Assembly (NCBI RefSeq): GCF_006345805.1
Contig: NC_042998.1
Coordinates: 32,736,001-32,800,000, forward strand
Source of the DNA: Octopus sinensis
Taxonomy: Eukaryota
Length of the DNA stretch: 64,000 nt
Reading direction: 5' to 3'
Both the position numbers and the translations under genes were made by a program. This document shows, piece after piece, positions 1-64,000 of the stretch (positions are counted from its first letter, which is position 1; each line of letters opens with the position of its first letter). Under the pieces are notes generated by a model. That model was not told where the DNA came from. It ran no database searches and was given only the letters and a program-made list of their open reading frames with translations.

Positions 1-44
1 TTTTCAGTGACTGTACTAATAGATTATTTATCGTGGTAATCACA

Positions 45-335
45 ATATTGACCAAACTGTTGGATGTTGTTATACATCGCTGGTCACAATGTGCTTTACA
101 TTGTCTTAACCTCTAAATGATGCTACACCGCTGGCTAGGCAAACAGGCCAACATTCCCCCAGAGAAGAAGACAATTCCATCGCAGGGGTGACCCGTTTAC
201 AGCTCAGTGGACTGGAGTCACATGAAATGAAGATTTTTGCTCAAGAACACAAAGTACCACCTTGTCTGGGTACTGAACCAATTATCTAGCCATCATGAAT
301 GCAACACCTTAATTACTAAAGCCACATGCCTTCAC
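45..335 (-). mobile_element. SINE-F, degenerate tRNA-headed SINE
   Basis: Reverse complement begins gtgaaggcatgtggctttagtaatt. The tail 'cattgtgaccagcgatgtataacaaca' is shared with 6349-6592. Confidence 0.65.
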
Positions 336-414
336 AATGGATTACTTATACGAGTTTATTATATCTAAAATGATCTGCATAATTTATTGTATAATTTTCT
401 TTTATAATCTGGGT

Positions 415-662
415 GGCATGTAAAAAGTATCATTTGAGCATAGTTGATGCCAGTACCACCTGACTAGCTCCCATGCTGGTGGAACATAAAAATCACCCAC
501 TATACTCTCAGAGTGGTTGGCATTAGGAAGGGTATCCAGCTGTAGAAACCTTGCAAGATCAGATTGGAGCCTGGTGCAACCCCTGGCTTGCCAGTTCTCA
601 ATCAAATCGTCCAACCCATGCCAGCATAGAAAGCGGACGTTAAACGATGATGACGATGATGA
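415..662 (+). mobile_element. RTE-3' fragment (5'-truncated RTE LINE end)
   Basis: 'ggttggcattaggaagggtatccagctgtagaaac...ggacgttaaacgatgatg' is the same end as the RT-bearing copy at 16288-18339. Confidence 0.8.
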
Positions 663-1387
663 AACTAAAGCTGTTTCTGTTTAGCTCCCCATCAGCCCTG
701 ATGAAGTAGGGTTACGCTCAAAGACATTCTAGCTGTGACCATCCCACCTGATATTCAGATACAGTGTATCTAGGACCACTCTGTGTACTGTGTTGCTCCT
801 TTTATAAGAGACTAAGAGGGATTTTGAATAAAATTTGGCTGCTATATCCATCATGTCAAGCAACCAATTCAGAACTTAGAGTCTACATTCCTGAAAGATT
901 GCTGTACGCATCAACTTAATACTTTATGTCAACAAGCCTTTATTTAATTTATTTTGTATTTCACAGAACGATGCCAAGACATGAGTAAAATGTAAATATG
1001 ACATATTTCATTTATATTCCCACAATGCTTATAATCTGAATAAAATAGCAACAGAATTAAGTAAATCAATGCTTCAAATCTCCAATCAGATTTTTTGTAC
1101 AATTGAATGTGCTTGTAATTTAATGTTTAAAATATATATTTTAGTTACTTTCAAACTGAATATTTAATCGTTATATTGATTTTCAGCTTATAAATATAAA
1201 AATTTGTATTACATTTGAATTTTTATGGATAGTAAGAACAGCATTATGAATTAAAAGAAAAAGGATTTGAAGAATGGATTATTACAAGATGTTGACACAT
1301 GCTGGATCTTTGAAATATATGTAACGGTAAGTTCAAGGGTTAACATGGATCAGACATTTGAAGTTCATATAAGTTATTCAACTAAAA

Positions 1388-1767
1388 AAGGCTGCGAGCT
1401 GGCAGAAACGTTAGCACACCGGGCGAAATACGTAACCATATTTTGTCTGCCGTTATGTTCTGAGTTCAAATTCTGCCAAGGTCGACTTTGCCTTTCATCC
1501 TTTCGAGGTCGATAAATTAAGTACCAGTTATGCACTGGGGTCGATGTAATCAACTTAATCCGTTTGTCCCCTCTGTGTTTTTAGCACCTTGTGGGTAGTA
1601 AAGAAATAGGTATTTCGTCTGCTGTTACGTTCTGAGTTCAAATTCTGCTGAGGTTGACTTTGCCTTTTATCCTTTCGGGGTTGATTAAATAAGTACCAGT
1701 TACGCACTGGGGTCGATGTAATCGACAATCCGTTTGTCTGTCCTTGTTTGTCCCCTCTGTGTTTAGG
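1388..1767 (+). mobile_element. SINE-B, two-unit copy with 13-bp TSD
   Basis: Head gagctggcagaaacgttagc, core 'gactttgcctttcatcctttcggggtcga' present twice. TSD tattcaactaaaa at 1375-1387 and 1768-1780. Confidence 0.85.
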
Positions 1768-2780
1768 TATTCAACTAAAATCATTAGACTATATTATAAA
1801 CGTTAGCATATAATCATGCTTACAAAACTATTGATAATAGAAGTTTTGTTTTACATGATTCACTAAGGTTCAGAAAATTGATATTTAACATTAGAACTGG
1901 GAATAAGCAGTGATAAAGAAAAGTTTATACTTGAGAAAACATTGCTTGCTAACGAAAGGTCATAGTAAAATACAAAACAATTTTTTTTACACAACAACTC
2001 TTAGTTTCTCTCAGAGAACTGCAATTGAGAAAAATGTCTAGAAAATATAGATTATGATAAATGTCAATAGATCAACAAAAAAAAAATGTTAAAAAGAAAG
2101 AAAAGCTAAAAATTATTATTTACGTTCCAATAATTCAAAACAACATTAATGGAAAAGTAGCTAAGAATGAGAAAATGACTTGAAAAAAAAAAAAAATTAT
2201 GGAACTATTTTATTTTTTTCATTTGCTTTTTTAAATTTACTTAATGAACAGAAAAACAGCATTGTCTGTCAAGGTAATTAAGTCTGGTTATTGTATTTTT
2301 CGTTAGTCTTCTTGCAAACCAAATTTATAGGTTATTCCTTTTTTATTATGAATTTATCCATAAGAGGATATCAAAGACAGTTCGCACATTTCTCTACCTA
2401 AGGAAGGACCTTAAAATTAAAATTATGCATCCATTTATTTTTATTTTTGAATTCACTGTTAACAATAATTTGCTTGACCTTTAATGATATTTTTAGAAAA
2501 TCTTTCAACATGGACTGACGATTGACATATTAAGATAGAAAAAAAAAACAAATGAAGAGTCTCAGCCATAAATGCAATGAACTTGAACTCATGATATATT
2601 AACCGATAGTCCAATGTCTTATCCACTCACCCATTTCGTCTGTGCAAGTCTGTGTGTATTGCAGATAGATTGTAAGTACCTCTAGAACAATAAACACTTA
2701 TGCTGAACTAAGTTGTATGTCCTTGATTGGTTGTCCACAGTTTTGTATTAGTCAGAAGAGGAAGTTGGTATCTATCTCTA

Positions 2781-3420
2781 TTCTTTTACTTGTTTCAGTC
2801 ATTTGTCTGTGGCCATGCTGGGGCACCACCTTTAGTCGAGCAAATCGACCCCAGGAATTATTCTTTGTAAGCCTAGTACTTACTCTATCGGTCTCTTTTG
2901 CCGAACCGCTAAGTTACGGGGACGTAAACACACCAGCATTGGTTGCCAAGCGATGTTGGGGGGACAAACACAGACACACAAACATATACACACACATACA
3001 TATACATATATTCGACATGCTTCTTTCAGTTTCTGTCTACCAAATCCACTCACAAGGCTTTGGTCAGCCCGAGGCTATAGTAGAAGACACTTGCCGAATG
3101 ACTTAATCCCAGTACTTATTCTATCAGTCTCCTTTGCTGAACTGCTAAGTTACGGCAACGCAAACACACCAGCATCTGTTGTCAAGCGATGTTGGGGGGA
3201 CAAACACAGACACACAAACACATACACACACACACACATATATATACATATATACGACAGGCTTCTTTCAGTTTCTGTCTACCAAATCCACTCACAAGGC
3301 TTTGGTCGGCCCGAGGCTATAGTAGAAGACACTTGCCCAAGGTGCCACACAGTGGGACTGAACCCAGAACCATGTGGTTGGTAAACAAGCTACTTACCAC
3401 ACAGCCACTCCTACGCCTAT
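2781..3420 (-). mobile_element. SINE-A, two tandem copies (one partial)
   Basis: 'cttctttcagtttctgtctaccaaatccactcacaaggctttggtc' occurs twice. The head 'ccacacagccactcct' is at the right end. Confidence 0.85.
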
Positions 3421-3722
3421 ACATAATACTACATATTTGTATTCAGAAAATTCTAAGCTTGAACGGAATTATCTTCAAAATCTGAAGCATTGAGGATAAT
3501 GAGTGAAAAGGGTAAGTGAAGTACAGAATACTCAGGTCCGGAAGAGGAGTAGGAGGAGGAGGCTGATATTAGGTGGAAGAGAAGAAGGCCATAAACTATT
3601 GTTATTATAGAAGAGACAGGGAGTGAAAGCAAGTCTTTTGTGAGCCATCGTTTAGTATATTGATTAATGAGTATTTATCAGTCAATGTTACAATATAAAG
3701 TTTGAAAGGTCTCTGTGCATGC

Positions 3723-4120
3723 AATATAAAGTTTAAAGATTTTAAAGGCCAAACAATGCAAATAGATTTTAAGATGAGGTAACGTAAAAAGTAAGTTACC
3801 TGGTAATCTTTGGTTGTATATGTATCCAATATTTCAGGACATACAAGTCCCTTCTTCAGGGTTAAAAAGGAACTGTCCTAGGAAAGATGTTTTTTGTCAG
3901 AGATAAAATAATACTACTAATAATAATAGAATTATTTTATCCCCAACAAAAAACTTCTTTCCTAGGACAGTTCCTTTTTAACCCTGAAGAAGGGACTTGT
4001 ATGTCCCGAAATATTGGATACATATACAACCAAAGATTACCAGGTAACTTACTTTTTACGTTACCTCATCTTAAAATCTATTTGCATTGTTTGGCCTTTT
4101 AAATCTTTAAACTTTATATT
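3723..4120. repeat. About 190-bp perfect-type inverted repeat (18-bp spacer) with a hammerhead motif in each arm
   Basis: Arms 3723-3912 and 3931-4120 are reverse complements with few mismatches. Spacer is actactaataataataga. Confidence 0.95.
3979..4020 (+). ncRNA. Minimal type-I hammerhead ribozyme motif (Penelope-type)
   Basis: taacc-CTGAAGA-a-gggac-ttgtat-gtccc-GAA-atat-t-ggata: conserved core, 5-bp stem II, palindromic stem III, short stem I. A mirror copy lies on the minus strand at about 3823-3864. Confidence 0.65.
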
Positions 4121-4191
4121 CCATATACAATGCTTCAAGCAAACTATAAAATCTTATATATATATGTTTTTATTATAATTTTGCAATTTAC

Positions 4192-4976
4192 GGATCTTTT
4201 CCTTTTGAATGGCACATGTCAACACAATTTCTAGTTAACTAAACACTTTTAAACTTCGTATACTGGTAGAATGTGTTTATAAAACATCATTTTTTTCTTG
4301 GCTTTATTGAGAAAATTCTATATGTTGTAACATATTTCCACTTTAATTTCAAGCATTTCAGCAATTTTAACCAATCGCTGACCTCCATTTAGGTAAACAA
4401 CATTCCGTGCTGTATGAATATGTCCGCGAAGAAAAAAGATACCCCCCCAACCCTAACTCTAACCCTAAATCTAAAATAGATTGAAATGCAATAGATCGAT
4501 ACTAGGGTTATAATTATGGGTGACACTTTCATTTGTCACCACTAAAAAAAAATCCCATTTTCCGTAGCTGTGTCGTATGAAATAGTCACCCGTAATTATA
4601 ACCCTAGTATCGAACTATTGCATTTCAATCTATTTTAGATTTAGGGTGAGTTAGGGTTAGTTAGGGTTAAGGTTAGGGGTGGGGGAAGGGTATCTTTTTT
4701 TCTTCGCAAATGTGAATAAACCTAATCTGTTTCTTAAACGAGGGACATATTCATACAGCACGGAATGTTTTCACCCCAAATGGAGGTCAGCGATTGGTTA
4801 AAATTGCCGAAATGCTTGAAATTAAAGTGGAAATATGTTACAACATATAGAATTTTCTCAATAAAGCCAAGAAAAAAATGATGTTTTATAAACACATTCT
4901 ACTAGTATACGAAGTTTAAAAGTGTTTAGTTAACTAGAAATTGTGTTGACATGTGCCGTTCAAAAGGAAAAGATCC
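4192..4976. mobile_element. Foldback/MITE-type non-autonomous DNA transposon with very long TIRs, 8-bp TSD and internal telomere-like repeats
   Basis: Termini GGATCTTTTCC...GGAAAAGATCC. Arms 4192-4524 and 4585-4976. Perfect TSD caatttac at 4184-4191 and 4977-4984. Confidence 0.9.
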
Positions 4977-5099
4977 CAATTTACTTAATCATCGGTATAT
5001 TATTGTTATTTTATTTTTAATATTTCTATTATATGTAATTTTCTAGATGGTGAAATTTAATTGTTCATTTTGAATTGATAAAAGGTGGGTTTTTTTTCT

Positions 5100-5227
5100 A
5101 ATTTATATATATATATATTATATTTTGTGAAATTTGATTTAGTATCTCTAAATTGAATTTTTCCCTGTAAGTTAGGAATAATATTCCCACAAATAATTAT
5201 TAATTATTATATATATATATATGTATG

Positions 5228-5276
<49 letters not shown>

Positions 5277-5498
5277 CATATGATGAGCTGCAGATGAATT
5301 GTGTAAGTAAAATTGCATAATTTATTAACAGTGAAACAATTGTATGGGGTTAATCTATATTTTTGTTATTTTTCATTTGTCCTGCTCGCTTACGTTCATG
5401 GTGTGCTAAATTTTCTAGAGATCAATTCTTAGTGGTTGAGACCTATGCAGATCTCTTTTTAGCGTAAGGGCTTCCACATAGTGGTTCCCTCTTATATT

Positions 5499-5552
<54 letters not shown>
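5100..5552. repeat. (TA)n microsatellite tracts
   Basis: Runs at about 5103-5120, 5208-5280 and 5503-5551. Confidence 0.9.
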
Positions 5553-5554
<2 letters not shown>

Positions 5555-6348
5555 ATATGGCATGGGGGTAAGATATGATCCTCTAACCTGTAAAATTTTT
5601 GCCTGCCAGTACAGAAAGCTGATGCAAAATGATGATGAAGTTGATAATATATATATTCAATACATTACATATGTATTCAGCCACTTATGTATTCAAAAGC
5701 ATTGTCACTGAGTACCAGAAACAAGATATGCTAATATGTATTTAATATAGGGGTTGATAGATGGAGAAAGCAGAGGGGAGAGAGACATAGAGAGAAAGAG
5801 ACAGACTGTGTACTTTTTAAGTGAGAGATTTTAAAGAAACTGTGATTTTGAATTCCAAAAAGAAAAAAAATATTAGTTTTTTTTATTCCTAATCAATTTT
5901 GATCACATTATGTTTTTAGAATAAGTAGATTTCGCTCTTAGAATTATTTGCTAAATTTCCTAAGATAAACACTGAACATATGTTTGAATTCATAGAACTT
6001 GCTGGCAATAGGAAAAAAAAAATGTTAGAAATGTTAAATATATCAAGATCACGTTTCTTTTAAAAAATAGATAGAATTCACTAAAATCTATTTTGTTTGG
6101 ATGAAAAAACGGAAGCATAAATTATCTGTTTTTTCTGTGTATAAGCAATATAAACTCCACAGATATCCAACAAGTGATCTAATTTTATTAGACTCTCAAA
6201 TAGTTTTGCTTAATTAGTCATAGTAATTTTTCAAGCCTGACAGATTCATTATTCATGTATGACTGTATCTTTAAATTTCTTATGGACACCAATCTCTTGG
6301 GAACTATTTCTAATAAGCCAAATTTAAATAAATTATAAAAGTATAACT

Positions 6349-6592
6349 GTGAAGGTGCATGGCTTAGTGGTTAGGGTGTTACACTCATGATTTTGATTGT
6401 CAAACCAAGTAGTATGTTGGATTCTTAAATGAAATGAAATAAGCCATTTCATGTTGTTCCAGTCTACTCAGCTGTAAATAGGTACCTCTGCAATGGACTA
6501 GTGAGGTGGTATCATAGGAAAGCTAAAACAATGGAAAGTACATTGTGACCAGCGATGTATAACATCATCCAAAAGGCTGATTGATCATGTGA
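6349..6592 (+). mobile_element. SINE-F, degenerate
   Basis: Head gtgaaggtgcatggcttagtggttag (A-box-like). The tail matches 45-335. Confidence 0.6.
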
Positions 6593-6688
6593 TTAAGCAT
6601 AATTGAAAAAATATGAATGTTCAAATAAAGTTTTCTTTGCTCTTTATGTTTCTAAGCAAGAACACATTAAATAATGAACACTTGAAGT

Positions 6689-6788
6689 ATGGAAGGTGTT
6701 TATAAACCATTTAAGAAACACACAAAAACCGTTAGATTCACTTCAACATTTAAATTTAATTTGTCAAAATATTTTCGCTGCTTTGAGA

Positions 6789-6789
<1 letters not shown>
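6689..6789. repeat. About 100-bp direct repeat, copy 1 (copy 2 at 7883-7985)
   Basis: 'atggaaggtgtttataaaccattta...gattcacttcaacatttaaat...gtcaaaatatttt...ctttgaga' occurs at both loci. Confidence 0.9.
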
Positions 6790-6819
<30 letters not shown>

Positions 6820-6823
<4 letters not shown>

Positions 6824-7815
6824 TCATCATCATCATCATCATCGTTTAACGTCCGTTCTCCATGCTAGCATGGGTTGGACAGTTCGACCGGGGATCTGGG
6901 AAGCCAGAAGGCTGCACCAGGCTCCAGTCTTATCTGGCAGTGTTTCTACAGCTGGATGCCCTTCCTAATGCCAACCACTCTGTGAGTGTAGTGGGTGCTT
7001 TTTACGTGCCACCTGCACAGGTGCCAGGCGAGGCTGGCAACGGCCACGGTCGGATTGGTGTATTTTATGTGCCACCGGCACGGAAGCCAGACGAGGCGGA
7101 GCTGGCATTGGCCACGAGTCGGATAGTGCTTTTTACGCCACGAGTCGGATAGTGCTTTTTACGTACCACCAGACCAGGGATCCTGGCTGGTTCAATTCGA
7201 TTTCGATTTCGATTTCGCTTGCCCCAACATGTCTTCGCAAGCAAGGGGGTTGGCATGGGTGCCTGTCGTACGGTCAGATTGGTGTATTTTACGTGCCACC
7301 GGCACGGAAGCCAGGGGAGGCGGCGCTGGCATCAGCCACGAGTCGGATAGTGCTTTTTACGTACCACCAGACCAGGGATCCTGGCTGGTTCAATTCGATT
7401 TCGATTTCGCTTGCCCCAACATGTCTTCGCAAGCAAGAGGGTTGGCATGGGTGCCTGTCGTACGGTCAGATTGGTGTATTTTACGTGCCACCGGCACGGA
7501 AGCCAGTGGAGGCGGCGCTGGCATCGGCCACGAGTCGGATAGTGCTTTTTACGTACCACCAGACCAGGGATCCTGGTGGTTCAATTCGATTTCGATTTCG
7601 ATTTCGCTTGCCCCAACATGTCTTCGCAAGCAAGGGGGTTGGCATGGGTGCCTGTCGTACGGTCAGATTGGTGTATTTTACGTGCCACCGGCACGGAAGC
7701 CAGTGGAGGCGGCGCTGGCATCGGCCACGAGTCGGATAGTGCTTTTTACGTACCACCAGACCAGGGATCCTGGCTGGTTCAATTCGATTTCGATTTCGCT
7801 TGCTCCAAAATGTCT
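6820..7815 (-). mobile_element. RTE-3' copy whose 3'UTR segment is amplified into a 4-unit tandem array
   Basis: (CAT)n tail at the left. The unit 'attggtgtatttta...' starts at 7054, 7278, 7470 and 7667. Confidence 0.9.
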
Positions 7816-7882
7816 TCGAAATCGAATATATATATGCATAAACAAATTCTGTACTGCATATATATGCAAAAACAATTGCAGC

Positions 7883-7985
7883 ATGGAAGGTGTTTATAAA
7901 CCATTTAAAAACACAATAACCATTAGATTCACTTCAACATTTAAATTAATTTGTCAAAATATTTTTGTTGCTTTGAGATTGCGAC
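7883..7985. repeat. About 100-bp direct repeat, copy 2
   Basis: Matches 6689-6789 and is cut by SINE-B at about 7985. Confidence 0.9.
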
Positions 7986-8215
7986 GTAAAGACAAACGAA
8001 ATACCTATTTCTTTACTACCCACAAAGAGCTAAACACAGAGGGGACAAACAAGGACAGACATCGACCCCAGTGCGCAACTGGTACTTATTTAAGTGACCC
8101 CAAAAGGATGAAAAGCAAAGTCAACCTCGGCGGAATTTGAACTCAGAACGTAAAGACAGACGAAATATGACTATGCATTTCGCCTGGTGTGCTAACGTTT
8201 CTACCAGCTCATTGC
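7985..8215 (-). mobile_element. SINE-B, two-unit copy
   Basis: 'gacgaaatacctatttctttactacccacaa...ggatgaaaagcaaagtcaacctcggcggaatttgaactcag'. Confidence 0.8.
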
Positions 8216-8685
8216 CTTTGTGTTAGTTAATACTGAGATAATAAAAGATGGCATGTATTTTGAATGATTTGTTTTCATTAAAATGTGCCATCTGCTGTCG
8301 AATGATGTGGAGATAAGTAGGAGGAAAACGAGAATAAAGCACTTATATTGCACAGTTATGAATATTTGCCAACCTAAGAGGTTAAGGTTCCATTCACTAG
8401 ATAGTTAAATCAAATTATCTAAAGCCTAAAAATAATATTTGAATGCAATAACGAGAAAGTCTCTCTTTCTACTCTACAACCAAATTTGAGGTCATCTTAT
8501 TGCAGATACCACACAAAAGAATAACCGAATTGTGAGAAACTAATTTTCTCATTTCCTAAAGATATTGTAAAGTGTAAATGTGCATCCTCTTGGATTTGAT
8601 GCTAACAATGAAACATATTATTGCTGTAATGCATAAAGACAATAAAATATGAAAACACACACAGTATGTTTCCATATTTTATTTC

Positions 8686-9140
8686 ATCATCATCATCATC
8701 ATCATCATCAGCGTTTAACGTCCGCTTTCCATGCTAGCATGGGTTGGGCAATTTTGACTGAGGGCTGGCGAACCAGATGGCTGCACCAGACTCCAATCTT
8801 GATCTGGCAGTGTTTCTACAGCTGGGTGCCCTTCCTGACACCAACCACTCCGAGAGTGTAGTTGGTGCTTTTTACGTGCCACCGGCACGGGGCCAGTCAG
8901 GCAGTACTGGCAATGACTTCGCTCAAATCTTTTTACACATGCCACCGGCACAGGAGAGTGTAGTGGGTGCTTTTTATGTGCCACCGGCATGGGGCCAGTC
9001 AGGCAGTACTGGCAATGACCTCGCTCAAATCTTTTTACACATGTCACTGGCACAGGAGAGTGTAGTGGGTGCTGTTTCTGTGCCACCGGAACGGAGCCAG
9101 AATCTTTTTACACATGCCACCGGCACAGGTGCCACTAAGG
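8686..9140 (-). mobile_element. RTE-3' copy with internal duplication of about 90 bp
   Basis: (CAT)n tail. 'gagagtgtagt.ggtgctttt...ggggccagtcaggcagtactggcaatgac' is repeated. Confidence 0.85.
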
Positions 9141-9478
9141 TGACGTTGCTAACGATCTGTTTTCAACAAATATTGTTCTGTCATATTTACATGTATTTGT
9201 TGAAACTTCCTCATGATGAATCTTCCCTTATTTTATAAGATTTCAATAAATTATGATATCATACGATTGTTCAATTACTATTATTACTGTTTGTCTGGTG
9301 GTGGATTCTCCAGGAGTAACAATGAAAAACGTTTGGCTGTTTAACCAACTGAACTCTTCTTAGATGTGGAAATAAGTAGAAGCAGTTGAGTAATTCCTAA
9401 TGCATCATGTGCTCTTTAACCCTCTCTAATCTAGACCCCTAACTTTACTCTTCACCTGAAGATCCTAAACAAAAAATT

Positions 9479-9556
9479 CCCACGGACTTATGGTGTAGTA
9501 GCTAAGAGTACGGGATACTAACCCCAAGATTCTGAGTTCGATTCCAGGCAGTGACC

Positions 9557-9590
<34 letters not shown>

Positions 9591-10080
9591 TTTTTTGGAG
9601 ACAACAACAAAATCGTGCCTCCTCATTGATATGACTGTCCCAATCAATATAAACGTATCTGTCAAACCTACCAAAAACTGAGCAAGCATAAAGATCTTGA
9701 AATAGAAATTAACAAAATGTGGAACCGAAGACTAAAACAATGGCTGTTTTCATAGGTGCCCTGGGAATGATAGCAAAAGCAGCTGATTACTACCTAGCTC
9801 AGATACCAGGAAACCTCAAAATGGCAGAAATTCAAAAGATAGTGTTCATGGGAACTGCTCATATCCTACACAAAATACTTTCTAAGTAATCTCAAGTTTT
9901 AAAAGAAACATAATTTTCTTATGCTTTCTTAAACATTCTCTAGAACAACACTAAGTACAAAACCAAATATATGACACCCTAGGCATAACACCAACATGAA
10001 TTCCAACTTGTTGTCTCTTGAGGTCTCTGGGTGAGACTTGGAGCCAACTTGTACAAATGTAAAGCTAAAGTCAAACATAA

Positions 10081-10132
<52 letters not shown>

Positions 10133-10256
10133 TCAAAATATACCTTAGGAACGAGAACCCAGGTTCGAAATTTCCCCAAGACACCCGATGAAGGCTGGAG
10201 GGTATATTAGCCGAAACGTTGAGGACAAATATCCATCAAATGTAAATAATGTAAAC
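9479..10256 (+). mobile_element. SINE-D interrupted in its (AAT)n tract by an RLE-type LINE fragment
   Basis: Head 9479-9557 (A box tggtgtagtag, B box gttcgattcc). Tail 10131-10256 contains the hammerhead-like segment 10181-10221. Confidence 0.85.
9590..10080 (+). pseudogene. 5'-truncated R4/Dong-like non-LTR retrotransposon: restriction-like endonuclease C-terminus plus 3'UTR
   Basis: Frameshifted translation CLLIDMTVPININVSVK-YQKLSKHKDLEIEINKMWN-KTKTMAVFIGALGMIAK...GTAHILHKILSK* (stop at 9887-9889) fits the RLE-clade pattern ID..VP...K..K..KY.DL..E...W...IGALG. Flanked by (AAT)n on both sides. Confidence 0.8.
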
Positions 10257-10974
10257 AGTATAAAAAATAAATAGTTGCATATACAGTTCAAGAGTAATGA
10301 TTGCAGGTAGACTAATGGACAGAATCACAAAAAAAATAAAAAATTCAGGAGTATAACAATAATAGGCCTTTCTGTATTTATTCATTGCAGGTAAAGTAAT
10401 GGACAAAATCATACAAAGAAAAAATTCAAGAGAATAACAGTAATAGGCCTATCTCTCAAATACAATATTTGTTCATTTGAATTGCTATTTTCCACATCAT
10501 TTTCACCAGTTTGATTATCTGAATCACTGTCATTGCCTGAATAAGTATAAACTCTTTATCTGAACAATGAATACCACTGGTCAACAAAATTCAATGTATT
10601 ATTATCCTCATTATGCAAGCAGACTAATTCTTCACTCCATTTGTATGCAGCACATATCAGATTTTCAGTAGATAAATGCAGATATTTACATATTTGTGGG
10701 AATGACCAAGTTTAAAATCTGCTGGATCTCACTCATAAGGGAATCTTACATTGCTTATAAACTCTATATTTGGAAGGACTCATATTAAACTCTCTTGGAC
10801 TTTTGGATTTTACTCAAAGGATATTGGAATATTGCATATATGCCATTATGCCTATAAAATGGATTTACAACTTCAATACCCATACATATCTTGCATCTAT
10901 TTTCTTTCCTCCACCTCACTCTCTATTTTGTATCACATCTAAACTATCTATGACTTAGCTTTCCTCTCATACCA

Positions 10975-11024
10975 TCTCCGATGAAGGGATATTATTAACA
11001 AATATCCTAGAAACAGCTGTAAGA
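10975..11024 (+). ncRNA. Hammerhead-like motif, family with palindromic ACAGCTGT stem III (core mutated to CCGATGA)
   Basis: tct-ccgatga-a-gggatatt-attaaca-aatatcct-a-GAA-acagctgt-a-aga. A related copy is at 26870-26925. Confidence 0.5.
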
Positions 11025-11244
11025 CCTTCAATCTATAAATGCTCTAATATCTATACAGCCTTGGTTTTTTTATCTTATTACGCAAAAAATTCTTATTTAT
11101 GAAATCATTTATGTATTAAATAAGGACATTATTTTTTAGAAAGTAAATGTGTTTATTGAGTTGGAAAATCATCATTATTATTCTATATTGAGTGAATACA
11201 CAAAAAATGGTTCAGACAAAACAGACAAGGTTAGAACAACAGCG

Positions 11245-11421
11245 TTACAAACATTGTGATTTGGATTTCCTGCTGTGTTCCTGATCTGGTTGATCATGGT
11301 AAAGTGTCCAGCAGTAGTCAACCAGCATACCGTCATTCCAGAAGCCTTGGCACCATTTCTCCATAGCGCTAATGTCCTGGTGAAATCATTCACCATGTTT
11401 ATCAGACACTGCTCCAAGGTT
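11245..11421 (-). pseudogene. DNA-transposase C-terminal fragment, probably Chapaev/CMC-type
   Basis: Translation NLGAVSDKHGE*FHQDISAMEKWCQGFWNDGMLVDYCWTLYHDQPDQEHSRKSKSQCL* matches the recalled motif GAVSDEHGERFHQDI..ME.RYQG.W...M.ADYCW. The superfamily assignment is from memory. Confidence 0.65.
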
Positions 11422-12726
11422 ATATAAAGCTTTATATATATAGATTAACTATAATGAAACATATTACATATACTGAGATGGTTTTACAAGGACTTGAACT
11501 CAAGCTGTTACAAACATGGCTCAGCAGAATTTTATGGTAGTCAAATTATCCAATTGAATTTTGTCAGTATGTGTAACGTATACTAACTAAACCTATAAAT
11601 CTATTGTGTATTATACAATGTGTGTCTTGAATAGACAAAACTCTTTCGTTTACTGAGAACTGGAAACATATTTTGTCTTCTTTGCATTAACTTAGAAATA
11701 GGAATATCATTTTCTGAACAATCAAAACATTTTTCCAGTGAGGAGAAAAAGAAAAGAAAAAACATTTTAAAGAATTGAGTAAAACCTAATGAAGCATTTT
11801 ATTGAAAATATTTCAGAAGTAAGTTGATATGAAAATAGCAGAGCGAAAAAAAAAAATTGGAATATTCACAATCTTATAAATATATCATAACCATAGCAAG
11901 ATAATTAAACAGAACCAAAACAAAATAAGTAAATAAAATCAGGTTTCTTTCAATCAGAACAATACAACAAAAATAAATAAATAAATAAATAAATATTCGG
12001 TAAACACTGCAACTTTCTGCGGAGGAAAAAATAAAATTATATTGGAAATTTTGTTTTCTATTAATTGTCTGAAGCTAGTTTACTACACTGCCTTTATTCT
12101 CTCCTTTATATTTCCTGGAAATTCTTCCTATTAAAAGATGCACCAGTTGATTAAAATAAAGGACTTTGTTCATATTCTTTCTGATTTTTACGTCTTTTTA
12201 GTTCCACAGCTTTTTGACTTCACACACCATTTAATTGCCTTAGAAATCCAATTCAATCTAGCTAATTCTGTGTGTATGGGTGCAAGTAAATCAAACTACG
12301 AGTGTGTGTGTGTGTGTGTGATATGTGAGGCTCTGCCTGTATCTCGTGCGAGCATCTAACCAAGCTTCATTATTGATTTAATTTTATTTCAATGGTTCTT
12401 GAAGTGCTTTCATTAGAAGATATTTTCTGCTTAGCAGTTGTTATTTCTAATAGAAGCTTGTTGTTTTAAATGCACCATGTAGGAGTAAACAATGGGCTTC
12501 ATAACTTTTTTTTCCTTTTCAAATCAGTGTCTGTTGTAGAAGCTGTGCAGGCTGAAGCTCCAAGTTATATAATTAAAGTAAATTAAAGCAAATTTTGTCA
12601 AAAGCTGGTGAACCTATCAAATACAGGTGTAGTGATGTAATCTAATGATTTAGGAAATAAGTAAGAGTATACGCTCTTTATGAGTTTTACAAACATTAAA
12701 TATAGGAAAGTAATATGCATCAATTG

Positions 12727-12983
12727 ATCATCTTCTACATGTTTTTTCAGTCATTAGACAAGGTTATGCTGGGGCACAACCCTAAAGAACTTTAGTCAAA
12801 CAAATCAGCCTCAGGACTTACTCTTTAAAGCCTGGTACTTATCTCTGTCTCTTTTTGCTAAGCCACTATGTTACAAGGACATAAACAAACAAACACCAAT
12901 TGTCAAACAATGGTAGGAGGCAATCATGGGCACCAACAAACACATACACACTTCATAATATAAATAAATACACACACATGCAC

Positions 12984-13020
<37 letters not shown>

Positions 13021-13274
13021 ATATATCATTGCCAGTGTCGCTAGACTGGCACCTTTACAGGTGGCACATAAAAAGCACCATTTGAGCATGGCCATTGCCA
13101 GTACCACCTAACTGGCCCTCGTGCCGGTGGCATGTAAAAGCACCCACTACACTCTCGGAGTGGTTGGCATTAGGAAGGGCATCCAGCTGTAGAAACTCTG
13201 CCAGATCAGATTGGAGTCTGGTTCGCCAGACCTCAGTCAATTCGTCCAACCCATGCTAGCTTGGAAAGCGGATG

Positions 13275-13338
<64 letters not shown>

Positions 13339-13490
13339 AAACGAGCTTTCAGTTTCTGTCTAACAAATCCACTCACAAGACTTTGGTCAACCTGAGTGGA
13401 AGACACTGAGTGCCATGCAGTGGGACTGAACCAAGAACTAGGTGATTGGGAAGCGAACTTCTTACCACACAACCATGCCAGCATCTGTAT
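12727..13490 (-). mobile_element. SINE-A interrupted in its central (TA)n by an RTE-3' insertion
   Basis: Tail part 12727-12960 and head part 13340-13490 flank TA runs and the insert. Confidence 0.7.
13028..13276 (+). mobile_element. RTE-3' copy nested in SINE-A
   Basis: 'ggtggcatgtaaaagcacccactacactctcggagtggttggcattaggaagggcatcc...gatgat', with (TA)n on both sides. Confidence 0.85.
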
Positions 13491-13585
13491 TGGCACTCCT
13501 CAAAGAAAATAAAGTACAAGAAAGTAACGGTTATAACTACAGCTCATCAGTTTTAATGTCTATGTAAGTGATTAGTTACCAACAT

Positions 13586-13595
13586 TAAAAATGTG

Positions 13596-13648
<53 letters not shown>
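13586..13648. repeat. (AAT)n microsatellite
   Basis: About 20 perfect units. Confidence 0.95.
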
Positions 13649-14233
13649 TTTATGAATTACAATCACTGATATAAATTCTGGTATTACTTTGGCTATAATA
13701 ATACACAAGGAATAAAATGAAATATCTAATATCCATCTAGTTGATAAATATAGTAATCAATATTCAGCTACATATGGAACTTATGGCTTGAAATCCAACA
13801 TCTAAGCATAAAATCAATTTGAGACAACTATCAAATATCCAAAATATTTGAAATATTGTATAGTATTGGAATTGTCATAAAATGTTAAAGGTTATCTTAA
13901 ACATCGACTTCAAAGAGAAACTCGTGACATAAAATCAGTCAGCAACAGAAAATCAGCAAACACCCTATCTCGTTCTCAATATGTAATTTGAAATTAACAG
14001 TACATAGCTTATTAAAATTGAATTTGATAAACAGGATGATTTCTGAGAGATAAATAGATTTCTGCTAGTTGAAGTGAATATCTTTTGGAAGAACTTTGAA
14101 AATGAGATCTGAAAACTACATTACATTTCATTCTGATGTATATGTCTTCATTTAAAGTAAATTAACAATTTAGAAAAGTATATGCAATGACAAGTAGAAA
14201 ATAGTAATGTTTTTTTAAATTCTTTCAAAGTAA

Positions 14234-14648
14234 TAGGCGAAGGAGTGGCTGTGTGGTAAGTAGCTTGCTTACCAACCACATGATTCCGAGTTCAGTCCCA
14301 CTGCGTGGCACCTTCGGCAAGTGTCTTCTACTACAGTCTCGGGCCGACCAAAGCCTTGTGAGTGGATTTGGTAGACGGAAACTGGAAGAAGCCCGTCGTA
14401 TATATGTATATGTGTATATATATATGTATGTATGTGTTTGTGTGTCTGTGTTTGTTCCCCCAACATCGCTTGACAACCGATGCTGGTGTGTTTACCTCCC
14501 TGTAACTTAGCACTTTGGTAAAAAGAAACCGATATAATAAGTACTAGGCTTACAAAGAATAAGTCCTGGGGTCGATTTGCTCGACTAAAGGCTGTGCTCC
14601 AGCATGGCCGCAGTCAAATGACTGAAACAAGTAAAAGAGTAAAGAGTA
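14234..14648 (+). mobile_element. SINE-A, full length
   Basis: Head aggagtggctgtgtggtaag, core, TA/TG tract, tail 'gactgaaacaagtaaaagagtaaagagt'. Confidence 0.9.
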
Positions 14649-14789
14649 ATAATAAGCTTTGCAAAGTAGGGGACTTCTTAAACTAAATAAAGAAGTATAT
14701 AAAAATGCTTAATTTGGAAAACATACTGAAGGGTGCTGAAAGTTCCTGGCTTTGGGTAAGAGAAAATACAGGAGGATCGGTTAATTGTG

Positions 14790-15147
14790 GTTGGATTCAA
14801 TGTAGTTGTGGCCGATGCCAGTGCCACCTGACTGTGGCATGCAATAAGCACCATTCATGAGTAGGTCGTTACCAGTGCCATCTGACTGGATTCCTGAGCT
14901 GGTAGCACATAAAATGCACCATCTGAACGTGGCTTATACAAGTGCCGCCTGACTGTGGTGGCATGTAGAAAGCACCAACTACACTCTCAGAGTGGTTGGC
15001 ATTAGGAAGGACATCTACCTGTAGAAACATTGCCAGATCAGATTGGAGCCTGGTGCAGCCTTCTAGCTTGCCACTCCTCAGTAAAACCATCCAACCCATG
15101 CGAGCATGGAAAATAGACGTTAAACAATTATGATGTTGATGATGATG
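14790..15147 (+). mobile_element. RTE-3' copy
   Basis: 3'UTR sub-repeats, then ggttggcattaggaagg, then a GAT-rich tail. Confidence 0.8.
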
Positions 15148-15449
15148 TATTTTCCTCTCAGATTCACACACTTGCTGCAGTGGTCTTTCAGTTTTTCTTA
15201 ACCCTGTAAAAGAACTCGGAAGGTTAGGCCTCCAGTCAGCCCTTTCACAATACCCTTAAAGACAGGAACTCTCCAGCGCCCCCTCAGACACATGCAAAGG
15301 CAAAAGAAATAAATGAGCTAAATACTACTTGACCTCATATTGAATTCGAAACCATTTTGCCGATATTATTCTATCAAATCTTCACCAAATTTCCTTATTC
15401 TCTGGGTTCATTCTGGATTTTTCAGACAATATTACAGTTTACTAAGGCA

Positions 15450-16255
15450 GCAAGATAGCGGAAATGTTAGCATGCTGGGCAAAATGCTTAGAGGTATTTT
15501 ATCTGTCTTTACGTTCTGAGTTCAAATTCCACCCTTTGCCTTTTGTCCTTTTGGGGTTGATAAATTTAGTACCAGTAGTGTACTGGGCTCGAACTCATCA
15601 ACTGGTCCACTCCCCAAAAATTTCAGGCCTTGTGCCTAGAGTAGAAACGAATATTTCTAGTTTATAAGATGGTGAGCTGGCAGAAACATTAGCACGCCGG
15701 GCAAAATGCTCAGCAGTATTTCATCTGCCGCTACGTTCTGAGTTCAAATTCTGCCGAGGTTGACTTTGCCTTTCCTCATTTCGGGGTCGATGAAATAAGT
15801 ACCAGTTATGCACTGGGGTTGATATAATAGACTTAATCCGTTTGTCTGTCCTTGTATGTCCCCTGTGTGTTTAGCCCCTTGTGGGTAGTAAAGAAATAGG
15901 TATTTCATCTGCCGTTACGTTCCGAGTTCATATTCTGCCGAGGTTGACTTTGCCTTTCATCCTTTCAGGGTCGATTATATAAGTACCAGTTATGCACTGG
16001 GGTCGATATAATCGACTTAATCCATTTGTTTGTCCTTGTTTGTCCTCTCTGTGTTTAGTCCCTTGTGGGTAGTAAAGAAATAGGTATTTCGTCTGTCTTT
16101 ATGTCCTGAGTTCAAATTCCACTGAAGTTGACTTTGCTTTTCATTCTTTCAGTGTCAATGAATTAAGTACCAGTTGCATACTAGGGTCAATCTATTCAAC
16201 TGGCCCCCCTCCTCCAATATTTCGGGCCTTGTGCCTAGAGTAGAAAAGATTATTA
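15450..16255 (+). mobile_element. SINE-B cluster: a monomer followed by a three-unit multimer
   Basis: The unit junction 'aaagaaataggtatttc' recurs at about 15890 and 16075. Terminal tail 'gggccttgtgcctagagtagaaaag'. Confidence 0.85.
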
Positions 16256-16287
16256 CAGTTTACTAAATCCAAAATATTAAAAAAATG

Positions 16288-18339
16288 TCATTTAAGAGGT
16301 ATCAAGCTTTTGGACCAAGTGATGAAAGTCACAGAGAGGGTCATAGGCCAACTAATTAGGGAGAGAGTTAGTTTAGATGAGATGAAGTTTGAGTCTGTGC
16401 CAGGGAGAAGCACCACTGATGCTCTATTTCTGGTAAGACAGCTGTAGGAGAAATACCTAGCTAAAGATAAACCTCTGTACTTGGCTTCTGTTGACAAGGA
16501 GAAAACCTTTGACAGAGTCCCCTGATCCCTTATCTGGTGGTCAATGTGGAAACTAGGGATAGATGAGTGGTTGGTGAGAGCTGTACAAGCCATGTAAAGA
16601 GATGCTGTCAATAAGGTGAGAGTTGGCAATGAGTATAGTGAAGAATTCTGGGTACAAGTAGAGGTTCACTAAGGATCACTCCTCAGCTCCCTCTTGTTCA
16701 TTATAGTCCTCCAGACGATGACAGAGGAATTCAAGGCAGACTGCCCCTAGGAGCTCCTCTATGCTGATGACCTTGCTCTTATAGCTGAGTGACTACAAGA
16801 ACTAGAGAAGTTTCAAGTATGGAAGGAAGGTCTAGTCTCGAAGAACCAGCAAAAACCAAAGTCTTAGTAATTAAGGAAGGTGGACAAATCACAAATCGCT
16901 TCAGGTAGATAGCCCTGCTCAATCTGTGAGAAAGGTGTTGGTAGAAACTCCATAAGATGTACGTGGTGTAAGCTATGAACACATAAGAGGTGCATCAATA
17001 TCAGAGGAAGGTTAACAGGGAAGATAATTTTTGTGTATGGAAGATACACTGATACAACAAACACGAAAAATGTACAGAAAGTAGATTCCATCACATGCTA
17101 AGGGAGAAAACTAGTTGTCAATAGCTTCTGTTACCTAGATGATCAAGTAAGTAGCAGGGGTAGATGCTGCTAGAATAAGAATAAGCTGGGCAAAGTTCAG
17201 AGTATTCCTACCTTTGTTGGAACAAAGGGTTTATTTTTAAGAATGAAAGGCAGACTGTATGATGCCTGTATGCAAACAGCCATGCTACATGGCAGTGAAA
17301 CATGGGCTGTGACTGCTGAGAACATGTGTAGGCACGTAAGAAATGAAGCCAGTATGATCCACTGGATGTCAAAATGTCAGTGTGCATGTACAACAGAGTA
17401 TAAGCAATCCTGAGAGAGAAGGTGGACATAAGAGGCATCAGATGTTGTGTGCAAAAGAGACAACTGTGTTCGTATGGTCATGTGACGTGTATGGATGAGG
17501 ACAGCTGTGTGAATAAGTGTTGCACTCTAATGGTGGAGGGAACCTGTGGAAGAGGTAGAGCAAGTAAGATATGGAATGAGGTGGTGAAGCATGATCTTTG
17601 AATATTGGGCCTCACAGAGGCAATGACAAGTGACCAAGACCTTTGGAGATATGCTGAGCTTGAGAAGACCTGTCAAACCAAGTGAGATTGTAATCATGGT
17701 CAATGCCAGTGTCATTAAATGGCCTGCTAAAAGCACCCCTCAATCGCTGGGCGATATACTGTGCATGTGAAGACCAGTTGAACTGAATGAAATCATAGTT
17801 GTGGCTGATGCTAGTGCCATCTGACTGGCACCATGTAAAAAGCACCATTCATGTGTTGGGCCTCACAGAGACAGTGACATCAAGCTAAGTGTGATCGTAG
17901 TCATGACTGATGCCAGTGTCATGTGATTGGCCCTTTAAAAGCACCCTTCAATCATTAGGTGCTATGCTGTGCTTGTGAAGACCAGTTGAACTGACTGACT
18001 GCCACCTGTGCTGGTGGCATGTAAAAAGCTCCATTCGAGCGTTGGGCCTTGTGGGGCCACCAACAGGTGATTGAGACCCTTGGTGATATACCATGCTTGT
18101 GTTGACCTGTCAAGCTAAATGAGACCAGTTTCACTTCAAAGGCACCTGTGCCATTGGCACGTAAAATGCACCCACTGTATTCTCAGAGTGGTTGGCGTTA
18201 GGAAAGACATCCAGCTGTAGAAACCTTGCCAAACCAGATTGGAACCTGGTGTAGCCCTCTGGCTTACCAGTTTTCAGCCTAACCGTTCAACCCTTGCCAA
18301 CATGGAAAGTGAATATTAAGCAATGATGATGATGATGAT
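16288..18339 (+). pseudogene. RTE-clade LINE, 5'-truncated: degenerate reverse transcriptase, C-terminus, repeat-rich 3'UTR and (GAT)n tail
   Basis: RGIKLLDQVMKVTERVI...STTDALFLVRQL*EKY...DKEKTFDRVP...LLYADDLAL (YADD at 16760-16771), with many stops. Continues into the RTE-3' end seen throughout the window. Confidence 0.9.
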
Positions 18340-18529
18340 AAGAGGCATTCTTTATCATAGTTCTCTCTCTTCGGTCAAACTATTTGCAATTTATGTTGAT
18401 TACATTTTATGGCTACAATAAACACATTTATATCTATGAAGACTAAAAGCATGCAATAGGAATAATTACAATTTATCTGAAATTTATTGTCCATCCTTAA
18501 CAACTCCAAATTATCAATGTGGGTTTTGA

Positions 18530-18990
18530 CCCTGAAAGGATGACAGGCAAGGTCGACCTCGGCGGAATTTGAACTCAGAACATAACAGCAGACGAAATAC
18601 CTATTTCTTTACTACCCACAAGGGGCTAAACACAGAGGGGACAAACAAGGACAGCCAAATGGATTAAATCAATTACATCGACCCCGGTGTGTAACTGGTA
18701 CTTAATTTATTGACCCTGAAAGGATGACAGGCAAAGTCGACCTTGGCGGAATTTGACCTCAGAACGTAATGACAGACGAAATACCGCTAAGTATTCCGTC
18801 CGACTCGCTAACGTTTCTGCCAGCTCGCCACCTTTAGTTGCTTTTAGTTTCTGTCTACCAAATCCACTCACAAGCTTTGATCAGCCAGACACTATAGTAG
18901 AAAGCATTTGTCCAAGGTGCCATATTGCGGCACCGAACCCAGAACTATGTGGTTAGGAAGCAAGCTTCTTACCACACAGCCATGCCTGTG
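18530..18990 (-). mobile_element. SINE-B multimer (18530-18835) abutting a SINE-A head fragment (18838-18990)
   Basis: Family-diagnostic strings of both families. Confidence 0.8.
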
Positions 18991-19732
18991 CCTGTATTAA
19001 ATCATAAAGCTCGCATGTCACTGTATAATCTAAAACAAAAAGAGGGAAAAAAATTGACAATGTCCCTTTGTAACCTATTGCAAAAGAATTTAGTTGTAGT
19101 TATAATTACCATAAATGAGGTTTTGTGTTTTGATTGCTCCCAGGCTTGAAATAATTATTAATTCTATTTTAAAATGTATTAAACCAACTTTCTGAGATGT
19201 TTTTATAATTCCGCAAAGTTTCAACTGAAAGACGGGTAATTAAAGATAATTGACTATATGCTTAATAATTAAAATCACTGTAACAATTAGAATAGTATTT
19301 ATTGGTGAAAGTCAGCTCATTTGATTCCCAGACTGGTCCGGGCTGAATAAAAAAAAAACAAAAAAAAAACTTCTGTGAGTTGCTATTTATATTGTTCAGA
19401 CTGTTTATTGGATTAAATTCAGTTATAATTAGCATAATTTAGATTGAATTTTGCTTGTTTGTTAAATTTATCAATGTTCTTGTATGACCATACAAAAATG
19501 CTTATACTTAAATGATCTTCCTGAATTAGGCTTCTTAATTTTCTATAGAAGTAAAGAATTTTTTATTGTTTCTATGCCGATGTGTTTTTTTTTAATGCAA
19601 TTTTATAAACACTTCTATTGTCAGAAAATATCTGCAGTGACAGTGGAAATATCTGTTGACGCTTTCAATGCAGGCAACATTAAAAATCATGGTTGTTCAT
19701 AAAATACTTTGATTTATCATATACCGGTTGCT

Positions 19733-20132
19733 TGTTTCAGTCACTAGACTGCGGCCATGCTGGGGCACCACCTTGAAGAATTTTTTAAATCTATTGAATT
19801 GACCCTAGTTACCTATTATTTTTCTATTTTTTAAAACCTGATATTTATTCTATCAATCTCATTTGCAGAATTACTAAGTTACAGGGACATAAACACACCA
19901 ACACCGGTTGCCATGTGGTGATGGGGAACAAACACAGACACAAAGCCATGCGCACCACATACACATATATATACAATGGGCTTCTTTCAGTTTTCGTCTA
20001 CCAAATCAACTCATAAAATTTTGATTGGCCTGAAACTATAGTGGAAGACACTCACCGAAGTTGCCATGCAATGGGACTGAACCCAGAACCAAGTGGTTGG
20101 GAAGCAAGCTTCTTACCACACAGCAACACCTA
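19733..20132 (-). mobile_element. SINE-A, diverged
   Basis: 'tttcagtcactagactgcggccatgctggggcacc' through 'tcttaccacacagc'. Confidence 0.75.
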
Positions 20133-20199
20133 TAATTAGTTTATTTTGAATGCTATCTGAAAGCAGTTAAAAGCTCTCTCTCCAATAACATAATTCTTT

Positions 20200-20622
20200 T
20201 ATACTCTAGGCACAAAGCCTGAAATTTTGGCAGAGGAAGTAGGGGCAGTCGATTAGATCAACCCCAGTATGCAACTGGTACTTAGTCAAAACCGAAAGGA
20301 TGAAAGGCTAAGTTGACCTCAGCAGAATTTGAACTCAGAACATAAACACAGGCGCAGGAGTGGCTGTGTGATAAGTAGCTTGCTTATCAACCACATGGTT
20401 CCGGGTTCAGTCCCACTGCATGGCACCTTGGGCAAGTGTCTTCTCTTATAGCCTCGGCCCGACCAAAGCCTTGTGAGTGGATTTGGTAGACGGAAACTGA
20501 AAGAAGCCCGTCGTATATATGTATGTATATATATATATATAATATATATATATATAATGGGAAGCTTTATGAAAATAGACAAAAGACGAAGGCAGGTGGA
20601 AAACAAACGAACAATTGTATTA

Positions 20623-20671
<49 letters not shown>

Positions 20672-21200
20672 TATATATATATATATATGCGTGTGTGTGT
20701 TTGTGTGTCTGTGTTTGTCCCCCTAGCATTGCTTGACAACCGATGCTGGTGTGTTTATGTCCCCCGTTACTTAGCGGTTTGGCAAAAGAGACCGATAGAA
20801 TAAGTACTGAGGTTACAAAAGTATAAGTCCCGGGGTCGAGTTGCTCGATTAAAGGCGGTGCTCCAGCATGGCCGCAGTCAAATAACTGAAACAAGTAAAA
20901 GTGAGAGAGTAAAGAGTACAGATGAAATACCACTAAGCATTTTGCCTGGCATGTTAACAATTTTGCCAGCTTATTGCCTTACTATAATCTTTTCTACTCT
21001 AAGCACAAGGCCTGAAATTTTTGGGGAGAGAGGGCCTGTTGATTAGATCAACCTCAGTACACAACTGGTACTTAATTTATCGACCCTGAAAGGTTGAAAG
21101 GCAAAGTTGACCTCAACAGAATTTGAACTTAAAACATAGACAGATGAAATACTGCTAAGCATTTCGCTCGGTGTGCTAACATTTCTGCCAGCTTGCTGCC
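20200..21200 (-). mobile_element. SINE-B split by a plus-strand SINE-A (20349-20918), followed by a second SINE-B (20985-21200)
   Basis: The SINE-B body stops at 'gaactcagaacataaa' and its head resumes as 'gatgaaataccactaagc' after the SINE-A tail. Confidence 0.8.
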
Positions 21201-21867
21201 TTTCTCCAATAACATAATTATGAAGTATAAGTATACTTGCCATCTCAATATGGCTAACCACAAAGGGTGGGTGTTACTGCAGCTTTTAGCCCTAGGAGAT
21301 CATCGTCTCCAGCTGTCTTTAGGCACACTATCTGTGCACTTATGGTATTTGCAAAGGGAGGTTATCCCTTTCTCATAAAACTAAGTGATACGCACGGACC
21401 ACAGTTTCGAGGTTGTTGCCTCTTGTCAATGGGCGGTAATCACCGGTTTACGATGAAAAGGAAGACCTTGTATGCAAATATTTAAGTGTTTTTCTAGTAA
21501 CTTCCGTTTTTCTAGTAATTTCCTTATTGAGATGGCTATTATACTTTACATTGATGAGCGGTTACTGTTTACATCTCGCTCAGAGATTTATTATAATTAT
21601 GAAGACTCAAATAGAAAACACTAAATTCATTAGCATGGTTTTTGATATCAAGTCAAAACACAAAATTTTATAATGTGCAAAATACATTTGCCTAAGTGAG
21701 CATCATGATTCTGCGAATCAATAGTTGTGAAACGTAAGGTGCAAAGCTGGCAGAATCATTACAATGCCAGGCCAAATGCTTAGCGGCATTTTTTTTGTCT
21801 TTATGTTCTGAGTTCAAATGCTGTCATGGTTGACTTTGTCTTTAATCCTTCCAGGGTGGATAAAATA

Positions 21868-21935
21868 AGTACCAGTTCATTATTTATATTTGGCGGATAT
21901 TTGCCCTCATCTTGTTTGTAGTTAACACAACGTTT
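21868..21935 (-). mobile_element. SINE-D 3' tail fragment
   Basis: Reverse complement aaacgttgtgttaactacaaacaagatgagggcaaatatccgccaaatataaataatg. Confidence 0.7.
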
Positions 21936-21974
21936 AGTCTGCAAGACGCTTATGCTTATGCTACTAACCCCAAG

Positions 21975-22273
21975 ACACTTATGCTGGTGCCACGTACAAG
22001 TACTTGTACAGTGCCACATTAAAGGCATTAGGAAGGGCATCCAGCCATAGAAACCTTGCCAAATCAGACTGGAATCTAGGACAGGTCTCTGGCTTGCCAG
22101 CTCTGGTTAAACCATCCAACCCATGCCAGCATGGAAAATGGATTTTAAATGATGATGATGATGATCATCATCATCATCGTTTAACGTCCGTTCTCCATGC
22201 TAGCATGGGTTGGACGGTTCGACCGGGGATCTGGGAAGCCAGAAGGCTGCACCAGACTCCGGTCTTATCTGGC
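21975..22273. mobile_element. Two RTE-3' copies joined tail-to-tail
   Basis: (GAT)5 at 22151-22165 runs directly into (CAT)4 at 22166-22177. Confidence 0.85.
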
Positions 22274-22282
22274 TAGTAAAAA

Positions 22283-22660
22283 GTTAGCTTCCTTTCCACA
22301 TGGTACTAACTTCAATCCCACTGCATGGACCTTCAGCAAGTGGCCCTTCGGCAAGTGTCTTCTGCTATAACCTCAAGCCGACCAAAGCCTGAAAAGAAAA
22401 GAAACTGAAAAGAAGCCTGATATATGTGTGTGTGTGTGTGTGTGCATGCCTCTGTCTATCCTTTACCACTGTTTGACAACCAGTGTTGGTGTGTTTATGT
22501 CCCTGTAAGTTAGCAGCACAAGACCAATGGAAAAGGTACTCAGCTTAAAAGAAAAAAATAAGACCTAGGGATCGATTCATTCAGTTAAAAACACTTCGAG
22601 GTGGTGCTCCAGTGGGGCTGCAGTCCAATGACTGAGACAATCAAACGATAAAGGATAAAA
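22283..22660 (+). mobile_element. SINE-A, degenerate
   Basis: 'ggcaagtgtcttctgctataacctcaagccgaccaaagcc' and tail 'gcagtccaatgactgagacaa'. Confidence 0.65.
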
Positions 22661-22839
22661 AAGATATAAGATATATACATGTGTGTGTCATGAGTATATG
22701 TGGAGGGAGAGAGAGAGAGAGAGTAAATAAGAGAGAGTGAGACTTAAAGAAAGTGTAAACATAAATTAAAATGTATCCGGAATGTATTTCATCAGCAAAA
22801 TCTCTAAAACTGATGATGATTCCAGTCAACTGGAATTCT

Positions 22840-23790
22840 TTTCTACTCAAGGCTCAAGGCTCGAAATTTTGGGGGAAGGGGCCAGTCGATTAGATTGACT
22901 CCACTATGCAGGATGTACTCAATCTATGCCCCCTCCCTCCGAAAGGATGAAAGGCAAAGTCGGCCTCGGCGGAATTTGAACTCAGAATGTAATGACAGAC
23001 GAAATACTGCTGAGCATTTTGCCCTGCGTGCCGACATTTCTGCTAGCTCACTGCCTTAAAGTTTACTTCTTGCATCATACAGACCCTTAAGGGCCGGTTT
23101 CTTTGTTTCCATGGCATATATATTCCCCATCGGGACGGGATGCCGGTCGGTCCGTTGCTGGATTGCTTGTTTTTGCCAGCTGACTGAACTGGAGCAACGG
23201 ATAGAAAGGATATAATCTTTCCTATTCTAGGCACAAAGCGCGAAATTTTGAGGGAAGGGGCCAGTTGATTAGATCGACCCCAGTATGCAACTGGTACTTA
23301 ATTTATCGACCCCTGAAAGGATGAAAGGCAAAGTCGACCTTGGTGAAATTTGAACTCAGAACGTAAAGAGAGACAAAATATCGCTAAGCATTTTGCCCGG
23401 CATGCTAACATTTCTGCCAGCTCTCTGCCTCTAGCATCATACAGACCCTTAAGGGCCAGTTTCCTGGTTTCCATGGCATATATATTTCCCCCACTGGATG
23501 GGACGCTGGTCTGTCACAGGATTGCTCATTTTTGCCAGCTGACTGGCCTGGAGCAACAGATAGAAAGGATATAATCTTTTCTATTCTGGGCACGAGGCCT
23601 GAAATTTTGGGGGAAGGGGCCAGTTGATTAGATCGACCCCAGTACGTAACTGGTACTTAATTTATCAAGCCCTGAAGGGATGAAAGGCAAAGTCGACCTT
23701 GGTGAAATTTGAACTCAGAACGTAAAGACAGACGAAATATCGCTAAGCATTTCGCCCGGCATGCTAACATTTCTGCCAGCTCGCCACCTT
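22840..23790 (-). repeat. Tandem duplication, period about 360 bp, of SINE-B plus SINE-F fragment
   Basis: 'gatagaaaggatataatcttt' at about 23200 and 23560. Three SINE-B and two SINE-F segments alternate. Confidence 0.85.
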
Positions 23791-23816
23791 AGGATATGAT
23801 GATAATAATAATAATA

Positions 23817-24225
23817 GGAGTGGCTGTGTGGTAAGTAGCTTGCTTACCAACCACATGGTTCCGGGTTCAGTACCACTGCATGGCATCTTGAACAAGTGCC
23901 TTCCGCTATAGCCCCGGGCCGACCAATGCCTTGTGAGTGGATTCGGTAGACGGAAACTGAAAGAAGCCTGTCGTATATATGTATATATATATGTATGTGT
24001 GTATATATGTTTGTGTGTGTGTTTGTCCACCTAGCATTGCTTGACAACCGATGCTAGTGTGTTTGCGTCCCCGTCACTTAGCGGTTCGGCAAAAGAGACC
24101 GATAGAATAAGTACTGGGCTTACAAAGAATACGTCCCGGGGTCAATTTGCTTGACTAAAGGCGGTGCTTCAGCATGGCCGCAGTCAAATGACTGAAACAA
24201 GTAAAAAAAAAAAAAGAGTAAAAGA
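23817..24225 (+). mobile_element. SINE-A, full length
   Basis: Head, core and tail present. Confidence 0.9.
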
Positions 24226-24229
24226 ATAA

Positions 24230-24450
24230 TAATAATCTTTTCTACTCTAGGCACAAGGCCCGAAATTTTGAGGGAAGGGGCTAATCGATTAGATTGACCC
24301 CAGTGCATAACTGGTACTTAATTTATCGACCCCGAAAGGATGAAAGGAAAAGTCAACCTCAGTGAAATTTGAACTCAGAACTTAGCAGGAGACAAACTAC
24401 CGCTAAGCATTTTGCCTGGCGTGCTGACATTTCTGCCAGCCTGCCGCCTT
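24230..24450 (-). mobile_element. SINE-B monomer
   Basis: 'tctttt ctactctaggcacaaggcccgaaatttt' through 'tctgccagc'. Confidence 0.85.
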
Positions 24451-24944
24451 CCTGTCACCTAAGTTTTGAAACCGTTATGTCGTACTTAAAACATATAAGC
24501 TGTCCAGAGTATAGACAGTACATTAACTAAAGTCTCAATAGCAAAATACACATGAAGACTATTATAGAATGAATATTAATAGATAAATATTTATGGTGGT
24601 AACAGAGCTCGAATATATGTCTATATTTTTCCCCAAATGAAGCAGATTTATATTTAGAATGTCAGCTGTATTTTGCTTTTTCCTTTCCTTTCCTGTTTTT
24701 ATTTATTATTTCTTTTTTTAAGTTTGATGTATGTTTATCATGTCTAAAAGGGAACTTAAATAAAAATTTATGAAAGAACCAAAACTAAACTTTGATAGAA
24801 TTTACTTTACAGAAGACTATTTTTATAGGTGTAAGGAAGAGCTCTGGTCTGACAAAAATCTATGATAAGAAGTTGGCAACACTTCCAAGCAAATGCTTTT
24901 TTTTATAGGCTGAAGAAACTTGGAATGCGCGCGCATGTGTGTGT

Positions 24945-24954
24945 ATGAATATAC

Positions 24955-25015
<61 letters not shown>

Positions 25016-25222
25016 CATATACATGCATATATATATATACATACATATATATATATATATACATATATACATACATATATATACATATATATATACATAT
25101 ATACATATATATATACATATATATATACATACAATATATACATATATATAAATATATATATATATCCCTATATATATATATATACACATATATAGGTGTG
25201 TGTGTGAGTATACTATATACAA
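24945..25222. repeat. (TA)/(TACA)n compound microsatellite
   Basis: Source of the YI-rich spurious ORFs. Confidence 0.95.
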
Positions 25223-26211
25223 TATTGCGTTATATATTATTTTTATATAAACAATACAACCATTTCATGAATATATCATATTAATTTTCTGACATATTTG
25301 GATATCAAATTACTTGGTTTGTTTAATTTTTTATTAACTTTGTTTATTGATATTGGCAAGGTGGTGTCTAGAATCTTGAGTAGAGTGAAAAAAACTCATT
25401 GATTTCAACTGAAAATAAATATCTGTTACATTTATCTGTTGATAAATTAATACATGTTTTCGGTTCATACATAAATTTTCTTTGCTACTTTATCTAGATG
25501 TTTATCAACATACATGCATTCCTCCACCACTGCCGGCTTCATCAGCCTTACTATGATGATATCTTAGAATGTTTGCAAACATTAATAACAGAATGAGATC
25601 TTAATATTTTATTTTTTCACTTTCTTTGTTTTAACCCCTAGCTCTCCAATTTTGTCTGTGTGCATAAAAAACCTAAATTTACTCACTTGCGAAGAAAATG
25701 GAAATTTCTCTTGATATTTTGGAATGATCACAGATAAGATTACATAACAATTCCATGTAACAAACATTGGTTTACAAAGACAAAGAAAACAAAATTCCAA
25801 ATCTGAAGAAACAAATAATAGTTATATTTCTTTCAAGAAAGGCCCTGCTCAAAATGTCAGCACCTACTATTCCCCACAGTATAGAAACATATCTCATTTT
25901 TCAAGCTTTATTAATTGTGTAACAAAGCATGGTTTTTCCTTATCAGACCCAGAAAACACACCAACTCTGGAACATATCTGAACCTATTGTACATTTCTCA
26001 AGTGAATTCCCTCAATCAAGACATTCATTTTGCATCTTTTATTTACAGATGCAATATAGAATGTGTTCAGAAAAAAAGTCATCCACCGAGAATGGTAATA
26101 TATAGTCTGCTACTCATCAATGACATGTTTTTCAATAAGTATCACCTCTCAGTCTCTTCTATCATTTCTGGAACATTTGTTCCTCTAAATTTGCCAACTT
26201 AGCAAATCAAC

Positions 26212-26755
26212 TTGTTTCAACAATATGCAAGACTAGTGAGTGCCCTGAGAGAAATGCTGGACATAAGAAGCATCAGATGTGGCATGCAGGAGAGCCGTTT
26301 GCATTGGTATAGTCATATACTATGGATGGATGAGGAGAGATATGTGAAGAAGTGCCACTCTCAAACAGTTGAAAGAATCCGGGGTAGAGGTAGACCCAAG
26401 AAGACGTAGTGAGGTGGTGAAGCATGACCATTATACGTTGGGCCTCACAGAGGCAATGACAAAAGACCAAGATCTCTGGAGATATGCAGTGACTGCGAAG
26501 ACCTAACAACTAAAGTGAGTTCATGGCTGTTACCTGCACTAGCTTTACATAACCAGCCCCAACCCATTCAAAGTACCTTTGATCACAGGACGGCTTGCTA
26601 TGCCTACCTTGGATCATAGGGCGACCTGCTGTGCTTGAGGAAACCTATAGAGTCAAGTACATCAACATCAAAATATGGAAATTGTAGTTGTGATACCCGT
26701 GCTGGTGGCACATAAAAAGCACCATCCGAACATGGCTGATGCCAGCATCGCCTTG
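26212..26755 (+). pseudogene. RTE LINE fragment: ORF C-terminus and start of the 3'UTR
   Basis: LREMLDIRSIRCGMQESRLHWYSHILWMDEERYVKKC...RGRGRPKKT is a typical RTE C-terminal pattern, homologous to 17400-17690. Confidence 0.8.
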
Positions 26756-26869
26756 ACAATTTTATGCTTCTTTTTTCTTCTTTCTTTCCATCTTATTTTT
26801 TACTCCCTTCCTTTATATCATCATCTCATTAATATATACCATTCTAATTTTTCCTATTTTCCCCTGCTC

Positions 26870-26925
26870 GTCTCTGATGATGGAATATCCCATACTTGAG
26901 GATATCCCAGAAACAGCTGCAAGAC
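26870..26925 (+). ncRNA. Type-I hammerhead motif, ACAGCTG(T/C) family
   Basis: gtct-CTGATGA-tggaatatcc-catacttga-ggatatccca-GAA-acagctgc-a-agac: 4-bp stem I and stem II pairing 9/10. U16.1 is replaced by C in this copy. Confidence 0.55.
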
Positions 26926-27104
26926 TGAATTTTTTCAGTAATAATAATATTGTATACAACTTGATATGTTTGCCTTGCATTAATGTTTGTTGTCCTATAT
27001 ACACATTTAGGTTGATAAGTGCCAACACATGAAACTTTTGGCCCTTGAGTCACTGTTGCTTCTTGCTAAATATTAATAAAAATATATATTTGTGTGTTTG
27101 GGTA

Positions 27105-27106
27105 GG

Positions 27107-27138
<32 letters not shown>

Positions 27139-27255
27139 TGTATGTATGTATGTATCTATCTATCTATCTATCTATCTACCTACCTACCTACCTATCTATC
27201 TACCTACCTACCTACCTTACCTACCTACCTACCTACCTACCTATCAATCTATCTA
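27105..27255. repeat. Compound tetranucleotide microsatellite (ATGT)n-(ATCT)n-(ACCT)n
   Basis: Visible directly. Confidence 0.95.
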
Positions 27256-27378
27256 TTTAGTTATATATATATATATAGTTAATCCAAACATGAAAACACA
27301 AAGAGAAAACACAACAACGCGAGGACGTGGAACAAATATAGTATTATTGGACACTTAGGAAGGAAGGGAAGAAGGAGG

Positions 27379-27413
27379 GTTTTACGTTTCGAGTGGAGCT
27401 CTTCGTCAGAAAC
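27379..27413 (-). ncRNA. Intact minimal type-I hammerhead ribozyme motif
   Basis: Minus strand gttt-CTGACGA-a-gag-ctcca-ctc-GAA-acgt-a-aaac: all core nucleotides present, 4-bp stem I, 3-bp stem II, palindromic stem III, GUA cleavage triplet. Confidence 0.75.
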
Positions 27414-27490
27414 ATAGGAAAAGGAAAGATCCAGAGAAAAGAAGATGGAGGAAAAAAATCGCCAACGGTACACATGCGGTCACATTTTGA

Positions 27491-27533
<43 letters not shown>

Positions 27534-27590
27534 TATATATATATATATACACATATATATATATACACATGAATGCATATATATAAATAT

Positions 27591-27623
<33 letters not shown>

Positions 27624-28982
27624 TACATACACATACACATGTGAATGTGTGTGTATGAGTGTATAAGTATGTGTGTGAATGTTATACCTTTCGGATATGT
27701 ATTCATACATATGCACGTATCTATCTTTAATTTTATTATTTATTGTTTTCTTATAATGTTTATTCTATTTTATTTTATATTTACTTTTATTTTCTGCCGC
27801 CTTTTATTTCCTTATTTGCATCTTCCTGGCGTGCATGCAAACTCATTGGAACACTCTATCCGGTAATTGGAACCAACTGCCTCAAACTCTGTCTTCTTCA
27901 GATCTGGATGTGAGTTCTTTTCTTCTTCCTCCTTTCCTTGGAGATGTTGACATATTTATTATCACACATATTTAACATCAAACTAGCCTCTCCTCAATTT
28001 ACTCTCTCAATTTACACCAGCACCGAAACAAGAAAGCCAAAATACATTCTATGATTTCATATGATGTCTTGCAAGCAACTTGCACATGCAACTGCTACCA
28101 GTCAAGAACTCTGCATACCGGAAGCCTGCAAGTGTATGGGGTCATCAGGAGAGAATGTGCACCGTTTCGGGGCCTACCTCTCAACGGCATCAATGCGCCC
28201 ACACACACACACCTCACTGATATGAGGTCTCGCTAGCTAGATCAACTGGTTATTAAATAAAGCTCACTATTTCTCTAGCCATTGCTCATCCACATGGATG
28301 AGAAAGCCTACTTTTTACTGTCGTGGGCTTACATGCCCCATTATTAGACTATTTTCATTAGTCATTGCACTGTGATCGCTATAAGCTTTAATCTTATACA
28401 AATGCCATATATATGAGCATATGTAAACATGTATGTGTGTTGCATGTGTCCAGAGAGAGATGGTCAATAACTAAGCTTATTTTCAAATATATCTCTGAAT
28501 TGTTTCCATTCTTTGAATCACAATAGATGATTGATAATAACCTGTCAAAAATTATGCAGTTCTTTCCTTGTTGAAAGTTGTTTGTTTGCTTTTTCTCTTC
28601 AGATATGCAGTAAATGTTGATCAGTGATCTGACACAAACCAAAACGTTTTGTCATGAATCATAACTTTGTTCTACATAATATTTTTATAGCTATGTTCAA
28701 AACCACTTGGATTATCAAATTTGAGGTATTTTTTTTTGCTTTGCCTGTTCACTTTATGCCAGCACCATTGCTCTTAACGAAGAAAGCATGCCAGCTCATT
28801 TACAAGTCAGATATTAAATAATTGTCTCCTTGATTAAATAAACAAATGATATTGATATAATCAAGTCTGAAAATTCTATCAATTCTACAACTTTGCTAAA
28901 GTACCTTATTTTGTTCACTTTTTACTACGCTTGTTCATCAAGAAACATGAATTAACAAGGTTCAGTGTCATAGAACGTTCAC

Positions 28983-29222
28983 CATCATCATCATCATCAT
29001 CGTTTAACGTCCGCTTTCCATGCTAGCATGGGTTGGATGGTTCAACTGGGTTCTGGGAAACTCGAAGGCTGCACCAGGCCAGTCAGATCTGGCAGTGTTT
29101 CTACAGCTGGCTGTCCTCCCTAACACCAACCACTCCGTGAGTGTAGTGGGTGCTTTTTACGTGCCACCGACACAGGTGCCAGACGAGGCTGGCGAACGGC
29201 CACGCTCAGATGGTGCTTTTTA
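28983..29222 (-). mobile_element. RTE-3' copy
   Basis: (CAT)n followed by cgtttaacgtccgctttccatgctagc. Confidence 0.85.
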
Positions 29223-29416
29223 ATTTCGATGGTATCGTTTCAGTTCAGATCTGAGCAGTTCAGACTGGTTATGGCATTACAGCTTCTCTTAGTATACCAT
29301 AAAGTCTATCACAATGTTTTACAGGTGACGTAATTAGTGCTTGTAATTCCACCAGAGTAAATTTCAATATAGGTTTGATATTGTCAGGTATTTAAACTTC
29401 TAAGTTAAATATTCCT

Positions 29417-29634
29417 GTTCTATATTTAAGAGATGTGGAATTATGTACATTATTTACATTATTTACATTTGACGGATATTTGTCCTCATTTTGTTTGTTG
29501 TTAACACAACATTTTGGCTGATATACCCTCCAGCCCACGGCATATGGTGTAGTAGTTAAGAGCACGGGCAACTAACCCGAAGAATTCGAGTTCGATTCCA
29601 GGCAGTGAGCTGAATAATAATAATAATAATAATA

Positions 29635-29682
<48 letters not shown>

Positions 29683-29828
29683 GATTAACATCGAAAAATA
29701 CCTTAGGAATGAGAACCCAGGTTCAAAATTTCCCCAAGACACCTGATGAATCTGGAGGGTATATCAGGCGAAACAATGTGTTAACAACAAACAAGATGAG
29801 AACAAATATCCATCAAATGTAAATAATG
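29417..29828. mobile_element. SINE-D composite: inverted 3' tail (29417-29535, minus) plus full forward copy (29534-29828), 16-bp TSD
   Basis: TSD taagttaaatattcct at 29401-29416 and 29829-29844. Hammerhead-like segment at about 29739-29781. Confidence 0.9.
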
Positions 29829-29899
29829 TAAGTTAAATATTCCTATATATATATATGATCAATAATGTATATATATATAAAATAATCAATATATATATA

Positions 29900-30525
29900 C
29901 GGAGATATACTGTACTTGAGAAGACCAGGCAAGTCAAGTGAGACCGTAACCATAGCCAATGCCAGTGTCACATAAACAGCCCATTTAGGAGTACCCTTCA
30001 ATCTTAGGCAATATAATGTGCTTGAGAAGATCTGTTGAGTCAAGTGAAAACATTGTCGTCACTGATGCCAGTATCATCAGACTGGCACCTGTGATGGTGA
30101 CACGTAAAAAGCACTATTCAAGTGTGGTCGAAGCCAGTCCCACTGGAATTGCTCCTATGCTGGTGGCAGGTAAAAAGGACCACACGAGCCACGAGCATGG
30201 TCGATGCCCGTGCTGCCTCACTGGCTCCCATACTGGTGGCATGTAAAAAGCACCATTCAAGTGTGGTTGATGCGAGTTCCACTCGGCTGGCTGCCATGCC
30301 AGTGGTATGTAAAAAGCACCATTTGAGTATGGTCAGCACGAGTACCACTTGACTAGCCCCCGTGCCAGTGGCACATAAAAAGCACCCACTAAACTCTCAG
30401 AGAGGTTGGTGTTAAGAAGGGCATCCAGCTGTAGAAACCTTACCAGATCAGACTGGAGTCTGTTGCAGGCTCCTGACTTGCCAGTCCTCAGTCAAACTAT
30501 CCAACCCATATGATGATGATGATGA
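29900..30525 (+). mobile_element. RTE-3' copy with long multi-repeat 3'UTR
   Basis: About six 'gtggca.gtaaaaagcacc' sub-repeats, then the GAT tail and (TA)n. Confidence 0.8.
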
Positions 30526-30530
30526 TATAT

Positions 30531-30601
<71 letters not shown>

Positions 30602-31249
30602 ATATATATATATATTATATATATATATATTATATATATATGTATGTATATATATATATAACGATTATTTTATATATTGAGATTTAGCTAATTCATAAAA
30701 GAGCTTACCTTCTGTTTTTCCTTATCTGGCACACAAAGTATCTCTATTTTTGCTGTTTTTCTCCACAAAATTAATTGGTTTTGTTTTGCCCTGTATCATT
30801 AAAGCATGAATATCTTTTTCGTATCTTTCATTACAGGTCAAGTTGCTCTCTCTGAGAGCAAGTAATTATGTTTTGTCATTTATGCAAGTTCACGATGTTG
30901 TACATTCTGTGTCCCAATCTTCATTTATCTATGTCCAGTCTATGATTTATCAGACTCTTACTGCATTTCATTAAAATTTTCACCAACTCAACTGAAAATC
31001 TATTACAGAATTCTTTCAGTAGTTACTACACTTTGGCTAAAGCCACCTCTGGCACTAGCAGAAGGACTATACTGATTCTAAGCTACTTGCATAAGAAAAC
31101 TATAACCCTTTAAATTGGTTAGTCTGCTGCTAATTGCTCTTGTGCTTCTTTTATATATATAGTGATATATATAATCAGATTAAAGTATAGAATTTTTTGT
31201 CAATATTTGTACTTATTTACAATATTGTGTTTTAAACCTAGCAATGACA

Positions 31250-31790
31250 AAAGGCTGAGACCTCTCGAGATATGGTGTGACTGAGAAGACCTGGCAAATA
31301 AAGTGAGTCCACAGCTGTAACCTACACCAGTGTCGCATAATCAGCCAACTCAGAAGTACCTTGGATCGTAGGGTGACATGCCATGCTTGAGGAGACCTAT
31401 TGACTCAAGTACATCAATATCAACATCAAAATCAAAATCAAATCAAATGGAAATTGTAGTTGTGAGCCCTGTGCCAGTAGCATGTAAAAAGCACCATCCG
31501 AACATGGCTGATGCCAGTGCTGCTTTGACTGGCTTCCATGCCAGTGGCACGTAAAAAGCACCATCCGATCATAGTCAATACCAGCTCCTCTGGCACCTGT
31601 GCTGGTGGCACGTAAAAAGCACCCACTGCACTCTCGGAGTGGTTGGCGTTAGGAAGGGTATCCAGCTGTAGAAACACTGCCAGATCAGATTGGGACCTGG
31701 TGCAGCCTCCTGGCTTCCCAGACCCCAGATGAACCATCCAACCCATGCCAACATGGAAAACGGATGTTAAATGATGATGATGATGATGAC
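31250..31790 (+). mobile_element. RTE-3' copy
   Basis: Its 3'UTR start matches 26500-26755. Ends in a GAT tail. Confidence 0.85.
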
Positions 31791-32432
31791 GAGAAAAGCA
31801 TGATAGTTTTCTGCTCTCTCTCTCTCTCTCTCTAACTTAGCAATATAGCATCTGAGAAACTGACCTACAGTGATTTGAACTCTCGGCTATTTTCTAAGTT
31901 TTAATGTTTTAGAATTCCTTGACATATTTTGCAATAAAAAGCATGTCTTTGGTATTTAGAAAGCACCCACATACGGGCTTCAGTAACTGTAATGATTAGT
32001 AGCTTTATGATATCTAGCTGCACACTAAATGCCTTATTGCTAGTCTTAATGTTGTTGAAAGAGATCTCATACATAGCTGAAATAATTCTCACAAGTTGTA
32101 GAGAGGAGCCTTTAGTCTTGTTTTTGTTGAGGATGTGACAGAGGCAAAAGAGTCACTGGGTTGATGGTGTTAATGATGAAGAGACAGTGCTAGAGGAGTG
32201 ATGATGGGATACATTTGTGATGTACTATCATTAGTGCAATGAGAAAGCGAGAGAGACAGCAGGGTCCTAGGTAAGAGACAGTGATAGCTAGAAGTGTAAA
32301 TAGTCAATATGTTAATGGCATGAGAATAATGGAGTACAAAATAGTTTAATTGAGTTGCCAGAGAAACTACGTCTAGCAGATTGATAATGCAATCTTAAAC
32401 TGTGATCAGCAGCTACACTTTATAAATATATA

Positions 32433-32938
32433 CTGTAAATCCTCGAGTATAATCCACATTTTTTTTACTAAAATTTAAAGGTCAAAATCCCAAGTGCGTA
32501 CTATATATGAGGTTAAAAATGAAAAATATTTTCTAAGCAATGTCTGAGTCTCTATTTGCTGTCTGGCAATGTTTATTCAGATGCATTTTGTGATGTTGGG
32601 TGCGAAAATTCCTTAAGCTAAGCCTGAAAGCATTGAAGTCATAAAAGAATCATTAAAAACTTGCAGTAAGCAACATTTATTGAAATAAAAGTATTCAGAA
32701 TACAGAATAACATGTAACAAAAACAATTTGCAAGCATATTTATATTCCCATATAACAGTTAAGAACATCACCATTATTGTATTATGCATGCGCAGAAGTG
32801 TTTGTTTGACTAGGTGCTGCTGGCTTAATTACGCACGACTCAAGTTAGAGAAGGGGTGCGTATTATACACAAGGTTTAGGTTTTTCAAAGGCACAACCCC
32901 CTAAAAATCCCTTGCGTATTATACTCGAGGATTTATGG
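32433..32938. mobile_element. Tc1/mariner-type (Tc2/pogo-like) MITE
   Basis: TA|ctgtaaatcctcgagtataat ... attatactcgaggatttatgg|TA: TIRs of about 21 bp and TA duplication. Confidence 0.8.
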
Positions 32939-33039
32939 TATTTTAAATTAAATGTCATGCAAATATGCACAAATGCAGAAATACAGAGAAAATTTAGAGC
33001 TATTTTAAGATCTTTAACCTCTGTTGGCAACCAAAGGTT

Positions 33040-33450
33040 TCTCATTCTGAGTAAAGGGAAGATTGTGTGATGCATGTTCACAAGCAGCAATGCTACATGA
33101 TAGTGAGGTATGGACCCAGAAAACAGAGGTCATGCAAAGACTGGAGAGGAATTAAGCTGGTATGTTTTGCTAGATGTGCAATGCCAGTGTACAAGTGTGA
33201 CAGTTCTAGTGTATTGAGAGAGAAGTTAAGGACGTGAGGAATGAGCTTCAACATGCAAGAGAGAAGAAGATTGTACTGGTTTAGTCATGTGATGCAGAGG
33301 GATGAAGACAGTTGCATAAATAAGGGCAAATCACTTAGAATGGATGGGACTTGTTGAAAAGGTAAACCCAAGAAGACACAAGACAAAGCACTGAAGGTGT
33401 ATTTCATGACACTGAGCCTTATGAAAAACTGAGATATATGGCTCCTTGTT
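33040..33450 (+). pseudogene. Highly degenerate RTE C-terminal fragment
   Basis: 'gcaatgctacatgatagtgagg...gatgaagacagttgcat...aaggtaaacccaagaagac' parallels 17280-17600. Confidence 0.55.
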
Positions 33451-33939
33451 GTACACAAGAAGACCCATCCATCACAGAGAATGATATCCTAAGACCACTT
33501 TGGTAATGCTTGTCCATGAAGAGATCGGCTCCATCCCACTTTTTCTCTCCTTCTCGCACTCTCATTCTTCCTATCTGAATGAAAAAGCAGTTTTCTTTCT
33601 TCTGTGTATAAAGTATTGAACGAAACAGTTCAGTGTTTTGTTTTTTAATAATTCTCAATGCAATCCAAGTCCGTAATTGATTGCATCAGAAGTGCTTCAT
33701 CAATCAGAATTAAAGAAAATCTTGAGAAGCGCATAACACCATAAATTAATAAGTGAATATACAAGCTCTTGTGATCTTATATGATTTGTAGTTTCTCTGC
33801 AATCCAAGCTTCACTCTTTCCTCTGAAAGATGGTGGCTGCTCATAGATAAATTTTTATTTTCCACACAGCTCAATGATTCATTGCAGAAACCAAATATCT
33901 TACACTCCTTGCACACCTTTGTGACTGACATTGGAATTT

Positions 33940-34420
33940 TGTCGGTTACAGCATTGAGTGTTCCAGTCGATTCACTCTACCGAACAGCCTGTTTATGGAA
34001 TTAATGTCCAAATCGCTGACCACTCCACTGATATGCATAATCTTAACATAGTTCTCAAGGAGATTCAGTGTGACTCAAAATGCAACAAGGCTGGCCCCTT
34101 TGTATTTCAGATACCACTCATTTTTGCCAGTTGAGTGGACTTACACATTGTATAATAAACTGTCTTGCTGTTCATTTATTTACATCCCCATAACTTAATG
34201 GTTTCACAAGAAGAAACTAATAGAATAAGTACCAGGCTTATCAACATAAAAAAAGCACTAGGCTGTGTCTCATATTTTTGTTTGCCCACTCAGTTGTATC
34301 TATCAATTTATCTTTGTATGTGTGTGTGTGTATATATATCAATGCCCGTCTGAGAATTGAACTCATGACCTGATGATCGTAAGCCAAATACCTTGACCAC
34401 TTAACCACATGTCTTCACCC
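33940..34420 (-). mobile_element. SINE-F head with a SINE-E-type tail, interrupted by a SINE-A-like fragment
   Basis: Reverse complement has gtgaagacatgtggttaagtgg, then 'gggccagccttgttgca...ctgaatctccttgagaactatgttaag'. Confidence 0.55.
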
Positions 34421-34479
34421 ACTGGCTTCATAACGATCTTACAGAATATGAAAACAGAAGCAACACATTTGAAATCTCT

Positions 34480-35410
34480 AAGTGGTCATTCAAAAATCAA
34501 GACAGATGTTGTTCAAAGGGTCTTTGAGAAATATTCATTTTTAATGGTGGAAATTTAATAGTGAAAGATGAAATCAGGAATGACTTGAGGTAGGCTGTTC
34601 GACAATTGACCATGTCGACTGATTTCTTTGCATATTTTTTGCAACATTACCTATAGCACTGGCTTTTGCTGAGTTTCTATTTAGCTACCAAACCACTTTT
34701 ACAATTTAAGATCTTGGAAACTCTGCAGAGCATAAAACAAATTTTGCTGATATACTTGACATGAAATTATACTTCAATCTTAAATTCAATTGTATCAGAG
34801 CAAATTAAAAAAATATTTATAATGGAGGCCAGTATTTGAGTCTATTGCTGCAGTGACATGCGCATTAGAAGAATGTCACTTAGCTTTTAAGGGAAGCTAT
34901 GAAACTTTTAGATCAGAAAATAATAACAACTGCCTTGACCTTAATTGCTGAGTTTAATCCATTTCTTTCCATCCACTTAAAACAACTTGGCTGCCAGGAA
35001 TTCTTTGCGTTTTTGGTTGATTTAAAACTTTAGAGATATTGCTACCTGGAAAAATCAATACTTTGATCAAAGAATATTCAAAAACTATTGAAATTAACCT
35101 TACGAGTGAAATCAGGCAATTTCATTCAGAATTTCATTTCCTGGATAATTATGTCAAGTAAAAAAACTATTCATAAAAGGAACAAATTTGCCTCAAAGAT
35201 AAATATGAAATTATGAACAAGAGAATGCCCATTATATTTTCCTGATGTGGAAGTTTTCCCAGATGTAGCATTCAACTCTTTGTATGTCCTATTTTAACAA
35301 ACTGCCCAGAAAATGGGCTATTTTTACATCTAAAGAAAATGGAAAGGAACTCAGAGCAAACCTGCCTCAAGAACTGCCTGCACTTAGCATCATGTGCATA
35401 GAACATAAGC
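34480..35410 (+). pseudogene. Internally deleted hAT transposase relic (ZMYM1/DUF4371-like segment and dimerisation domain)
   Basis: Fragments AFKGSYETFRSENNNNCLDL, IAEFNPFLSIHLKQLG, LTNCPE and KELRANLPQELPALSIMCIEH match hAT patterns (LAFRG..., EFDPFL..HL, TNC..ERSFS, LSI.CIE). Many frameshifts. Confidence 0.7.
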
Positions 35411-35454
35411 TGAGTACATATATAGAGATAGATAGATAGAGAGAGAGGGGGAGA

Positions 35455-35510
35455 GTGAGATAGATAGATAGATGTATAAAGATATATGTATGTATGCATT
35501 ACATATATTT

Positions 35511-35569
<59 letters not shown>

Positions 35570-35632
35570 TGTGTGTGTGTGTATATATACACACACATAT
35601 ATATATACATATATGCATATGTGTATGTATAT
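35455..35632. repeat. (GATA)/(TA)/(TG) compound microsatellite
   Basis: Visible directly. Confidence 0.9.
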
Positions 35633-37053
35633 AAAATAAAAAGTAAAAGAGTCAAAAGGAAGAGTAAGTATGGTTAGGCAGCTTTTTAATCACTACAAAT
35701 GTTTCGATACATATGTATGTATATATTTGTATGTGTATCTTTTAATACAAAGCAATATTAAGCAAATACATAAAACATGGAAAGACTACACTCACATTTG
35801 GAATATTTCTTGTTGACACCTGTTGATTCTGGAGTGGGGATGCAAATGTATATTCTTAAAATGCCAGGTCTCTTGGTGTTCAGACTTAAATTATGTTCTG
35901 CTTTGAATAGAAAAGTAAAACAGTGAAAAACCAAAAACTGATTATAGGTATGGTATATTTATAAAAAGTTTTTTTTTTTAATATCTGTTGAATCAAACAT
36001 CATAACGTTTGTTTTAATACCTAAGACAACTTTTTTTACAGTAATACTACATCTTGATTTCAAACTAATCTTATGAAATCCGTTCTATTAATATTTCATC
36101 TATTACACTTTATATTCTCCTAAAACTCTTGTATGGCACTTGCTTCAGTGGAAACATTAGGAAAATAGTAACAATCTTTAATCAGATTAAGTAACAAAAT
36201 AAATAATATATAATGTTGAAAAATCTGTTTCCACTCAGTTAACAAACAACATTAGCCCAGCAATAACCTTTGGCAACTCATCCAGAATTTCCTCTACCTT
36301 TATTATATACATCAAGTTTGCAGTCATATAACATAATATTTGATCGTTATTTTTCTTTCTTTCTCATCTTAATTCCATAAACTTCATGCTAACAAGAGCG
36401 AAATGAAAATTAAAAATTTTTTTTTATTTATAGTTTTGAGCTATCAATTACGAGAACTGTCTCAAGAGTGAAAACAAACTTGAAATATGATGAGTTAAAT
36501 AAATAATAATAAAAAAAAACAATATTCCTTCAAGTTTGAAATGATTCCAAATCCTGTTTCTCTTGAGGGATGAAGTTTATGTATCATCATAAAAGCAGAG
36601 TAATGTTACACAAATGAAGAATAAACCATTTATAATTAAACTGCTTATAACAATTTATGATTTAAATTATTTATAATGGATCGAGCTATTTGTAATATTG
36701 ATTTTTTTCCCCCGCTCTTTGTAGACATGACTGAGAACTGTAAAGAAGTTGATATATTTGATGGATTCAAATTATTATTAAGTACTTCTAAATGTAATGT
36801 TGGGGTCGAGAGAAGTAAAGGGGAACTCGAAATATATGAGTGAAACTCTCTCTTGAGAAACTCTCAAGAACAGCAGAAGGTATTCAGAAAAGAAACCCCA
36901 CTCTGGCAAGAATTTTGGCCCATAACTTCTTACACTCTAAAGGGTCTGGGCCACATCTAAGCCATGACCCCTGGGTGTCCTTCTGCTAACAATTTTTAGC
37001 TACTTGGATATGGAAGACATATGCATTTAAACTGCTTGGAATTTCACCGAGTT

Positions 37054-37349
37054 CATTATTTACATTATTTACATTTGACGGATATTTGTCCCCTTCTTGT
37101 TTGTTATTAACACAAGGTTTCAGCTGATATACCTTCTAACCTTCATCAGATGTCTTGGGGAAATTTCGAACCTGGGTTCTCATTCCTAAGGTATTTTTCG
37201 ATTTTATTATTATTATCATTATTATTCATGTCACTGCCTGGAATCGAATTCGGAATCTTGGGGTTAGTGGCTTTTTACATGCATATGGTGTAGTGGTTAA
37301 GAGCGCAGGCTACTAACCCCAAGATTCTGAGTTCGATTCCAGGCAGTGT

Positions 37350-37391
<42 letters not shown>

Positions 37392-37561
37392 CATCAAAAA
37401 ATACCTGAGGAATGAGAACCCAGGTTCGAAATTTCCCCAAGACACCTGATGAAGGCTGGAGGGTATATCAGCTGGAATGTTAACAACAAACAAGATGAGG
37501 GCAAATATCCATCAAATGTAAATAATGTAAATAATTCCTCATCTCTTAAATATAGAACTGT
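37054..37561. mobile_element. SINE-D head-to-head dimer: minus copy 37054-37270 plus forward copy 37281-37561
   Basis: Degenerate 13-bp TSD atttcaccgagtt (37041-37053) and atttcagctagtt (37562-37574), 11/13 identical. Each arm has a hammerhead-like segment. Confidence 0.88.
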
Positions 37562-37959
37562 ATTTCAGCTAGTTGTCACTCTTCTCCATTGACTCAGCTT
37601 CCAAATTTATATATAACGAAGAAATAATGTTGGTTGTCATCGCAGCAACTAAGTTGTGTAGGGTGCATTCCATGTCTTCCAACCCACCACCCTTAAAGTT
37701 ATTCATAGTATTGTTGTTGTGGTTGTTCTGCTTTAGGTCAACCAGGAGTGAATACCTGCATTCTTGCAAGGCATTTTCATCTTCTTAGGGGTGTCTATGA
37801 CTACATTAGCCAATGTGTTCTTTCTTTTTCTAACATGGTGTGAATAGAGACTTCCTCAATGACTTGTTTGTAATGATGTTTAAAAACTTGATGTGAGGAC
37901 ATTGAAAGAAAATAATAGAACCAACTACGTCAATGTTCTAATATTCTGTTGCTTGAAGG

Positions 37960-38355
37960 TGGTGAGCAGTCAGACACATTAGCATGCCGGGCAAAATGCT
38001 TAGCGGTATTTCGTCTGCCGTTACGTTCTGATTTCAAATTCCACCGAGGTCGACTTTGCTTTTCATCCTTTTGGAATCGACAAATTAAGTACCAGTTAAG
38101 CACTGGGGTTGATGTAATTGACTTAATCCGTTTATCTGTCCTTGTTTGTCTCCTCTATGTTTAGCCCCTTGTGGGTAATAAAGAAATAGGTATTTCGTCT
38201 GTCTTTACGTTCTGAGTTCAAATTCCACCGAGGTTGACTTTGCCTTTCATCCTTTTGGGGTCGATTAAATAAGTACCAGTTGTGTACTAGTATCAATCTA
38301 ACCAACTGGCCCCCTCCTCCAAAAGTTCTGGCTTGTGCCTGGAGTAGAAAAGAAT
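37960..38355 (+). mobile_element. SINE-B, two-unit copy
   Basis: Junction aaagaaataggtatttcgtc, terminal tail cttgtgcctggagtagaaaag. Confidence 0.85.
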
Positions 38356-38587
38356 ATATATATAGCAGATTGGTTTTATGCTTGGATGGTTAGTAACATC
38401 AAATAAATATTAGAAAACTATGCAAATGTTTTGTTTTTGCATAGATCATTCTAGCTTTGCTTGTAGAGAATACATAGACAAAAATAACTTTAAAAGTTTA
38501 CATTTGTTCTTTCTGAATATATTTCATATTTTAAATTAAAATGTTTCATAGTCTTTGTATAAACGTTTCAAATATAAATTGATCCTG

Positions 38588-38745
38588 GAGTAAAGATTAT
38601 TTGCCAACATAACATGGCCGTCCTGGTTTAGGATGAATGTTGCTGTAATTTAGCCCCAGGAGACACCGTTTCCAGCTGACTAAATTACAGCAACATTCGT
38701 CCTAAACCAGGACTGCCATGTTATGTTGGCAAACAATCTTTACTC
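38588..38745. repeat. 66-bp inverted repeat with 26-bp spacer
   Basis: Arms 38588-38653 and 38680-38745 are near-perfect reverse complements. Confidence 0.95.
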
Positions 38746-39722
38746 TAAAGTACTGTTGCTGAATATCTCTCGTGAGAATTACAAATAGTAATTTTCAAAT
38801 AAATTGATCCTATCTTCATCTTGATGTGCTAAGCCCTATCCAAAACTCTCTAACAAAACTTAATCACGTACACTTTAGCAGCAGGCCAACCATTAATTAT
38901 AATTGAAAATAACAAATGAAGTAATTCATTGCTATCAGAAATAAACAATGTAATAGCAAACTATTTGTAGGCGCTACGAGTAGATTTCTTCGTGAAACAT
39001 TTAAAAAGTTTAAGTTGTAGTTTTCTCTGAATATTTATGAATAAGTTTTCTTAACTACTAGAAATTATTTTATACAAAAAAAAAGTAATAATAATAATAA
39101 TAAAATCCTGAAATAAAATGTTTCCTCAGAGCTTGTTATAAGATTTCTTTCAACAAAACTATCCTAAATGTACAAATTTTTTAAAAATTGATATCTTTTA
39201 TTTCAAGAGTTTATTACACAAAAGAAGTATTTATTTTTAAAATGCTAGATAGAATCTGAAATATAAATAAGCAGGAAAAATTTTTTATTATTTACTTTCT
39301 TCAATACTTTGGATAATATAAACCAAAATGTCAAGCACCTAAACTGCATGGATCATTTGAAGCAGGCTGAATGCTGAGTAATTTCCAAGAATGCTTCAAA
39401 TATATAGAAAAGGACAGAATAATTTCATAAAATCACATTTTATTCTATTTTTAGAAACATTAAAGAAAAATTCCATAAAATCAAATTCTATTTTTAGCAG
39501 CATTAAAGATGTAACTTGTTATGCAGAATTTCTGTTTAGAAATTTTAAGATGGAATTTCTGTCTAATGAATATTGAGCACATTTGATAACGAAGCAATTT
39601 AAATTAATGTAAATAGTGATTGATTTCCTCTGTGTTTCTCATAATTGTCTCAGCATCAAAGAAATGTCAATGTGAATCATTTGAAGGAGTAATTAAATTT
39701 AAGGGTATATTGCTGTTCGTTG

Positions 39723-40462
39723 TTGTTGTTGTTGTTGAGCGTAGCGGTCTTCGTCCAGTGGGAGAAGTCCGAAACGTGGGCCTTTGCTATTCGTAAGACC
39801 CCGCAGAAGAGAAAGCAGATCAACCCCTGACACCGAGAGCATCAATAGATGGATGAATGCGCATCCAGACTCAGCGGTTGCATAGGAAGTCTGGGACAAG
39901 AAACAGGAAGAAAGAGTGAGAAAAAGTTGGAGCGAAAGAGTACAACAGGGGTCGCCACCACCCCCTGTCGGAGCCTCGTGGAGCTTTAGGTGGTTTCGAT
40001 CAATAAACACACACAGTACCCGGTCTGGGAATCAAAATCGCGATCCTCCGACCACGAGTCCACTGCCCTAACCATTGGGCCATTGTGCCTCCTGCTGTTG
40101 TTGTTAAGCGTAGCGGTTTTCGTCCAGTGGGAGAAGTCCGAAACATGGTCCTTTGCTATTTGTAAGACCCGCAGAAAAGAAAGCAGATCAGCCTCCTGAC
40201 ACCGAGAGCATCGACGGATGGATGAATGTGCATCCAGGCTCAGCGGTTGCATAGGAAGTCAGTGACAAGAAACAGGAAGAAAGAGTGAGAGAAAGTTGGA
40301 GTGAAAGAGTACAGTAGGGGTCGCCACACACCCCCCTGCTAGAGCCTCATGGAGCTTTAGGTGTTTTTGCTCAATAAACACACACAAAGCCTGTCTGGGA
40401 ATCAAAACCGCAATCCTCCGACCACGAGACCGCTGCCCTAACCATTGGGCCATTGCACCTCC
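39723..40462 (-). mobile_element. SINE-E tandem dimer with (CAA)n tails
   Basis: Units end at 40092 and 40462 with head ggagg..caatggcccaatgg. Flanked by gctgttcgttg at 39712-39722 and 40463-40473. Confidence 0.85.
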
Positions 40463-40591
40463 GCTGTTCGTTGGCTCTGCTTCTTCACCAAAGAGGATGG
40501 AAAAGGTTCAAAGTTAGTTCTAGTAAACATTTGAAGATTTACTTTGATCATCAATTTCATTGTTTTTGACATGATAAACATAAGATCCCAT

Positions 40592-41014
40592 ATAGGCACA
40601 AGAGTGGCTGTGTGGTAAGTAGCTTGCTTACGAACCACATGGTTCCGGGGTTCAGTCCCACTGCGTGACACCTAGGGCAAGTGTTTTCTACTATAGCCTC
40701 AGGCTGACCAAAGCCTTGTGAATGGATTTGGTAGATGGAAACTGAAAGAAGCCCATCGTATATATGTATATATATATATATTATATATATATATATGTGT
40801 GTGTATATGTTTGTGTGTCTGTGCTTGTCCTCCCAACATTGCTTAACAACCGATATTGGTGTGTTTACATCCCCGTAACTTAGCGGTTCAGCAAAAGAGA
40901 CCGATAGAATAAGTACTGGGCTTACAAAGAATAAGTCCCGGGGTCGATTTGCTCGACTAAAGGCAGTGCTCCAGCATGGCCGCAGTCAAATGACTGAAAC
41001 AAGTAAAAGAGTAA
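40592..41014 (+). mobile_element. SINE-A, full length
   Basis: Head, core and tail present. Confidence 0.9.
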
Positions 41015-41199
41015 GTATAGCGTTTATCATTCCTAAATGTCAAAGAAGAGAATAATACATCAAGTTAACCAAGGTTAAATGTTTTGTTGCTAATATATCC
41101 AAAGTAACTTTACTTGTTTTTCTCTGTCTCCATTTTATATTTTGCTTTCCACATTATCATAAATAAGAGCCATATTGCAAATATGACAAACATTATTTC

Positions 41200-41496
41200 A
41201 AGCATTGGGCCTCCTGGAGGTAATGTTTGAGTCCATTTGGCATTATGTTGTGCTTAAGAAGAAGACCCATCAAGCCAAGTAAAACCGCAGTCGTGACAAA
41301 TACTGGTGTCATGCAAATGGCACCCATGCTGGTGGCACGTAAAAGCACTCATGACACTCTCAGAGTGGTTGGCATTAGGAAAGGCATCCAGCCATAGAAA
41401 ACCATGCCAAATCAGACTGGAGTCTTGTGCAGCCTACCAGTTTACCAGCTCTGGTCAAACCGTTCAACCCATGCCAGTATGGACAACGGATATTAA

Positions 41497-41530
<34 letters not shown>
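41200..41530 (+). mobile_element. RTE-3' copy
   Basis: Diagnostic end and (GAT)n. Confidence 0.8.
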
Positions 41531-41532
<2 letters not shown>

Positions 41533-41979
41533 AGTAGCCCTACAGTGTCCAACATAAAATGAACTTGATGGAATAAAAGACATTTTAATGGGTTTGTTTT
41601 GCTTTTCTGAGATGACGGAATCTTTCAGTGTTCAAATGAGTCAAGAATAATTGTTACAAGCTTTAAACTCAAGAGAAGGGAATTTATTTTGTCAAGTAGT
41701 TTAATTTCAAAAACAAACAAAATCAAAATTAACTGAGAAGATCCTTTAAATTGTGGATTGAAATATTAGATGAAGCTGAAGGCAGCAAACCGACAGAATC
41801 TTTAGCATGCTGGACAAATAACTTCATGGCATTTTGTTTGTCCTTATGATCTAGATTCAAATACCACTGGGGTCGATTTTTGTCTTTCAGGCTTTCAGGG
41901 TCAGTACCAGCTGAACATTGGAATCACTGTAATTGATTTATCCCCTCCTCTGAAGCCACTGGCCTTGTGCTGAAATTTG

Positions 41980-42442
41980 TCCATGCCGGTGGCACCTAAA
42001 AGGCACCATTTGAGCGCGGTCATTACCAGTGTCGCTTACTGGCACTCAAGCCCTGTGCTAGTAGGATATTAAGAGCACCATCCGAGCATGATCGTTGCCA
42101 GAATGGCTATCTGGCCTCCATGCCAGTGGCACGTAAAAGATACCATTCGAGCGTGTTCATTACCAGCATCACCTTACTGGCACCTGTGCTGGTGGCATGT
42201 ATAAAAGATTCGAGCGAGGTCGTTGCCAGTACCGCCTGACTGGCCCTGTGCTGGTGACACGTAAAAGCACCCACTACGCTCTTGGAGTGGTTGGCATTAG
42301 GAAGGGCATCCAGCTGTAGAAACTCTGCCAGATCAAGATTGAAGCCTGGTGCAGCCATCTGGTTCACCAGCCCTCAATCAAACTGTCCAACCCATGCTAG
42401 CATGGAAAGTGGACGTTAAACGATGATGATGATGATGATGAT
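41980..42442 (+). mobile_element. RTE-3' copy with multiple sub-repeats, preceded by a degenerate SINE-B (41790-41980)
   Basis: Diagnostic end and (GAT)n. Confidence 0.8.
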
Positions 42443-43229
42443 TAGATGTGGCTAAACCTATTGTTGGCAAAGTAGCCAAAAGGTCCTCGTTCCCTTTTTC
42501 TTGCTTCCTTCTTTTTCCATTTTTGCATGGTGCCAACCAGCAACCCAGCCACCAATGTCAATGATACCATTATCTATAACAATGGAATCATTAATAAAAC
42601 TGTCATTGCATATCGCTCTTATTTATATGAGCATTGACATTTGTAATAACAAGAGTCTACTGGAAGATAAATGGTGATTTTACATTTAGTTTTATAATTG
42701 TAAAACATCATTAAGATAAAATTTTCAAATTGTTGACTGTGAAAGAAGAGCCTTTAGCATGAAATTCATTGAAATCACATTGACTTGTCTGAAAAAAAAC
42801 GAGACTTCAATCTCCAACTGGCTTTTTAAACAAGTTATTTCACAAATTTAGAATTCACAAACAAAACATCTCTAGTGCTATTGTGAGAGACCATTAACCT
42901 TGTTTCTAATTAATACCACTCGGACACTTGTTTAGGAATTATATTGCATGGTTTTTAATTAGCAGAATTACCTTGATAAAAGTTCAGCATTGCAGTGATA
43001 TTTTTTACTTTAATCTGTAACATCCAACTTTCTGTAATTTCTGTCTGGTTGTTGGCAGAGTTCAGTGAACAATAGAATCAGCTGAGCAAAGGACTAAGTG
43101 ACTTAAAACATTTAACTACACCTTTTACATTTTGAGTTCAAATCCTGCTGGTGCACAACTTTACCTCACATTCAAGAGTCAAAATTATAATGAGTTATGT
43201 TCTAGGAATGACTAGATTACTGTACAAAA

Positions 43230-43527
43230 AAAAAACCTCGCCCTTTTCAAGCTTAGCCAGGTTCATGGGCCCGGTTTCCCGGTTTTTGTGGTGTATGTGT
43301 TCCCCCCAGCTGGACGGGATGCCAGTCCATTGCAGCGTTACTCAGGAAACAGGAAGAAAGAGTGAGAGAAATTTGTGGCGAAAGAATACAACAGGGGTCA
43401 CCACCACCCTTTGCTGGAGCCTCGTAGAGCTTTAGATGTTTTCACTCAATAAACACACACAATGCCCGGTCTGGAAATTGAAACCGTGAGCCCGCTGCCC
43501 TAACCACTGGGCCAATTCGCCTCCACC
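43230..43527 (-). mobile_element. SINE-E head with a V-domain-like tail
   Basis: Reverse complement: ggaggcgaattggcccagtgg ... gctgcaatggactggcatcccgtccagc ... gggaaaccgggccc. Confidence 0.7.
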
Positions 43528-43929
43528 AGTTTACTGTACATGTCCCCTAAATTGTGTGGCTTGTACCAAAGTTAAAAATCATTAGTTGATAGGTTGATAT
43601 ATAGATAGGGAGGCTGTTGATAATATTACTTTACAAGTTGCCACAAAAAGCATTTCTAATTTTTGTTACTAATTTTGTATACAACAGTATTTGAGAGAAA
43701 ATAAATTAAAATCTATAAGCTGAAGTCAGGTCGTATGTTGTACCCATTTGCTTAAACTTTTGATAAAACAGATATTAAAAAAAAAGTTTTTATGGAGATG
43801 TACTTGTATAGCAAGTGTTTTGATCTGAGATCTTCAGCTAAACCTAAAGTGATTCCAGCATGAAAGACCCAAGTTAGCCATTCAAAAACATGCAAAGACC
43901 GTTAGCTTCACTTAAACTATTTAGCTGTA

Positions 43930-44270
43930 ATCATCATCATCGCTTAACGTCTGTTTTCCATGCTACCATGGGGTGGACAGTTCAACCAGGGTCTGGGAAG
44001 CCAGAAGGCTGCACCAGGCTCCAGTCTAATCTGGCAGTGTTTCTACAGCTGGATGCCCTTCCTAACGCCAACCACTCCATGAGTGTAGTGGATGCTTTTT
44101 ACGTGCCATCGGCACAGGTGCCAGGTGAGGTTGGCAACGGCCATGATCACTTGGTGCTTTTTATGTGCCACCGGCATGGAAGCCAGTCAAGGCGGTGCTG
44201 GCATTGGCCACATTCGGATGGTGCTTTTTACATGCCACCGGCACAGGTATCACAACTATGATTTCCATTG
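43930..44270 (-). mobile_element. RTE-3' copy
   Basis: (CAT)n followed by the diagnostic end. Confidence 0.85.
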
Positions 44271-44949
44271 ATGATGTTAATATGGTGTCAAAATTTTCAT
44301 TGCTCAAAACAGCAACCGGCTTCATTGATGAAAAATTTTTTCCTGCAGCAATATTCAAGCAACGAAAATTTCGACACCATATTATAAATAAATGTTTAAC
44401 TGAAGATGATGGACTTTGTGTGTTTCTGAATGGCTAACTTATCTCTTTCATGTTGAAATTTCAAAATAGTTATTGTTTTTATTCTTTATTATCCAGTGCA
44501 TTATTAAATGGAAAATGAAAAGAAAGAATGAAGGAAAAATAAGATATTAATTATGTCATGAAAAAAACAAAGCAAAAAAAAAACAAGTGCTTGATAAGAA
44601 AGAATACATAGATTCACAGAGATGAGTTTGTTTTGCATCAATCACCAAGAATTGCAAATTTTCATTTCTGTTTACCTTTTTTATTCTGTTTCAGGTACAG
44701 AACTTAGATTTACCTTTAGCCATTTAATGATCTATTCATTGTTTAAATCTCGAAACAGGGATTTACCACACATGTTGTGATAAGCTTCAGTACTGGAATA
44801 AAAGCAATATTTATCTTTTAATTACTTCAGGAAATTAACTTGAAATTATCGTTATGGCAATTTAAATAGCAATCACAATGAAATCAATGTAAATGATTCC
44901 AGAAAATATTATTATAATTATTTATGAAAAGTAATTAAATGTGTATATA

Positions 44950-45003
<54 letters not shown>

Positions 45004-45004
45004 A

Positions 45005-45528
45005 GTTATCAAGTTGCTGGATCAGGTAATGAAGGTCACGGAGAGGGTCATAGCCCAACTAATTAGGGAGAGAGTCAGTTTGGATGAGATGCAGCTTGGT
45101 TTCATGCCAGGGAAAAGCACCACTGATGCTATATTTCTGGTAAGACAGCTGCAGGAGAAATACCTAGCCAAAGATAAACCTCTATACCTGGCTTTCATTG
45201 ACATGGAAAAAGCCTTTGACAGGGTCTCCTGACCCCTTAGCTGGTGGTCAATGAGGAAACTAGGGATAGATGAATGGTTAGTGAGAGCTGTGTAAGCCAT
45301 GTACAGGGATGCTGTCAGTAAGGCGAGGGTGCTTTTACATGTCGGTGGCATGTAAAAGCACCCACTACACTCTCGAAGTGGTTGGTATTAGGAAGGGCAT
45401 CCAGCTGTAGAAACTCTGCCAAATCAGGCTGGAGCCTGGTGCAGCCATCTGGTTCACCAGTCCTCTGTCAAATCGTCCAACCCATGCTAGCATGGAAAGC
45501 AGATGTTAAACGATGATGATGATGATGA

Positions 45529-45535
<7 letters not shown>
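45005..45535 (+). pseudogene. Internally deleted RTE: N-terminal half of RT fused directly to the 3' end
   Basis: KLLDQVMKVTERVIAQLIRERVSLDEMQLGFMPGKSTTDAIFLVRQLQEKYLAKDKPLYLAFIDMEKAFDRVS, then a jump at about 45330 to ggtggcatgtaaaagcaccc...gatgat. Confidence 0.9.
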
Positions 45536-45574
<39 letters not shown>

Positions 45575-46949
45575 TCAATTCTTTCAATTTCCTACATATT
45601 CTTTGTATACATCAGTATGATTTTACATCATCAACATCATCAACATCATTGTCATCATCATCATTGTTTAATGTCCATTTTCCAAACTGGCAAGGGTTCA
45701 CAAGAGCTGACAAGCCAGAGAACTGTAGCAGGCTCCCGTTTTCTGTTTGGCATGGTTTCCATGGTTGGATGCGCTTCCTAATGCCAACCGCGTTATAGAA
45801 TACACTAAGTGCTTTCTATGTGTCACCAGCATGCGAGATTTTTACATGGTACAATAATGAAAAACATATTTTATTTTCAACATTCAAATCTGTATAAAAT
45901 TTCAAATTAATTTCTTATTGTAAACTCTTTATATAAAGTTTAAAATTATTTAATTTATCTAACCTGTGTAAGAGGTATGTAATTTAGACAAGGTAGGAAA
46001 GTGTCTGTCTTACACTATTTCAATTTATTTCACTCAATAACGAGAGTAAATTCAACTAAAATCAGCTTTGACTTTTGTATGTCTGGGAGTCATTGGAATA
46101 GCTTTAGTGCTTTGTTGGTGTTGGTTTAAATGACTATAAATCACCTGTCCACGTATATCTTAGTCATCAGAAATAGACATCTTGTTAATTTTCTGCATGT
46201 TTGATAAATAGAGGCAATTTCATGAGGTTTCTTGAACAGAATTGTCAATAGTTAATTATCGCTGTTGGTATTGAGAATGCGAATGTGTGAATGAATCTTG
46301 GTATGCATGCCTGTTCCATGTAAAGCAAACTAAATACAGTGTAGTATTGAAACCTAGTGAGTGACCTAGTTTCTACACAATAATCCTCATCAAGAAAGAT
46401 ATCAAACACCGATTCCTTGTGTGCAAGGCTGGATGCTATTTTATTTTATTTTATTTTATTTTATCTAGTTTCAGCTCACGAGCTGTGGCCATGCTGGGGC
46501 ACCGCCCTTTTCTCAAAATATAGTAAGATTTTCAAAATAGTATGATTTTCAAAATATAGTAAGATCGACTGAATTAACCCTAAACATTTAGAGGGAAAGA
46601 GAAAGTTGGGAGAGAGATGAGAGAGAGAGAGAGGGAGAGAGATTTGTTCTAACTGGTTGGAACTGAGAAAATCATGATGCCACATATTGAAAATATCATT
46701 TACTGAAAACTAACAGTTTCAAAGAGAAGAATCGGTCCAAAGTAATGGAGAAATAATGATTTGGTGGTAAAGCAATTTAGAGACCTGTTAGGTATCGTAA
46801 GCTTCATCATTTTCCTTTTTATGTGCATAACTTGGATTCTTTGTGAATTAAGTCATTGAACAGATCTACAAAACTTGCTTGTTAATAAACATAATGCCAA
46901 TGCTTAATGCACAGTTGCAGGAATATACGAATACGAAACTCGGATTTTT

Positions 46950-46980
<31 letters not shown>

Positions 46981-47282
46981 GCCAGTAGCCATGTTTGCTG
47001 AATATAAAACTTGGCTGACGTTGTGTAACTGGTTTTATGACTTGGTTGAGTGAGATGAAAATGGAATTATAATATTTATGAAGATACAGCACTAGTCAAT
47101 GTGGTAGAAGACTAGGAAAAATTTTATACTCATATACATAAATACACCCACTTTACTTAAATACATATATAATCACATAAATTCTATATCTGTGTGTGAG
47201 TGTATGTATATCATCATCATCATCATCATCATCGTTTAACATCTGTTTTCCGCGCTAGCACGGGTTGGACGGTATGTATGTA

Positions 47283-47323
<41 letters not shown>

Positions 47324-47381
47324 GTATGTATGTAAGTATGTATGTATGTATGTGTGTGTGTGTACGTATGTATATATTCTT

Positions 47382-47556
47382 TTATTTGTTTCAGTCATTT
47401 GACAGTGGTCATGCTAAAGCACTGCTTTTAGTCAAACAATTCGACCCCAAGGCCTAGTAATTATTCTATCGGTCTCTTTTGTTGAACTGCTAGGTTACGG
47501 GTACATAAACACACCAGCATTAGGTTGTCAATCGATGTTAGGGGGTACACAAACAT

Positions 47557-47593
<37 letters not shown>

Positions 47594-47755
47594 CGACGGG
47601 CTTCTTTCAATTTCCATCTACCAAATCCATTCACAAGACTTTGGTCAGCCTGAGGCTATAGGAGAAGACACTTGTCTAAGGTGCCATACAGTGAGACTGA
47701 ACCCAGAACCATGTAGTTGGTAAGCGAGCTACTTACGACACAGCCACTCCTGTAC
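47382..47755 (-). mobile_element. SINE-A
   Basis: Tail, core and head strings present. Confidence 0.85.
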
Positions 47756-47763
47756 CTTGTATG

Positions 47764-47794
<31 letters not shown>

Positions 47795-48444
47795 GTGTGT
47801 CTTTCTGTCCTGGGTGTGACTTTAAATTGCATATATTAGTGGAGTTATAGTTCAAGAGTTCCAGTGTTTTGTGGCATTTGGAACCACATTTTAACCACTT
47901 TTGTTCCTGGGTCAACACTGATCTGGTGTATCACCTGTCAGGGTCTCAGCCACTGGTTAATAGCATGTGAGAGGACATTTCACCTGAGCAGGGACAGAGA
48001 AATACCCTTGGCTGGTATCAAGTTACTTGGAAAAAACCACTGGGAGTGATGGACCCCAAACTGTTGTCAAAGCATCGTTCTTGGAGAGGGACACTCTGAT
48101 GTAAAAACTGTGGTTTTAAGGGTCATCTTGCTTTGGCCTGTCACTAGGAATTACTCACAGAAACTCAGAGAATGGTACTCGTGTCATACAAGTGTTCATC
48201 ACTATAATCCAATGACATACAGATGTTTCTTTATGGTGATCTAATTTACTGTTCCATGTCTTGAAAGCCTTAAGGTGATGGAAGAGTCAGTCTGTATATG
48301 TGATGTCTCCTGCTTTTTCCTATCCTATACGAACTACAAGGTTCTATCACACAAATCTAGTTAATTCCATATGACCACCACCCATTGCCACTCTATATAG
48401 TTGTCTACTCTGCTCTCATCAGTTATAATGTCCTTCCTCAGGTC

Positions 48445-48862
48445 TCACACTAACCTATTTCTTTACTACCCACAAGGGGCTAAACACAGAGTGAACAAAC
48501 AAGGACAGATAAACGGATTAAGTCGATTACATCAACCCCAGTGTATAACTGGTACTTATTTAATCAACCCCGAAAGGATGAAAAGCAAAGCCGAGCTCAG
48601 CGGAATTTGAACTCAGAATGTAACGGCAGATGAAATACCCATTTCTTTACTACCTACAAGGGGCTAAACATAGAGTGGACAAACAAAGATAGACAAACGG
48701 ATTAAGTCGATTACATCGACCCAGTGCATAACTGGTACTTATCTAATCAACCCCGAAAGGATGAAAAGCAAAGCCAACCTCAGCGGAATTTGAACTCAGA
48801 ACGTAGTGGCAGATGAAATACCGCTAAGCATTTCACCCGGCGTGCTAACGGTTCTGCCAGCT
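48445..48862 (-). mobile_element. SINE-B multimer
   Basis: Repeated 'gatgaaatacc..tttctttactacc' junction. Confidence 0.85.
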
Positions 48863-49129
48863 GGCTAACAAGACTGATAAAATATAGGCAGACCCTGTGT
48901 CACTGAGGGCTTTGAAAGTGACCCCAAGGAACAGCTACCAACAGTTGATGGTGACATCTCCTCCTCTAGGGGAAGGCTAACTCATATATATGAAACCTGA
49001 TGTTCTACTGAGCTGGATATCCTGCACTTTGCATGTCTCTTGGCTTCTTGGTATTGCAAGTAAGAGACATTGTGCTAACATGCAAGCCACACACTCTACT
49101 TAAAACTTTTGCATGAGCATTTCTCATAC

Positions 49130-49310
49130 TGTTTTCCGTGCTAGCACGGGTTGGACGGTTTGACCGGGGTCTGGGGAACCAGGGGCTGCCCCAGGCTCCA
49201 GTCTGATCTGGCAGTGTTTCTACAGCTGGATGCCCTTCCTAACGCCAACCACTCCGCGAGTGTAGCGGGTGCTTTTTACGTGCCACCTGCACAGGGGCCA
49301 GAGGAGCCTG
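49130..49310 (-). mobile_element. RTE-3' copy
   Basis: Diagnostic end, (CAT)n tail missing. Confidence 0.8.
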
Positions 49311-49659
49311 GAAAACAGCCACAATCATTATGTATGTGTGTCATGCTCGTCTAACAGACAACCATCGTTTACGTCCATATGTATATTTGCATATATATCC
49401 ATATCTATATATGTATATATATATGTGTGTGTATGGATATGTTTGCATGTGTGTGTGTGAGGCATGTTTGCCTGGTAAACAAACATAAAAGAGCCTACCC
49501 AGACAAAAAAACTATAAATATCACTTGTTACAGCTGAAAAGTAAAATGATTTCCAATACGTTTCAAGACACAAATTTAATGCAAAAAATTTCATATATAA
49601 TTTAACCAAAAGTAGATATTACGATGCTTGATGAGCATAATTGCCATATGCATTTCAAC

Positions 49660-50070
49660 CTATATATATGTATGTATGTATGTGTGTGTGTGTGTGTGTA
49701 TGTGTGGGTGTGTGTCTGTGTCTGTGTGTGTATGTATGTGTGTGTATGTGCATGTGTATGTATGTATGTGTGTGTGTATGTGTGTGTATGTATGTGTGTG
49801 TGTATGTATGTGTGTATGTATGTGTTTGTGTGTGTATGTGTGTATGTGTGTGTATGTATGTGTGTATGCATGTGTGGGTGTGTATGTATGTGTGTGTGTA
49901 TGCATGTGTGTGTGCATGTGTGTGTGTATGTGTGTATGTATGTATGTATGTATGTGTGTCTATGTGTGTGTGTATGTATGTATATGTGTGCATATGTGTG
50001 TATATATATATGTGTATATATATATATGTATATATATGTATATACGTATATAGTATGTAGAAGCATGTGT
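49660..50070. repeat. (TG)/(TATG)n microsatellite of about 400 bp
   Basis: Source of the CV/HT-rich spurious ORFs. Confidence 0.95.
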
Positions 50071-50376
50071 TAGAAATATGTTAATATATGTGGAATACTG
50101 AAGCTACAAAATGCATTAAATATTATCATAAAGCCTAATGGATGTCTACCATTCCACTCAGTGCCACACAGATCGTATGTGAAGTGTGTGTTACATCTAA
50201 TGGTTGAACTAATATTTTCCAATGTAATTTATGTCAGTGAATGAAATAATCACAATAAATATGCATTATTCGTGCATGTGTGTGTGGAAATGCAGACAAA
50301 TATAGAAATATTTGCAACTACAATCTTCATATGAAATAGAGTTCTTATATGTTTAAATGTGAATACTCACAACTCT

Positions 50377-50614
50377 CTTTACTCTTTTACTCTTTTACTC
50401 TTTTACTTGTTTCAGTCATTTGACTGTGGCCATGCTGGAGAACCGCCTTTAGTCGAGCAAATCGACCCCGGGACTTATTCTTTGTAAGCCCAGTACTTAT
50501 TCTATCAGTCTCTTTTTGCCGAACCGCTAGGTGACGGGGACGTAAACACTCCAGCATCGGTTGTCAAGCAATGCTAGGGGGACAAACACAGACACACAAA
50601 CATATACACACACA

Positions 50615-50663
<49 letters not shown>

Positions 50664-50940
50664 GACAGACTTCTTTCAGTTTCCGTCTACCAAATCCACT
50701 CACAAGGCATTGGTCGGCCCAGGGCTATAGCAGAAGACACTTGCCCAAGATGCCACACAGTGGGACTGAACCTGGAACCATGTGGTTGGTTAGCAAGCTA
50801 CTTACCACACAGCCACTCCTATTTATTTATTGCAAAAAATTTATATCCATATTCATATGTATAACACACCAGCATCGGTTGTCAAGCAATGGTGGTGGTG
50901 GGAGACAAACACAGACACACAAACATATATATATATATGG
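50377..50940 (-). mobile_element. SINE-A, full length, plus a partial duplicate (50865-50940)
   Basis: (TACTCTTT)n tail, core and head present. Confidence 0.88.
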
Positions 50941-51006
50941 TCAGTCGCCATGATAGTTCGCTAGTCACTACACACATTTTTTTTTGTCTCCTTGTTTTCT
51001 GTGTCC

Positions 51007-51042
51007 CTTTCTGTAGAAGAGCGTAGGCTCAAAGTGTAAAAG
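51007..51042 (+). ncRNA. Degenerate variant hammerhead-like motif (core CTGTAGA)
   Basis: cttt-CTGTAGA-a-gagc-gtag-gctc-aaa-gtgt-a-aaag: stems I and II perfect, G12 and stem III mutated. Related inverted copy at 54302-54338. Confidence 0.4.
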
Positions 51043-51371
51043 ATTTTTTCTATTCTTGAGTGTTATACTAATACATCTGCTTGTTTTGTACACCACCTGT
51101 CGTCGTCTTTTGTTTTTTTTGTAAACTCTCCCTATATATATATATATATATGATGTGTTGTGAATTTATAGAAAGAAATCCCATATAAATCAACAGTTTT
51201 GTTAAAAATGGAGAAAAGATGTTAAAATAGATGAGAATTTTAATTCATGCAGATGGTCGTTTCGTACAGAGATATAAAGATCATGCAAATTCATGGTTGA
51301 ACTGAATTAATTAAATTAATTATATGTCAACGTACTCGTCAGTGCAAGAAGTATTAACAAAATTTTTACAA

Positions 51372-51752
51372 AGGCCCAGGAGTGGACGTGTGATAAGTAG
51401 CTTGCTTACTAACCACATGTTTCCGGGTTCAGTCCCGCTGCATGGCACCTTGGAAAAGTGTCTTCTACAATAGCATCGGGCCAACCAAAGCCTTGTGAAT
51501 TGATATGGTAGATGGAAACTGAAAGAAGCCCGTCATATATATGTGTGTGTGTCTGTGTTTGTCCCCCCATCATCGCTTGACAACCGATGCTGGTGTGTCT
51601 ACGTCCCCGTAACTTAGCAGTTCGGCAAAAGAGACCGATAGAATAAGTACCAAGCTTACAAAAAATAAATCCTGGAGTCAATTTGCTCAACTAAAGGCGG
51701 TGCTCCAGCATGGCCACATTCAAAATGACTGAAACAAATAAAAGAGTAAAAG
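51372..51752 (+). mobile_element. SINE-A
   Basis: Head, core and tail present. Confidence 0.88.
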
Positions 51753-51760
51753 TCAATACT

Positions 51761-51919
51761 TCAGATAGTGAAAATGTCTTCAATTTGGTCTGAAGGTTCT
51801 GTACAAAATCTGTCAAGACAGTTATGTAGGGAAATCTCCATCACTGATTGGGTGAAATCAGCACCAGAGGTGAGTCCTGAAAGTTCGCCCAAATTCAGAT
51901 CATCAGGTGAAAGATGGTA
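51761..51919 (-). CDS. Candidate terminal coding exon of an unidentified gene
   Basis: Acceptor ttttttttctctcaacag, then 52 open codons YHLSPDDLNLGELSGLTSGADFTQSVMEISLHNCLDRFCTEPSDQIEDIFTI*. The other two frames close early. No homology recognised. Confidence 0.3.
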   Translation of the reverse strand, partial: YHLSPDDLNLGELSGLTSGADFTQSVMEISLHNCLDRFCTEPSDQIEDIFTI

Positions 51920-53166
51920 CTGTTGAGAGAAAAAAAAGTGCAGCTACAAACAGGAACTGGTATTTTTATTTAAGTAATCGAAAAAGTGAATTTTTCTTTA
52001 TGCTAAAAAGTTATTGGAATTCTGGGCCACTTGATCAGTATCTCTTGAACTATAAGAAGAATTTGTATCTTCAACCAACTGGGCTGGAAAATTCAATAAA
52101 CTGTTGCTTTCCTGAGGAAGACAAGATAGAAACCCTGATCATCTTCAGATGACTAACTTATGACTCATAAATTCATTCGACATGTTCTTTTAAAGCTAAA
52201 TAAAAAGATGGCTAAATGAAAGAATGATTTTATTATATTTGAAGTCAGTGAATGAAAGTGAGATTTTGCTTCTTTCATTCTGCCAGTGATATCTGCTCCC
52301 AATTATATATTTGTTCATAACATATAGAAATATTTTGCTTTTATCAGTAACAAAACGAAGTTCTATTCATTCAAGTGAAACAGAATTTGACAAGAGAAAA
52401 TGAATCCCGGAAATAGCTAATAGGAAAACATCGACTGAAGTACACGAATACAGTCTCTGTCCCTTTCACTGAAATATGCATACACAAATACTTAGAGAAA
52501 AAACACATATGCATTCATAAATCTATAGTTGTCTGTGCATATTGAGATGTGTACATGTCTGTTCATGCGGAAAGAGGGCTTGTGCACTTATAAATACATG
52601 AAAGTAAAAACAATAAATAAAAGAATTGGGAAAATATTTTGGCAAAAGATTAAACAAATCTCCTTTTGAAGACTTTTGTTATACCTTGTTAAACGATTTT
52701 GTGGATGAAGTGCGGATATCGACAAATACAACAAAAATGTTTGTTAGAATTGTTGGTCTTCACCCAAGGCCAGCAGATAGTATTATGTGAAAGAGATACC
52801 TTAGAAGAGGAGAGCATTAGACAAATAGCTCAAACAGCTAATATCATTTCTTCTTTCTTTTTTTTTTCTTTTGTTGTTAATAAAAATAAATCAACAAAAT
52901 AAACAACAGATTTTGTTGCATAATAAAAAAACATCATGCAATGAAATACATACAGTGCAAAAGAAGTAATTATTCTTATTTTGGTAAATTTACACACATA
53001 TCTATACATGTATACATACATGAACATGTACGTATGCACATGTATCACTTGAAATATTAACTGTAATGTTCAACATTCTTTGTATAGGAAACTAACCAGT
53101 ACTTTCATAGGAATTTGCTATCCCTTAATGAGGTTTGAAACCATTATTTGAATCTCTATTTTCTTT

Positions 53167-53563
53167 GGAGGCGCAATGGCCCAGTGGTCAGGACAGCAGG
53201 CTCGCAGTTTCAATTCTCAGACTGGGCATTGTGAATGTTTATTGAGCAAAAAACACCTAAAAAGCTCCATGAGGCTCTGGCAGTGGATGGTGGCAAACCT
53301 TGCTGTACTCTTTCACCACAACTTTCTCTCACTCTTTCTTCCTGTTTCTGTTGTACCTGTATTTCAAAGAGCCAGCCTTGTCACACTCTGTGTCACACTG
53401 AATCTCCTTGAGAACTACGTTAAGGGTACACGTGTCTGTGGAGAGGGGAGTCTGGTATGCATGGGCGACTGCTGGTCTTCCATAAACAACCTTGCCCAGA
53501 CTTGTGCCTTGGAGGGTAACTTTCTAGGTGCAATCCCATGGTCATTCATGACCGAGGGGGGTC
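53167..53563 (+). mobile_element. Chimeric SINE: SINE-E head and body switching at 'gtggag' (about 53440) to a different tail
   Basis: Matches 61375 onward up to acacgtgtctgtggag, then aggggagtctggtatgcatgggcgactgc...catgaccgaggggggtc. Confidence 0.75.
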
Positions 53564-53583
53564 ACAATATATATATATGAATG

Positions 53584-53632
<49 letters not shown>

Positions 53633-54301
53633 ATATATATATATATAAATATATGTATATATATATATATATATATAATATATATATATATATATGTATA
53701 TCGGTGCTATTATGCAAAAGTGTCATAAGTTCAAAACGTTGCTTATTTCAGAAAACAAAAAAATAGTTTCACCATTCCATAGCATAACCATTATACTACA
53801 CCTTGACAATTTTTGATATCTTGGCAACTGAAGCAATTGGAGATACGATAGTTTGACCAAAAGAACTGACTATTGCAAGTAAAAATAAATATTGAAAGAA
53901 ATGCATTTGATCAAGTTTGGACACACCTTTTGAATTTTCCCTCCTCACGTCTTTATTTGCCTTTCTTCCCTCCTTTTCTCTCTTTTTCTCCTTTCTTTCT
54001 CTTCCTCATCTTTCAATCATGCCCGATTACAAACCTTTCCTCCTCCACCTTCATCACCACCTGAAAACCATCTTTCCACACTTCCTTTATCACCACTATT
54101 TTATTATCTCCCCTTATATAACTTTTCTTGTAGTAGATCACATACCAAAGAAGTTGCATGACAGGTGTACCGCACACCAAAGTAGCACCTATCTATCTAT
54201 ATATAGTTGGAATTTACAAAAAGCAAACAAAACAAAAGATGAAGACAGGTGTGTAAACAACAAACAGATGTATTAGTTTAATGCTTGAGAAGTGAGAAAG
54301 T

Positions 54302-54338
54302 CTTTTACATTTCAAGCCTTATGTTCTTCAACAGAAAG
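54302..54338 (-). ncRNA. Degenerate hammerhead-like motif (core CTGTTGA), same family as 51007-51042
   Basis: Minus strand cttt-CTGTTGA-a-gaacataaggctt-GAA-atgt-a-aaag. Confidence 0.35.
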
Positions 54339-54947
54339 GAACACAGAAATAAACCGAGAGAGAAAATAAAAAAAGGCTTAGTGGCTAGCGATCAATCATG
54401 GCAAATGCCGGACAGAGGTGGTCAGACATGAGAGCTAGAAAGAATTTTAATAATTTTAATGATAACTGTATTAACTATAAAATTAGTAAACTTGTTTCAA
54501 ATTTGATTCATTCTAATTTCTTTTCAATAATAAATGCATAAAATATATAAAATTTTCAGTGTCTATTTTTGACTTTTGTAGCTGATGTCATGAAACTGCT
54601 TTGGTATGTATGTATATATATATACATATAACATATACGTATATTTGCACAAGATCCAGTCTTTCACTGAAGGCTCCTTCTTGCTCACATGCAAATCACT
54701 CATGTGATGTATAAATTCAATAACAAGCATCATTAGTCACGAAGGGATTGAGATATCCGTGGCTGAAAAAGTCTGGTAAAGACAAATAGGTGTTCATCTG
54801 GTGCTGTGTTGGTTGTACTTCCTGAAGAGAACTAATCGAATGTAAAACATCCAAATGTACCATCAGTCATTCTTTGGAAAATATATTATGGGATTTTAAA
54901 GTCATTGTTACACATTTTCGCACAATACAATTATATTTTTATATTAA

Positions 54948-55178
54948 GGTGGCGAGCTGGCAGAAACGTTAGCACGCCGGGCGAAATGCTTAGCAGTATT
55001 TCGTCTGCCGCTGCGTTCTGAGTTCAAATTCCGCTGAGGTCGACTTTGCCTTTCATCCTTTCAGAGTCGATTAAATAAGTACCAGTTACGCACTGGGATC
55101 GGTGTAATCGACAAAATCCGTTTGTCTGTCCTTGTTTGTCCTCTCTGTGTTTAGCCCCTTGTGGGCAGTAAAGAAATA
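54948..55178 (+). mobile_element. SINE-B with TSD of about 20 bp
   Basis: aca(a/g)ttatatttt..atatta on both flanks. Confidence 0.88.
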
Positions 55179-55211
55179 ACAGTTATATTTTTTATATTAT
55201 ATTATATGCTG

Positions 55212-55520
55212 CATTGCGACACAGATTTATGCCAATGGGTAAATGTTGTGTATAGAATACAATGTAACAAATGCAACAAGTTCTATGTGGGTAGCACAAG
55301 ACCGTTACACATTTGCATCAAAGAACATCTGAACACAAGATCCTCCGTCCTCAGAAAACATCTAAACAGATGACGGAACACTGACAAAACCATAACAATC
55401 GCAATTGAAGCCAATAAAAGAAATTTGGGAAATCTAAGAATTAAGGAAGCTATACTCATTGACAGACTAGGGCCCCAAATTAACAACAGGCTGGAGGTTG
55501 GCAATCAATATATCATTTAG
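55212..55520 (+). pseudogene. Penelope-like element GIY-YIG endonuclease C-terminal fragment
   Basis: CQWVNVVYRIQCNKCNKFYVGSTRPLHICIKEHLNTRSSVLRKHL...LRIKEAILIDRLGPQINNR* contains the VVY...CxxC...YVG.T.R.L..R.KEH and EA..I....P..N motifs. One internal stop. Confidence 0.8.
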
Positions 55521-55601
55521 CTACATCTGGATGAGTGTAGGTTCATTTTTGATAACATGCTCATGTATTATGAAAAAAAAAAAAGAAACTGCACGTATAA
55601 T

Positions 55602-56012
55602 AGGCATAGGAGTGGCTGTGTGGTAAGTAGCTTGCTAACCAACCACATGGTTCCGGGTTCAGTCCCACTGCGTGGCATCTTGGGCAAGTGTCTTCTGCTA
55701 TAGCCCTGGGCCGACCAATGCCTTGTGAGTGGATTTGGTAGACGGAAACTGAAAGAAGCCTGTCGTATATATGTATATATATATATGTGTGTGTTTGGGT
55801 GTCTGTTTTTGTCCCCCTAGCATTGCTTGACAACTGATGCTGGTATGTTTACGTCCCTGTAACTTAGCGGTTCGGCAAAAGAAACCGATAGAATAAGTAC
55901 TGGGCTTACAAAGAATAAGTCCCGGGGTCGATTTGTTCGACTAAAGGCGTTGCTCCAGCATGGCCGCAGTCAAATGACTGAAGCAAGTAAAAGAGTAAAA
56001 AAGAGAGAGAGT
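55602..56012 (+). mobile_element. SINE-A, full length
   Basis: Head, core and tail present. Confidence 0.9.
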
Positions 56013-56503
56013 ATAATACATAACTTAGAAGCAGCTTGAGACATGGCCACTTTCACGCCCTTCTCATGAGGAATTCCAGAAGAAGCTTTGTAAAACCGCT
56101 GCAGAGACACTACCGGAAAAAAAATCATTAACCGGTTTAAAACCGATTATAGCAGTGACTCAATTAATTCTTAGTGATATCTGAAGAAGGAATTTTTGTA
56201 TTCCGAAATATTATTATATCAGGCTATGGATATGATTAAATTATAACAGTTATTATAGTCCACTCTGCATTGTTGCACCATTCAAGACACACTATATTTT
56301 ACAAACAATACACAATGCTTCAAGCAAACTACAATACTCTCCTAATTATATTTTTATCTTGACCATTTACTTTTGAATTATAACTTGTCGCAAGGTTCGT
56401 AAAAACTTTTCCCACACATGAATTATCGCAGCTGCTGACTCATAAACGATGTCCACTATCAGAATCAGATAGGTGTGTGAAGCAAACAGAGAAAATACTT
56501 CAT

Positions 56504-56908
56504 AAAGGCGCAGGAGTGGCTGTGTGGTAAGTAGCTTTCTAACCAACCACGTGGTTGCGGGTTCAGTCCCACTGTGTGGCATCTTGGGCAAGTGTCTTCT
56601 GCTATAGCCCCGGGCCGACCAATGCCTTGTGAGTGGATTTGGTAGACAGAAACTGAAAGAAGCCTGTGGTATATATGTATATATATGTATATATGTGTGT
56701 TTGTGTGTCTGTGTTTGTTCCCCTAGCATTGCTTGACAATCGATGCTCGTGTGTTTACATCCCCGTCACTTAGCGGTTCGGCAAAAAGAGACCGATAGAA
56801 TAAGTACTGGGCTTACAAAGAATAAGTCCCGGGGTCGATTTGCTCGACTAAAGGCGGTGCTCCAGCATGGCCACAGTCAAATGACTGAAACAAGCAAAAA
56901 AGAGTAAA
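56504..56908 (+). mobile_element. SINE-A, full length
   Basis: Head, core and tail present. Confidence 0.9.
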
Positions 56909-57509
56909 GTCTCAATGACAGTCGATGATGGCATATCCGGGTATGAAAACACAAAATGAATCCATGAATATTAATCTATAATGTTAAGCAGTATCGGGTT
57001 TTTTTCCTTCTTTACCTTTTTTTTTTTTTGGCCCGGGCTCATTGAAATCGACATTAAGCTGTTCAAAAAGCTGCATTGCTTTAATGGGTTAAACATGCAA
57101 CAAACTTGACAAGAATTTGTTGCTTTATTTATTTCAATGAAAATGGTAGATTACGATAAAATGACTCACCTTGCTTATTCCCAGATGGCATATAAAGATT
57201 TGTGTAGACTAAAAGTTATTGCGAGAGCAATGCGAGATTACATGAAAGCTCTACTTTGCAACGCAGGATTTAATCTTTCTTTGCTTATCTTTATGATGTT
57301 GATTCAACATACAAGTGACTGATTTCTCATCAATTCCTAGAATAAAGTGTTTTCAAGTAAGATGACGTAACCAGTTTCTGATGAATTCCATGATGGTTTG
57401 AACCTTGCTTTCCAGAGACGATTGGTTATGTAAGTTTAGGCCTCTGTAAAGCACGAGAGCAGAAATCAACAGGACTTTATCTTTGGTTTAGACAGGTAGC
57501 AATAGTATA

Positions 57510-57745
57510 TATATTTCTTTATTGCCCACGAGGGGCTAAATGCAGAGAGGACAAACAGGGACAGGCAAAGGGATTAAGTCGATTACACTGACCCCAGTGC
57601 GAAACTGGTACTTTATTTATCGACCCCGAAAGGATGAAAGGCAAAGTCGACCTCGGCGGAATTTGAACTCAGAATGTAACGACAGACAAAATACCGCTAA
57701 GCATTTCGCCTGGCGCGCTATCATGTCTGCCAGCTCGCCGCCTTA
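57510..57745 (-). mobile_element. SINE-B with 18-bp TSD
   Basis: acag(g/c)tagcaatagtata at 57492-57509 and 57746-57763. Confidence 0.9.
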
Positions 57746-57869
57746 ACAGCTAGCAATAGTATAATCTGAAGCATTAGTTTTTACTTTGACAGTAAATATT
57801 CACATCATTAACAGATGTTACTGCATCCTTAACACCTTTCTTAAGTAGTTAAATGTTTCTATGGCCTTT

Positions 57870-58740
57870 TCAGACATTGGCATTCCTGATACCTTATAAC
57901 GGCTTTACACATTCAGAAAACCTCGAAATCCATTTAGAATAGTAAGTGATGCCTCACGTTATGCTATTATCTCTTACCCCCCCTACTAAACTAAGGAGGT
58001 GCCTTTTGGCCTTTTCTTTGCTTTGGTATACTAAGTTGTTCATGTTTTGGAATTAGAATTTCACAAATTGATCTTAACCATTCCGGATCAAACCCAATTT
58101 CAGTCTTTTAATAATATATCCAAGAATAGCTAATGATTTCCTTGTAGAGAAAGACACTTTCTCGTCATTTTATGTAATAGTTTTCCTTTCAGCTGTATTC
58201 TAGAAGTGAGAGAAATTGTAATCATGACACTGGTCATCTTCTCATAAATAGTAATGTTGTGCAGATACAGGCAGATTATCAGCAAATCTTTTTTGACGAA
58301 TTTGTTAATTTCTGGCTGAAAAGAAGCAACCATGTTTGCTGCTCCAAAGGGGACTCAGGTAAATTGATACAGTCCATTGCCTTCTTCAGGTGCAATGTAT
58401 AGCCTTCCTTTAATTTTAATTGGTATTTGATGAAAGCATTGCGGAAATCCTTGATAACGAATAGAGAATATTGAGTTGTTTTATCATCAATGTAAGATAA
58501 TGGGAATGCATCCAGCTGAGTGAATTAATGAACAGTTTGTGAATAGCCAATGCTTAGACACTTCTTGGGGGTTTTATCCTTTGTAATCACAACCTGAGCT
58601 CTCCAATGTGATTTGCCTGGCTCTATTATTCCCTCCTTTAATAATCTGTTAATATTTTGCCTAATAAACTATAAGTCTGCGTAACTATATTGTCAGAATT
58701 TTGTGGTAATGTGATGGAAATCAGGTGTTAAGTAGACAAA
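57870..58740 (-). pseudogene. Ty3/Gypsy reverse-transcriptase relic
   Basis: Frameshifted pieces INRLLKEGIIEPGKSHWRAQVVITKD, TQLDAFPL, GLYQFT*VPFGAANMVASFQ, CLYLHNITI (YLDN motif decayed), LAILGYII and YYSKWISRFS. Confidence 0.8.
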
Positions 58741-58999
58741 GAGATGAGAAGTGGTCAATGTGAAGAATATTTAATCCGCAAATTCATATTGCAAGTTGTA
58801 CACATTCAAAATTAAAAGTGACATAATTATGTTTTGATTAGAAATCTAAAGCAGAGAGGTATATCAGTGTGTAACTTGAGAAGGACCGGTAAATTGAAGC
58901 CTGCATATTTTCTCACACCAAATTCAACCTCAGTTACTCAGTACTTTCAGCTTTGTGGTTAGTGAAGATATAAAGCATTGCTATAGTGTTGTTGGATGT

Positions 59000-59345
59000 T
59001 TCATCATCATCATCATCATCGTTTAACGTCCGTTCTCCATGCTAGCATGGGTTGGACGGTTCGACCGGAGATCTGGGAAGCCAGAAGGCTGCACCAGGCT
59101 CCAGTCTTATCTGGCATTGTTTTTACAGCTGGATGCTCTTCCTAACCAGTGAGTGTAGTGGGTGCTTTTTACGTGCCACCTGCACAGGTGCCAGGCAAGG
59201 CTGGCAATGGCCATGGTCGGATTGGTGTATTTTACATGCCACCGGCACGGAGGCCAGTTGAGGCAGCGCTAGCATCGGCCACGAGTCGGATAATGCTTTT
59301 TATGTACCACCAGACCAGGGATCCTGGCTGGTTCAATTCGATTTT
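59000..59345 (-). mobile_element. RTE-3' copy, same subtype as the unit amplified at 7054-7815
   Basis: Ends with taccaccagaccagggatcctggctggttcaattcgatttt. Confidence 0.88.
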
Positions 59346-59349
59346 GATT

Positions 59350-60960
59350 TCCATCAGTGAATATTTATAAATTACATTAACATGAATGAAGTTTTGAGTG
59401 CTTCCACTAACAATTAAAGTTTTAACCTAAAAATTATTAATTCTGACTGACATTGCGGTGTTTGCAAGTGTTTGAGTAACTAAGACAGTTGTTGCTAGTA
59501 TTGTGGGATAGGTTATTCCTGGTAGCTGAATGAAAATGAAAATGTCTTTCTAAGGCTGCATGTAGAAGTAATTAACAATATCATCATCCTATTTCTTTAC
59601 TACCCACAAGGGGTTAAACATAGAGGGGACAAATAAATGGATTAAGTCGATTACATCGACCCCAGAGCGTAACTGGTACTTATTTAATCGACCCCGAAAG
59701 GATGAAAGACAAAGACGACCTCGGCGGAATATGAACTCAGAACGTAACGGCAGACGAAATACCGCAAAGCATTTCGCCCAGCGTGCTAACGATTCTGCCA
59801 GCTTGCCGCCTTAAACAATATCATCATCATCATCATCATCCTTTAACGTCTGTTTTCCATGCTGGCATGGGTTGGATGGTTTGACTGGGGTCTGGGAAGC
59901 CAGGAGGCTGCACCAGCCCCAATCTGAATCTGACAGTGATTCATGCGCTGATATCTATATCTTAAAATCAGGTTATTATTTTTACATACAAAAGTCTCTC
60001 TCTGGTCAAAAGGGTCGGAATAAGGAATGGTGAGCATTCAGGGTTTTGGTAGGAAATGTTTTTCTGGTGTATTAGTAATTGAATGGAGTGAATGATGTTG
60101 GATTGATTTTCGTTCAATAAAGGTATTTTAATGCTGCTAGCGTTCTATTGCTGCATTGCAGAATTTTTTTGATTCTTGCGACTCTTTTACAAAGTCAGTT
60201 TTGCCCTTCGGGTACTTAATTTTAAATGAATACTGTATGCATGTATGGCTCTAGGAAGGAAGATAAAGGTACTTCCTTTTTTTATTGTTGTTACTGGGTA
60301 AGATATATATCGGTTAAACTGAAAGCACTTTGGAAACTTTTTTGAAAGCATCCATTTGTTCATATCTAGGAGGAAGAGCAATGTTTCACTATTTTCCCCC
60401 AAAAAATTATTTTTGAAAGACAAATGTGAAAGCAATTATGCAGTAATATAGAGTATTGCTTTAAAAGTAAAACCCATGCAACAAACTCTGTAACTATTCT
60501 CATGTAATATTCAATAGGAAAGTTTGAAATCTTGCCCCATTGGGGAATATCCTCAATATACTTGTCAGTTTACCAATAAATGCAAACACCAAGATTTAAA
60601 TCCTATAGCCATAGCGAGGTTTTTTAAAACTATAAACTGGTTGAACCTTAAATGAAATAAAGTTGTTTTTCTTCGAGGGGAATATGTTCAGCTATTTTTC
60701 CGAGAACATTTTTCAGTTGTAAATTACAGCCCTCTACATATAACATACATCACCTGGATTTGCCAATGAGCCATTGTGGGTTCAGTGCCATCTTGAATTT
60801 TGAGAATGCTTCTTTCCTCATAGATCAATATTTATCACCCGACTGATAGGGAAATGGAAAAACTGCAAATAACATTATATAACTTCAGCCAAATAAATAT
60901 CATTGCAGTCTTGTACATTGTGTTGGCAATGTTTTCTCCTGTTCTTCTCAAACAATGTAC
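59350..60960 (-). pseudogene. Possible very degenerate Penelope-like retroelement interrupted by SINE-B and RTE-3'
   Basis: Only weak motifs: KNNFISF, NLAMA, KYIEDI (RYIDDI-like) and PQY...SKHL-like. 60134-60216 recurs inverted at 63918-64000. Confidence 0.3.
59590..59812 (-). mobile_element. SINE-B with TSD aacaatatcatcatc, followed by an RTE-3' fragment (59820-59935)
   Basis: The TSD of about 15 bp is visible on both sides. Confidence 0.85.
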
Positions 60961-61374
60961 ATGCTATTCCCCAACTGGCAGAACACTATAAATGAACTGA
61001 GATCACAAAGCTGAATAATAGCAAAATGTACTGTAATACATTAACTGGAAAAACGCATCAGTATACATAGCCATAAAAAATCCCTCTTAATTGAGTATCT
61101 CCGAAACAATGTAAACGTTCTGTCAAGTTATGGAGATGTTTGAAGAGAAAGAAGGAAAAGGTTGTGCTGAAAGAGATGGAAGAGAAAACAAAAAGACAAT
61201 AGAGATGGATTAGATAAATATAGAGATTGGCAGAAAATGGAAACGACAGAAGAGAATGGAAGAGAGAAAGAAATGTGAATGATATCAAAGTGTTTCTGTG
61301 CAAGGAAGACATTGGCAAAGGAAAAGAAGTGGAAGCAATTTTTGATTGACAGAATATACTTACTTGCACTCAGT

Positions 61375-61752
61375 GGAGGTGCAATGGCCCAGTGGTTAGG
61401 GCAGCAGACTCACGGATGTAGGATCGTGGTTTCGATTCCCAGACTGGGTGTTGTGAGTGTTTATTGAGAGAAAACACTTAAAGCTCCACGAAGCTTCAGC
61501 AGGGGATGGTGGTGAACGCTGCTGTACTCGTTCACCACAGCTTTCTCTCACTCTTTCTTCCTTTTTCTGTTGTACCTGTATTTCAAAGACTCTGCCTTCT
61601 CACACTCTGTGTCATGCTGAATCTCCCCGAGAACTATATTAAGGGTACACATGTCTGTGGAGTGCTCAGCCACTTGCATGTTAATTTCACGAGCAGTCTG
61701 TTCCGTTGATCGGATCAACTGGAACCCTCGTCGTCATAAGCAATGTAGTGCC
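61375..61752 (+). mobile_element. SINE-E, long form
   Basis: Head ggaggtgcaatggcccagtggttagggc, B-box-like tttcgattccc, tail gatcggatcaactggaaccctcgtcgtc. Confidence 0.8.
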
Positions 61753-62229
61753 ACAACTTGCAATCATACATACACACATGCACACACATCCACACACACA
61801 CAGGTAATACGCAGAAGCATGAATGCGTGGTTACAAGTTCATTTTAAAACCATGTGAATTTCGGGTTCAGTTCCAGTGTTACATGAGTGGAATTGGTAAA
61901 TGGAAACTGTACCAAAGCCCATTGTATGTGTATGTGAGCACATATGAATGTACATATATGTGTGTACTTGTGTGTGTGTGTGTAGGTATGTGTGTGTGTG
62001 AATCTGGATTCATTTTCATCTGAGCCAAAACAAAAGTCGGTGATGAAGTTCGCTTTCTCCTGTACACTAGTTTCAGTATTTAAAAGAATCAGGAGAATGA
62101 AAGTAACTTACTTGAAAATGAAGGGAGATTAGGGACAGGAAAAGAATGCACCCATCCGGCCATAGAGAAATCGGTTTCAGAAAGGTTCATAAAACACAGG
62201 AAACTGACTCCAAGACGACTATGATGATG

Positions 62230-62450
62230 AGCTGGCAGAAACCTTAGCACGCCGGGCGAAATTCTTAGCGGTATTTCGTCTGCTGTTACGTTGTGAGTTC
62301 AAATTCCGCCGAGGTCGACTTTGCCTTTCATACTTTCGGGGTCGATAAATAAAGTGCCAGTTACGCACTGGGGTCGATGTAATCGACTTAATACCTATGT
62401 CTGTCCTTGTTTGTCCCCTCTGTGTTTAGCCCCTTGTGGGTAATAAAGAA
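62230..62450 (+). mobile_element. SINE-B
   Basis: Family head and core present. Confidence 0.88.
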
Positions 62451-62585
62451 ATGGATAATGATGATGATAACGTTCAGAGAAGAATGAATTTTGTGAATGT
62501 TCATTCGATAACAATAAAAAGAGTTAAGCAGTGACTGTTTGAAGAATGAAACAAAAAGGTGACTTGTCAAATGCACAATATAGAA

Positions 62586-62774
62586 AAATCTTGGCAGAAA
62601 CAGCTCAACTTCAAATCTTGGCAGAAACAGCTCAACTTCAAATCTTGGCAGAAACAGCTCAACTTCAAATCTTGGCAGAAACAGCTCAACTTCAAATCTT
62701 GGCAGAAACAGCTCAACTTCAAATCTTGGCAGAAGCAGCTCAACTTCAAATCTTGGCAGAAGCAGCTCAACTTC
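62586..62774. repeat. 27-bp minisatellite, 7 units
   Basis: aaatcttggcagaa(a/g)cagctcaacttc: units 1-5 identical, units 6-7 share one substitution. No spacers. Confidence 0.97.
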
Positions 62775-63011
62775 AAATTGCAAACAGAAGATGAAGATCA
62801 TTACAAGAAGAAATCATTGCTCAATGCAAATTGAACAGAAGTACTGCAAAATTTCAAATAACATACAAAGAAATGCTTAAAGCAAGGATGAAGGTAAAAG
62901 ACTATGAAAAGAAATAACTGAAAGAATACAAAATGAAACACATAAGGAAAATGGAGCAAGGTTTTAAGCAGGAAGTTGAGACAGAAATGAATCCTCTCAA
63001 TTTGACATGTA

Positions 63012-63455
63012 CTAACCTAGTGTGTGTGTGTACATATATGTATGTGTGTGTATCTGTGAGTATATTTGTGTGTGTATTTGTATATACATGTGTGTGTGTG
63101 TACGTGTACATATATGTATGTGTGCATGCACGTATGTGTGTATCATATGTATTTGTATGTGTGTACATATGTGTGTGTGCATATGTGTTAACGTGTACCT
63201 GTGTATGTATTTGAGTGTGTGTGTGCATATGTGCATGTGTCTGTACGTGTGTGTGTGCATGCGCGCATGTGTATTTGTTTGTATGTATGTGTATGTATAT
63301 GTGTGTACATGTGCCTGCGTGTATGCATATGCGTGTTTACTTGTGTGTACGTGTGTGTATGCGTATTTGTGTGTGTGCATCTACATACGTGTGTATGTGT
63401 GTGTGTACGTATGTGTGTGCATGCATGTGCATGTGCACATATGTGTGTATGTGTT
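63012..63455. repeat. (TG)/(TA)/(CA)-mixed microsatellite
   Basis: Visible directly. Confidence 0.95.
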
Positions 63456-63775
63456 TGGAAAAAAAATACAAATATTCTTTTTTTGGAACTGGATCTCAAA
63501 GCACAAATAAAGTTATAAAGAACAGCATGGAAATGTCAGGTTGAGAAAGCCTTTTTGGTAAGAAAGAGTTGAAAGCCACCAGTGGGAGTCAAACGCACAA
63601 ATCTTGAAGTAAACATTTCCCTTTAACTGAGATAATATCAGTTGAAAATGCTCAGTCGTAATGAGAAGCTTAGATGAAACACTTCATTAAAAATAATGGC
63701 AAACCAAATATACTTGAGGATGTCTTGGATAATGGAAAAATAGTGTAAAATACACTTAAACCAACAAAACTGTAT

Positions 63776-63912
63776 GGTGTCTTGGGGAAATTTTGAACCT
63801 GGGTTCTCATTCCTAAGGTATTTTTCAATGTTATTATTATTATTCAGGTCACTGCCTGGAATCGAACTCAGAATCTTGGGGTTAGTAGGCCGTGCCCTTA
63901 ACCACTACACCA
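63776..63912 (-). mobile_element. SINE-D truncated at the start of the hammerhead (after 'ccccaagacacc')
   Basis: Reverse complement: catggtgtagtggttaagggcacggcctactaaccccaagattctgagttcgattccaggcagtgacctgaataat... Confidence 0.88.
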
Positions 63913-64000
63913 TGTAGTACCCGAAGGGCAAAATTGACTTTGTAAAAGGGTTGCAAGAATCAAAAAAATTCTGCAATGCAGCAATAGAACGCTAGCAGCA

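Follow-up and report, generated by a model that had tools for sequence, protein, structure and literature searches.

Head-to-head SINE-D pairs in Octopus sinensis carry the insertion signature of Penelope-like elements and probably record priming from both target strands

In the window analysed here, a 64-kb stretch of the Octopus sinensis genome, two insertions of the SINE-D family (pair A at 29401-29844 and pair B at 37054-37558) each consist of two copies joined head-to-head. Their architecture is a known insertion signature of Penelope-like elements (PLEs), since it matches the published descriptions of PLE insertions (PMC8557442, PMC3846280, PMC11167929). In our judgement, the pairs are probably explained by double-nick priming with PLE machinery. 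As a part of this explanation, SINE-D itself is likely to be an octopus SINE made of a tRNA-like pol III head, (AAT)n, a short linker and one PLE terminal unit of ~130 nt. The coordinates of all features are collected in Table 1.

Pair A is the better preserved of the two. The sequence TAAGTTAAATATTCCT at 29401-29416 returns at 29829-29844 with a 16/16 match, forming a direct repeat that brackets both SINE-D arms; it is the sole exact 16-mer pair in the window at such spacing, and the probability of a 16/16 match is ~1.6e-5 per position. The structure of the arms was read from the alignment with the other SINE-D copies. On the minus strand, the inverted arm (29417-29535) reads as a SINE-D tail from GGCTGGAGGG... 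to ...aataattccacatctcttaaatatagaac, the long terminus (in fuller form, from GGCTGGAGGGTATATCAGCC... to ...AATAATTCCACATCTCTTAAATATAGAAC), and the plus strand of 29534-29828 is a full SINE-D with head, (AAT)n, body and a tail ending in ...caaatgtaaataatg, the short terminus, its last letters being ...CAAATGTAAATAATG. The host junctions on both sides are element 3' ends, the 5' ends meet centrally, and the terminus of the inverted arm is 40 nt longer than that of the forward arm. The two arms form an inverted repeat of 80 nt (29454-29533 and 29752-29831; 90% complementary), and their inner ends lie ~230 nt apart on the element, with a 119-nt arm facing a 295-nt full copy. An initial annotation of this DNA had described the same order, namely TSD, inverted tail with the long end, full forward SINE with the short end and TSD, and both the exact repeat and the alignments of the copies bear it out. 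It had also placed the break of the inverted arm within hammerhead stem II; instead, the arm extends as far as the 5' foot of helix II, with the whole hairpin inside it. The microhomology that it proposed at the inner junction exists as an overlap, but of 2-3 nt (CC or GCC, 29533-35) and not as cagcc/cccac; the junction was placed by means of the SINE 5' end cccacgg, which is also present in copy C at 9479-9485.

Table 1. Positions of the SINE-D features in the 64-kb window
Feature	Position	Strand	Remark
Solo copy C, short terminus	9479..10251	+	(AAT)n interrupted by a 485-bp LINE 3' fragment (9592-10076)
Solo copy D, 5'-truncated tail only, short terminus	21878..21938	-	
Pair A, left TSD copy, 16 bp, TAAGTTAAATATTCCT	29401..29416	.	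Repeat search, 100% identity
Pair A, inverted 5'-truncated SINE-D arm, hammerhead helix II to long terminus	29417..29535	-	3' end abuts left TSD
Pair A, 40-nt 'tail' extension taaataatgtacataattccacatctcttaaatatagaac, missing from forward arm	29417..29456	-	Between the two putative RT start sites
Pair A, inner head-to-head junction	29533..29535	.	2-3 nt (G)CC common to ...ccagcc arm end and SINE 5' end cccacgg...
Pair A, full-length forward SINE-D, terminal unit ending at short terminus ...aaataatg	29534..29828	+	
Pair A, tRNA-like head of forward arm	29534-29612	+	
Pair A, (AAT)n of forward arm	29613-29681	+	
Pair A, decayed PLE-type minimal hammerhead	29738..29785	+	gacac CUGAUGA a ucugg..ucagg c GAAA caau guguu
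Pair A, right TSD copy, 16 bp	29829..29844	.	Repeat search
Pair B, left flank GGAATTTCACCGAGTT, degenerate TSD	37038..37053	.	12/16 vs 37559-74, zero offset
Pair B, inverted arm, near full length, truncated in tRNA-like head	37054..37271	-	Short terminus at 37054
Pair B, 9-nt filler tttttacat at inner junction	37272..37280	.	
Pair B, forward arm, ~7 nt short at 5' end	37281..37558	+	Long terminus ...aaatatagaac (37558)
Pair B, right flank TGTATTTCAGCTAGTT, degenerate TSD	37559..37574	.	
Copy E: head, (AAT)n, body, without hammerhead and tail	63776..63925	-	

Pair B repeats the layout of pair A with the long terminus on the opposite, forward arm, whose outer end reads ...AAATATAGAAC; in each pair, one terminus is thus long and the other short, and the arms that bear them are swapped between the pairs. 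The degenerate flank match of pair B has an empirical P of ~5-8e-4. The arms are separated by 9 nt, and the inner junction (37270-37282) reads GCTTTTTACATGC. Together with the GC on each side, the filler makes up the 13-mer GCTTTTTACRTGC, found at 13 sites in the window where 0.00 are expected. Because the remaining 12 sites all lie within copies of the abundant X2 SINE family, the filler looks like a snippet that was copied from the RNA or DNA of another SINE while the ends were being joined. Within the explanation as a whole, pair B is probably an older product of the same process as pair A, with the long and short roles exchanged.

Three features relate both pairs to PLE insertions. In pair A, the inverted 5'-truncated copy (29417-29535, minus strand) directly adjoins the 5' end of the forward copy (29534-29828, plus strand); a single TSD lies round the whole unit, with 16/16 matches in pair A and 12/16 in pair B in the same register; and the tail is one-sided, being 40 nt on the inverted arm only in pair A and 24-31 nt on the forward arm only in pair B. 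Craig et al. described PLE insertions as often having an inverted 5'-truncated copy beside the 5' end and a tail of 30-40 bp, often at one end only, and the formation of such inverted and tandem insertions is still called undefined there (PMC8557442). The Pen2a_Av insertion of Arkhipova et al. 2013 has an inverted pLTR, a 9-bp TSD round the whole insert, a 31-bp tail on one inverted pLTR and a 15-bp overlap at the junction (PMC3846280). In the work of Frangieh et al. 2024, both strands were nicked and extended by purified Poseidon_Ac protein, and reverse transcription started at two internal sites, the tail being the sequence between them (PMC11167929); our use of the term tail follows this study and PMC8557442. 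Indeed, the initial annotation had regarded inverted terminal duplications as typical of Penelope-like insertions, which agrees with these descriptions (PMC8557442, PMC3846280) and with the homology of the SINE-D tail to a PLE unit.

The likeness extends over the endonuclease-positive PLEs in general (Pen2a_Av of Adineta vaga, Naiad, Penelope and Poseidon), which share with SINE-D the inverted 5'-truncated copy within one TSD, the one-sided tail of 30-40 bp, a short overlap or microhomology at the junction and a minimal hammerhead in the terminal unit. In contrast to canonical PLEs, the forward part of a SINE-D pair is a non-coding element of ~295 bp with a tRNA-like head and not a pLTR-ORF-pLTR, and the pairs are without a direct tandem (pLTR) copy. 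No head-to-tail SINE-D copy, which would be the direct partial tandem of a pseudo-LTR, was found in the window; tandem units of 129 nt do exist in a sister family. The TSD is 16 bp in both SINE-D pairs, whereas 8-10 bp has been reported in the rotifer. Compared with Poseidon_Ac, SINE-D pairs fit the same scheme of two nicked strands, two extended 3' ends and two internal starts, and the distance from the start of helix II to the RT start is ~111-118 nt in Poseidon_Ac against 119 nt (long terminus) or 79 nt (short terminus) in SINE-D; the Poseidon_Ac data come from purified protein on oligonucleotide targets, whereas SINE-D is a genomic fossil only.

The tail of SINE-D connects it to PLEs at the level of protein similarity. 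Its translation is an open frame ending in ...TPDEGWRVYQPKRCVNNKQDEDKYPSNVNNVNNVHNSTSLKYRT, and a word-based search with the tail peptide retrieved an O. bimaculoides protein (P0001) with the long terminus. When 1.84 billion representatives were searched with a profile, 56 short ORFs were retrieved, among which there are two groups. Within the SINE-D-like group, 13 ORFs have alignments ending at profile positions 43-47 (short) and 10 ORFs, with ...KYRT, have alignments ending at 53-55 (long), and this bimodality makes the two discrete termini a property of the family. The long end found at 29417..29456 recurs in the forward copy of pair B (37558), in P0001 and in the 10 ORFs. The second group carries the unit ...TPEEGWRTYRPKRCGNNNKDEDNSPKTLNDKNHQASSQKFRQ, often as 129-nt tandem repeats and often behind a tRNA-like head; a second search, with the alignment, gave 3729 ORF matches. 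In P0058, tandem 129-nt units run in frame into ...LISSRYGPDTIYKWKQLEKLNQKLARMTNHLTFLCRCRD..., the N-terminus of a PLE ORF, which is 31% identical (E 9e-13) to amino acids 8-116 of the Poseidon_Ac ORF, taken from the supplement of PMC11167929. The PLE ORF of P0058 is truncated before the RT, the homology being to the units and the N-terminus. The peptide of the pair A inverted arm matches the P0058 units at 44% over all 39 amino acids (E 8e-10), and the protein similarity to the Poseidon_Ac N-terminus is with the sister (group-2) unit only, not directly with SINE-D. The unit boundary ...KCRQ/LISS aligns with ...SLRQ/HIEH of Poseidon_Ac at ORF nt ~114, which falls inside the RT-initiation window of 111-118 mapped in PMC11167929, and the long terminus of SINE-D aligns there. 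At the P0058 locus (L004), a 78-nt inverted 5'-truncated copy ending at the unit boundary is followed by tandem units and then by the ORF; L004 is a textbook PLE layout with a unit homologous to that of SINE-D. Taken together, these comparisons indicate homology between the SINE-D tail and the terminal unit of a PLE.

No PLE ORF was found among the ORFs of at least 90 aa in the window, nor did the analysis yield a partner PLE from octopus. One frame stays open for 54 codons through hammerhead and tail (29709-29828, and also in the consensus) in AT-rich DNA. That SINE-D codes for something itself was considered and rejected: because the homologous units continue in that frame into the PLE ORF of P0058, the open frame is a relic of the PLE ORF N-terminus. 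Separately, the predicted first exon of the O. bimaculoides dystrobrevin beta isoform X1 (P0002) holds a SINE-D tail fragment, GWRVYQPKCCVNNKQDEDKYPS, which is either an exonised SINE or a gene-model artefact. The sister family, to which the 3729 ORF matches belong (ERZ21867824 and GCA_052426985.1; P0042, P0055, P0063-P0065 and others; L001, L004 and L005), combines the PLE unit with a tRNA-like head whose translation reads MANGIRTGDPRGFNKG..., and 129-nt tandems often follow; it looks like another PLE-dependent SINE with retrozyme-like arrays.

The terminal unit also contains a putative hammerhead of the PLE type. The SINE-D consensus reads gaCAC-CUGAUGA-A-GGCUGG-agggua ua-UCAGCC-GAAA-CG-U-U/GUGUU. 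Measured against the feature list of Cervera and de la Peña for the minimal hammerheads of PLEs (PMC4209133), it has the CUGANGA and GAAA cores, an extra nucleotide after A9 (between 9 and 10.1), the G10.1-C11.1 pair, a long helix II of 6 bp, a short helix I of 5 bp, no loop 3 and a palindromic ACGU (15.2-16.2) that replaces helix III; all of the listed features are present together in the family consensus only. Helices I and II are present in the minimum-free-energy fold of the consensus, whose layout is the same as that of the Poseidon_Ac hammerhead, and CTGATGA..GAAAC occurs in the window in SINE-D copies only. Every copy in the window carries at least one hammerhead lesion and none is intact; across the five decayed copies there are no compensatory changes. 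No hammerhead was matched by Rfam, at gathering thresholds on the whole window or at E<=10 on both pairs, the sole matches being spurious ones of miRNA precursors to the long hairpin. Because Rfam is negative and no copy is intact, we infer the hammerhead at the level of the consensus.

Five SINE-D loci, and no more, were found in the window by blastn and nhmmer: copy C, copy D, pair A, pair B and copy E. Like a tRNA-derived SINE (SINE2), SINE-D is short, non-coding, dispersed in multiple copies and flanked by TSDs, with copies also in O. bimaculoides. In the tRNA-like head, a box A-like TGGTGTAGTAG (29545-55) and a box B-like GAGTTCGATTCC (29588-99) fit the consensus by inspection only; ARAGORN called no tRNA in the head, and Rfam gave no tRNA match at gathering thresholds on the whole window or in E-value mode on both pairs. 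A non-LTR retrozyme consists of tandem repeats, each 170-400 nt long and with its own type I hammerhead; SINE-D differs, since its copies in the window are either scattered one by one or joined as inverted pairs. Exact-pattern scans for the SINE-D body and tail gave 0 matches in metagenome contigs (scanned twice) and in viral contigs.

Two unpaired copies add observations of their own. Copy E ends at ...ccccaagacacc, on the opening C of the CUGAUGA box; the whole PLE unit is missing, and the break point is not the hammerhead cleavage site. The LINE fragment inside copy C (9592-10076) is the 5'-truncated 3' end of 485 bp, with an ORF ending in ...AVFIGALGMIAKAADYYLAQIPGNLKMAEIQKIVFMGTAHILHKILSK and a stop, and with its own terminal (AAT)n. 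This suggests that the LINE targets or primes on (AAT)n, and it is possible that the SINE-D head with (AAT)n was once a separate SINE that depended on this LINE.

Head-to-head pairs account for two of the five SINE-D loci, and for none of the 57 copies of three other SINE families in the window (0/14, 0/19 and 0/24 for abutting pairs; Fisher p ~0.005 for a sample of two pairs in 64 kb). The expectation of the initial annotation that such pairs would be commoner in SINE-D than in other SINEs is therefore upheld within the 64 kb. The nearest case outside SINE-D consists of two X1 copies 224 bp apart, with another SINE in between. As for the remaining close inverted repeats of the window, some belong to MITE or foldback elements, some are microsatellites and some have a different topology. 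At 22105-22224, X2-like SINE arms meet tail-to-tail at (ATG)n/(CAT)n (60 nt, 85% complementary, no spacer), a junction topology opposite to that of the SINE-D pairs. A near-perfect palindrome of 406 bp occupies 3714-4129; next to it, the element 4192-4976 has terminal inverted repeats of 234 bp (97%) and encloses a nested palindrome at 4449-4658, with arms ending in degenerate telomere-like (CCCTAA)n/(TTAGGG)n. There is also a MITE-like hairpin at 38588-38745.

Outside the window, 10 of 161 related ORFs have a reverse-complement unit followed by a forward unit, which is the head-to-head order, and 0 of 161 have the tail-to-tail order; with these counts, head-to-head pairing is general for this PLE unit. 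A third SINE-D-like head-to-head pair, L002, lies at 715-1007 of Logan SRR11869385, and the same ORF is present in SRR11869394. Both of its arms end in the long terminus without a recognisable TSD, its inner ends nearly coincide round a small hairpin (ctcag...ctgag), and the arms are strongly diverged with indels.

We propose that a SINE-D pair would form in the following way. The terminal unit of the RNA would contain, in order, the minimal hammerhead, ~80 nt up to a first RT start and ~40 nt more up to a second. The RT and GIY-YIG endonuclease of a PLE, probably a dimer, would nick the target strands 16 bp apart, and each 3'-OH would then prime reverse transcription of SINE-D RNA. The bottom-strand primer would start at the short site and copy the whole RNA, giving the forward arm, and the top-strand primer would start at the long site and stop past hammerhead helix II, giving the inverted arm. 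The cDNA 3' ends would meet head-to-head and be joined through 2-3 nt of microhomology in pair A and through the 9-nt filler in pair B, and fill-in of the 16-nt overhangs would produce the TSD. That both primings took place in one event, the mode of joining the cDNAs and the choice of the autonomous PLE that supplied the protein are the parts that we infer. Priming from both nicks, as the initial annotation had suggested, gains support from the extension of both strands by Poseidon_Ac (PMC11167929) and from the long and short starts in both pairs; its reading as one insertion event is likewise supported by the one TSD round both arms and by pair B, which has the same architecture and a 12/16 repeat.

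It could be argued instead that each pair arose from two independent insertions, a truncated SINE-D arriving first and a full copy later homing to its inner end. In favour of this, recognition of its own tail sequence has been reported for the PLE endonuclease, PLEs build up tandem and nested arrays when they insert beside their own copies, and the arms of a pair, at ~10% divergence, show no specific relationship to each other. Against this, one TSD lies round both arms, with neither a further TSD copy inside nor a second duplication, the same clean architecture appears again at 37038-37574, and the second insertion must have hit the truncated end exactly, leaving no TSD, and have done so twice; we regard such a history as unlikely. 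The two arms of a pair are 88-91% similar and no closer to each other than to other copies, and thus give no sign of a shared template or insertion time; in a comparison of diagnostic variants between the arms, the differences were mostly CpG decay. A paralogous empty site was looked for by searching the joined flanks in the window, where the flanks are unique at the junction, and a search for the same locus or its empty site through three flanking or spanning ORFs found no record. A second route to an inverted arm is self-priming, in which the cDNA folds back or an antisense template primes itself, as favoured by Arkhipova et al. 2013 with palindromes at the inverted junctions (PMC3846280). 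Inner ends that nearly coincide are indeed found elsewhere, at 6040-6060 of L004, in P0007 and P0020, which are joined within helix II, and in L002, and for these near-palindromic junctions self-priming is at least as good an explanation as double priming. In both pairs of the window, by contrast, one arm has a tail of 24-40 nt that its partner lacks, and pair A is asymmetric in arm length, with widely spaced inner ends. Because the two arms of each pair start at different sites, one long and one short, the arms are not copies of each other; neither was templated by the other, and snap-back therefore fails for these two pairs, for which we rate it as quite improbable. The near-palindromic junctions elsewhere mean that the family may form inverted pairs by more than one route, and self-priming may operate in it as well.

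A LINE-driven event of the twin-priming type, with RTE, CR1 or Dong-R4 machinery and no PLE, is suggested by the wealth of LINEs and LINE-dependent SINEs in octopus genomes. In L1 twin priming, as reportedly described by Ostertag and Kazazian in 2001, an inversion arises within a single TSD and shows microhomology at its junction, and the SINE-D pairs resemble it in these respects and in the second priming from the top-strand nick. However, twin priming starts at an internal site of the same RNA, so that an internal segment is inverted and the 3' end stays single, whereas both SINE-D arms begin at the 3' end and this region is present twice. The initial annotation had made this distinction, and it is confirmed by at least 78 nt of the same 3' sequence in both arms of pair A. 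In addition, the SINE-D tail is homologous to the PLE unit and not to a LINE 3' end, two discrete termini with a one-sided tail are PLE-specific, and no other SINE family of the window forms such pairs; a LINE origin is thus very unlikely. An assembly artefact, or an inverted duplication at the DNA level without retrotransposition, deserves mention because inverted repeats are prone to mis-assembly, and PLE structures in particular have assembly problems (PMC8557442). Nevertheless, the arms are of unequal length and mismatched at 10% of positions, the outer ends lie exactly at element termini, there is a TSD, the same structure is seen again with other breakpoints, and a related pair was found in two independent read sets (L002 and L003). 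We find this explanation barely credible, and double-nick priming by PLE machinery accounts for the pairs best.

Non-coding or foreign cargo is known from other PLE passengers, among them the non-LTR retrozymes, MRC1 and other non-autonomous Chlamys elements, and host genes captured between pLTRs; such cargo moves by way of a terminal unit of the PLE type or a repeat that bears a hammerhead. SINE-D differs from the retrozymes, whose tandem repeats are thought to pass through circular RNA, and from MRC1 and the captured genes, which are without a pol III head. The SINE-like Sm-alpha element of Schistosoma bears a hammerhead as SINE-D does, but a canonical and not a minimal one, and no report of PLE-type pairs or tails for Sm-alpha was found in the literature examined. 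Many ORFs of the sister family likewise have a tRNA-like head fused to the same PLE unit. Considering these elements together, we tentatively suggest, as a reading that we do not yet favour, that tRNA-promoter SINEs (SINE-D and the sister family) parasitise PLEs, and that their insertions record two-nick priming with a fixed stagger of 16 bp and an independent choice of start site. No description of a tRNA-headed SINE that depends on a PLE was found in the open literature (Repbase and subscription journals lay outside the search), and a tRNA-headed octopus SINE family with a PLE terminal unit and the PLE insertion signature may be new.

Currently, an in vitro study of a lizard element is the only biochemical evidence on how PLEs build such insertions. 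SINE pairs of ~300 bp offer a complementary record, as both 3' ends, the 5' stops, the joint and the TSD can be read in a few hundred bases, and SINE-D pairs collected genome-wide could discriminate between double priming and self-priming, measure the stagger of the nicks and test whether the start sites are chosen independently. If the parasite reading is true, it would settle the in vivo origin of PLE inverted repeats, a part of the octopus 'unclassified SINE' fraction would become PLE-dependent, and the reading would account for some of the dispersed minimal hammerheads, of which thousands have been reported from animal genomes.
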